Shown: positions 1 through 64,000, counted from the stretch's first letter. The stretch: 64,000 bases of DNA from Kudoa neothunni (GCA_964304625.1 OZ199839.1:11430195-11494194); one strand, 5' to 3'. Numbers and translations: made by a program. Notes: a model not told the origin generated them from the letters alone.

Positions 1-3120
<3,120 letters not shown>

Positions 3121-3611
3121 TTTAGATTCGTTTTCTTAAATTAAATCACTTAAAAAAATGTTTGTTTCAAAGGGAAAGTATACAGTTGTTCGAAGTTATA
3201 TTTCTGTAAACAACAAGGTTGGCAATGTTATATGCGCAATTATTCGTATGCGCATGCTATCTCACTGCGCTGTTTTGTTGTGTATCAATCGACTCTCGAA
3301 TCTATAACACGCCTAACATAATTCATCGAAAATTCCTAATCGACAAGTGCGAACATTATTAGTTCAATTGACCGCATAATCTTGATTAGGTTATGTGTGA
3401 GAATGTTTTGTTACAATAAACGCTTGTTATTATATGTAATGTGTGAGCTTGTAAGCTGGAGTGAATATCTGAATTTCATCATTAATTTAAACGTAATCTG
3501 ATTAATCCATGTGACGTAGATTAGCGCCTAGAATGGAACAGGGCTTTGGGGTTTTTATCATGAAAGTGGCTATTCTCATAGATCCATTTAATCCCCTCTC
3601 TGGACTGGATT

Positions 3612-5442
3612 GGCTGTTTACATGGATGGGAATATCTCCCAGAATACGCGAGATATTAGAAATTTGATTTCACAATTATAATAAATAGGCTATGTTTGTC
3701 CTAGAAAATTGTAGAATAATATTTTTACAATTTTAAATGGATACTTTGTCCATTGAAACCACACTTTAACCATCTCTCATCTACCAAAATCGTACTTTTC
3801 TTGATTTAATAATAACATTACTAAATGCTTATATAAAATATGTTAATGTTAATGAATTAGGTTCTATTGTCCAAAAATTTGAGTATTGTGAGGTTAGATT
3901 TACCGCATCCCTCACATGGTCTCACAATTTTAATAATTGCCATACATTGAACGTTAATTCTCGTTTGATCTAAATTGTATCATAAAATTCGTAGATTTCA
4001 TTATTCTGAGAAATAATTTTATAAGCTGAATCATTCGGGTACGTTGATTCTACGCGGCGTATTTAAAATGTGAATCTCCGCGAATACCCTTTTTGAGAAC
4101 TATACAATTTAACTCACATTCCACTTAAATTAAATGTGCTAGATGTATCTATGTTTATTTATAGCGTATCTGTATTCATAACCACTATACAAGATACGTT
4201 TTGCTCGACTCTAACAAGTGCATGTTTCGTGTGATGAATCTGAAGATTTGATTAAATGGTTATCAAATGAATTAGTTGATGTTTCTCGTTGGCTGAAGAA
4301 AAAAATATGAACAATAATAACGGATAAATCCCAATGCTTTAGAAAGCGTCTTAAGATGACGTTTGAATCTGGTCCCTTTTGATATGTAGGTTTCACCCCT
4401 GTCGAACATTCTAATGGGAAGATAAAATAGGTAATTATGGAATAAATTCAGAGAAAAATTTTTAGTATGAAAGTTTTCGATAAAATAGTTTGTAATATTA
4501 GCAATGATCAATTTTATCTTTACTAATGTGATGAATTATTTTAAGAACTGCAAAACTGATAGATTGGAATCGACAAATGGAAAGATCGAAAGCGTTGTTA
4601 AATAATTTTTCAACTCTGCAAGAACTCTTCATACCGTTCTTCTGTTACATGAAATCCACCAGAATTAAAAGAAAACGTATAATGATCACCAAATACCTAA
4701 AATTGTATGATAATATAAGTAACAACTAAACTTTCCAGCAATATTCAATATTATACTCGCCCCACACTTTACTGATCCAATATTATTATGTTATTATGGA
4801 GGAACTAATCGAAATAAAAATTATAAGGAGGAGGAAAATGAGCAGTGTCTGCTATTGGGCCCCCGAAAAAATTATCAAGAAGAAATGAATTAAATTTTGT
4901 TAAAATAAAATTTTGATTTATTATTGATCCAAAAATTTTTACGCCCAATGAATTTAAAAAAACAGTATTTTAACAAATCGATAAAATTGTTTTGGGCAAA
5001 ATAGCGTTAGTGTGGAAATCGCTAGGATGCCGACATACGAAGGGTAAAAACATAGTTTCGTCAAAAAATAAGAGGTCTTTTATCAGCCTCAGTTTTTTCT
5101 ACTATTTATAGCCACTAGAATTATGTGTGAAAATCAGTTGATACACACGCCTCATTAGAGTTTGTAACGTACGAGTTGGTGGATAATTTGAATTAATTGC
5201 CCTAGGATAACATAAATTAGTATTTAATACTGTTGCTAAATTAGGAAAAGTACAATTTTGATACATGAATGATGATTAAAATATGGTTTTAATGGACAGA
5301 TTTTTCAATTTAAAATAAAAAAAATTTTAAAAATTAATAAAATTATAAATTTTTTTAGGATAAATATAGCTTATTGTATTTGTGAAATCGGATTTCTAAT
5401 ATCTCACGTATTCTCGGAGATATTCCCATTTATGCGAATAGC
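3612..5442 (-). mobile_element. Degenerate Merlin/IS1595-type DNA transposon with long imperfect TIRs
   Basis: About 110 nt at 3612-3720 is the reverse complement of about 5345-5442 (GGCT...GGGAATATCTCC.AGAATACG.GAGATATTAGAAAT). The minus-strand remnant ETYISKGTRF...ALGFIRYY...NSFDNHL resembles a Merlin transposase C-terminus. No TSD recognised. Confidence 0.55.
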
Positions 5443-5874
5443 CACGTCCATATCGAATTTTGTGTACATACTACCCTGGCTAGTACAAAAAATTGAGATG
5501 TGCGGAATCGCACCGTATGTGCCAGTTACGCGTATCTAGTATCTACATGTGTTTTATATAGGAGGGACGGAGGCAGCCATGACTTCTACCTACCCTGACC
5601 TAAATATTTTATTTTTTTATTTATTTTTAGATCTGTTATAATATGTGTATTATACACTCACAACTGAACATTTCTTATTCATCTATACTTTGAAGTTGGC
5701 AAATCAGGCCTTAATTTGCCAGTGCTTTACATACCTAGACCCATAAAAATTACTCTATGTCGGGACTATTAATGATTCTGATTTATATATTTAAATTAAT
5801 ACTGCGATAAATGCAAATCATTTTTCTATTTAAATGTTTCGTTAATACACACATTATTTATTTTATAATTGGTG

Positions 5875-5980
5875 TTATCATATGAGTTCTCTTGCTACAC
5901 CCTGTAATGCAGGCAGGTACAAAAATTTTCCCACCCAACATATTCCAGGGTATGTAGTGTATACCTGGACGGCACGTGTT
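5875..5980 (-). repeat. Dispersed repeat (probable piggyBac-type end), second copy at 41171-41270
   Basis: Reverse complement CACGTGCCGTCCAGGTATACACTACATACCCTGGAATATGTTGGGTG...GCATTACAG.GTGTAGCA matches 41171-41270. Confidence 0.75.
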
Positions 5981-6798
5981 TGGGACCCGCAGCAATAGCC
6001 AGTGCCTTCATAAAATGATAAAATAATAACACATCATTTTTGTGCACAATAACCTTTTTTGCCTGTATATATGTATGTTTGGACACTATCTTTCTTAAAT
6101 ATCTTAAATATCTTAAATGAATATAATGGAATATTATTCATTTTAAAACTATACGTTATTATTAAATATAAAAATTTCATTCCAATTATTATCAAAATTA
6201 ATTTTCTGAATTTTAACAATTGCATTGAATAGAATTTAAAATGTTGGATCATATTAACGGCTAAATTAATTCATAAAAAAATTAATTTAATAAGCTAGAT
6301 ACCATTCAGATTAGAGCAGGTAGCACAATAATTAGCTGTGGAAACATTTCCTGTTTTCGGTAATCGTAAAATCACACACATTTATAATATCAAGTGGTAA
6401 GGTTATTTATTACCTTGCAACATATCAGTAAACTCAATCATTTCCAAATTATTATATAGTAGAAAAATTGATTTATGTTATGATTCAAAATCTCTCACAT
6501 CCTAATATATAGAATGAGCAATAAAAAATTTAATAGTAAGTAGATGCTTAGAAATAGGAAAATATGAAAGATTCTAAAAATTATGTACAGTCTTTTTAAG
6601 AAATACGAAAATAGATTTGAAAAGAAATCTCACAAAACCTTCTTAATATCAATATAAAAATAAGATATTCAATTATAAAACACACATTGAACAGCTTGAA
6701 GATAACTTTAAGCAATAACCTATACACACAGTCAAATATTCATATATTCATATATCCAAACAGGCACACATACATACATTCATTCAATCATTCAAGAA

Positions 6799-7288
6799 TC
6801 AGTCGTTTGAGAGATACTCAATGTATTCCGAATAGGAAACATAGCCATCCTCGTTTTTATCTACCACCTTCATAAAGTTATCAATCACATCAACAAGATC
6901 TTCTTCATTGGAGATATTGTATTTGGGTAGATCTTCAGTTTTGATATGACGGTCGAGCATGAATTTAACTTCGGCTCCATCTAGCACACCATTGCTGTCT
7001 CGGTCAGCAATTTTAAAATGTAGATAAAGGTTTTTGTGTTTCTTAATTTCATCGGGTATTTTTTTGCCGATTTCTCTGTCAACTTCAGCTTGAATATCCC
7101 TAAGTTTATTCATGGATTTTATGATGATTTAATAATGCTCGAAACTAATCAACATCACTCCAAGATTACTTGATATTCTGTATGTAACTGGGATCTTTGA
7201 ATATATCTTGTCGTCCAAGTGAACCATTGAGCGGATACAAATTCGCAAAAATAAATAAACACATTACAATCATGTTGGACACACTCAT
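6799..7288 (-). CDS. MCFD2: MCFD2-like secreted/ER-luminal two-EF-hand protein (2 exons)
   Basis: Exon 1 encodes a signal peptide (MSVSNMIVMCLFIFANLYPLNG). Exon 2 has LHFKIADRDSNGVLDGAE and VDKNEDGYVSYSEY EF-hands, matching the MCFD2 layout (LHYFKMHDYDGNNLLDGLE). Confidence 0.75.
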
Positions 7289-7509
7289 TTCAACCTCTAG
7301 CCTACAGCCACTCAACTAAATTCACTCCACGATTTGCTTCGTCAATCAAATGAAGAGGTGTGATATATTTTACAATAATAAACAATAATTATTCGTTATG
7401 CGCATTCCTAAGCAATCGCTCATATCAGCAGCGAAGTAAAAGCAAACACATTCACATTTCGATAGTAATACAACTGACAATATCAAATTAGAGTATACTA
7501 AAATAGCGA

Positions 7510-9580
7510 TTATTGATCTTTGGTTTTGGAGTTAGTTCCAATGGAAGCAGTCGCATTTTGGAAAATCAAATCCATCACGCTATTCCAAACAGTGTCGCCA
7601 ATAGCATTCATAATTTGAAGTAGTTCACGTCCTCTGCCAGTGAATCTCAAATAGAACCACACAAACACCAATATCAAACAAATTCTTCCCAGGAAAACAA
7701 AAGGATAGTTTAGCGATTGTAGTCCAATCAATTCCAGTGTTTCAGACAACACCAACAGCCCAATAAACACTACAAATATCACCACAATGAAGCGGAATGT
7801 TTTTAGTATATTTTTGGCTTCATTGGCCTCCTGGAATTCTTTGAAACGATCCTCAAGTGTGTTTTCAAGTTTCTCCAAATACAAATCGTGAAATTCACGA
7901 CAACCCATTTTTTTGATTCCTTCAAAAAGATCAATTGCGCCTGAACGGATTTGAAGATGTTTCAATTTGAGAGTGTCTGGTGAGACGTATGGATTGTCTC
8001 CGCCGGTGAATTGGTTCATTTCCCGAATGTAATATTCTTGAGCATCTTTGTATGCAACCAAATGGCCAGCTTCCGCTGTAGCTTCGAGGATATTTTTTGG
8101 TTCCGGCAAGATATCACTTTGAAATATTTTAATGTAGGTCTATTGATATCAGTTTATATTTTATTAAATAAACAAACACAAATAACTCTCACCTTAAAAT
8201 AGTAGAACAGTTCTCTACAAGTGAAACTTTTTCCTTCCACTTGTTTCGGTTGAATACTTTTAGGATCGACCAGGGTTTGTACTAAATCAGCCGTAAACTT
8301 TAAAAATTTAGGTGATATATCTAGAATTTCATTGGTAACACAACTGTCGAATGAATCCACCAAAAATACCATCAATGTGACCCTTGAATCGTATCTTTGA
8401 AGCCACAGCTTCACCCGGAAATGGTAACAACACACATTGAATATCCTCGAAACATTCTTTGATGTGTTCGCGAACAGACTGCAATTCTTTAGGTTGGTTA
8501 TCTGTCACTGTCAATATGGAATCTAGAAACTCTTTGTTTGGCCCATAATGAAACTCATAACTAAACGACCAGTCTCTTACAAGGAAAATCAATTGCTAAG
8601 GTGACAGTATTAATTTGTTGAACAGAAGACAAACAACAACGATAAACTACCTGAAAAGGTTTGGAGTCAGATTGTTCTAAAACGAGACGGCCATATTCGG
8701 TAAAAAACTATCAACAATTTAGACCAAATAGAATCAACAACCGGAAACCTGCAAATGATTTAGATCATCTTCCTGGATATTGTGTGTAATATTGAATAGC
8801 TAAATTCAACACATATCAACGAGTGAAAACATATACATAACATTGATTACTTGAACCGAACTAAGCATAGTACTCAAGGCGAAAATTGTAGCACAATTTT
8901 TCACAGTTGATGACCAATCGAAAGTTCCTTGAGTGTCCATCAACAATACCACAATCTAGAATAGAAAAATTACATTTTTTACATTAAAACAATTAACACT
9001 ACCTCTCCATGTGTAGGTGTATTGATGAGAAAGGGTTTTTTATACAGCACAATACCATTCGTTTCACGTTTGGAACCGCCTCTCCATTTGAATCCTTTGA
9101 TCACTCGTTCTAACGATTCATCTGCTTTGGCCAACCAATCCGGTAGAGAATCTTTGTATTGACGAGTTTCATCTTCAGATTTGGTCGACCAGTTATCTAT
9201 ATCATCACCGTTGTTGGCACCTCCTAATTCGTATTTGGCATTGTTTCGCATAGGGAACACATTTTGAGGTTGTTGGTTGGTTTCCACGTGAGAAAATCCA
9301 TATTTCTACGGCAAACAATAAAATATACATTACACATGATATTATATATTTAGTGTTTGTTCGAAACAATATATACTTCCACGTAGAGCAAATAGCGCAC
9401 CAAAAAATTTAGAAAAAATGATTTTCCCCGTCGGAATGCACCTGCTACAGATATTATAGACACTTTTTTGTCTGCAATAGCTGGATCCAATAAAAACCGC
9501 TCCAAATCTTCAACATCCAACGAAAAATATTCGTTTGTCTCGTCATAACTAACCACTTGAATGGTGTCATCCATGCTCAT
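7510..9580 (-). CDS. ATL: Atlastin ER-fusion GTPase, multi-exon
   Basis: P-loop [40 protein letters not shown] helical bundle, and two C-terminal TM segments. Confidence 0.95.
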
Positions 9581-11653
9581 TTCTTCAAAATAAACAGGCT
9601 GTTACTTAATTTTTGATAAATCGCACTCAACCCACTACAACAATTAAACCTATATATTCCTATGTAAAACGTTATCCCCTGAACGATGTGTATCGGTTTT
9701 ATTTGTCAACGCCTGCGCACGAATCGCAAATTCATTGAATCCGTTTTTGATGAATCAGCTAATCTAAACATGTTGCTTTAGATGAGGATCCTTTTTTGGA
9801 ATCATAACAACTCACTTAGTTATTAATAAATGAACCGAATTATAACATAATCATTTTTGATCAAAATAAACTTTATTTTTGGGTAACAAAATTGGATTCA
9901 CTAAAATTCTACCGACAAACTTAAAGCATTTGTTTGTTATTAATAAATGTCAAAATGCCGATTTTCTTTTTGAGAATATTACATTCCTTGTATTTGTTCT
10001 ATATTGTAAAATGAAAAAATTAATAACATTAAAATTTGTCTATCTTACGGAAATATTGTTTATTACAAAATTTCACTTATTTTATTATATGATAATATTA
10101 ATGATATTAGAATAATTTTTGATGATTATAATTCTCATAGCAAAGGGTAACGTGCCTTTGCTATGAGATTGTGTGGAAGATTAAATATTTATAAAATTCC
10201 GTCTTAAAATTATTAGAAAATATGAGATTCGGGGGATAATCCCTGCCAAATAATGTTATTTTATTATAATATTATTTTATAGAAATGTGATAGGAAATGA
10301 TTCAGTTGTGATTTTTTGAATTTTCAATTTCTTATGCTCTATTGGGATATTTTTTTTTTGAGTTGATTCATTGAATAAAAATTTCCTATTAAATATTATT
10401 TTGAATTTTATGATCTGATATTTTTTTTTATGTATTATAAAAATAACGTGAAATGAAAAATTTTATATTATTGCTGCGCGTGCGCATAGTTGCACAAGAT
10501 ATGCGTAATTAACCCTTTGAAGCATGCGTATAGTCCTTAGCCCCCTTATTTTAATCATGCTACACTAATAGACCGGTTTTATGTAACCCCCTTGGGGATG
10601 GGAATGGTTTGTATTACTGGTTCGGACCGGATAGCATGTACTTTTTGCGAGCGATACCGGAGCGTTAAACTTGTTGCATTATTAAGTTATTCAATGTATA
10701 TGGTCATCTTATAATCTATGAAATAACATACTGAGAGCTTCATTCATAATTTTAATTCAATTAACTTAATTTAATAAAGCTGTTTAGTTGAATATGAAAC
10801 TAATTCAGTTTTTTGATTAATCATGAAAGATCCATAAATTTAATTCGTTATTCTTTTAAATTATTTATCAGTAAATCATTCATACATAAGAAAAACGATG
10901 CCGTCATATTTTTTTGTAGTTTGTAATACATAAACTATATTTTAAGATCTAATAATCCACCTTGTTTCATTCAAAATAAATCATTTAACCAATTTTTTCA
11001 ACATTCTCGTATTTTTTCTCTATAATAAATATGTAATATTTTTTAAACAATAAAAGAATTTAGTCATTCCTATTATTTTTAATAATTTTCTTTGTGGATT
11101 TATTGAAATTGGATTTATGATACACATCCATTTATATATGTGTGAGATAACGTAAGGAATTTTCCACTCGTTTTCAACTTTTACTCCTAATCACTTAACA
11201 TATGGTAATCGACGAGCCCGATTATTGATAAATTGCGCTGTTGGTTTTAGCTAAATTATAGTAAACTATACGTTTTGCGAGCGTATTCTTTTTTATTTGT
11301 TTCGGAAATTCTTTATTTTCAACGTTAATCAATACATTTTATAATCCATAGAATACATTTGAAACAATAGATTACGATATGAGGGCTCCTACAACTTAAA
11401 AAGGAAAAATAATATTTATTTTATCAAAAAAGTGAATTGAGCATATTGGTTAAATTTATCACAAATACTCTAGAGTCTAAACTCTAGACCTAACTTGCAC
11501 ATTATATAATACCTGAGCTTTTTCGTTCCAAAATCCACTTCGTCCAATTTATTGAATCAATTCGTAAAAGAATTATTTCTCAAATATCAATAAACATTTA
11601 AACTCGTTCAAATACGAATTTCTGTTTATTACCGAATTTCATTTTTCAACATA

Positions 11654-13191
11654 ATGCTTACGCTATTATTTTTCTACACTCTGCTCACAACCGTATCGCT
11701 TGGTAATGTTAAATATTATAATCTCCATTATTTCGTATTAGAAAGAGCCTTAGATTCATATGAGTTGGATGTGGGTCAACCCCCTTCATGGATGGACGAA
11801 AACCAAAAAGCTGCAGCCGCAGTTGATAGGTGGTATGTGGACAAAAACACTGCAAAATGCAAGCCATTCAAATATTTAGGTTCCCTCGGAAATTTCAACA
11901 ACTTTGTGTCTGAAGCCGTTTGCAAATATCACTGTAAATACTCTTCATCCCAAACTTTATTCACATTAAATGTAGTGATATTTACACCAGAAGAAAAATC
12001 AAAGGCGTGTCAGCAAACTATGTCACCAGGAATTTGTAAAGTAGCGGAAGAAAATCAACAACAACGATGGTATTACTCGAAAGATTCTGTTCAAGGAAGT
12101 GCTACAAATTTATGCCACATGTTTAAATACACTGGGTGTGGTGGAAACGCTAATAACTTTGAGTCAGAAACTGAGTGCAAAAATGCCTGTCATAGTATTA
12201 TAATTTTTCAAAAGTGAAATCATTATTAATTCTGTGACAAAATTTAAGATAAAGAAAATAGCCAAGTGGCCGGCGATATAGCGGAAAGTGCACTCACCAA
12301 AGTGCCAAATGAATTTGACTGCCTTTTTGCAGCAGAAGTAGACGACCACAGACCAAAAATGGGAGTTGTTCTTCACAAAGATAAAAAAAGATGTGTTTAT
12401 GCAGCGGTAGGAAGGGAATCCAAAAGAGGTCATTTTAAAGAACTTCCTACTTGTGTAAAAACATGCATAAGTATTAGGCTTTTTGTGATTTATTTAACTT
12501 TTAATAGCTGAATATGTCGCTGCTTGCAATGCGACTGGTCCATTCCAAGTAACACCTGATGTCACTGTGGAATCCGAAAACGGTCTAATTGAATACTTTT
12601 ACTTTGATAAAAAACAACAAGCTTGTTTACCATTTATTTCTCAAGTCCCCACAGATCCAGTTAAAGTGGATGATGGTGAAAAGAATATCTTTAGTTCAGT
12701 AGAACTTTGTGCAAGTTTTTGTCCCGCAAGTATCTCGTGATCCCCACATTTTCCATTATTATTTTAAAAACTCAGCTAGCCATCTAAATGATATTAAAGC
12801 TGTAAAAGCTTGTGAGCAAGACAAAGTAGGAGTGGCAGAAAACGATGATAAATACAATTTAACTAGATATTACTACGAAACAAATGGCGCCGAAAGAGGA
12901 AAATGTGTTAAATTCAATTTTAACGGAAAAGTTATGAATCTGAATAACTTTAAAAGTATGATTGCTTGTGAAAATATCTGCAAGAAACCTTTAGCATCTG
13001 CTCCTATCATTTCTGTTATATCTGCCAATCCTATTAGTGCTTCAGTCAAAACCCCAAACACAGTACAAGCGACAATTAGGCAAGTTACCAATAGCGGTGG
13101 TACTGGAGGGGAAACTCCTAGACTGAATGGGGGTATTTGGAATAATATAGATATTCTTTAAGTGAATGACTTATTTTTAGATGATCAATAA
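11654..13191 (+). CDS. Secreted multi-Kunitz/BPTI-domain protein (five domains, one canonical)
   Basis: Signal peptide MLTLLFFYTLLTTVSL. Canonical domain C..GICK..RWYY..CHMFKYTGCGGNANNFESETECKNAC plus four degenerate Kunitz repeats. The stop is at 13161 if unspliced, or 13191 if the last GT-AG intron is spliced. Confidence 0.88.
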
Positions 13192-14371
13192 AATAAAATT
13201 TTCATAAAAACTTTCCAAGGATTTATTTATCTAATAATCATAAAAAAATATTTTATTACAATAGATAAACGATTTTTTGCATGTTATGCGAGCGCAATTT
13301 GTGGAAAATATAGTTTGACTACAAATTTATACAAAGATTTTATTCCGCCCTCATTTTATTTAAATTATATTATAAAATATTATATTACATTTAGTTTATA
13401 GTGTAATTATGGTCCTTATGAACCAATATAAATCACAAGATATGCGACATGTACTCTAAGAAAAAAAGAATTCTCGTTAATATGTTTACACTAATTATTA
13501 TTAATATGGCTGCATTTATTAAAATTAAAATTATTATGCTATTATAATTCTCGTATTTCTCTTGACGTAGAACACCTCCAGCAAATACAGGAAATAACAT
13601 GATAAAGTAGCCAGTAAATGTTTGTAAACGTGATTTGTATCCACGTGGAAGTTCGAATTATCGTAAAACATTAAGTACGTTTATCAAAGATAACAAAATT
13701 TTATTATTATAAAACAATTTTAAGGTGAATGAGAGAGAAAATATACATAAATTATACAAATTAGCCATCCAACTAAAGAAAAATTAAATTTTATCGCATT
13801 CTCATCAGAACGAAAACAGGATTAAAGGCGGGAAATGTACCAAAAATCGGTTAATTCTCTTTTCATCAAAAAACAGGGATAAGAATGTTTTACTGATTTA
13901 ACATTTCACAAATATTATAAAAAAGGGAGGTATAATGATTCTTTGAAAATTAGAACCTCTCTAAAACGTTTATTGTAAGATTTCCAAAAATGCAAAAAAA
14001 TGGATTAACTACTGTGACCATAATATCGATAATTTTATATTGTATTTTTTCGTGTTTTAATTTAGCTGCTTCAATGAACAGGTAGTATCCTTCCAAGTCC
14101 AAGTAGAATTGAGAAATTTGAACCCCAAACGTAATTTTTTTATATTACTTAAAATTTTGGGATTCAACTAAGCACAATTTTTTTCAATTCTACGATTATA
14201 TATTAATACATTAAGATCTAGTGTTAAAATTTTTGTCAATGATTTCAGTAAATTTTTAATAGATTACCTCAAAATAAAAAGGAGTCAATCAGAACTTCCA
14301 AATAATATAATATTTGCGAATAATTTGATATTCTTTTTAATTTTCAAAACAAAAGTTAAATTGGATATTAA

Positions 14372-14838
14372 CCTTCTAAATAAAAGGGGGTAGATTTCTA
14401 TCCCAAGTGAATTTTGTCAACAATATTATAGTGTATAAACGGAACATAACTAATCTCCATTTTTTCTAATCTTTTATATTTATGAAATCTTTTAGAAAAA
14501 TGAGTTGAATTTTTTTTTGCCGTATATCAAAAAAGTTAATGTAAAAACACCTTCCAAATAAAATTGTTTAAAATATTGATAAATATCTTTTTAAAAAATG
14601 TACGGAAAATCTATCCAGTAAATAATGAATAAATAACGAAAAAATATATGCGCATGCGTACACAGAATATAACTTTAATAATTGGCCATTCATTCAAAAT
14701 TTACTCGATGAATTTTCCTCATACTTTACCAGTCAATGTTGAATTTTATTTTAGACAATTCTATCAGATTAAATAATAGGTTAGATTTCTGCACCATTTT
14801 TATTTGGAGGATGCAAATGTTTCAGCTACTTAGAAGGT
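14372..14838. mobile_element. Non-autonomous piggyBac-type MITE (same family as 53651-54417)
   Basis: TTAA|CCTTCTAAATA...TACTTAGAAGG(T)|TTAA ends. Internal sequence GCGCATGCGT.CACAGAA...TTTTCCTCATA...CAGTCAATG.TGAATT is shared with 54281-54417. Confidence 0.75.
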
Positions 14839-16374
14839 TTAAAACTGTCCAATTTTAACAAACTTCCCTTTACGCACATGCGAATCTAAAAATTTTACGT
14901 TATTACATCGAGTATAGATATTTTTGCGGAGTTGATAGCACTGACAATAATAATGATATCCCAGATATTTTTAGCTAAAAAAAATCCGAAGATTTTGCCA
15001 ATAAAATTGAAGCAATAATAAATGAATGTGACGATTTATACGTAGATAGATGTAAAACTTTGAGGATTTTGGATTAGACCAAAATTATAGACACCTGGGG
15101 GAAAATATGGCCAATTTTCCCTAAGGCTTAATTGTATATGAAACGTAAAGAATTAATGATATATAAATTGTTTTCATTTCATCAGCTTTATTATTATATT
15201 TATGATTGCATTATTTTTAAAATTACTATAAGATCTCGATATAGGATAGTAAATCTATAATCCCGACATACTACGTTATATCAAGGCTTTACATTATTTC
15301 TTCTTGACACAATAATGAAATAAAAATTGATTAATTAAGTTTAATGAAAAAACAAGAAAAACTAAAATATTCGAACGATTGAACTAAAATTTTATATAAT
15401 CAAATACCTCAGCATATCTTCAATGAGGTGCCTAATCAGTTACTATAAATCACTACAACATATTCTCCATATCCAACCGAAATAATTCATAAATAACTAG
15501 AATTAAATTGTCTAACAGTTTGATTAAGCATAATTTAATTGCCATTATTGTTAATCTCTTAAATGACACTAAAAAATTTACGATTAAGACATAAACTGAT
15601 CGACCCACCATGCCCCTTGCTATGTTAGAGGAAATTTCAAATTATTCAAACAAATTTTCCACGAATAAAAATAGAAAGATATTTCGACTTTAAGTTAAAT
15701 ATTTATTTTTTCTCAATCCATGCAATTTGATTACATTAAGTTTTTATGCATAATGTTTCAATTTCAAAACGCAGCCGATGCGAACGGATCATGACCATGT
15801 ATGATCAAAATTGAACATCAAAATTATATGTACATTTTTAAACAATGAGCTGAGAGAATTGGAGATAAAGTTTTAAATATTATTAAAATATTTTTGTTTG
15901 AGTTTTATTTAAGCATAACTATTCAATTGAATAAATTGCCACTAAATCTGATGTCCACATATATTGTATTGGGTGACTTTAAACAGAACACTCCTTCAAA
16001 GGACATGTATGATTATGATGCAAAAAATGGTCGATTGAAGGGTAGAATTGAATGAATCACACAAAATGATATAATCATGAATTTGTGGATCAAGCTTGTG
16101 CTTTACAATAATCGTAATCTTTAAAAAACGCGATGATGTTTTTATTTGTTTTTTTATTACAAACAGCTAGCAACTTCCTGAATCATTTTTTTGCGCCTTA
16201 AAAAAGGTGTCTGTTGTTCCAGTAGGTGTAAATTCTCCATACTACACAATAAAACAAAAACTTATTTATGCATTTTGTTACCTATTTAAAAAAAGAGATA
16301 ATTAAGAGCATGATTTTCGCCATTTTCAGCCAATTTGTTATCCGATAATTTATATAAATGAGTCTGGATTTTAA

Positions 16375-18655
16375 CCCATATAGACTCGGTACCCTTTGTC
16401 CTTAAGTTACAGAGCTATAATTTTGTATATACTCTCAAAATACATTTGTGAATTATATATTTTAAAATAAAAAAAATATCTTTGTTTTAACATACTCTTT
16501 AACATGTTGCGTTAACGCAACATATAATCTACAGCGACCATAGGGATTAATGGATTAAATTTATTTATAATCGTATACATAACTTTGTTTTGAAAAAAAC
16601 AAGCATGAAAATAATAAAATAATTGAGTGTAAGGTACCAGTTAATGAAGTTTGTTAAAACAAGTAGGGTGACATGGCAAACAGCAACCACGACAAACAAA
16701 CACAGTATTGGACTTGCAAATTTTGCATCTTGCTCCTTTTTCATCCGTACGTCGCTCAATAGTTTTATCGCTACATAAATTGCGTGTAAATTGGAAAGAT
16801 ACTGAGGATATGCGTTTTCTTGTTGTATCGAATTTGACAGTTAAAAGTTTTGACACAAGCGTTCTTCGAAACATAAGGGAATCCCCAGTATCAGGATGGA
16901 GCAATTTAAATATTTTTTGTGAATTGGAAACTGCCATATCGATATAATTGCAAAATATATTCCAATACCACTTTTTTCCAGCTATTGAAATTCTGTAGGT
17001 GGCAATAGCTGAATCGAGGGAATCAACGCCACCCATATAACGGTTATGGCTGGCAACAACGTTTGGCATTGTATGATTCAAAAAAACCACGATTTTCTTT
17101 TTTGAAAACTGTATCGCATGTAAATGGACACTTCAGGGTCCTATTTTGTCGAACCGTTCCGGTGGCTTTTACGTTTAAAGAAGACAAATAGTTTAAAAGT
17201 CCCACTGAAGTGAAGAAATTGTCGAAATAAAACTCGTGGAGTCTAGGATATTCGACCAATTTCACAAAATTTTTTACGACACTACCACCTAACCCTAATT
17301 TCTTATCTATGTTTGTTCCTTTTCCACAATAAATGTCTGTGGAGAAGACATAGCCATCGTACGAACAAAGACACCAACATTTAAAGCCAAATTTGATTGG
17401 TTTACCTTTTATACACATTTTTGCGGAATGATGTCCAAAATAAGGTATCATTTGTTCGTCGATGGAAAGACATCTCGAAAAGTAACCGAATCGTTGAAAG
17501 TTTTTGTTCAAGATGTTCATATAATTTCTAACCTTAAAAAAGCGATCATTTTTATATGCATCATCAGAAAGTAAACTATTGTCGCATAAGTGAATATATT
17601 TTTTTATTTGTGTGAATCTTTTGTAGGACATACATTTCTTTACTGCTTCAACACCGCAATCCATACCTTCTTCCCAATACATTCGTTGTCTTGGAAGACG
17701 GTTATAACCACTCAATATCAAAATTCCAATAAAATTCATCAATTCATTTTTTTCAATGTCAAAATCAATCTCGTTATTTTGACCGGCATATGTGACACTT
17801 TCTTTAATAATCAAATTTAAGACATTGGAGTCAAAGAACAATTCAAAAATCTCGCGTTCATCCATTGCAACAATCGTGGGTTCAAATTTATCCAAGTAAA
17901 AGTCACAACCATCTAATAAAATACTTAAGATTATGTATAAAAACCCTTTCGTTTATACCTTCCAGAGAAATATCTGGATCCCTATTGGATACAGATCTGT
18001 TTGAGTAATCATTAAGCTCCCAACAGAATAATTCGTCTTCAATATCGTCAAAATCTTTATTAATTACTTCCACTTGACATGATATTTCTTTGTTGAGTTG
18101 ATTATCGCTGAAAGTATTCGTGTCTTCGTCATTTGTACTTTCGTTATCAGTTACAACATCAACCCTTTCTGAAGGAATAATAACTATATCGATCAGATTT
18201 TCATCCGCATTTTCTTCGATTTCATTTATTACGTCAAGGTATAGATTATAGCGCTTGTTCTCCATTTTATGACAAAATTGTCGCCGTAGATTATATGTTG
18301 CGTTCGCGCAACAAAAATTGATCCTTATATTAAACTTTGAAGGAAACTTTTTAGATCGCTTCTTTCATTTTAAGGACAATTATCATATCATGATCTAATT
18401 ATTTTTAAATTATTGGCATCATTGAGTCTAACGCTATGAAATAAACGGAAGAATATGAAAACACTTCAATGATGACCTTTCGCACATTTAATTATAGTCA
18501 CATTTTAAATTGCAGAAGTTATTTTTTTCTATAAAATAAAAATTTATGTATTCTTCTAAATAATTAAATCAATTTTGTGTCATCGTACCCACTAACGTAT
18601 GAGAAAAATAACAACAAAGTTTTGTTGCGTTATCGCAACATATAGTCTATACGGG
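16375..18655 (-). mobile_element. piggyBac transposon, near full length
   Basis: TTAA TSDs at 16371-16374 and 18656-18659. TIR CCC(A/G)TATAGACT. 34-bp internal inverted repeats at about 16505-16538 and 18280-18313. Confidence 0.95.
16641..18265 (-). pseudogene. piggyBac (PGBD-type) DDD transposase with one intron and an internal deletion/frameshift
   Basis: SIDEQM, FDNFFTS and MGGVD catalytic motifs, KPIKFGFK, and a C-terminal Cys-rich domain CKICK...CRGC...CHPTC. GT-AG intron at 17913-17958. The segment that normally carries the W-x-D motif is missing at about 17065-17075, with a frame change. Confidence 0.9.
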
Positions 18656-19173
18656 TTAACTTAAAAAAAAAGAATTTTCGATAAGGCCGTTTCAGAGTCA
18701 AGATAATATATAAATCTAAGAAGCATTCGATATTTAAATAACCTTGATTACCACAACTAGCGTGGCGAAAGAATAGATATTTTATTTGGGTTGCTGATCG
18801 GTTGATCCAAAAATTTTTTTAATCTTAATGGGGAAAAATTGTTTAGAAATTTACAATTTTATGCGGTGAAAAGACTTTAATTGATGATGAATAATGTTGA
18901 TGCTTCACAAATCTTGTCTCATTTTGGAATAACACAAGATGGTTCCAAAATAGAATTTTGTTACATATTATCATATTTGATATTTCTAAATCAGAATGAT
19001 GAGTTCTTAAACCACATCAAGTAATAATTAACACATTATTTGTTTAAAGGTTGTATTTTAAACTTGAATTACTCTAATTTCACATCGTGCAATAATTATT
19101 GAAAAAACTTTTAAAAAAATTAAATTTAATCTATATATCACCTTAGAATTGAATTCTTTTAATTCTTAATTAA

Positions 19174-20047
19174 CCCTTTTTAGCTAGCGAAAAATTCCAT
19201 CCTCTAGCGGGCTTAGGGTGAAAAACACCCCCAGATTTTTTCTGCTTAAATTTACTCAAAAAATAAATTTTAACTTACTCGAGGATTTGGAGTATATTTA
19301 AATCTACTACAAAACTTTATCCTTTTCGGAATGGTACGGCACAATCATCGTGGATTATTTTCAACGAATAATAAGGTCTTGCGTTGAGTAATATAAAAAA
19401 CAAATCATTGTCTAACTCACCTCTAAGAGAGTGGATTTCATCAAAAAATTTACTAAAAGCGCTCATTTTAATTCACCCACCATAATGGTCCAACTAATCC
19501 AAGCTCCCTGCTCAATTAATTCTATTTTCTATATAACCAAAATTGGCGCGTGATTAAAATAAAATCTCCGAGGAGGTATTCTTCAACAATATCATTCAAA
19601 AATAAACTTTTATTAGTTATTAAAACCTGATATATCTGAATAAATCGATGTTTCTCTGTCCATCCGATACGAGAACCTCAATATTACACCAACAGACACT
19701 TTCGAGCGATCGACGAAGAATGCCGCATTGGATTAGATGGGATACTAAATGCAGATTTTCATGGAAATTTGTCGATGGAATTTTACAGGAGTTTCTCATT
19801 TAATTATAAATATTTTTTCAAGTTAATATAAGAAATAACCTGGGGTGTTTTCGTCCCAAGCCCGTTGAGGATGGAAATTTTTTTGGGCATGACCTGAACC
19901 TATATTATAGCTAAGTTTCTGATGCGTGGTACGTTTAATAAAAAATAGGAGAATAGCATAAATTTTAATTTTCTATGAGTAAGTTGTAAAATTTTATTGC
20001 CACATTAAACGTGGTTTGGGATGTAATACCCCAAATCCGTTAGAGGG
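19174..20047. mobile_element. Internally deleted piggyBac-type element
   Basis: TTAA|CCCT...AGGG|TTAA ends. Subterminal inverted repeat AAAAATTCCATCCTC..CGGGCTT.GG..GAAAA.CACCCC at about 19190-19235 versus 19838-19885. Confidence 0.75.
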
Positions 20048-20891
20048 TTAAATGTCAATATGAAAAACTAAGATTGATAAATAAATATTAAATGTATCAA
20101 TAGTGAATCTTTTAAACTTATATTACGTATTGAAATATCAAATAGAAAATCAATCAAAGACTAAATTAATAAAATAGAAAACTTCAAATATTCTTTTTAT
20201 TATATTTTTAAGACCATTATGCGACTATTTTAAATTTAATATGCAGAAATTTATTAATTTAAGGCATCTACCTTATTTTTACCCAAAAAAATTAATACAT
20301 ATTATTTATATCATACGTTATTTATTTATATTAAATTTAAATATATTTATTTAAATGAGTTATATTTCTCGTGATATATTCAATCTAATTTTATTAAATA
20401 AACCCATTTTTCTTAATTAATTCAATTATAGTATTACGAATAAGTAACCTGATATATCGTGCGCCAGAATAATTAAGAGATCCATTCGCTGCCATTGTAA
20501 AATTACTCTTATGTTGACGTGAATATATATTAAGAATAGAGGAAAACACATGAATATAATAAACTTTAAATTATTTGCGCAATATTTTTTATTTTTAAGG
20601 GATATAATAATATGGGGAAAATTCTGTAATTCATTTTCAAATTAGCATAATACTCCAATTGAGAATTATCCAATAAATTGTCTTCTTTATTGATAGAACT
20701 AATTATCGAAACATATTATAGATGTAAAAAATACCAAGGTTTCTCCATTTATTTAGTAATGAATAAAACATAAAAAATGACATAAATTAAAACACGAGAT
20801 TTCTCGTTTTAGACCATAAAAGAGATTTCTGAAATAGAATATTAATTGTTGATTTATGTTTCAAAAATTTTGCATGCAAACATCCTTTAAT

Positions 20892-22236
20892 TTAGGGACC
20901 CGAGGATTTCAGAATTAATACGGAATTTTGATCATCAACAGCAAACATGAATTCGTCTTCATGTAGAGAAGCAAAGTCCCAGATCTGGAAAAAGTAATCA
21001 GTAAAGATGGAACAACCTATGAACCTGATTGGAGTGATCAAGAAATATTTCAGAGCATCCAGATAATACGTCCCAAATCCTCATGGTACGATCGAGTGAA
21101 CTAAATCCAATTGATTCCACAACTATGCCATCTAAAAACTTAAATAATACCAGGAGAAAAATGATTGAGTGTCAGAGTTTGAAACAAACTTCAAACCTAC
21201 TACAGCAGCTTGATGGCCAAGAAAATGTAGCATACGGTCGTCATAAATATCATAAAATCTAATCGCTCCCGAAGTATCACCAATAACTAGGTTTTTGGAA
21301 TCAGAATCGAAAGCAATTGATTTCACAGTGTGGCATCCGCCTCGAAAAAAGATATATTAAAGTTGACTTATCATGTAATTTACTAATAACAAATTTAACG
21401 ACAGAGGGATCGCTCAATGTGTATATTTCCACATGTCCATCGACGTAACCAACAGCGATAAGATTGTTGTCTGGACTCTACGAAACAAACAAAAAAATTT
21501 AATGTCTCAAGTCCATCCACAATCTCCATACCACACAAAAGTAGGAACTAATTTTAGTTAATTTTATCCTATTGACAACCTCGGAGAGATTCTCCAACGA
21601 GAAAAATTCTAATTGATTTTCCGAATCATTTGAAACAATAACATTATTATTCTGACTGAATTGCGATGGGGTGTGCGTCGCTAGGTGAATATACAATAAT
21701 CTCTCTTATTATACAACTTAAACACTATTACAAATTTGAGACTCAAATTTATGAATTTGGGTGTTGGTTGAGAGATCCCAAAGAATTGTCCATCCATCCA
21801 TAGAAGAAGACAATAAATCTTTAAAAATGTTCTATCAATCAAAGATAGAGGTGATGGTAAATACGAGTTGAATCTTTGTTCAAACGAACATGACACACTC
21901 CTAAAACATGGCCCTCCAGTGTGACGTGTAGATGAAATGATAGTGGCGCTGCTTTGGACCTATAAGAAAGTTGTTTGTTCCATCGAGAATTCTGAGTAAA
22001 CTGTGGTACCATTTGTAAATTAGTATTTTAGGATTTCCTCCGGCCACAGCAACTAAAGCTTCCCCAATATCGTCTATTTCACCACAATCTATACTCCATA
22101 ACTCGCTTAGATTGTTTCCTTCTAAAATTTGTTAATATTATAATAAAAAAATTTTCTTACCTTCTCTAATACGGGATACTATATGATACTAAAATTTATG
22201 ATAAAGAAAATGAAATTATAAATCTGTGGGTACCAT
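20892..22236 (-). CDS. WDR61: WD40-repeat protein WDR61/Ski8, multi-exon
   Basis: Spliced translation M|YHIVSRIRE..LWSIDC..LIYKW..TLEGHVLGVCHV..SSSMDGWTILWDL..SPDNNLIAVGYVDG..VKSIAFDSDSKNLV..LGHQAAV..FAVDDQNSVLI is collinear with WDR61 (SLEGHQLGVVSV, SSSLDAHIRLWDL, SVGDDQEIHI). Confidence 0.8.
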
Positions 22237-25200
22237 TTTGGTCGATCACGTGACCATATTACATACATTCATTATTAAGCTATTCCTTTTTCAATAACTA
22301 CTGCGAGGTTAACTATAAGAAACAATGCAAAAATCCAATATAATAATTTTTTATATTATATTATTGAAAAAATATTATTTTATTGAAAAGTTTTTAAGAT
22401 ATTTAATTAGAATAACCTATTTGAATTTTTAATCACGGAAAATTCAATATATTTAAATTTTGCTAATATTTACTGTTTTGATCTAGATCGAGCGTTCAAT
22501 ATTAATAATTTCTTGAAATGGAATAATAATAATAATAATACGATATTAATGTTTGTTGAGGGATAAATACATTATTAAAATACTTTAAAATTTAACGGGA
22601 ATAAAAGTTTTTATCATACATATCATTTACAAATCATTAAAATCAAAATATTGACTGTCACATTATAAAAATGATAAGTTCATTTTAAGTAAAAAACTTT
22701 TGTTATTAAAATTTTTAATATTGAGGTTAATGATATTGTCAACAACCGTGAATGTATTTTTAATTTTATTAATAAAACATATTTGACTTAATTCGTGCTT
22801 AAAATATAGAAAATATTATATTTTACAATTCGATCATTTAATACAAGGGAGAAACATCTCATAAGATTAATTGCGCGAAGGTAATGTTACAATAAACAAA
22901 AATTAATAAATCCAAGAAAAATTTTAAATTCAAAATTACTGTAATACTCTCAAAAGTAATAACACTAACGAAGCATGTATCAAGGTAATATATAAGTATA
23001 CTAGAAATAAAATATTTTTTAATTATTAGACTCCAATCATCTCTTGTGCATAAATTGCTTGGCATATGGATAAAAAAAACTATTTTAGAGATGTTTAACG
23101 ATTATATCAAAAATATTTAAATTAATTTTATATTTTGATTTAATATTGTTACAAAGTTACATAGATGAAAATGAATACCAAGCAATGTTAAATGGGTCGA
23201 AGATAATAAAAAACTGTAATGGGCTAATCAGTGAATAAAGAAACAAAAATTTTTCACTGATGAAATACAGCTGTAGCATTATTTAGATAAATTATATATT
23301 TATTCGACGTTAATTTTTATGTTGAATAATTAGGCAAAAAAATATAGTTGTCGTTTCTGAATTAAAAACCAAAATATTGTCTTATCATAAGATTTTCACA
23401 TCCATTTAATTAAGTTTATTTACCGATTTTAAGGAATGCTCTAAGGGCCACTGAATAAATGTGAAAAATTGGTAACTTCTAATTTTAAGAATTTATTAGC
23501 GCTTGCGTATAATAATATACCTAACTGTTATGAATGATTGAAATTCATTACTTTGTACAAAAAATAATTATTTATAAATAGAATAACTGGTTATTATAAC
23601 CTGAAAAAAATTTGTTGAAATATTTTTATCTCGAACATGATTGATCGGTCTATTTCTGTCAAAATTATATAATTTTTTATTCCAATTATTAAACTAACAA
23701 GTTTTAAAAAGTAAATTATTTTTTTATGTATTTTTATTATTTAATTTCAATTTTAAGGATACCATTAGGGTTGCGTAACTAGGTTATGTTATAATATTTC
23801 AGAGAAACAAATTAGGCATTTCTTTTTTAGTATGGTGTAATATTTTATTATATTATACTTTTATTAAATTTTTTTCTTTTTGCAATTAATTTATTAAGTA
23901 TTAAACGTAATTAATCTGTTTTTATCAAAAATGTAACGGGAAAGATGCGTAAATGGTTAATCACGTGACCAACATTATGGAAATATTAATATCTTAGTGT
24001 ATTATTTATTTTTAAATTAGTCAATAAATACAGTGAATAAATATAATACGTTGTATCATTTAAATTTTGTTATTTTTTAAAAAGTTTGTAAAATCAGACG
24101 TTTGTGTAGCGAGTAATTAGCCTTTTTTGTGCGCTTAAAAAACCAACGGTTCAAATTTTTATCGGCTTCAATTGATAAATACCGATTGTAAAAGATGTAA
24201 ATAATATTGTTTACTGGTAAATATTTATTTACTCGTGACTTGAGTCACCACAGTTTGTGAAATGGATCAACCGACTGTTATCATCCATATCAGTATACTT
24301 GCACCTAAGACACGCATGTGGGATATAATATACACTTAATAAAAATATTTTTATTAAACATTTAAGAATCAGGTGTGTCTACAAAAAAAGTATTTGTTAT
24401 TTAGCACCATAAGTCATGAAATACTTTAAAACAGGAATTTTATAGATTTTAAATAGGTAAAGTTTATTCCGCCACTTTAATATTAAAATTAACATTCGTT
24501 TATATTAAAGTGATTTTCGATTCGCATTAACACCTCCAAATTTATCTAAATCTTCTTTTAATATAACTATATCACAGCTTACATATGGTAAAAATCTGTT
24601 TGTGCAACTTGTTGTTTTAATGATCGTACTAATTGTTATTTCAGTTCAAGTGAGATTAATCCAAATGATAATTATTAAATATCGTAACTTTCCTCCAGGT
24701 TATATAGGTTTTTCAACTTTTTACGATTTCTGTGTAACTATTAAATTAAGTTAAAGCATTCTTATTAAAGACAAACTTAAATAAATTTTGATTAAAGTTT
24801 TTCCATGGACAAAAACATGTTTTCTGAAATTTTTTAATACAGTATGTGCCAGATTTCGGCTGAAGTACAGAAACCCACACCAATACCTATGTTTTTAAAA
24901 ATAAAATACTCGGGATTATTTTTATGATTTAAAGATGTCAAGGGTATAGACGAGAGATCGTTTAAAGATTGATTTCCGACTATGGGAATATTTGTATATT
25001 GTCCGTTTATATTTTAACTTTATTATTGTATACAAATGATTACATATGTGAGAATATTTCTTGTGATAATATTGTATGCCATTTAAACGTTTTCTAAATA
25101 AATTTAAATCTCAAACAACAAATCAATCGGTTATAAATTTTTCTCCATTATTTTATATATAAATGTAGATAACAGATTTATGAAATTTAAAAACTTTGGA

Positions 25201-25597
25201 ATAGAATTAAAATAAAAAAACCACCATAATTATTCGTAATTTCTTTTACCACATCAATAAACAAAAATCCCTTAACTAATCGAATTTGACCCAGGTTTCT
25301 ATTTGGTTCTATTAATTTAAAAGATAATGCTGTTCAGATCCGTTATTTTCAAATTTGGAATCATTGACTTAAAGAAATGCTTTAATTTATTTAAAATGAT
25401 AAATTAATTACAATTTAATATTTTGTACAATTTAAAATAATTTATGCTTAAAATAATCTTTATTAGCGTTAATAAAACGAAAAACACTTAACTTTTGTAT
25501 AGACAATATTTTTTAAACTATATTAAAATTCCCATAGGATTTATTTAAATCCGAAAAACCATAGTAATTAAAAAGTGTTTATTTAATATATTTATTA

Positions 25598-26643
25598 CTA
25601 GCACGAACTGTCCAGCGTTGCTTGGGGAAGATTTCGCCTAGAGATGTTTTATAATAGCATTCAAAAAATATATTGAAATTCCTAATTAACCCATACAAAT
25701 AAAATAATTAAAAAGTTTTAAACATCATTCATTAACTATCTGAATTGACGAAATTTAAATTATAATAATGTCTGTGAAGGAACGTACCAATCCCTAATTA
25801 TTTAAATTACCTTATACTGTTGTCTAAAATGTTATTTTCTGGCCCGGCTCGGGAACTGTGTGAAGCACTACCTTCTTAAGAGATAAAAAAATAGAAAAAG
25901 TAATAGATAAAAGAGAGCGTATGAAAATTAACACTGCTAAAATTGGCATCACTTGGCCCGGCATAAAGATTAGTGCATTTCTCTCAGATAAAAAGCAGAA
26001 AATTGCTTCAATATCAACATAAATAATTTATATAATAAGAGGGAGTAAGATTATAACCGTCAGCATTGAATTTAATCACTGCAAGTTGAACTTAGGGGAT
26101 GATTTTAATGAAAACTACGGACATCGTGCTTGTATTGTAATTTATAAAGCTTAAATCTATCTGATTATAGAATTCCTTACAAATCTGTTATTCATTAAAC
26201 ATATATAGATTTTTTACCATATCTAAAACCATGAATGGATCCTTCAAAATGTGTTTATCAAGTCAAATACGTTAAAACTCCACAAATAAGGAATTTATTC
26301 GCACAAATACCAAAACAGAAACGCCGACCTTATACATAAAGAAAGATGCTATCGCATAATTGACATTTGATAGAGCATATAAAGCGGAAAATTAACTTCA
26401 ACCGACCATCAGCAGGTCATAAGTAGGTGTTAATCCGATTAAAAAACTTTGAATCGACAAAATCACCATTTCCTGAACACTTTAAGATCATTTGGTAGTT
26501 CGACAACGATTCGAAGATTTTTTGAAACATTCTGATTTTTAAAAAATTTCCATAAATGTCTCTCTATAAGGTAAAAATTCGGACGCACATGCGAACTTGC
26601 TGACACACAAACACGGACACCTCAGCTTTTTATATATAGTAGA
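25598..26643 (-). mobile_element. Non-autonomous Helitron (complete ends)
   Basis: The minus strand reads A|TCTACTATATATAAAAAAGC...CCCCAAGCAACGCTGGACAGTTCGTGCTAG|T. This gives a 5'-TC end, a 3'-CTAG end, a subterminal GCAACG hairpin and an A^T insertion site. Confidence 0.8.
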
Positions 26644-27342
26644 TAAATAGGAGGTGATGACTGATTAACCAACTAAAAAATGAATAAACTCCAATATATT
26701 TCATAAAAGCAATCACGAATCATCTGTGTAATTCTGTATACAATAGTAAATAACTAATTAAGGAAATATTAAGAGTTTTTAACACAAACCCGGCATAAAA
26801 ATCATAATCATTTTGAAACTTTTCAACGAATAAAAAGTAAAAAAAACTATATAATTTTACATATCATTTAATGACACCTATAGATAATTTTGTATGGTAA
26901 TTTATGCATTTAATTGTGATTTAAATATTCCTTTAAACTCCATTAACAACAAAGAATTCACTAAAAAATCTTTCAATCGCTGCTTTTATTTATTCGAAAA
27001 ATGATATCTTTATATATTGGTTGGCATATTAGCCGTAATACTAATTTTAGAGATGAATAATATTATTAAGTAATTAAATAAATAATAAAGCAATAAAAAA
27101 AATAAATTCAATATTCATTTTAAAAAGAATATCATGAATAATGATATGGCTCTTGCGTTAATTTGATGATATTTATAATGTGCATTTTTAAGACGAATTT
27201 AATTATTGATAATACAAGTTAGAAAAAAAAAGGAAAGATTAATTGAATCATGAAATCGAAATCGAAAACGAATAAAGACTAATTGTAAATAAGGCGAACG
27301 GACGATGATTCAATTGAAGGAGTTTCTTAAATGAATGGATTC

Positions 27343-29287
27343 TTAATTTGAATCTGAAATAATTAAATCAGACTCAGATTTTCCACTAACAAATCGTAAT
27401 CTTTCATTTCCCAATGCGATATCTTTTTTCCTTCCTAGCCAGAGAAACATAAAAAATGTTAATACGGCTAAAATAAAAAGCGTAATGCCAACTATTGTAA
27501 TCATGAATGGATTCAAAGTCGAACCCTTTCCATTATCATTATGTCGTGTAATACTCTCATTGAGGCTATCATTTTCACTTATATTTGTCATATCTTCGAA
27601 TGAATCCGAACTAACTGAGGAAGTGTTTGCTTCAGATGTATCAGATTCGATCTCAGATATGGAAACATTGATCGGAAAACGAGTATTATTCAATGCATAC
27701 CCGTACAACCAACGATCATTCGCAGCCTATGGATTGTTAAGCGAAAAATAGTCTCAACACGTAATGTAACGTATACTTTAATAATAAAGTTTGTTTGATA
27801 GTTTTCCTCGACATACTTCAGATATAACAAATAATAATTTGATATAATGCATTCTGATGAGTATTTTTTTGCGTCTGAATCCTAAGAAAATTAATAGGAA
27901 AATAAAACAAAACAAGATACATTATCGATAAGTATTTTTCGGAATTTAAAACAACTTCTATCTACTTCCTTCTGAAAGTCTTTGACTGACAATGGGAACT
28001 TCATATCTTCTATGTGAACTATTGGGAAATAAGCCTAGTAAACATAATTTACAAAATATTACCAATAACTATAAGGTTACGATGAATTTATTTGCTGGAG
28101 CAACCACCTTCCAAGATATCGACTGAGCAATATTACGGAGATCATTGACTAGGGTGTCATTGCTATTGATAGCACGAGCGATGCCTTGCTTGCAAACTTT
28201 GTCGTCAAAAATATCAACAACCAATGTTGGGTATAGTTTTATATCATCCGCCGAGAAATAAATGCAACCTTTACCATTGAATGATCTCCATATATCTATT
28301 ACGATCCCTGGATTTGAACTGCGGCATTGTTTTAAGTCGCTTAGTTCTTTATATGAAATCACATTCTAAGCGATAGTAGTTATTGCGAGAATTTGCATTA
28401 TCATAAGGTATTACAGATGGATGGTATATCGCTATAGTTGGATTTAATGAAATTGGTGGTCCTGTTTCGACTAGATACAACTTTTCTCTGTTATTCCATG
28501 ATATCATCATTCGATGAGCACCAGTGGGAATATCTATATTATTTGTATCGATGTGACCAACATATATCCCTTGTTCTTCAAACGAAATAAAGCCATCATA
28601 CTTATTTTCCAATATCTAAATGATTTAATGACCAAGTTTATAAAATATTGAAATGAGGAATTACAGGATGTGATCGAAAGTAAAGAAGTCTACATGCGAT
28701 TTTATCTTTTCTATCTAAGAGATTAAAGAAGCCTCGGTTTTCGATTATGGAATATTCGCCAAAATTATCATTTAAATTTTTCACGGTGTCCGTATAATTC
28801 AGTGGAAATATTTCTCTATGGGGAAAATAAATATAGAGATGTCATATTCGAATGTGCCACTTGAACTTTTCCCATGCAGTTTCGCCGATAAATTCAATAT
28901 GGATTTCAAGAAGGCCTTGATTTTCGAATAACTTTTTCATATTTGAAATGCATGAGGATAGACTCAAATGGCTAACTTTCCAATTTTCTTGGTCGAGCAA
29001 ATCTACGCAAGATAATAAACAGTTTATAACGTTACACTTTTTACTTTTATTCCAGCAAAGTTCGTGATGAAGCATTCGTAATCTGGGAAACTCACTAGTA
29101 GCGTTTATTTCGTAGATGTAGACCTTCATACCTTCCTCAGTTTCGTGTATCAAAGCTCCATACTATTGTTAATAAATTCAGTTTAGCTTGTAGTAATATG
29201 TCATACCTTAGGAGATGTAATTTTTATTGCGTTCCCAACAAAATAAGTCAATAGAAATGAAAAAAGCAGATTCATAATGGGATACAT
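27343..29287 (-). CDS. Catalytically degenerate CD39/GDA1 NTPDase-like type I membrane protein, paralogue A (8 exons)
   Basis: Signal peptide MYPIMNLLFSFLLTYFVGNA. Segments collinear with CD39: YGALIHETEEGMKVYIYE, EFIGETAWEKF, YDGFISFEEQGIYV, KKYSSECIISNYYLLYL, NFIIK, DRWLYGYALN. Then an S/T/acidic stalk, a TM helix (FMITIVGITLFILAVLTFFMFLWL) and a short tail. All introns are GT-AG and the frame is intact. Confidence 0.75.
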
Positions 29288-30234
29288 AAAATTGGGCGGT
29301 CTTATCTATAAACCGATTTTGTGTGTTGTCGGAATTTTATTTTAATAACATAATTTACTTACTGGCATAGTAGAGAGGGAATCAGAAGAATGTGGCGTGA
29401 CCCACCTCATCTATCTTACAAAAAGAATAGTTTCTGTGGGTTTATATTACTCCTAAAATAAATAAATATTCCATATAATTATACAAAATTTTTAAATGTT
29501 ACAAAACTTCCGTATAATTTTGCCTTAACCGGTAATTTTTTAATCTGTATATATTTAAATCAAAATAATTTTCTCATAAATTCAATCGATTTTTTAAAAA
29601 CTACAACAATTTTGGAATTGTTTTGAAGCTATTCCACAATTTTGTCGAGACTTTTGACAAATGTCTTAAAAATAATAGCCGTTTTATTACATATTATCAT
29701 AGACATATTTAATCATTTTTATATTAAATTATTTTACGTTTAAATTACTTTTCACAAAATAATTAAAGCTCGTTGTGAAGAATAGCCGAAAATTTATGTA
29801 AATATTAATTCGCTTATAATTTTTTTATTTTTTACTTAATTCGTAAAATGAAACCTAAAATTATTTATCGTTCTTTTCCTACAATGACAAAAAATCTTTA
29901 TATAATAAATATTTATTTTTAATAATTAAGATGTACGTAAATAGACAAAGCAACTGAGGACAATATTTGATCACCTATGTGGCTTAATAATTGGCGGTTT
30001 AAACCTATATATAATGACTTTAGATATTTAAACAGGCGCAATTTCTAACGTTAGAAAACTTGATGAAACTTCAATCTAATATTCGTAATAGATATGGGTT
30101 ACAAGGAAAAAAATCAAACAGGCTGATCATCTTATTTTTATTTATTTATTAGTTTTGATGTATAGTTATTTTTAATTTAATTTATATATTGTTATAGATT
30201 TCTAATATAGCAATATTTTATATCTTGTTCATTC

Positions 30235-30974
30235 GTAATCATTGTTTTAGATATGGACAAAAGTCTATATTTGCATCATTAATAGCGATTTGGTAAAGAA
30301 TTCTATAATCAGATAGATTTAAGCTCTATAATACAAGCATCATGTCCGTAGATTTCATTGAAATAGTCCGCGATGTTTAACTTTCAGTGATTAAATTCAA
30401 TGCGGATGGTTGTAATCTTATTCCCTCTAATTATATAAATTATTTACGTTGATATTGAAGCGAATTTTAGTTGTTTGGGAAAATTGCATTAATGTTTATG
30501 CCGGGCTAAGCGATGCTAATTTTAGCAATATCAGTTAATTTCCATACGTTTTCTTTTATCTCTATTACTTTTTCTATTTTTTATCTCTTAAGAAGTTAGT
30601 GCTTCACACAGTTCCCGAGCCGGATCTGAAGGAAACTTTCAAAAATCTTCCGCAACGAAAAATATCATTTTAGACAACATTTTAACGGGATTTAAATAAT
30701 TCGGGGACGAAAAAAATAAGACGCTGACCTTAAATTACTTAGGGTTGGTGCTGAGCCACGAAATTTTTGAATAAACGCCGGGATTGGGACACTCCTTCAA
30801 AGAAATGATCATAATTTAAATTTCATAATTCAAATCGTTAAATTTGTTGCTTAAAACTTGTTAGTTATTTTATTTCTATGGGTTAATTCGATATTTAAAA
30901 ATATTTCTTGAATGCTATTAAAAAACGTCTCTAGGTGAAATCTTCCCCAAGCAACGTTGGGTAGTTCGTGCTAG
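30235..30974 (+). mobile_element. Second, 5'-truncated copy of the Helitron at 25598-26643, in the opposite orientation
   Basis: Ends CCCCAAGCAACGTTGGGTAGTTCGTGCTAG|T. Colinear reverse-complement similarity to 25598-26240. Confidence 0.8.
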
Positions 30975-31050
30975 TTTTTATTAAATACACACAATAAGTA
31001 TAACAACTAGACGGATTAAAAGAATATAACTGTTTAAAAAATTAATAAGT

Positions 31051-32818
31051 CCTGGGGTCAAAAATGACTCCAGTTAGTTCCTCGCGGAAGTTTTTTTATG
31101 TCGGTCCTTCGAGGGTTAATCGTCGAATTTATAAAAAACGACGTTTATTTTCTTCCGGACTTATAGGTTTTTACGACATTTAAACATATGGCGAGAAAAC
31201 AAAGACAATCGGTTAGTTTTTTGGACGAATAATCTTTTCTTGGAATAATTGACAACGTTTTGGTGTGCAAATACTCCAAAGTTAATCCTCCAACACTACG
31301 GAATAGAATACAGGAGTATTCAGTTTCAAAAAAACATAATTCATTGATTAATTTGTCAAAATATACTTCTCCATTACATAATTCTTTTTATAGAGATTGA
31401 AATAACGATGAGATGGAAGTCGATTTAGTTTCGATGGTAATTTGTGGTGTACTACCTTTAAATCCACTGCAAGGCATATTCCTCTGCGTAACTATATTAC
31501 AAAATACTGTCCTATCGCGCGATCTTTACCTGATGGTAGACTACTAATTGACAAAAATGTTGAAGCATTGACGCTTATACGGAGCAAAGTATAATTAAAA
31601 CCAACATTACTATTTGTGTACTCTTTAAAATTTTTCAATGTTTTTATCTATTTTCATAAATTTTTGTACAGTATGTAATAATAAAATTCGGGGGAAATGA
31701 CCACAATAATAGTACGGAAAAAAGTTTTATCTTCGGAGGACTTTTAGGGTCAAATTGACCCCAAGTTTTTATTTTACGATTATACTATAAAAATTTGTTA
31801 AAAAGTAAACAAGTGATGTTTCATGAATTCTATCGACGAATTCTTTGGTAAAATGGTGATTAATATATCACTTAATCTGTGTTAATACTTTACTAATAAT
31901 CTCGGATCCTGTTCACAAATGATCGTATGAAGAATAACACTTCGCGTTGATTGTTTTAGTTGATAGGTTGAATATTATATATCCCTCACGCAAAAAAAGT
32001 TTATATAAATTTTTAAAAATTTGATCCGAATCATCTAATTATTTGAACAATTCTTACATTTCTTCGATAAATGAACTGAGCAGTAGTGTTTATTGCAATA
32101 TGAGCATGTGATTTGAGTTTTTTTATCAATTCCTCGAGGACAATATCCACATCGACGTCTTTTGGCTGTTCGTAAACTGTTAGTCTGGGCCATAGATAGG
32201 GTGATTTTGTTTTGACAATTTCCCTTTCTGTGGATTTCGACCCATGAGAGGTCGATAGAGAACTTGTGCGATTTCCTGTAAAAATATTTTAGTTTTGTTG
32301 TTTCGATGAATTAACTGAGATGAGAGTATAAGTGTATTTTTAAAATGATTTTAAAGGGAATTTTTAAGTCAAAATATTTGTGTAACCTGACAAAGGCGGG
32401 GTTTCGCGCTAGATTAGGATAAAAAACAAAACTGAAAAAGTATTAGAGACTAAGAGAAAATAAATAATTATTGTTATTTTTGGTTATGTATTAAATTATT
32501 GTTTATAGAAAATTGGAATAAAAATACTTTCCAAGAAAAAGACTCAAAATTATTTTTTTAAGCAATAAATTAGCTATTAAACAGTGGCTTACATTTTACG
32601 ATCATTCCCTAACGGCATACGAATAATTACGTAAAAGAGTTAATTAGATTAATTGTTATATTTCACATTGTTTTACTGGAAAACTAGTCGATAGAAATCG
32701 AAAATATCAGAAAATTGAATAGGTAACAATTTTTAGAATTAGTTTATCAAATAATAATCTGGGGTCAAATTGACCCCAAAGGACCTCCGAAATTTGTTTT
32801 TGTAGCGACTTTAGAAGG
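31051..32818 (-). mobile_element. Decayed/nested piggyBac-type element(s)
   Basis: Palindrome GGGGTCAAATTGACCCC at about 31053, 31747 and 32761. Ends ...GAGGG|TTAA (31115) and ...GAAGG|TTAA (32818). Weak transposase-like traces at 31120-31600. Confidence 0.6.
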
Positions 32819-32829
32819 TTAATGATTGA

Positions 32830-34265
32830 CGAGTCCCCAGGTTTCAAAAATCTGCCAATGGTCCATACTTTATTGTGCGTCTGTGATCACTCATTGGATA
32901 AAAAAGCGTCTTTATGTTCGATTACACGATTGTACATGAATGTAACTCAGTGATTATTTCCAACCATATTTCTCCCAGTTGATTCATCTTTCAAATCAAA
33001 AAACTATCAGACATATTTCCTCATGTAAGATTTTTTTTGCACGAAATTTTCGGCACTTCTTTCAATAAACCGGCGTGCTAGCTAGGAAGGTTGTTATGTA
33101 TCATCTAGCAAAACATGATATTGAATGTTTAAAAGAAATACCCTGTAGAAATGATTGCAGATAGTATTATAGTCTCTATAATTGTGTTAATGAAATATTG
33201 AATTATATCCCTATTGATATTGACTTCTTGGTTGATAATGAAATTGATCTAAACGTTTCTTCACCCAAAGAATTCTTTATTTATTTTAAAATCATTGTCG
33301 TAACATAAAGTCCAATTAACAAATTTTCAAAGTTTATTGAATGGATATCATCAACGTTCCGAATTGATAAAACTTCAATAATATTGTCTCAAGATCAAAC
33401 CCTATCTGAATGGAATTTTAAGGAGAGAGAAGCAAACAAACTTACGTTGAATTTGCATATTGATAAATTAATATTGAATCTCAATGGGATAATATGTAAA
33501 AAACCGTACGATTGTTTCCCTTCTTCAACATTGATGGAGACTGTCAAGAACCTTGGTACCACCAAAAATATGAATTTCAAATCAATAAATATATCTGATA
33601 TTGCAAAATTCTTAAGTCTAGAACCAACAAAATTTAATAAAAGTTCAACTTCAATTATTATCCTCCTTAAATGAAATAGATGTGGATGGTGATTCACCCA
33701 CCCTTTTGGATCAACAAGAGAAGATTAGTCCTAATATTATCAAAAATAGCTCTGGATCTTTTATCAATTCCTATTTCTTCAATCGCCGTTGAAGGAAGCT
33801 TTTCAGAAATGAGGCATTTATTCACACCATATAAATTTTCACTTTCAAAAGAAAGGTGCTCAATGATCATGCAGCTATATTACAATGGAGACATTAAATA
33901 TTAATAATTAATATAATGATTCGTATTTTATTTCTTATTTTAGGTTTTAAATAACATTTTATTTAATTATATAATTATATTATTTTCTATCAGAGTTATT
34001 AATTTTCGTTATAAAAAAATATTTTTGATATTTGTCTAACTAAAGGTGGATTTTTTTAATAAGTATACATTGAAATAAATGATATACACCATTTACGTAA
34101 TTTTAAATGGTACAATTTTGATAATCAATTAATTTGTACTCTAGATGTGCGTACTTTTCAACAAACCTCCAAATGGTCGCATTAATCTTTTTTATGGGGA
34201 AAACGTCGATTTCAATCGAAGTTTTTTGTGAAAACTAACTAACGTCGAAAATCACACGCCCTAAT
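32830..34265 (+). mobile_element. Decayed hAT transposon remnant
   Basis: hAT C-terminal dimerisation motif FW...LSKIALDLLSIPISSIAVEGSFS at 33680-33904. BED-finger-like trace (GTS..NR) near 33050. Possible right end ...CACACGCCCTA at about 34263. Confidence 0.65.
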
Positions 34266-34797
34266 CATAAATTAAATTATGGACTGAGATTAATAATGAA
34301 CTCAAGAGTACTTTACGAGTTACACAAATATCGAGAGAGTCGTCTATTTTGTCACCCTAATAGTTTGAAATCCTAGGTTGCCAGAGTGAAAGATGGTGAA
34401 TGATATTAAAATAGAGCAAATAATTTCAATGAGGAATAAAACTAATAAATTTCACATGGGATTGTATCATATTTTTTTTATAATTTCTCAAGCTTATTCT
34501 ATTTCTAATAATTATTTCATAATGTGAAAATTATTCATGAAAAAGGTCAAGACTTCTAGATTTCATGACTCAGTGATATGAGACTCCGAAGGGGGTAATA
34601 AACGAAATCTCGACAAATTTTCTCCTTTATTAAAAAACCTGCAAAGTTGGCTTGAATTATAAAAAGAAATATGTATCTGAATGAAAATCCTTCAAATAAA
34701 TAGATATATATATAATGCGTAAAAAAATCAGATCAGATAAATCATCAAAAATATTAAGTATAGTTTGGAGAAAAATCTAGGAGTGATTAGTTCCACT

Positions 34798-36776
34798 CTA
34801 TTTATCTGACCCTATTGAAGGGTACTGAGGTTGATTCTCAATCACACGGAATTTTTTGTTTGTTGAATTATTTCTTCGCTGTACTTGCCAAATCAGGACA
34901 ACTACTACAACCACCAAGATTATCAACAATACTACTGCCACAGAGATTCCAGCGATGCAATAGCTTGAAATTGATTTTCTCTTCTTAACCTTGGTGGTGA
35001 CTGTGTCGTAGATATTATTTAAATTGGTTAATACATGTGTTATGGATGGTTCAACTGTGCTTATATCAGGGTCTTCATTTGGTGGGGTAATAGTTTTGGA
35101 TGATTCAATCGTACTTATACTAGTTTCTTCATCAGATGGATCAGCGGTTGTGGAGACAGAAACAGTAGCTGCAAGTGGAAACCGAGGGTCAGTTTTTGCA
35201 TAACCCTCCAGGAAATATTCCTTTGACGCCTAAATATATGAAGTAGGACTAAATCAAATATGCCGCTAATAGGACTTCTTCAATGGTAAAATTAGTTTTA
35301 TATTTTTCTTTGACAAATTTCAAATATAGCAAATAATGATTAGATAAAATGCATTCAACTCGGTATTTATGATAATCATCATCCTATGGGCATATATTTA
35401 TAATAGAAATAACAATAATAAAGTGCTGACTGGGTTTTTCAAATAGGAGAGGCATTTTGAATCGACAATACCTTGAAATTCGTCAATTGTCAAAGGAAAT
35501 GTGACTTCACTTGTATCCATAATTGGGAAATAAGCCTAAATATTCAAGTCACCCTAAATAATAACCACTACAGGGTTACTATCAATTTCAGATTGTTAGA
35601 AACCACCTTCCAAGTGATATCCTTAGGGACATGGCATAATCCATTAACAAAGCGATCCACGTTATTGATAACTTTCACTATGGTATTTTTGCACAATTCG
35701 CCGTCAAAATTATCGTAAGTATAACGTGGATATAGCTTTACGTAATCATTTGTAAGATAAACACAATCTTCATCTTGAAACTGGCGCCAAAAATCCAAAA
35801 CAACTCCTGGATCATAGCATAGACATGTCGACCCAATATTATCCACAGTTAGTATGTCAGAAGTCTAATAAATTGTGAAATTTTTTATATATTTAGGATA
35901 ATTATTTTACATCTGGATTTAAAAGTTGATAAGCTGGATTCTGGTTCAGTGCGGGTCCCGCCTCGCCAAGATATGTCTTGTTTGACTCTTTCGAAGAAAT
36001 CAATAATTTCTTCGCTAAAGCAGGGAATTCGTTGTAATTTTTATCCAAGTAGCCCGTCAAAACTTCATTTTTATCAAACATAATAAATCCATCATATGTA
36101 TCTTTTAAATTCTAAAAAATTGGAATCAACAAATAAAAACTCTTTAGTAGGAAAACACACAGGCTGAAACTGAATATAATTAAGTGTGTATGCTATTTTA
36201 TCTTTCCATTCTAAGACAGTAAAAAATTGTCGATTAGCAATTTTCACATATTTTTCATTATCATCGTTCAACGTAAATTGAGGATAGAGAAAATTCACAT
36301 TTTCCTTTCTATATGAGATTTATGGGTACAAACTAGTATATTAGGGTATTTACGCGAATTTTTGCCAAGCGCTCTCTCCAAAAAATTCGATATGTAATTT
36401 AGTTTCGTCGATTTCCCCCAAAAGTCTCTTTATTTTTGAAATACACGTTTGCAACGCCAAATAACTAACTTGAAAAGTTTTGCTATTAAGAATATCTAAA
36501 ATCAATGATAAAACAATAGTACATTCACTATAGGTACTTTTGGTACAGCAAACCTCATGAAATTGTTTTTGAAGCGTAGGGGGTTCGGCCAAAGTATCAA
36601 TATCATATATATACGCTTTTAACCCTTCCGGAGTTTCGTGGATCAATGCTCCATACTAGTTTTATAATATTTTACTTAAAGGGACCAACGCTGGAAAATA
36701 TTACGTATATTTCGCTTTTAGAGTATCCATAATAGTAAGCAATCCAAAGCAACGCCACTATTCTCATTGGGTACAT
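34798..36776 (-). CDS. Catalytically degenerate CD39/GDA1 NTPDase-like type I membrane protein, paralogue B (8 exons)
   Basis: Signal peptide MYPMRIVALLWIAYYYGYS. Segments YGALIHETPEGLKAYIYD, EFFGESAWQKF, TVLEWKDKIAYTLNY, YDGFIMFDKNEVL, CLCYDPG, HKYRVECILSNHYLLYL, YFLEGYAK. Then an S/T/P-rich stalk, a TM helix (IAGISVAVVLLIILVVVVVVLIW) and a tail ending QYPSIGSDK*. Intron positions match paralogue A. Confidence 0.75.
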
Positions 36777-37888
36777 CCTAGATTTAGATTACGATTCGAT
36801 GCTATCAGTAAATCGCAACTTTGTCCTTTATATCTAATATAATAATATTAATCTAATAATATAATCGGGAGGGAATCATGATGAAATTAGATATATTTGA
36901 ATATATCGATCGTAGATATTTAAATGGCTATAAATATCTTATATGGTGACAAATAGATATTTTTAATTTATTTAAAAGTCAAATTAAAAATTCCCTCTAT
37001 TATTCCAAATATGCGATCGTTTATTTATAGTTAATAAACTATTCGTAAATTATAATTGAACTATAAAAATATTTTTTGTATCGTTTTAGTTGTAGTATCT
37101 GATAAATTATAATTTTTTATAAATTCTTTAATGGAATTAATTCTTATCTTATATTTCAATAATTTGATATGTACTTTTTTGTGTAGAATTAATACATTAC
37201 GAAACAGTTTAACCTTCCGATTGCTCCAAAATTACTATATATATACTTGGTGCTTTTGAGATCACATAACTCCACAATTTTCTTACATTACCTTAATATA
37301 AATATACTGAAAAAATTGTCGGTAAATTTAAAAGAAATCTAACAACGAATTCATATCTAATTCCCAACAAAATATCAACCGATTAGATACGATTAGAGCC
37401 GACCTTAGCTTCAAGATCGATTTATCTGTAACTATTATAATTTTCCTTAATTTATAGTTTATTTAATTAAAATATAGAATAAAGGCCGTATTTTCAGATT
37501 AAAGATTATAATTAGTTCGTACATTAATCATACATTTTTTACATTAAATTTATACAATCGCTACAATTGATATAAATTATGGAATACTTATTCTTACAGA
37601 TATGGAATTACTGGATTTTTCGTCCAAATCCGGAGGTTGTGACGATCAAATTCTGACGCTGACATTCAAATCCGGGCAGCGCGAGAGGCGGTCCGAATTT
37701 GAAATTTTAATTTTTACCAATTTAATATTTTAATTCAATTTTTTATTAACCCATCAAGGTTTTGCATTCGGCACATCGATAATAACAAGATATCTTTATA
37801 ATAACAATTTATGTTGCTTCAAACATTTATTATTTAAATAAAATAGCTTACATCGCTCATTACAAATTTATAAAATAATGGAATAAAA

Positions 37889-37889
37889 A

Positions 37890-37923
<34 letters not shown>
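37889..37923. repeat. (ATT)n microsatellite
   Basis: About 11 perfect ATT repeats. Confidence 0.9.
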
Positions 37924-38951
37924 GCGAATAGATACTCACTGAATAAATGCACCAATATGACTCAATACTATATAGGTTATTAGTGGTTCAACAGAGCCGC
38001 CGCTCCCCGTTTAATGTACGCGTAGTATTGTTACAGTGTTTTTAAGACAATGGCTAGAGAAGCGTAATATTTCAATATTAATCATAATATTGCATTAAAT
38101 CCAAATGTTATAACATAAATATAAAAATAATGCTTGAAAAATTTTAATAAAGTCAATTAATTGAAAAAATTCTCTGAGTAAATAATATTAAATTCATTCT
38201 ATGATCATTTTGTGGCTAAAAAATACATGATGCAACATTCAAAAAACAGTTACACCTTTCTCAAATAAAAGATTACGTTATTGTAATCGTAAGGATTATA
38301 TTGAGAGTTGATAGTTTTATTTCAATAAAAGCCAAGTTCATTTTCGGATATAAATGCAAACTAAACACAATTTTATAATATAGAGATTTTTTTCATTTGA
38401 ATTTATTGTAACTGCTACTAGATTAATTTCACCTATCAAAAATTTGACAAAGTGCTAAATAATTTTGTTCTGCAATTATTTTAAGTCGGAATCAAACATG
38501 ATATTTTTAATATCATTTTTCCGTCAAACAAATTTTCAATTATTTTTAAGACTCTGTTTGGATTTTGATATTTATTTTAACCCACCCCCAGGATAAGCTT
38601 TTTTATTAAATACCATAATTATGAAGAATTACATAATTTTCTAAAATTGAAACCGTTAATGAGTCAATAAGCGTGAAATAATGTTTTGAAATGAGTTGCA
38701 ATAAATTAGTTTCTATCGATGTCATTTAATGTACGGCATCTTCCAAGGAATGATTCCGAATGCTGGAATAAGGTTTTTAGGTGAAGTTTATGAACTTCCT
38801 CAAAGGAGCGCCTCACTCCACTCTTTATCGTTGAAAATACCTCTTCACAGGGATTCAAAACAGGTGAATACCTCGGAAGGTACTTTATTTCGTTGGGTTA
38901 TTCATCATAAAAATTGGGATTTGAATGGTGAAACCTTACATTATCCATAAC

Positions 38952-39033
38952 TGTAGTAATCCCCCAATCAACCGAGGCTGGGCTCCGCTCTAGCCCACTA
39001 CATTACTGGGCGGAAATCCCCTAGACAACAACA
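38952..39033. mobile_element. 82-bp TG...CA insertion with 5-bp TSD (mini solo-LTR-like) inside the Tc1 transposase
   Basis: ATAAC|TGTAGT...ACAACA|ATAAC. Removing the insert and one TSD restores GNFIIVMDN. Confidence 0.75.
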
Positions 39034-40844
39034 ATAACTATAATGAAGTTTCCTTTTCCAAGTATTTCTTCAATTTTTAACAAAAACTGTTGGAAGATGT
39101 TACCATCCACACTGCCTTGAACAGCCTCACAATGTACAATATTGATCGCGCTTACGGCAAGTATGATGGTGACATTACGGCCACTATTGTTCATGACAAC
39201 AGGACTTAAAGTTGTACCAATTGGCGAGCGTCCATGTGAGCGTAACATGTGCATGGAAAAGGGGCTCTCATCGATAAATACCATTTTGTATCTTACGTCG
39301 ATTGATAAGTTTGTGTACTAATCGGCGTAATGTTTTCGCTCCAGTTTTACATTCCTTACACCGCCTTTTAGTCCTTTTGTGCGCTCCTCTGTTTCAAAAT
39401 ATTCTTTGACCATATCGCACAAAGTTGAACGTGGAATTCCAGTGCTTCTATTTGTTTCAACATGATACTTTCCTTCGGAAAGTATCATGTTGAGCGCATT
39501 ATTTCTATCGTCATTATTGTGTTCTTTTCGACCCACCATTTTAGTGCTCCTTGGTGCCGAATGTTACCATATGACGTTATCGTGTCACATTAGTATTTCG
39601 ATAATTATTCCATATTAAATATCACTTTTAACTTAATTTCGAAATTAAAAATACTCTTATTTTATAAGAAAAATAGTTTTGATAAAATATTTCAAAAATT
39701 TTCATGGAAAATGTACCATATAAATTCATTTTAATAAAAGAATAGCCATATAATCTTACCTCAATAAAATCAAAATCTAATTATTTGAATATTTTCACCA
39801 AAACAAAATTTTTGTTAATTTAACCCTATTTTTAATAAGACGATTATAAATTTTGAAATTTGAAAAAAATATAGTTCAGAAAGGTTCGAATTAGTCATAT
39901 GGTAATATTCGCTAAAATTGTCAAAATTATTGTTTCCTTAAGATAAATAATTAGCAGTTATTTAAATAAATAAAAAGTGTTTCGTTTTTAGAAAAGAAAG
40001 AGTTCATAAAATTTTAACACCTCTCGCGCTGCCCGGATTTGGATGAAAAACCCGATAGTAATAGCCAATTGCTAAGGAAGAAATACGTCAATCGATATAA
40101 AATCATAGTTATCACACTCAAATTTTAGGATGAATAAAACATGCTTTACTCCGTCGATTAATCAGTATATCCTGTGGAAATAATTGCGAGGGGCTAGCAG
40201 TTATTTATATGATAGATTACAGCAACTATTATTGATAACAAATACAGTGCCGAAAATAACCTACCTACTGGTGATGAAACAATGATAAATACAAAAAATT
40301 AAAATAATCAACACATTTGATTTTTATTGTCGTTGCTGATGTGGACTACGGCCATTATTCTACATTTTAATCATATTATATTCTTAAATTAACAGATTCT
40401 CTTTGAATATATAGATTAAAAATTCATTTTAACTTACTTTCGCTCTAAAGTAACACCAATGCTACTCAGCAAATATGTCACAAACTAATTTCATATTTTT
40501 CAAAGAATATTTATTGCATAAATATTTCTAAGTAAATTAAGGAATTTTTGTAAAAATATCAACCTTTCAAATGCACACTAAAACCCGTATTTAACCCTTT
40601 CATTCGAAAATTATTTTTTTGTGGTCTTTAGATAATATATTACGTAAAAAATGTTAATTTTAACGATTTAAAGTTTAAACTTCCCAGAAAATATTGTATT
40701 GGCCATTATCGTAAAATTACAGGGGAAAAAATGAAATAAAAATCATATTCTTATGTATCGAATGAATATGAAAATTTCACACTATCTTTTCTTTGGTATT
40801 CATTTAAAATTTATGTTGTATCCGAGTTATAAAAAATTACTTAA

Positions 40845-41062
40845 CCCTCCGAGTAAAACGAGGTGTATTTACAGCCCAGGAGATTGTTGATGAAATTTTT
40901 CCCCATTACTAACGCGATAGATAAAATTCATGTTCCTGCTAATCTTTTAAACTTACGTAATACGTAAAAAGCGAGAACAAAATTTTAATTTTTTTTATTG
41001 TGACCTAAATTAACGCTAAAACAGCTTCCGAGTAAAATTGAGGTGTAAATACATCCCCAGGT
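40845..41062. mobile_element. piggyBac-type left-end fragment
   Basis: TTAA|CCCTCCGAGTAAAACGAGGTGTATTTACAGCCCAGG, with a second direct copy of the motif at about 41026-41062. Confidence 0.55.
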
Positions 41063-41170
41063 TTTTTTTGATAAAATTGTTTAAAATATCGTAACAAATA
41101 TATTTGGAACTTTTTAGATGATTCTATTTGTTAAATAACCCCTAAACTGACAAAACTTATTCAGTTTAAG

Positions 41171-41270
41171 GCACGTGCTGTCTGGGTATGCACTGCATAC
41201 CCTGGAATATGTTGGGTGCGAAAATTTTTGTATCTGCATTACAGTGTGTAGCATGAGAATTCATAGGATA
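41171..41270 (+). repeat. Dispersed repeat, copy of 5875-5980
   Basis: GCACGTGCTGTCTGGGTATGCACTGCATACCCTGGAATATGTTGGGTG..., containing the palindrome GGGTATGCA-C-TGCATACCC. Confidence 0.75.
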
Positions 41271-41276
41271 ACATCC

Positions 41277-42927
41277 GTAATGGTAAAGTACGTAACTCCA
41301 GAAAAACACCATCTTGCGTCCGTTTTTACTCGTTTTTTCTTTTACGATTATCAATAATAAATCAAAAGAATACTGAGTGCAAATAAATTACTTCTAAATT
41401 TTTCCCTAATTCCCATTCGACTACAGTCGGGTACACGTGTAATCCATATCATTTTGCAATAAACATCCAAAAATAACTGATTACTTATTTATTTTATCCC
41501 AATTAGTATACTATAACCATTATTTCAGTTTTCTTAATATTCAAAAACCAAATTTAGTGTAGTAAGCCTTCTAAATATGCTTGTCAAATATTAAGAAGTA
41601 ATGTGTCATCTATCTTTATTTTTAAATGTCAAATTAACTTTTAAACCATTTAGTAACATTTACAATTGTTTATTTTAGTTTATAAATTTTTATTAAATAA
41701 TTATCGTTAGTGAAGTAATTTTTATACACCAATTAGTTGTGAAATTGAGACTAACAATAATTATATTAATCGTACATTGATATTTATGGTTATAAAATCG
41801 AAGAAAGGCATTAATTAAAAATACACCAATGCGTATTTTATTCATCTGAAGATAATAAATTAGAGCACTTTTACAAATAATAAATCGTATATATTATCTA
41901 TTTATTTCTAAATACGACATAAAAAATATTATTAATGTATATTACAAATTTTATTTATTGGGTCAAAGATATTTATTTGAATAAAATAATGAAACATTAT
42001 TGTTAAAATATATAGCCAAGCTTTGTAATGAAATAATTTATAATTTAATATGTATGTTACGCTAAAATCAATCGTTGCAACAACTACCATGCTGTTAACG
42101 CGCAGCTGAAGTGTTGTACAATGAATTGGATGTATGGTCAATTTTATGAAGATTTATTCGTTCAAATTTTCTTAAAAATTTTAATATAGCATTTTCTAAA
42201 CGAATATATATTTTAGTATTGTTAATTTTTTAGTTGAACTAACGGAAGCCATACTAGAGAAAAAATACGGTTTCAGGGGGACACACTAGTTTTACACATT
42301 AAGTCGTTATTCTGTAGAAGATAAGTAATTTTTATAGCTTTGAGTGAAGGCATAGTCAATGTGATTTCTCTCACAGCACGAAGTTTCTGTCATTGTTCTC
42401 CTTACATTTAATGTTCTCTTTTTTAAAGTAAAGGTTTCAAAATTCCAGCATTTAAAATCACATCTTTTTGAAGCAGCTTCAAGGTAACCCTTTGTTACTA
42501 ATTTATGAAATAACCTATCATGATCATTAACCAAACAGAAAAAGTCATAGTTCCCTCTAAACTTAAAAGCTCCATTATCGCGATTTTCACGTAGTAAATA
42601 AACACAGAAAAAATTAATATCACTTTTATTAAAACTAATATAAGATAGAAATTTTAGATAATTTGCCAAATAAGTAAATAATCAGCTATTTTTCGATGTT
42701 TATTGCAAAACGATTGGATTACACGTGTACCCGACTGTAGTCGAATAGGAATTAGGGAAAAATTTAGAAGTAATTTATTTGCGCTCAATATTTGCACTCA
42801 GTATTCTTTTGATTTATTATTGATAATCGTAAAAGAAAAAACGAGTAAAAACGGACGCAAGATGGTGTTTTTCTGGAGTCACATAATTTACCATTACCGA
42901 ACTTTATATATATATATATATAGTAGA
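41277..42927. repeat. Inverted pair of about 220-bp repeats (41277-41490 and 42668-42899), probably Helitron 5' regions
   Basis: Near-identical reverse-complement blocks. The right copy continues into ...TATATATAGTAGA|T, the same 5'-TCTACTATATA Helitron start seen at 26643. Confidence 0.65.
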
Positions 42928-44354
42928 TGATTCTAAATTAAATATTGTAAAATTTAATAATCAATCTTCCTTGTCGGAACGTATGGTTTTCATAGTGTTA
43001 GGTGGTTTTTGATCCCCTAAAAGCTAACCTTAATTCAGGGATTCCCAACTGGGGGTGCGAAATTTGGTCTCAGTTAATGCGAGATCCGATCAAAATTGGA
43101 AATTAATTTTGATAAATTTTGAATCAATTACATCTTATCGTATGCAAAGGGTTGTGAGACAAGTTTTAGTTGAGAAGCGCTGCCTTAATTATTACTTGCT
43201 CGTGCTCGACGTATATTTATAAACGCTTGAATCTTATCTAATTAGTCTTATACAAATTTTATTATACTAACAAAAACTGCCTAGCTTCGCACAGTATTGA
43301 GAAAATTACATCCTAGAAGAATACGGTCATAAAATAAAGAAATATAAGACACTTGAGTAACCCAAAGGAGAAATTAAATAAATCCTTTTTTAAAATATCA
43401 CTCTTTTAACGACTGTGATGGGAAAAGTAAATGATAGTGATCATTTTAGAGAGATAATGAAAGTAGCAAAATCTGAATAACTCGATAATAACTTAGGTTA
43501 ATTAATTTTTATTGCTCATATTAATATCTTTATCGGAATCATTTTTATACTCTCTCCTCAAAACTGTTGTGTAGCCTCTTAATATAAACAAACATATGTT
43601 AGATAATTAGATAAAGTAAGATTTAAGTCAATACATTAACCCTTATCACTTAAAATTAAATCTAACGATCGCTATAATGAAATTTGAGGGCCTAGTTTTA
43701 GTATGTAAGGATTGAATCCATCATATTACAACAGTATAACAGACGCTTCCAATTCTTCATTAATTTAGCAAATTTTTATATTTTTGCTATATTAAATGTC
43801 ACCTTAGAACTTTTAAAGTGTACTTATCGAACCAAATATATTGAAAGCTCCAAAAATAAGTAATGGATTTAAGCACACATCTACTTTAAATGTACAGATA
43901 GATTAGCGATATAAGATGTATCTTGAAATCGTGGATTTATAGCATAAGTTTGAACCATTAAAACGTTCGAAATAACTTGCAAAAGTTCAGTGTACATAAG
44001 TGTCACCATGAATAAACAAATATAGTCCTATTATTGAAACCACGTAATAAGTTTAACAAACCTAACAATGAGGACAACACAATTTCCTGCATTAATTTTG
44101 AACTTTAGTCAGTGTAGTAACAAATGAGAGAATTTTTAGATTATTTTAAACTATTAACAGCTGCATAAATATCTACCTATAAGGAAAAAGTTTTGTGGCA
44201 CACACCGACACTACTACTTTGTATGTATATAGATATGATTAAATGAAAAAAGAAATTTTACAATTATTTTTGCAAAGCAACTTATTTTTAAAAAATCGGT
44301 GATACACTTTTATCTCGTACCATAAAAATGAAGTCCTTCGACAAAAAAATAAAA

Positions 44355-46312
44355 TTAAGAACAAAAATCATTATATGAGGTAGAATCAAGAGTTTCCGAG
44401 TAGTTGGAATGATCATCAGCAGAATCTGTTTGATTGGGGACGAGAATTGGGGATACTTGCATATCAAGATTGTTAGGGTGACAAAGAAAAATTTTCGAAG
44501 CAAGGTAACCTCTGAGTTTCCATTCACCATCGTCATCTATAGTTATTAAAAGTAAAATAAATAAACAACCACCATACAAAACCAAACTCTGAGCGAGTGT
44601 TGGCCAAATCCAGAACTTGCTATCATAGTGCCATAGTCGTTCCACTTAAGTCGAAGCACCTACACATAAAAACCAGACGAATTAGACATTATCATAAAAA
44701 TGACCCTAATAAATTTACATTCGAACATTGACTGTTTTCAGGGGAATAAATTTTATGCAACACAATTCTATCGTTAGAACTAAATATAAATTAAATGGAC
44801 TTTAATTCACACTAATTGAGCTTATATAGCATATAGAGTAAAATGCAAGAGTTTTACTCGAAAAGAACACGTATAATGCGTACATAATTGGAAGCTATAG
44901 CCAACAGACTATAAGGTCTACATTCTCATATACATTAGAAGAAAATATGATGCATTAAATTAAGAGTGGTTCACCTAGCAACATCGGGACAGAAACTGAC
45001 CGCATTCACCGATTCAGTCCAAATGGAAGTCAAATAGAAATTTTTAACGATCTTCTTATGAGGAACCATAAACCATCGATTATGTTTTTTGTTGTACATA
45101 AGAAATTGAAGGGTGGAGTAAGGTGGTGAATCGGTTTTGATATTGGGTTTATTAAATTTGGGTGAATGATTATTGAAACCGATTGCGACCATCAAGGGTA
45201 GATTGCTATCAACAGGATGATATCAACATTAGCGAATAGATCATTACAAACTATTCAACCAAGATATTGATGAAATGGACATGTTAAATTGGATTTGAAA
45301 CTAATTGAACATCTTAAATAGAAATCGATTAAAATTCGCAGAAACCTTCAAACACCAAAGATGTAACTGATTCGGATCCACTGAATCATACAGACGAAGA
45401 ACTCCATCAACAGATGATGAAACCTGCCAGAAAATATTAAATATAAGGGAGAAAAATAGATTTTATTTACCAGCATAAGCTGGGAGAAGGTTGGGAGATT
45501 TTTTTTGTAGGCTAATTGTATATCGGTTATTTGTTGGGTTGAATCGTCGAAGACGTGTATCAATTGCTACCGAAAATCACTATATATTTAAAAATAAAAT
45601 ATGCTAAATTAACCCAATAGCGAGTGTTGGGTCGATTGTCAGTACACCTAACCATTTTAGAGAAGGTAGATGTGAATTGTAGGCGTAGAAATGACGAACT
45701 CTGTCTCGCTTGTCTACCAAACATCATTTTGCTTCCAGTGGGATTGAACATCACATGTGGGGTATCTAAGTTAATTACATGTAAAGTTTAACTATCATAA
45801 GAAATTAATGATGATCTACCTTCTAAAGTTTCCATCCATAATTTCACATAACCGTCCGCTCCAGAGCTAAGTATGAATTGGCCTAAGTATGGTGGTAGCC
45901 ACAACACCTTCAAAACTGCACCATAATGTGCCTAAAAATAATTATTGTTAAAATCACAGTTTATGAAAAAATCTAAAATTTACAGTCCAGTGTCCGGTTT
46001 TAATCCATTTTATGGGTTGGTTTGTGTTACTCGAAGAAACGAGATTATTTTCATTAATTTTATTGCTGTCCCAAATCTAATGCATATAGAATGGGAGATG
46101 ATAAGTTTATCTATATTGGGCACCAAAATTACTTGAACCGAATGATCACTGCTACTACACGCTATTCGTTTACCATGATAGTCATAAAACAATGAAGTAA
46201 TAAGACATTTTTGAGTGTATTTAATGGGTTTAAAATTGACCGTATTTTTGGCGGAGAACATTTTATGCTTTTTTTCCTCATACTCTAATTGTTTGTAATA
46301 GCTCGGTAACAT
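44355..46312 (-). CDS. SEH1L: Nucleoporin/GATOR2 subunit SEH1 (WD40), multi-exon
   Basis: YDYHGKRIACSSSDHSVQ|IWD, HYGAVLKVLWLPPYLGQFILSSGADG, VNAVSFCPDVAR, VLRLKWNDYGTMIASSG, GEWKLRG. The start may be the second Met (MFSAK). Confidence 0.88.
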
Positions 46313-46614
46313 AGATTTGGGTTAGTTTAAGCTGAATTTTTTATATTTTAATCCTTACACGCAAGCGCACAGTAAATATGTGAATAATATTCTCAACTTA
46401 TATGTATTTCTGTGAATATCTTTGATTAATAATAATTTTTTTGCATTAAATAAATTATTTTCACCTCTCTAAACGAAATTTTGCAACATCAAGCCCTTTC
46501 AATACACCTATTGATCGCACACAATACTAATAGTATTAGTCAGTGGAAACCAGTGAATAGAGTTTGCGTGTATGGGATTGTTTGAAAAATTCCGTAATAA
46601 TTGCTTGAACTATA

Positions 46615-49600
46615 ATGCTAACTAAAATTTCTACTCCAATCAACAATGAAGTACCGGATAGTGGTCTTTGCATTCAACTTCACCAAATGTGCACCTACGG
46701 TTACCCAATGGACGTATCTTGTAGCACATTTGATCCAATAGCTGGACTTCTCATTATTGGCAACTCTTCTGGACACATTAAAATTGTGGGAGACAGTTTA
46801 ATTGAATACGATTTTAACATAAACAATGTATTTTACGCCGATTCTGGAGGTGGCCTCGATGAAAATAATAATAAATCATTACGTCTCTCTACCGACAATT
46901 CCAACCCCCTATTTAGCTATAGTTCGAGCTGCGATAAATCCAACTCGAAATCATTCAAGTTACGTTTTATGAAAATATTTAAAAAATCCATTTCAAAAGA
47001 TGAACCTCAAACCAACCAAACCACTAACCTCTCTAATTCGGATGCGGTCCCAACTAGAGCAGGTAGCGGCCTGGCGGAGGGTGATATTTCTACCGATAAT
47101 ACCCAAGATCATAAAACCAAGCCTAATTCCCTAGGAATCACACATTTGATTGTGAATCATTTGGATGTAAATTTTTAGAGGTGATTGTTTTTTAATTTAA
47201 TCTAGAAACAGCTTTTGGTGATTGATACTGACTCTCGTCTGAGTAGTTGGGATTTGGGATGTGTCGTTTCAGGGAAGTTACGTTTATTGTCGGAAATACA
47301 ATTCAAATATGGTGAGAAGTAATTTTTTATCTCTAAGGAATAAAATATTTAATCTAAATAAATAAACTTATTATTAGGTTAACAACTATGTGCATGTTGA
47401 ATGGGGCCAATAAAAGTGACTATAGAAAATTTGTTTGTTGTGGAACTGCAAAAGGAAATGTCTATATGGTTTCATTGACGGATATGAGTCTTCAAAACTA
47501 TTGTATCTATTGGAATAAATCGTGTAAAGGGTGATTTTTTTCTTGATTCATGTTTGATTTTTTCTACACCAAATATCCACCATTATTTAGTGCCACTGCT
47601 AAATCACCCGGAGAGATTATTTATCTTCATCCCAATATCGATAAAAATCCAAATTATGTAAATTCGTCAAATTTTTTAATGACACTTTCTCATACTACTA
47701 TATATTTAGCTTCTTATTGGTTTTAAACAAGGTGTGCTATCATTATGGAATATTTCCGAGAAGTTTCAGCACAAACTAGTTCGTTTAAAAGAGGTTTCTT
47801 ACAACTAGCTTTATAAGTTGATACAACTAATACTTTAGTGTATTGTTAGCTGCAACATTGTGGAAGAAAACAACTTACTTTTTGCTGGAATGAGTGATGG
47901 AAGAGTGTGTGTAGTGTGTGTCTCAACTATGAGCGTGCTCTCTGAGCATTATCCTAACAATTATCTTTTAAATTATCATCAAAATCGTAAGTTCTGCAAT
48001 TCCCCGATTGCAGATAGTCTTCAATGTTTTATGTTGGTTGATGAAATATCCTCTTCGACTGCCAATGACACTTTATCCCCTCAAAAAATGGAGGAAACTC
48101 TCACTCTGAAATCCATCACTATTTTAAAATGTTGTGCTTTATCCAATAGGTTCTTTGAGATTGTCAATAATTATAAAGTTGTTTAAAATGGTCTTTAGCT
48201 TGAATTTGGTGGTGTTTTGCGGGGGAAATGTGAACACTAACTCCCCTGATGATATGAGCTACAATATTTTTATGAATATTGTGGAGGTGAATCGTAGTAG
48301 AAATAATTCGGCTAATTGTGTAGTTCATCTACCTGTCCCTATCGTTTATAAAGATGCCATCGATATTCACATCCACCGTAATTCATTTTTTACTAATTAT
48401 ATATATATATATATACTCGTGAATTATGATGGTAGGAAATGAAGACGAAATCTTCACGATTGTTCTCCATACGAATGGGATGGAATCATTCGTGTCAAAG
48501 GTTGATGAATTGATAAAACGACTCACCAACTCAGTGCCATGTCAATCCAATCCACAAAACCTTCCCAATTGCAGTTTGATCACCAACCCTTCTTCAAACA
48601 CCTCAACCGCTAACAAATTGTATAATGTTTCGACAAAATTTGTTTTAATTTTTTTAAAGAACATTTAAATCAATCGAATCACCATACTCTTTTCTAAACA
48701 ACAATGCTTCAATACAACATATGTCAATTTATACATCAACATTCATAGTATTGAATATGATGAGGGCTTTTCCTGAATCCTTCGATGTATTTTTAATTTC
48801 ATTTTTTTCTTATATTCTATGGGAATAGAAAACTGAGAAAATGCAATTGGCCTATTGAGGGTGGTTGCGTTGGAGAGGGATATCAGTCAAAAAAGTCAAC
48901 TTCCGTAGTTATTTTGGACGTATTTCTTTAACTTTATTAATTAATTTTTATTATATTTTAGTCATTCTGATGGAACCTTCTCCATTTGGAAGTGTGTAAA
49001 AATGTAGCTGAACTTTCTTTTATTTTTATATTTTTCGATGATTGTTGTTTTGTTGAAATTATTTTATTTAGCGGGAATGAGTTTAATTTTCAAAATCAAC
49101 ATAAATTATGATTTGAATAAATAATTCTTATAAAAAAAACGAAAATATTATGGTATACATAACTAATTGTATGATTTAATAATTTTAACTGTAGAATAAT
49201 GATGAAGGTAACTCCCCAGACAACAATACAAAGGATATTGTTGACCTGAATGGAAATAAAATGTTCATTACAACATCTATTGGAGTATACCATCATCTTA
49301 ATAATTCTCGGTCGTCCTTATTTGAAGAATTTGTTGATTTTGTACCAAAGTTTTATAATCAACATGCCCTGCTTACAGTGACTATCAACAACTCCACTGT
49401 TTGTGTCTATTCGCTCGATCCACATAGTGAAATTTTAAAAGGTTTTAATACAGTCCGAACTATAGTGTTTCGTGTGGAGAAACAAAAATCGATTTCTATA
49501 TTAAGTTCTACTGAGTCCCTCGATCCTTACACTCATTATAAATTCGATCCACATTCAAACTCCAATGAGTTACTTCCTATCAAATTAGTGAATGTATTTA

Positions 49601-51558
49601 GGTTTGCTCGAGAAGATAATACACACACGAAACGACTCAATGTTACATTTTTAGAACATTTCAATGTGTAAGTCTTATACAATACTTTCTGGAGATGTAG
49701 AATTTGTAGGTTTATAATGAGTGTTGACAATCTAATAGCTATCATTTCTTTTCCCACATTCGAGGTTAAATATGTCACATCTATTGCAGATATTTTTCTT
49801 GGTAGATTGTGCTTTAGATTTAGTTTTTATAATATTATTGAAGCGCTTAAAATAAGTATCTTTGAACAATCCTCTGTTGAAACTTCCGAGGAGACGGTAT
49901 ACGTTAAGTTGGGTGGGGGCAAAAGTCCCAAAAAATTCGTTTGACCACTATATCTCCAATCATTTACTTGAACAAGAACATAATATTGTCATCGAATCCA
50001 TTCATTTGATTTCTATTGATAAAAAAAGGTATTGTTGATGTGTAGTTATACAGAATGCAGTTGGTTATAGATGCAGGAGAAAACAAATGGGTCTACATTT
50101 TTTTGATAGTTCTCAATGAAGGTTCAATTGTAGAATTTATTGTTGCAGATTCGTTGATTCCTTCATTCTGTAAGTCGTTTATTGTATTGTTTGAAATATA
50201 ATAATATTGATGTACAAATTAAGATCTATTACATTTTCCTTTTTTGTAATGCGACGAAAAAATGCGCTCCTCAACCATATCAATCTATTAAACTTCATAT
50301 TCTCCTCGATAACAACAACTTTGTTTCATCAGATGACCAAATTTTAGGTTTCTTTGTTGTAATTGTTTAAATTTAATTCGAAAAATATTTAGAGGATCCA
50401 TCTGGAAACCAATCTCGAAAAATCAAATTGGTCATGATGGTAACACCGTTGTCGATTTTAGTATTCATCTTTTTAATGTATTGAATGTTTAATTATTATT
50501 TAAGGTCTACCAATACGAGTACGATACAGCAATTAAGCAAAATTATTTGTTCGAAAATTCCACTTATAGTTTAACGTCGAATTCCGAACCCATTTTAGCA
50601 TCAGCGGGATTCACTATAGAAAGTGATGTTCGATCATAATTACTTCTGCTGAAATTAACTGATTAGATCACCCAATGTTAACATTGGCCCACAGAAGTAG
50701 TGAAAAATGTTTATTGATAACACATAACACTGTGGAGTGTATTGGAAGGTGGCAACTCACCACCAAAATCATTTCGTCTTGAACGACATTTTATGTATTC
50801 AAGAGTAGTTATAATTTAGATTTCTAAGTATTCCTAGGAACAACTTTGAAGTGGGACCATTAATAGTGCCATATGATAAAGCGGAAATCTATTTATTGCT
50901 CAATCATTATACTGAAATCACAAATTCGTACCCTCCCACCGAAACCTACTCGATCATAAGAATCCATCCATTTGTTAAAAGTGATTCAAATGAACCAGAC
51001 CCGTAAATTTTGACGAAACTTATCAGTCATAATTTGTTGGGTTTATTTTTAGAGAGAAAGAGCCAATGGATGAGTTCTATCCTTCACTTCTGCTGTCAGA
51101 CCCTAATATAAGGACATCTCATCGAAATGTAACGAACGACAGTGAGAAATGGAATAAGTTTTTGAACTTTTTTCAAAATTCTTTTTCTACCAATAAATCG
51201 ATGGATTATGAAATAATTTGTGAGTTTTTAGTTAGTTTATTTGTTCTTGATTACGATAATTAGTCTCCAAATCCTCGGACATTGCGGTTATGAGTTCAGT
51301 GGCAACCACCAAAAATGTCTGCTTATCGAAATCTACGACGGATAGTGCGATGGAAGCTAATGATCCTTTAAGGAAGGTATTCTTAAAACAATAAATTTCG
51401 CCATGCTAACTATCTCATATTTGTAGGCTTTTCTGGAGAGAGAGAAAAAACTCAAAGATGCAGAGATAGCTTCTAAAAATATGGCAGATGGTGCCAAAAA
51501 TTTCAATGATAATATTAGTAGGTTGTTAGATAAAAGAAATAAAAAAAGATGGTTTTAG
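46615..51558 (+). CDS. STXBP5: Tomosyn / syntaxin-binding protein 5 (Lgl-family WD40 plus C-terminal R-SNARE motif), multi-exon, with apparent local frameshifts
   Basis: N-terminal YGYPMDVSCSTFDPIAGLLIIGNSSGHIKIVG, LLIGFKQG, WPIEGG, HSDGTFSIW. C-terminal AFLEREKKLKDAEIASKNMADGAKNF...KKRWF* matches the tomosyn VAMP-like tail. Confidence 0.85.
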
Positions 51559-52399
51559 TCATATTTTTGTTGTTTTAATTTTGTTACTTTAAAGTTTTCC
51601 TATTTTCCGTAATTATTTTTTATGGACATAAAAAGTTACTTATTATATATAAATATTCTTATTTCCAATTATTTTGCTATTTTAGAGCTTAAGTATGATT
51701 TCATATAATTCTCATTTGATTTAATATACAAGAATGATAAATTAAAAATTATTTAAATTAACATAGTAGAAATCTGATTAGACTAAATCATCTCGTTAGC
51801 GTCGGTAAGAGTATGCAAAATTAGCCACACACGGTTTTACACACTTTTCGGTCGCGTACACAATAATGAATGGAGCTCTTTAATAGGATTAAATTTTAAA
51901 AAATAAAAATTCATAATTATCTGATTGGGGTTTTCAAACTAATTTATAATAATATTTCTCCGTTGATAATGGCAAGATCGATTGATCTTTGGGTGAATTA
52001 TTTTAATTGGATTAAATATATTAACAATATTTTCAAAAATAACGTTGTATTTTCGATTTTTAGATGTCATTAAGTGTGGATGTGTTAGAATGCTTTGTAG
52101 TTTAGGATTTGACCCTTGTTTTAGGGAAAATACGAAACTATTTAAAATTCAAGAATGAATATCCTAACTACGCCCGAGATTGAGCATTTTCCACTTTGAA
52201 TAACCTCTAAATCTCAAAAAATATTTTAATATCTAATGGAATTTATTAAAGTAAATATTAGTTAATTTCCACCCCTCTTTAAAGTCCTTGAAGGGAGGAA
52301 ATAAAACTATTTTAGTGAAATAATACAAAATTGTTAAGTCTACCTAATCCGCATTTTTCAGTAATTTAAAAAATTTTATATTTTTAATAATAAATATAA

Positions 52400-52490
52400 A
52401 ATTTGTTGATAATATCATGAATTCCTCGATGTTCCATGAGTGATTATCCATCAGTAATAAAATTGAATCGCACATGTGAGTTTAATGGCA
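52400..52490 (-). mobile_element. Possible pogo/Tigger DDE transposase trace
   Basis: The minus strand reads ILLLMDNHS, typical of pogo/CENP-B-type DDE domains. Nothing else recognisable. Confidence 0.3.
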
Positions 52491-52678
52491 GACCGATTAA
52501 AAATTTAACCTATATGTTACATATACTATTCATCAATTGCTCTGGTTTCATATTTGTATTTGTTTATCATTCCACATAATAAATTTTCAAATCAAAAAGT
52601 GCTAAGAGAAAATACACAGGGTTTGCCAGTGATCACGCGGCAGATATTGTGATGAATTGTTGAATATATTGATTTGAT

Positions 52679-53558
52679 GGCTATTCTTTACAAAACGGGA
52701 CTGCAGTAGGAAACTTTGTCGCGCGCGCCCGGAAAATAAAAAACTTCAGGAGAAATTTGGTCTAATTTCATCAGAGAAAACGTGTATTTGTGGGACGATG
52801 ATGCATCTCACATCAAATAAAAGTTGCCAAGATCTGTTTTTCTTCCGATGCCCGGGTTGTTTGAAGAAGCAAAATCTACGAGTTGGATCAATATTTCAGC
52901 ATTCTAAATTGCCACTATGGAAACTATATTTTTCCTCGTAAAAATTCAATTCAGCAAGGTTACCTACGAAGAAATACAAAGGCACGTTGGAATCCTCTCT
53001 TCAAAAGCAATATGTGATTGGTCTGAATTATTAAGGGAGTATTATCACATTGAAGATTACTGACGAGAGAAAAAAAATTGGCGGTGCAAATGTCGTTGTC
53101 CAGATCGATGAAACTGCGGTGATTAAACGAAAATATAATGTTGGTAGTATAGATGAGGAAGGTGAATGTTTTTTTGAACTGACGAAGAGAAGAAGCAGCT
53201 CTGTATTGGAAAAAATTATTCTCGATAATGTTGAAGAGAATTCTGTTATCTGAACTGATAGATGGAGAGGCTATAATCACCTGAACGATTTAGGATTTTT
53301 TCACGATACAGTCTGTCACAAATAAGATCGAAGCTACGTGGGGAGGATTTAAAAGGAAGTACCGAAATATTACAAATAAAAATGAAGAGTCATTATATGA
53401 CTTCATTTCGGATTATATATCCCGTAAAAATATAGAGGCGTCGAACTTAGCACTTTCTTTAAAGAAATTATGAATAATTCTTTAATATAATTTATTGTTG
53501 TTTTTTGCGATTTCCTCCAAAAGTTTCCGACTGTAGTCCCGTTTTGTAAAGAATAGCC
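52679..53558 (+). mobile_element. Merlin (IS1595-like) transposon, internally deleted
   Basis: About 40-bp TIR GGCTATTCTTTACAAAACGGGACT(G/A)CAGT.GGAAACTTT. Exact 8-bp TSD GATTTGAT (52671-52678 and 53559-53566). Transposase remnants KIGGANVVVQIDET..KRKYNVG, TDRWRGY, HDTVCH. Confidence 0.93.
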
Positions 53559-53650
53559 GATTTGATTTTATGAATATAAATTTTTTAATTAATAAACCAA
53601 TAAAAAGTAATATATTTGCCGTAAATTCAATAATTTAAAAATTGTTATAA

Positions 53651-54417
53651 CCCAAGTAAAATGGAGTAGATTTCTACCCCATATTTTACTTTCATAACAT
53701 TATTTGAAATGTTGATTCATGTAATTTTTAAAAATTTCCCGGAATTCTGTAGAGTAAATAATGAATAAATAACGAAACACTATACATAGGATGCCCGTCC
53801 GCATGCGCAATTTGAAATAATATGAGCATATAATCCTCTCCTGACTGAATACAACGATAACTCTTCGCACTCTGATTATTCTTATACTAATTATTCAAAG
53901 TATGAGACTCTTCACCAATTTGCTTAGTTCTACGCTGTAAAGCGCATCTAAAAACATACGTGAAAACTGTTATTCAGTATTCTTAGTTTCGTATTGTAAA
54001 TAGCGCTAAAAAACCAAATGATACAATTGTTTAACAATTTGACAAGTTTGGTGTTTTACAAAGAGTTTAAAAACATACATGATCACTTTTTAAAGAAATA
54101 ATCATTGTTTGCCATCATTTTGTGTTTTTCTGTACAATATTACACTGCGTCGTTTAAAACAAGATAAACTAATTGGCGACTGTTATAGAACTTGAATTAA
54201 ATGTTCAAAGTAATAAACTGCAGAAATACACCTATAAATACAATAATACTCCAAAGAAACGTACGTAACAACATTAATATCCGCGCATGCGTTCACAGAA
54301 ATCAACTTTAATAATTGGTCATTTATCCAAAATTTACGCGAACATTTTTCCTCATATTTTGTCAGTCAATGCTGAATTATATTTGGAGGATGTAATTTGT
54401 TCAGCTACTTAGAAGGG
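53651..54417. mobile_element. piggyBac-type MITE, longer relative of 14372-14838
   Basis: Left motif GG.GTAGATTTCTACCCC and right end CAGCTACTTAGAAGGG|TTAA. About 140 nt are shared with 14645-14838. Confidence 0.75.
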
Positions 54418-55502
54418 TTAAAAGTGTGTAAGCAGGCTACAAGGCGAAAACGTATTTTCATAGAAAAAGTCCCATTTTTGTTCGTAGTTTAATTTAAATT
54501 TTTCATCCGTCAAATAGAAACGTTAAATTTTTCTATTTATTTTTAATAATTATATAATCACAATATGAATTAAAATATTAAAGAAATAATTTTGCTAAAA
54601 TTATGCACAATTATTTCAATAATTGTAAAAAATTGATATACATTTATATATTTTCTAAAAGAAATTTGAAAGTGATTTTTTAATTTTTTTTTATTATTAA
54701 TTTAAAAGTTATCTTAAACAAAACAATATTAAAAGGGTGATAACATTATTCACATTACTAAATAAATAACTTAGTCCAATATCGGAATATAAGAATCATA
54801 GAGTACAATTTAATATTAATTAAACTGTCGACAAAAAATCGAATGATTAATTAATATTAAATTAATTTTATTCATGATAATAAATTCTTCTAAATAAGTG
54901 TTTTATCATGAATTAAAAAAATTTTTTCAGAGTATCACTGTAGATTTTTATTTTATGAACCTTCAGACAGACGCATGCGCGTCGAATTTGTTGTATTTTT
55001 AAGATTCTATGATTGTATATAAAAATAAATATTTTTCTATTAATCAATTATTAAGTTTTTTTAAATATATACAGTTGTACTCCGTAGTTAAAAAAATATT
55101 CATAGATTTACAGTAAGACAGCAGAAATTTGTTAATTATTTAACTGTATTATTACCTAATATAATAAAAAAATCGAATTTTATTTAAAAAAAGTTCATCG
55201 AAAATACATTCTTTATTAATATTTATGATTTTATAATGAATCTTATTTCAAATAAACAATAATTACTATCGATTAAAATTAATAAATGACCAAACTAATA
55301 TCGAGGTTTATTGTTAACGAAATAATATTTAAAATTATTCAGATGTAAACGTAGAATATATATAATAATATTTTACAAAAAAAGAAAGACATATTTAATA
55401 TATTTAATGGTTCCACAAAAAAATTATATATCTTTGTTTGAGAATGCAAAAGGATGAATTAATAAAATAATTAAATTTGATGATGCGACAACAATATCAT
55501 AA

Positions 55503-57564
55503 TTAAAACATGTTCAACAATAGTAAGTGTTTTGCTGATCGTCTAAAGCAGCAATCTGAATGTTTGTAGTCTTGTATGAGACGTATAATTTGGGATTTTT
55601 CGACCGCTTTTTTGAAGGAATTGTTTGGTCCATCGTTGATTTTGGTGTTTTGGTTGATATTGAACACATTGACGACAGTTTTGTAGTTTCTAGAGATAAA
55701 TATTAGATATTTGTGTGGATGTAAAAATTAGGAAATACTTGACAGTGTTAGGAGGGGATTGCTCGTAAGTATCAGTCCTTTTAGTGGGAATATGGGTTAT
55801 AGTGGCAATCATCTCTTCTTGTTTCACAGACCAAGTATCTAGTGCAATCAATTAGATCATACTGAACAATTTCAAATGGGCAGAGATTGATGATTACTAG
55901 GAGGATGAAACGTAGACTTCCCTTTATCGGAGTCATCAGTGAAAATTGAATCATTCATATCCGATTGAACAGAGCCCAAGTCGCTAATTCTACTGCCACT
56001 GCTATAAAGTGATGACCTGGATTGTGAAAATGTTTTTCCTATAAATCGGAATTTTGAATGAAAACTCGGTCCATTGGGCAACGATGGGGCTGAATGACGT
56101 CGGAAAAATGTATGTGTTTCCACAATAGCTTTGTAGAGTCGTTTGGTGGAGGTTCTGGTGGAACTTTTGTATTTGACTATACGATGAGTGTGGTAAGCCT
56201 AAGCAATAAATATAGGTGTGTTTATCTATTATTAAACAACTATTTAAAAGTACATTTCTATCAGAATCGTCGCCGACAATCCTTATTTTGAGTTTTAATG
56301 TTTTTTTCAAAAAAGAAGCCGATACCAAATTCTCCCTGTTTATTTTAATTACTACGTATGTGAGTCTATTAGATTACCACGAACATAAGTTTTTGGTATC
56401 GTTGTCGTACATCTCCAGCAAACCACCCCAATAAACACCAAGCAAACATTTTATCGGAGCAGCCGACTAGTAAACAAACACTTGTTCACAAACAATTCCT
56501 CAACTGATAGATTTACTTTGGAGGGTTTGTGAATGACTTCATGGCTTTCTATGCCGTAATTGGGTATCTTGGTGACCAATGTGAGAAATCGATTCTCACA
56601 ATCAGTGGTAGAAACCCCTCTAGATAAGAATATTAAAGATAATATTTTGGATGTGCTTGATCATTCTTTCAAGTAATTTAAAATTACTTTAGTTGTCTAT
56701 GAAGCTTTATTACCCCCTTGAATGAAATTTTCATCCTAGATAATAAATGGTGTTGTAGTCAAATAGAAATAAATTCAAATATATGTTATCAATTACTTGT
56801 CCTGGATACAAATAAACCCCATTGAGATAGTTGAGTTTATCCGAGAGTTGGTCATAATCTCCGAATTCAGCTAGCAGTAAAATATATATTATTTCAAATA
56901 TTTAAATTAATAAATATCACCTTGAACAACACATGCAGACAATTCCTGTCCCAGCAACACACCACAAGCTAGTCTACAGTAGTAATAATCAATTATAAAA
57001 TCTCAATATTATATAATAGATTTGTACTTTTTCTTCAGAATCAGCTCTCTTAAATAAATAATAAAATGATATCTAGAAACATTAGAATAAACCATTGAAT
57101 AATTAAATTTTTGTATTATTATTTGGAGCGTGTAAAAGACCTGGTTTGTTCGTCCGCAAGAGTGTTTGGATGGGGAGGGAAGAATTTAACGGCCAAATAG
57201 AAACTATAGGGTCCTTCTTTAAGTTGATATTTGATGCTCTTTCTTGGATCCAGCCATGAAAACTAAATCCACAACAAATGTATCTTAGCAGATTGAGATT
57301 TTATCGCAATTTATCCCACCTGTTTTTCTTTTGGGTGAATGTATCGCAACCCAAAAAACTCCTTCTCAGCCAGTCCTAGATGCTCACAAACGCAATCCAA
57401 CAAATAAAGTCCATAAATTCTATCCTTGATTTTGAGAAAATTAATCGAAAAAAACTATGGATACATAATGTAAATATTCAGATTACAACATTAAGTTTAA
57501 TACGAAACTCTTCCCCATCTATCAACTCCACACAACATTCTTGCACATCAGGAACCTGACTCAT
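55503..57564 (-). CDS. FERM + FERM-adjacent domain protein (band 4.1/EPB41L-like), multi-exon
   Basis: GLYLLDCVCEHLGLAEKEFFGLRY, WLDPRKSIKYQL, FYLAVKFFPPHP, VQAEFGDYD, IPNYGI, RLYKAIVETHTFFR, and FA motif SKFRFIGKT. The frame of the last exon is uncertain. Confidence 0.88.
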
Positions 57565-57810
57565 TAGATAGTAATCTTAGGAACGGAATTTTTGTTTTCA
57601 GCAATACCTACCGACTTAGAATGATCGGTTGGTCGGGAGAGTAGTTAGTAGTAGTAACTGTGAGTCAGCCCAGATGAATCACACCCACTGTTAGATTTAA
57701 CCTATTGATGGGCGAAACAATTGGTAGCAATGTAAGATTTGTTATTCGGCAATAAATAATGCAAAGGTTGATATAGCAACAAAGAATACAACAGTGAAAA
57801 ATCAATACAA

Positions 57811-60800
57811 CTACGATAAAATAGATAAAAAATCTTTTTTCGTGATAATACCCCAAAAACGCCTACAAAAACAAAACTCAAACACCATATCAACCCTAAT
57901 AATTATTATTGTTATTTAGCAGTATAACAATTGAAATTAGGAGCTGCTGTGTAGAAATTCAAAAAAAGATACCCATGAGAAATCACTAACACATTCCGAA
58001 TTCCCAATAGTTGAAAATATTCTGCAAGCACATCGATGGTAGATTTAATGTCGATTTGTACAGCATCCTAATAAGAAATAGTTCCAATGGGAATTGATAA
58101 AAAATCACTCACATAATCAATCACAGCGGAGAGATTGATAGTGTCGGTATTCGAGGAGATGATAGAGGTGGCGGAGAATGAAACTTGTTGGTTGAGAATG
58201 GAATCATCACAGGTTAATTGGTCATTGATTGAGAGCACATCTAAAGACTTACTATTAATTAAAAAAAGCTGAAGAATGTACTCAAATAATTCAGTAATTC
58301 ATGTCGTTTCACGTAGCCTAGCAATTTCCTATTGACACCATTGTCCACCAGCGGATAGCCATAAAATTCATTCTCAAGAACATGAACTAGAAAGATGGCA
58401 AATGAAAAACAGCTACACAAACAAAACAACAACAACAACAACAACAAATACAAATATCCGACAAATTCATTCCAGTTTCGTGGAGCAAAATATTTTTATA
58501 CGAACTAAATAACAAAAACAATAAATTATCTTTAATTGAACCAACAAATTTTTAAAACATACGCTCTATCACGCTCAAAACACAACGCAAAAATGCTAGT
58601 GTTGATTGATTTCTCTAGTGTTTTGTGTACAATTCGATCCATATAAGGATAATGGTTGATCTCGGATTGACATTGAAAAACAGAATCATTCATGAGTTTT
58701 TCGCTGATCATTTTTGAAAGCGTCACACATAACATCATGGGAACAATGTAGTTGTCTTTGTTCGTTAGTTCCACAATTAGAACTGTTAGAGTAACTATAT
58801 AAAAGTGAATACACAAGAATACGTCAATAATGGCGATCTAATCTCTATAGAAGATACTGGTGAGATGGGTAACACCGCTTAGAAAAGCACAAGCTCCAAT
58901 AACAGCATAAACTTCGGGACTAATGCAACGACGATTGAAATCATAACACATGGCTTTAAAAAAGATATTTTCGCCATATTTTCTAATTATTTGTTAAAAA
59001 AAATAAAAACAACATATTAACTTACACGTTCAAAAATTCCATGCATATTCCAATGGAACGACCGAAACAAGCACCAACAATAAAAATTGGAAGAAAAAAC
59101 CCTGTTGGAATCTACCGATAAGAGTCATTAACTCCGATAATAAACGTTCAATGAAGAGAACAACTTTTGCAGAGGTGGTTGCTGTGAGAATCAACTTTAA
59201 TACTCCAAACAAAGGAAGTTTCCATATCATTGATAACAGTTCGGAGTCAGGATAGAGAGGTTGCATTACTGGTTCCATTAGAGTTGTGTTGTCAACACTG
59301 CGAGGAACGTAATTACTATTTAATAAAAGCGTAAATGAGTTTTATTAATATTAGATCGAGATGATAATATTCACCATATGGCGTTTATATTGAATGGGAA
59401 ACACACTGAAAGTATTTTACGAAGGGCTCCATAAGTGCCACCTCTAAATATGGTGATTGGAAAAGAAACCACTGAGGTAATAAATGCAAGGATTGCCACC
59501 TATATCGAATTAGCTTAAATTTTAAATTGTGATAATACCTCAGTGATATGGTAGTTTCCTACGATAGTGTTTTTACGAATAAAAGAGAATCGCTTTAAAA
59601 GTACTTTGAATAAAGCGCCAAATAAGCCCTAACAATACGATTGAAACATTTAGTTACAATCAACACACACTCCCAAGATGCCAATAAAAGCGAAAGGAAG
59701 CAACTCTCGAAAATGCCATATTCCAGTGGAGGTGATGGTGAGAAGAGCTTCGTCGGAGTCAAGCATGTGTTTGAATTGAAGAAACATAAAGGTGGCAAAC
59801 AGAACACACGAAAAAAGTACGCCAAACTGTTTTACTGGGGAAATAATAACACATCGTCTCCAGTCCAAATAAAAGCCCAGATATAGGGGCGGAAAATGCA
59901 ACACTGAACCCAGCACATGCACCGGCTCCCACAACCTTCAATATACATTATGGATAATTATTTTAATAAAAAAAATCAACCTCACGTAATTTAGCGGCAT
60001 TTGAGTTAAACTTTCGAATAGGTCGAGATAACCAATTTGCCGTTTGAACTACACACGTGAATAAGTACACCTTCATGACTCACATTAAGTCCAGATCCAA
60101 TGGTTAGTAGAGCGGCCACAAATTTAACAAACGATGTTTTCACCCCTAGGAAACCTCTAATAACGAATCCACTCAATATAGTCTTTATCTAGTGAATAAA
60201 TATTTTCAAATTAATATGGATATAAAGAGAAAAGTTAATTGAATTGAATTGAATTAAAGTGTTCTCACTCACCTCTGTTATTCCGGTTCCACAACTGTAA
60301 GGGGGCCAGTAATTTAACCATAAAGGCTGCCGCACTTGCTGCAATCACAGAACTCAACACATAAATCATATAGTTGAATGAATATTTGATTGTAACGCTA
60401 CATATTTTTTTTATTGTTTGAAATACTAAACAATATTAAAAATAACTTATCAAATCCAAATGCATCTCCCCATGTGACCCAATCGCCGCATTTGTTTTCG
60501 TACGAGTAACTGATTTTGGTGAGACGACAACACTCATAGTAACTGTTGGCATAGCTGTTCGAACAATACCCTTGTCTCAGATCGGAGAGCCATTCAGCAC
60601 CGATCAACATAAATGGTAACAAAATTCCACCAAAAAAATCCAATAGTCATCATAATAAACCACCCGCTACTCATCTCAAACAAATATCGCATCGCATTCA
60701 TACATCCACCTTCATCTAGCAACTTAGATTTTGCGGCAAGTGAATTGATTTTGTTAGAAATATTTTCGTTCATCCAATCAATGGTGTCAAAATCACGATA

Positions 60801-61064
60801 ACGTTTCTGTGCATTCTGAGAATAGATTGGTTCGTTTCTGTGGTTAGAACCAACAGAGATAGTTTCAAGATTCGCAAAGTGAGCCTGTCGCTCCATCTGA
60901 TCTTCATCAACATCGAGAAACGAATTCTGGGCGACATTCTCATAGATTGGAGAATGTTGATTGATATCACCGGACTCATTCACTCTACTATTGATGTACT
61001 CCTCTTCCTCCATCATATCCTCATACATCGAACCGAAAATTTTATTAATTCGTTTTTTGAACAT
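57811..61064 (-). CDS. CLC anion transporter/channel of the ClC-3/4/5 branch with two CBS domains; four +1 frameshifts in this sequence
   Basis: YRDFDTIDW, WLSDLRQGYC, IKTILSGFVIRGFLG, GFSVAFSAPISGLLFGLE, YYFP, IPTGFFLP, VELT, FYGYPLV, GIITKKD. Confidence 0.93.
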
Positions 61065-61647
61065 TTTTCCAACTAAAGATCCAAACAGACAACTAAAATT
61101 TAGATTTTTACATCAAATAACACACTATGTGAACTTCGTTACCAATCGCATAAATATAGTAATGCGATTTTACATGTAAACACATCTCCCAAACCACCCA
61201 AGTGACAATTATTTTGGAAGGATTTATTATTTTTTGTTTAACAAAGCATTAAACTAATAAAATGCATGTTGAAAATTTAATTACTCGATAAATATAATAT
61301 TATATTACATTTTATGTGATTGATAAATATATTCTCTCGTACACAATTATTGAATATTGTGAATTATTGATGATTAGGACAATTAAAGTATTTAATTGCC
61401 TAAGAGTTAATTAAAATAAATTTTTGTTCAAAAAATTCGACATTTTGATATAATTTAAGCTGTTGAAAAATTTTAAATGAGTATTTGTACAAATGTTAAT
61501 GAATAGATGATAATGTTATTCAATAAGGTTTCTGAATACGATAACTGCGCGTGCTATATAAATCTCATTAAATAATTTTAATGGTTTACTCCTTTATTTT
61601 TGAAATATAAATTCAAAAATACGAATACTATTGAGAAATTATATTAA

Positions 61648-62477
61648 CCCTTGATAGGGGATCTTGAGCTCTACGAGCCCACCTGAATAATAAATTGGCC
61701 CTGATTCATCCGGAAAATGTTTTTTAAAGTTTCTTTTTTACCTGAATTATTAAAATTTTATTTTACACCTAGTCGTAAATTTTCAATGAAATCGACTTTT
61801 TTTAAGCCGATACTCAACAAAAAAGGATTATGACTATCACAATGTTTTTTATTTTATTTAAAATTAATCTCACAGTTGCGCAATAATATTTCAACATCAG
61901 GGTCGAATTTATCAAATCAACTTTCTATTGAAAAATATTCATGTAGCTATTTTAATTGATTTATTGTGTCTTATCAAAGAAATCTGGAATATTTGAACGA
62001 TGTAATTAATCGCCAACAAGAATTTTTACTGGACTTATCCGCCTCTCTGACTGTAAGCCATCAGAAGAAAAATGCTGAAGACCAGAAAAATTGGATGTCG
62101 ACCCCCAATCAAACGTTCTCTCGAAATGTTAGATTTAAATTCGATGAGAATAATACATCGTTTACGGAAGCTTACAATATAAATGCTTGGAAACGATGTC
62201 ATTTATGTGCCACGCGTAACATAAGGCGGGGCAAACAAGTATGCCAGATGTGCAACAACACTATATGCAACGAGAATTCAATAATAACATTAACCTGTTT
62301 GAATGTTCCCAAAAATAAATTATTTATTGTATATCATGCATTTTTTATCGCTCAATAATGTATTAGAGTAAGCAATTACAGCTTAAAATATAATTTAATA
62401 AAGGATAGAAATTAATCCGGTGGGCTCGTCGAGCCCAAGGTCACCTAAATAGGGAGCTCCAGGTCACTTATTAAGGG
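61648..62477 (+). mobile_element. Internally deleted piggyBac element retaining the transposase C-terminal Cys-rich domain
   Basis: TTAA|CCCTTGATAG left end and ...TTAAGGG right end. Palindrome GAGCTCTACGAGCCC / GGGCTCGTCGAGCCC at both ends. ORF 61966-62358 contains KRCHLC...CQMCNNTIC...C. Confidence 0.8.
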
Positions 62478-64000
62478 TTTTTGATGATATCTACCATTGT
62501 TATATATGCAAGTTAATATAGTTGATACTGGAGCACATAACAAGGATGTTAAATTTAGTTGTTAGTACATGCTGATTAAAACTTGTTAGTTTATATCATA
62601 AAGAAAGAATATTTAAGTTGTTTGATTTGTTAAATTATTTTATTGTATTTTTATATATCTTATTTATTATAATTAATTAAAAAATTCAACTTAATTGAGC
62701 GGAAATAAAAATACCAAATAATAGCATAAAACTTATCTTCTGAATGTATGTGATAATTTCTAGAAGTGATTGAAGAAAAATCATAGTGTATAATTTAGCG
62801 TGTGCGCACGAGAAAAATACAATATCGCATTTTTCTTTTGATTATTTTTATAAATATTGTGTGGTTACTATATATTTAACAGCTTTAATATTGAGTAATT
62901 TTTTCAATAAAACGCAGATCGCAATATCGTCCAAATCTGATCTGGCACAATTCCTTTTCTAAGTTACTATTTTTAATATAAATCTATTCTATATGTAGAT
63001 TATAAAATTAAAGAATAGCCCAATTACTCCTTATATTATTGGAAAAAATGGAGAATTCATCAATTTAATTACAGTAGGTAACCGATAACACCGAATACCC
63101 TCAGGACCATCAAAAAAGTGCGTATTATGTATTATCTATTATCGGTTGGAAGTTGCAAGCGGCAATGATTATTACGCACTATGATGCGTGCACGGTTAAT
63201 TTTTTCATATTTTTTCCTCATGAATGTACACTTTTTATTAAAATAGAATAACAAAAAAACATTATTAAAAGTTTTTGGCTTGAAAATACTTTGTGATTTT
63301 GGTTATAGTCGTATTTATTGATAAAATATTTATATTTGTTTGCACTGAGATAAAATTTAATGATCTTATAGTTATAAAAAATTATAAGTAATATTTTGTT
63401 TCTTATTCATTTTTCAGAGTGATATGAAAAATATTTTTATATTTTTTACACTAAAATCATTATTTATGTGCATCTATAACATTCTTTAATTAACAACCAC
63501 CAATATAGTCTTACAATAAGATTATTCTATTTGTTCAAAAATTCAACCATCGGAATTAAAATTTTTCCTTCGCTTCCAATAAAAACAATTTAATCTACTT
63601 GGTTTGACCAAAATAGTACGTATTATCGGATAGTCACGTGATATAACGGATTGGTAATTTACTAGTTTAATTCAGATATATTTTTAAGACTTTTATTTTT
63701 TTACAATTACAAAAATTTTAAAAAACTTTTCACACAATATAAACTTAGAATACGTCGTATCGATGTAAGTGCGTATTAGCGGTTGCCGACTATAATTAGC
63801 TCATATTATAAAGTTTCTCTAATTATTCATATTAATTTGATATTTTATTCTATATGACTCATTATAATAATTTATTTAGATTATTCCACGTATCAATAGA
63901 TTTCAAGTAGGAGTTGCCATAATTTTTGGAGATAAATTGTCATAACACTTTTTTCAAATTTAAAAATATCACTTTATACATGATTTTGCTTGCTACAAAA

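What the first reader, a model, noticed from the sequence alone, without database searches (positions are those of the whole stretch)
27343..36776. Pair of intact pseudo-apyrases: CD39/NTPDase scaffold with the catalytic motifs ACR1-ACR4 replaced
Seen in sequence: two same-strand 8-exon genes with matching intron positions, open frames and clearly diverged sequences. The ORF track shows them only as anonymous fragments. Established knowledge: CD39 has ACR1 YGIVLDAGSSHT, ACR2 LGATAGMR, ACR3 ITGQEEGAYGWITINY, ACR4 GALDLGGASTQ and ACR5 GWTLGYMLN, plus PCFHPG and KYLSEYCFSGTYIL. In the same order these genes read YGALIHETEEG/YGALIHETPEG, FIGETAWEK/FFGESAWQK, LLDRKDKIACRLLY/VLEWKDKIAYTLNY, GFISFEEQG/GFIMFDKNE, CRSSNPG/CLCYDPG, KYSSECIISNYYL/KYRVECILSNHYL and RWLYGYALN/FLEGYAK. 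Both DXG phosphate-binding loops and the ACR3 catalytic Glu are lost, while scaffold residues and cysteines persist. The replacement motifs (HETxEG, GE[T/S]AW, KDKIA) are conserved between the paralogues. Inference: a lineage-specific family of non-catalytic NTPDase-fold surface proteins selected for a new function, such as receptor, adhesin, nucleotide sink or immune decoy. I do not know of a described family like this.
Basis: partly seen in the sequence, partly recalled or inferred. Interest (0 to 1): 0.88.

Follow-up and report, generated by a model that had tools for sequence, protein, structure and literature searches.

The report
Dead apyrase-derived surface proteins, myxozoan parasite
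Two neighbouring intact genes of a fish-muscle parasite (probably Kudoa neothunni) encode membrane-anchored surface proteins that seem to descend from an ATP-degrading enzyme (CD39/apyrase type), have lost its phosphate-binding loops, and belong to a family of about 20 copies whose function is unknown.

Summary
Two same-strand 8-exon genes lie at 27343-29287 (540 codons) and 34798-36776 (550 codons). They share seven intron sites and phases, have short GT-AG introns, and are 38.5% identical in protein. Each encodes a signal peptide, a Cys-containing ectodomain, an acidic Ser/Thr-rich stalk, a transmembrane helix and a short tail.

They belong to a family of about 20 copies in three clusters of a 40.26-Mb genome that fits Kudoa neothunni.

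NTPDase ancestry is supported, but only indirectly:
- Pfam GDA1_CD39 finds nothing, exon by exon.
- The exon-2 family profile aligns to NTPDases from ACR1 through ACR2 (hhalign E 0.011 to 4e-5; no shuffle reaches the score).
- The AlphaFold model of exon 2 is a beta-beta-beta-alpha-beta unit. Its best Foldseek and Atlas matches are NTPDases and Ppx/GppA, at weak scores.
- The genes share intron phases and several exact intron sites with a divergent, motif-intact, type I-anchored NTPDase gene elsewhere in the genome, including a 285-nt exon of the same length.

Both DXG loops are gone, so apyrase activity is unlikely. The pair's "replacement motifs" are not conserved across the family, which argues against a new common active site.

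There is no RNA evidence. The spliced protein was not joined or folded (operator rule). First readers flagged similar loci elsewhere in this genome; none had been followed up.

The parts
29207..29287 (-). Gene A exon 1: start codon and signal peptide (begins MYP, then a hydrophobic stretch)
   Evidence: Open frame and GT donor at 29206; the MYP start is shared with gene B
28861..29162 (-). Gene A exon 2 (302 nt): N-terminal beta-beta-beta-alpha-beta unit. Equivalent of NTPDase ACR1 (YGALIHETEEG) through ACR2 (IHIEFIGETAWEKF), with two family-invariant Cys
   Evidence: hhalign to NTPDases at E 0.011 / 1e-3 / 4e-5; AF2 pLDDT 69; Foldseek and Atlas
28665..28815 (-). Gene A exon 3 (151 nt): ACR3-equivalent strand (FFNLLDRKDKIACRLLY), with Lys where NTPDases have the catalytic Glu
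   Evidence: The best cell for this exon in the exon-by-exon hhalign matrix is the ACR3 exon of L020/L021, E 0.0068, in register
28415..28615 (-). Gene A exon 4 (201 nt): ACR4-equivalent hairpin (YDGFISFEEQG), DXGG lost
   Evidence: Family-conserved D-G-F; the phase-0 intron before it sits at the same site as in L020/L021; no profile signal
28081..28365 (-). Gene A exon 5 (285 nt): Cys-rich part of the second lobe; lacks the 4th family Cys
   Evidence: Same 285-nt length as gene B and as exon x6 of L020; AF2 of the gene B copy has pLDDT 70.5 with no fold match
27921..28034 (-). Gene A exon 6 (114 nt): AYFP... with a conserved Cys
27777..27881 (-). Gene A exon 7 (105 nt): KYSSECIISNYYLLYL helix
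   Evidence: family-invariant C, Y, Y and L
27343..27726 (-). Gene A exon 8: RWLYGYALNNTRF motif, acidic Ser/Thr/Asn-rich stalk, transmembrane helix, basic cytoplasmic tail, stop
   Evidence: aligns in register with WTLGKML of L020 (E 0.074)
36705..36776 (-). Gene B exon 1: start codon and signal peptide
36354..36655 (-). Gene B exon 2 (302 nt): YGALIHETPEG ... HIEFFGESAWQKF
36161..36308 (-). Gene B exon 3 (148 nt): FFTVLEWKDKIAYTLNY
35911..36111 (-). Gene B exon 4 (201 nt): YDGFIMFDKNE
35580..35864 (-). Gene B exon 5 (285 nt): four family-conserved Cys plus one extra
35431..35535 (-). Gene B exon 6 (105 nt)
35276..35383 (-). Gene B exon 7 (108 nt): KYRVECILSNHYLLYL
34798..35229 (-). Gene B exon 8: YFLEGYAKTDPRF, Ser/Thr/Pro/Asp/Glu-rich stalk, transmembrane helix, basic tail, stop. 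The TM region alone gives a Pfam Stevor hit just above threshold
29288..34797 (.). Spacer between the two paralogues; holds a hAT transposase dimerisation-domain remnant (33680-33901, + strand) and no further family member

Best explanation
**What it is.** Genes A and B are tandem paralogues of a family of about 20 copies, known so far only from this genome and one unidentified public sequencing run. They encode type I membrane glycoprotein-like proteins.

**Origin (inferred).** The ectodomain descends from a membrane-anchored NTPDase of the GDA1/CD39 family, like the two motif-intact genes at C1:884-886 kb and C3:5317-5319 kb of the same genome. After duplication the two glycine-rich DXG phosphate-binding loops (ACR1, ACR4) and the ACR2 loop were replaced by charged, variable sequence. 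In A and B the ACR3 catalytic Glu also became Lys. The core strands, four cysteine pairs and the C-terminal W-x-x-G-Y-A helix were kept.

**Likely mechanism (inferred).** The protein no longer hydrolyses nucleotides. It is displayed on a Ser/Thr-rich stalk at the parasite surface as a stable two-lobed scaffold. Its former active-site loops have become variable surface loops. It would then act as a binding or coat protein at the host-parasite interface, not as a conserved nucleotide sink.

**Shown:** gene structure, family size, architecture, similarity of exon 2 to NTPDases, and loss of the motifs.
**Inferred:** the whole-domain fold, lack of activity, surface location and role.
For: - Gene models and intactness.
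- Family of about 20 copies in three clusters, all with the same exon order. A relative occurs in an independent run (L019).
- Exon-2 family profile against 27 NTPDases gives one alignment spanning ACR1 to ACR2. It scores E 0.011; E 1e-3 with 0/40 column shuffles reaching it; and E 4e-5, probability 70%, 0/30 shuffles, when exon fragments of L020/L021 are added.
- The family exon-2 HMM's top hit among the gene-strand frames of L020, L021 and L016 is in each case the ACR2 or ACR1 exon.
- In the exon-by-exon hhalign matrix against L020/L021, the two best cells are e2-ACR2 exon (E 0.0015) and e3-ACR3 exon (E 0.0068). The e8-last exon cell is also a row maximum. All three are in register.
- The AF2 model of exon 2 (pLDDT 69) is beta-beta-beta-alpha-beta. 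The top Foldseek PDB hits are Legionella NTPDase1, then Ppx/GppA, RuvC and CD39 (E about 0.05). In the ESM Atlas, the row with the highest TM-by-query (0.61) is a GDA1_CD39 cluster.
- L020/L021 are NTPDase homologues. Their exons hit PF01150 at 18.7 and 12.1 bits. Their ACR1 exon, in a three-row profile that also holds the bona fide NTPDase gene of L015, hits NTPDase structures at E 1.4e-4. The ACR4 exon of L021 finds only NTPDases in its ten best PDB hits, at weak E-values of 0.24-0.62.
- L020 and the family share the same architecture (signal peptide, C-terminal TM) and intron phases 0,[1],2,0,0,0,0,0. Four intron sites match exactly: before [YF]G; 8 residues after the G of FIG; 5 residues after the ACR3 Tyr; and 5 residues before the C-terminal Trp. 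A fifth site, before the Cys-rich exon, matches to within one residue. They also share a 285-nt exon of equal length.
- ACR loops are variable across paralogues, while core residues and Cys are conserved.
Against: - No exon reaches Pfam GDA1_CD39 even at E 10. The six-frame PF01150 scan of the genome does not pick up the family.
- Profiles of exons 2 and 5 and of exons 7 and 8 find no NTPDase in PDB sequences.
- hhalign of exons 3-8 against plant and bacterial NTPDases is not clearly above shuffles.
- The exon-5 model matches nothing.
- Language-model features give no signal.
- There is no expression evidence.
- The young C3 pair has omega of about 0.5, a weak constraint.
Confidence: 0.68

Rival explanations
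1. This is an orphan, lineage-specific surface glycoprotein family unrelated to NTPDases. On this view the N-terminal unit is a generic RNase H-like beta-beta-beta-alpha-beta fold, and the motif echoes are chance or convergence.
Against: The exon-2 alignment covers ACR1 to ACR2 in one piece and beats all shuffles. Intron phases, several exact intron sites and exon lengths match a PF01150-positive paralogue with the same membrane topology. Matrix cells e2, e3 and e8 fall on the expected exons.
Confidence: 0.14
2. This is still an enzyme: an NTPDase-fold protein that hydrolyses or binds phosphorylated ligands with a rebuilt site, for example His/Glu residues at the ends of strands beta1 and beta4 holding a metal.
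For: His at the ACR1 Asp position in most copies, and a Glu in 17 of 19 copies in the strand before ACR2. Most paralogues keep Glu or Asp at the ACR3 base position.
Against: The glycine-rich loops that hold the phosphates through backbone amides are replaced by acidic, variable sequence. The His is not invariant (Asn and Tyr variants occur). A and B have Lys at the ACR3 position. No coordinates were available to check whether these residues meet in space.
Confidence: 0.08
3. The genes are decaying or silent duplicates that only look intact.
For: No RNA reads were laid. Omega is about 0.5 in a young pair of the family. Transposon remnants lie between the genes.
Against: Both frames are open over 540 and 550 codons. 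All 14 splice sites are intact although synonymous sites are saturated and pN is about half of pS. Core residues and Cys are conserved across about 20 copies. The RNA runs gave no reads at all, so they are no test.
Confidence: 0.05
4. The genes are homologues of Plasmodium STEVOR/RIFIN variant antigens, as automatic annotation would say for gene B.
For: Pfam Stevor scores 26.7 bits (cut-off 25.4) and RIFIN E 0.0011 on exon 8 of gene B. A preprint reports RIFIN/STEVOR-like expansions in another myxozoan (10.64898/2026.02.11.705288).
Against: The match covers only the transmembrane helix and its flanks (profile positions 205-267 of 275). It sits among hits to many unrelated TM families. Gene A has no such hit. 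Nothing in exons 1-7 matches.
Confidence: 0.02

Closest known systems
Cell-surface and secreted NTPDases of the GDA1/CD39 family (Pfam PF01150; e.g. rat NTPDase1 3zx3, Legionella NTPDase1 4br*)
   Same: The N-terminal unit aligns from ACR1 to ACR2. The predicted beta-beta-beta-alpha-beta unit has NTPDases as its best Foldseek and Atlas matches. The order of ACR-equivalent segments is collinear, cysteines are conserved, and a C-terminal W-x-x-G motif lies just before the membrane anchor.
   Different: No Pfam match. Both DXG phosphate loops and the ATAG loop are replaced. A and B have Lys at the ACR3 Glu position. The genes have a signal peptide plus one C-terminal TM on a mucin-like stalk, where CD39 has two TMs. 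The family has expanded to about 20 fast-diverging copies.
The genome's own divergent type I-anchored NTPDase genes (L020 = C1:884-886 kb; L021 = C3:5317.5-5319.3 kb)
   Same: Same topology (signal peptide, C-terminal TM). Same intron phases, several identical intron sites and similar exon lengths, including a 285-nt exon. Best profile matches fall on the corresponding exons. These are the likely parent type.
   Different: L020 and L021 keep DxGSTGTR, GTGGLR, the ACR3 Glu, DIGGSSxQ and WTLGKML, and are recognised by PF01150. They have a short or absent stalk and only two copies.
Inactive members of expanded parasite surface-enzyme families (from established knowledge, e.g. the inactive trans-sialidase-like proteins of Trypanosoma cruzi)
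   Same: An enzyme scaffold is kept, catalytic residues are lost, and a large tandem family of membrane-anchored surface proteins arises in a parasite.
   Different: Different fold and different parasite group. No evidence here of expression, binding or antigenic variation.
'RIFIN/STEVOR-like' expanded genes reported in Sphaerospora molnari (bioRxiv 10.64898/2026.02.11.705288)
   Same: An expanded, clustered membrane-protein family in a myxozoan. Gene B would receive the same Pfam label through its TM region.
   Different: The sequences of the S. molnari genes were not available here, so kinship is untested. In this window the Stevor hit is an anchor-only match.

Membership tests
GDA1/CD39 NTPDase (PF01150) | Match to the Pfam GDA1_CD39 model above the gathering score | tested here: not met
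   No exon of A or B hits PF01150 at E up to 10. The six-frame scan of the genome finds only L015 and weak ACR1 exons of L015 and L020. The whole spliced protein was not scanned because joining was barred.
GDA1/CD39 NTPDase (PF01150) | ACR1 phosphate-1 loop D-x-G-S-x-G-x-R | tested here: not met
   A has YGALIHETEEGMK and B has YGALIHETPEGLK. His aligns to the Asp, and the loop is acidic and variable across the family.
GDA1/CD39 NTPDase (PF01150) | ACR2 loop (A/G)-T-A-G-(M/L)-R | tested here: not met
   A has G-E-T-A-W-E and B has G-E-S-A-W-Q. Other copies have G-R-A-A-W-R, aligned to A-T-A-G-M-R.
GDA1/CD39 NTPDase (PF01150) | ACR3 catalytic Glu, three residues before the conserved Tyr/Phe | tested here: not met
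   A and B have Lys (KIAC / KIAY). Most paralogues keep Glu or Asp (EATY, EVAY, DAAY).
GDA1/CD39 NTPDase (PF01150) | ACR4 phosphate-2 loop D-x-G-G-x-S-x-Q | tested here: not met
   A has DGFISFEEQG and B has DGFIMFDKNE. There is no Gly-Gly-x-Ser, and no profile signal for exon 4.
GDA1/CD39 NTPDase (PF01150) | Profile-profile similarity to the family | tested here: inconclusive
   For exon 2 only: E 0.011, 1e-3 and 4e-5. All give the same ACR1-to-ACR2 alignment and stand above all shuffles. hhalign probability is 4-70%. Exons 3-8 are not clearly above shuffles: exon 5 is borderline (4/40 and 0/30 shuffles reach it, E 0.13-0.17).
GDA1/CD39 NTPDase (PF01150) | Two-lobed ASKHA fold | not testable with these tools
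   Only single exons could be folded. Exon 2 gives the expected first-lobe unit. Exon 5 alone matches nothing. The joined ectodomain was not built.
GDA1/CD39 NTPDase (PF01150) | Common descent shown by gene structure shared with a recognised family member | tested here: met
   Intron phases 0,[1],2,0,0,0,0,0, four exact intron sites plus one within a residue, exon lengths within 21 nt and one identical 285-nt exon, all shared with L020, which is PF01150-positive.
GDA1/CD39 NTPDase (PF01150) | Ca/Mg-dependent hydrolysis of nucleoside tri- and diphosphates | not testable with these tools
   A bench assay is needed. From the loss of both DXG loops, inactivity is inferred.
Plasmodium STEVOR/RIFIN (PF17410, PF02009) | Match over the family's variable and conserved N-terminal regions, not only the anchor | tested here: not met
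   The hit is confined to the TM helix region of exon 8 in gene B (profile positions 205-267 of 275). Gene A has none, and exons 1-7 have none.

The most novel reading that the evidence does not exclude
Myxozoans have turned an ecto-NTPDase into a large, fast-diversifying family of non-catalytic surface coat proteins. The former nucleotide-binding loops serve as variable host-facing loops, acting as a variant-antigen or host-ligand system. The 'RIFIN/STEVOR-like' expansions reported in Sphaerospora molnari would then be the same NTPDase-derived family, mislabelled through its membrane anchor.
Probability: 0.2. Interest if true: 0.75.

Novelty: new variant of a known kind. Interest (0 to 1): 0.58.

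Why it matters
Myxozoans are economically important fish parasites, and their surface molecules are almost unknown. Most of their genes are orphans that standard annotation cannot place.

If the reading holds:
- It gives an ancestry and a testable fold to a family of about 20 genes that automatic tools either miss or mislabel as STEVOR.
- It adds the NTPDase fold to the list of enzyme scaffolds that parasites have recycled into non-catalytic surface families. In the papers searched I found no expanded family of non-catalytic NTPDase-fold proteins; the one inactive member found was a truncated ENTPD5 oncoprotein.
- It offers candidate antigens and host-interaction proteins for Kudoa.

It also shows a method. 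Conserved intron positions can link a fast-evolving family to its parent when sequence profiles barely can.

Tried and rejected
- **Pfam, exon by exon.** Nothing relevant.
- **Exon-2 profile against 1.84 billion representative proteins.** Only a 61-aa fragment of a relative and one spurious bacterial repeat protein were found, so no full-length database protein was available to fold.
- **PDB sequence searches with exon profiles.** No NTPDase was found.
- **SMN Tudor domain hit.** The exon-5 profile hit this domain at E 0.0039. I treat it as chance. It rests on three Cys, one Trp and one Pro. The AF2 model of exon 5 is mixed alpha/beta with two long helices, not a Tudor barrel. No Tudor structure appears in the fold searches.
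- **ESM Atlas feature search of exon 2.** Best score 0.75, no signal.
- **AF2 of exon 5 alone.** No fold match, so this was an uninformative use of the second folding job.
- **VIA-align re-ranking.** It shows the exon-2 unit is generic RNase H-like, so structure alone does not prove NTPDase ancestry.
- **RNA.** Three metatranscriptome runs and one contig set with the same species label laid no read on gene A, which is no test. Gene B could not be tried because only one call was allowed.
- **Further genome stretches.** Whether that second family bridges to this one is therefore open.
- **Locus at C2:8.35 Mb (L017/L018).** It was flagged earlier as 'pseudo-apyrase'. It showed nothing related to this family in my HMM scans.
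- **Joined protein.** The spliced protein was never joined, searched or folded.

Full report
**1. What is there**

The window is AT-rich, about 30% G+C. It lies at C2:11430195-11494194 of a 40,260,978-base genome in four contigs.

A splice model using only GT...AG introns of 39-51 nt joins them in frame.
- Gene A runs from 29287 to 27343 and has 540 codons.
- Gene B runs from 36776 to 34798 and has 550 codons.
- The seven introns have the same phases in both genes (0,2,0,0,0,0,0).
- Exons 2, 4 and 5 have identical lengths (302, 201 and 285 nt).

Both proteins start with MYP and a hydrophobic signal-like stretch. Both end with an acidic Ser/Thr/Asn/Pro-rich segment, a hydrophobic helix of about 25 residues, and a short basic tail.

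Summed exon by exon, the copies are 38.5% identical in protein, with pN 0.38 and pS 0.70, which is saturated. The introns are no more alike than AT-rich DNA of that length would be. Two frames of this length staying open with all splice sites intact at that divergence means both genes are under selection.

I never joined the exons into a protein for any search or fold. All searches were run exon by exon by reference.

**2. The family**

Exon 2 of gene A finds seven further places in the genome. A profile of exon 2 finds 23. I fetched the clusters and scanned them with per-exon HMMs. Complete or nearly complete copies, with the exons in the same order, lie as follows:
- seven copies at C3:8.516-8.548 Mb, minus strand;
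- about ten copies at C1:15.849-15.942 Mb, plus strand;
- a fragment at C3:10.37 Mb;
- the two copies in the window.

That is about 20 genes.

Most C3 and C1 copies have one more intron, inside exon 2. It is phase 1 and lies three residues after the first conserved Cys.

A young C3 pair is 85% identical, with dN/dS of about 0.5.

Outside this genome, a search of 1.84 billion representative proteins found only a 61-residue fragment. It lies on a 1-kb contig of an independent sequencing run. That contig carries the signal peptide and exons 2-4 of a family member about 50% identical to a C1 copy. So at least one relative exists in another data set.

**3. Which organism**

An earlier follow-up note of this scan calls the genome myxozoan. 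I did not test that claim myself.

The assembly statistics fit the published Kudoa neothunni assembly: 40.2 Mb, scaffold N50 12.0 Mb, three chromosomes and a circular mitochondrial contig (PMC12239612). Here C2 is 12,040,071 bases, and the genome is 40.26 Mb in four contigs. I take this identification as probable, not proven.

**4. Is the ectodomain derived from an NTPDase?**

The direct tests are negative or weak.
- No exon hits Pfam GDA1_CD39 even at E 10.
- A six-frame scan of the genome with PF01150 finds one clear NTPDase gene (L015, C2:7.279 Mb) and a weak ACR1 exon at C1:885.6 kb, but not this family.
- Profiles of exons 2, 5, 7 and 8 find no NTPDase among PDB sequences.

Three lines of indirect evidence agree with NTPDase ancestry.

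(a) Profile against profile. I collected 122 NTPDases and kept 27 that are less than 60% identical to each other.
- The shallow exon-2 alignment placed its best local match exactly on the ACR1 hairpin, and 0 of 60 column shuffles reached the score.
- With the deeper family alignment, the whole exon aligns from ACR1 to ACR2: 84 columns, E 1e-3, 0 of 40 shuffles.
- The session's own hhalign tool gives the same alignment with E 0.011.
- With exon fragments of the two divergent NTPDase genes added to the NTPDase side, it gives E 4e-5 and probability 70%, with 0 of 30 shuffles.
- In that alignment the family's His sits on the ACR1 Asp, and G-R-A-A-W-R sits on A-T-A-G-M-R.
- Exons 3-8 are not clearly above shuffles against these plant and bacterial NTPDases. 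Exon 5 is borderline: 4 of 40 and 0 of 30 shuffles reach its score, at E 0.13-0.17.

(b) Structure. AlphaFold2 on exon 2 with the family alignment gives beta-beta-beta, a disordered loop, a helix and a strand (pLDDT 69, pTM 0.58).
- Foldseek against the PDB ranks Legionella NTPDase1 first, followed by Ppx/GppA, RuvC, rat CD39 and glucokinase, but only at E about 0.05.
- In the ESM Atlas, the row with the best TM by query (0.61, 84 residues, rmsd 3.3) is a GDA1_CD39 cluster, next to Ppx-GppA and PilM.
- So the fold fits the first lobe of an ASKHA protein but does not by itself identify an NTPDase.
- Exon 5 folded alone (pLDDT 70.5) matches nothing.

(c) Gene structure shared with a recognised paralogue. 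The weak PF01150 hit at C1:885.6 kb belongs to a gene, L020, with a paralogue at C3:5.318 Mb, L021.
- Both encode a signal peptide, DxGSTGTR, GTGGLR, an ACR3 with the Glu in place, DIGGSSxQ, a Cys-rich exon, WTLGKML, one C-terminal transmembrane helix and a tail.
- Their exons hit PF01150 at 18.7 and 12.1 bits.
- The ACR4 exon of L021 has only NTPDases among its ten best PDB hits, at weak E-values of 0.24-0.62.
- The ACR1 exon hits NTPDase structures at E 1.4e-4, in a three-row profile that also holds the ACR1 exon of L015.
- L020 has eight introns with phases 0,1,2,0,0,0,0,0. These are the same as in the C3/C1 copies of the family. A and B lack only the phase-1 intron.

Four intron sites coincide to the residue:
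- phase 0, directly before [YF]G of the ACR1 strand;
- phase 2, eight residues from the Gly of F-I-G (ACR2);
- phase 0, five residues after the ACR3 Tyr;
- phase 0, five residues before the C-terminal Trp.

The intron before the Cys-rich exon is within one residue, and that exon is 285 nt in A, B and L020 alike. The other exon lengths differ by at most 21 nt.

Further support from the same genes:
- The family's exon-2 HMM has as its best hit, among all frames on the gene strand of L020, L021 and L016, the ACR2 or ACR1 exon each time.
- In a 7 x 8 hhalign matrix of family exons against L020/L021 exons, the two highest cells are e2 against the ACR2 exon (E 0.0015) and e3 against the ACR3 exon (E 0.0068). 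The cell e8 against the last exon is also the maximum of its row. All three are in register.
- The other four rows do not peak on the expected exon.
- Exon 4 peaks on the ACR1 exon. That may reflect the known internal duplication of the fold, which is an inference.

Taken together, I put descent from a type I-anchored NTPDase at about 0.8-0.85. The claim that the whole ectodomain keeps the NTPDase fold follows from this but was not shown.

**5. What has been lost and what is kept**

The motifs in A and B read as follows.
- ACR1: H-E-T-x-E-G in place of D-A-G-S-x-G.
- ACR2: G-E-[TS]-A-W.
- ACR3: Lys three residues before the Tyr/Cys, where L020, L021 and canonical enzymes have the Glu.
- ACR4: D-G-F-I-[SM]-F-[ED], with no Gly-Gly-x-Ser.

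Across about 20 copies the residues conserved at 80% or more are the following:
- core hydrophobics;
- Gly2, Tyr15 and Tyr17;
- eight cysteines (two in exon 2, four in exon 5, one each in exons 6 and 7);
- a Glu in the strand before ACR2;
- D-G-F at the start of exon 4;
- the YYLLYL helix;
- W-x-x-G-Y-A-x-x-D-P-R-F.

The former phosphate loops are variable among paralogues. At ACR1, for example, copies read HESPQG, HRMENT, HESQNR, HQTLTG, HAVSDG and NQEASG. Most paralogues still have Glu or Asp at the ACR3 position.

They do not mark a family-wide site. This argues against a conserved nucleotide sink or a rebuilt common active site. It argues for a scaffold whose old active-site loops are free to vary.

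From established knowledge of NTPDases, the two DXG loops hold the phosphates and the ACR3 Glu is the catalytic base. Loss of activity is therefore the expected consequence. That is an inference.

**6. How it most likely works**

*Shown:* a signal peptide-like start, a Cys-containing ectodomain, a low-complexity acidic Ser/Thr-rich stalk, one transmembrane helix and a short basic tail. The genes form tandem, fast-diverging arrays.

*Inferred:* a glycosylated, disulfide-stabilised, two-lobed, non-catalytic module held away from the parasite membrane. It would serve as a binding or coat protein at the interface with the host muscle cell or with other parasite cells.

I cannot choose among adhesin, receptor and immune decoy. 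There is no expression evidence. Three metatranscriptome runs and one contig set with the same species label gave no read on gene A. The tool itself calls that no test, since nothing shows the organism is in these runs.

**7. Comparison with what is known**

The family is not a member of PF01150 by the usual tests, and five defining motifs are not met. It is best described as a pseudoenzyme offshoot of the NTPDase family.

In the papers searched, none described an expanded family of non-catalytic NTPDase-fold proteins. The one inactive member found was a truncated ENTPD5 oncoprotein. The Kudoa genome paper does not mention apyrases or surface proteins.

A caution for annotators: exon 8 of gene B scores just above the Pfam threshold for Plasmodium STEVOR (26.7 against 25.4 bits). 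It does so through its transmembrane helix alone, among hits to many unrelated membrane anchors, and gene A has no such hit. A 2026 preprint reports RIFIN/STEVOR-like expansions in the myxozoan Sphaerospora molnari. Whether those genes are relatives of this family is an untested lead.

**8. Verdict**

The genes are real, the family is real, and NTPDase ancestry is likely. The genes are probably catalytically dead, and their function is unknown.

The finding is a new variant of a known kind: a parasite surface family built on a disabled enzyme scaffold. First readers of this scan flagged similar 'pseudo-apyrase' loci at seven other places in the same genome, and none had been followed up.

One of those loci (L016) heads a second family of at least 24 loci, with a YG-x-x-I-H start and an NTPDase-like Cys exon.

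Noticed in passing
L020:3084-4864 (-) = G000:C1:884084-885864; L021:3583-5397 (-) = G000:C3:5317583-5319397: Two divergent NTPDase genes with a signal peptide, intact ACR1-ACR4 and WTLGKML motifs, and a single C-terminal TM helix (type I topology, unlike CD39). They are the likely parent type of the family, and are probably the parasite's real ecto-apyrases.
   Followed up: partly
L016:270-2417 (-) = G000:C2:5182270-5184417, plus 23 further places listed (e.g. C2:11538801 and C2:11578186, 45-85 kb beyond the window's end): A second expanded family of at least 24 loci. It starts YGIVIH-like, has degenerate ACR segments, and has a P-C...C...C...C exon resembling NTPDases. My exon profiles do not detect it. 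It may bridge NTPDases and the window's family.
   Followed up: partly
window:34801-35229 (-): Exon 8 of gene B passes the Pfam gathering score for Plasmodium STEVOR (26.7 against 25.4 bits) through its TM helix only. This is an annotation trap, and possibly relevant to the RIFIN/STEVOR-like genes reported in Sphaerospora molnari.
   Followed up: partly
window:33680-33901 (+): A remnant of a hAT transposase C-terminal dimerisation domain (Pfam E 1e-10) lies in the spacer between the two paralogues.
   Followed up: partly
window:16644-17895 (-): piggyBac-type transposase (DDE_Tnp_1_7, E 2e-61) split over two overlapping frames, so probably frameshifted.
   Followed up: partly
window:11654-12214 (+) and window:12709-13158 (+): Two adjacent ORFs with Kunitz/BPTI protease-inhibitor domains. 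The first has a signal peptide-like start and two Kunitz domains.
   Followed up: partly
L014:4905-8504 (+) = G000:C1:15856905-15860504: In one C1 copy of the family, exons 3 and 4 are 3.6 kb apart instead of about 50 nt. This is either a large insertion in the intron or two partial genes.
   Followed up: no
L019:1-1024 (Logan contig of SRR33529766): An independent sequencing run holds a family member (signal peptide, split exon 2, exons 3 and 4) about 50% identical to a C1 copy. It is presumably from a related Kudoa species.
   Followed up: partly
L015:6200-6420 = G000:C2:7280200-7280420: A run of N (withheld letters) lies just downstream of the bona fide NTPDase gene. I did not work on it.
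   Followed up: no
window:28081-28365 (-): Gene A has Arg where gene B and 15 of 17 aligned family members have the fourth conserved Cys of exon 5. One disulfide partner is therefore left unpaired, or is paired with one of A's extra cysteines in exons 2-3.
   Followed up: no
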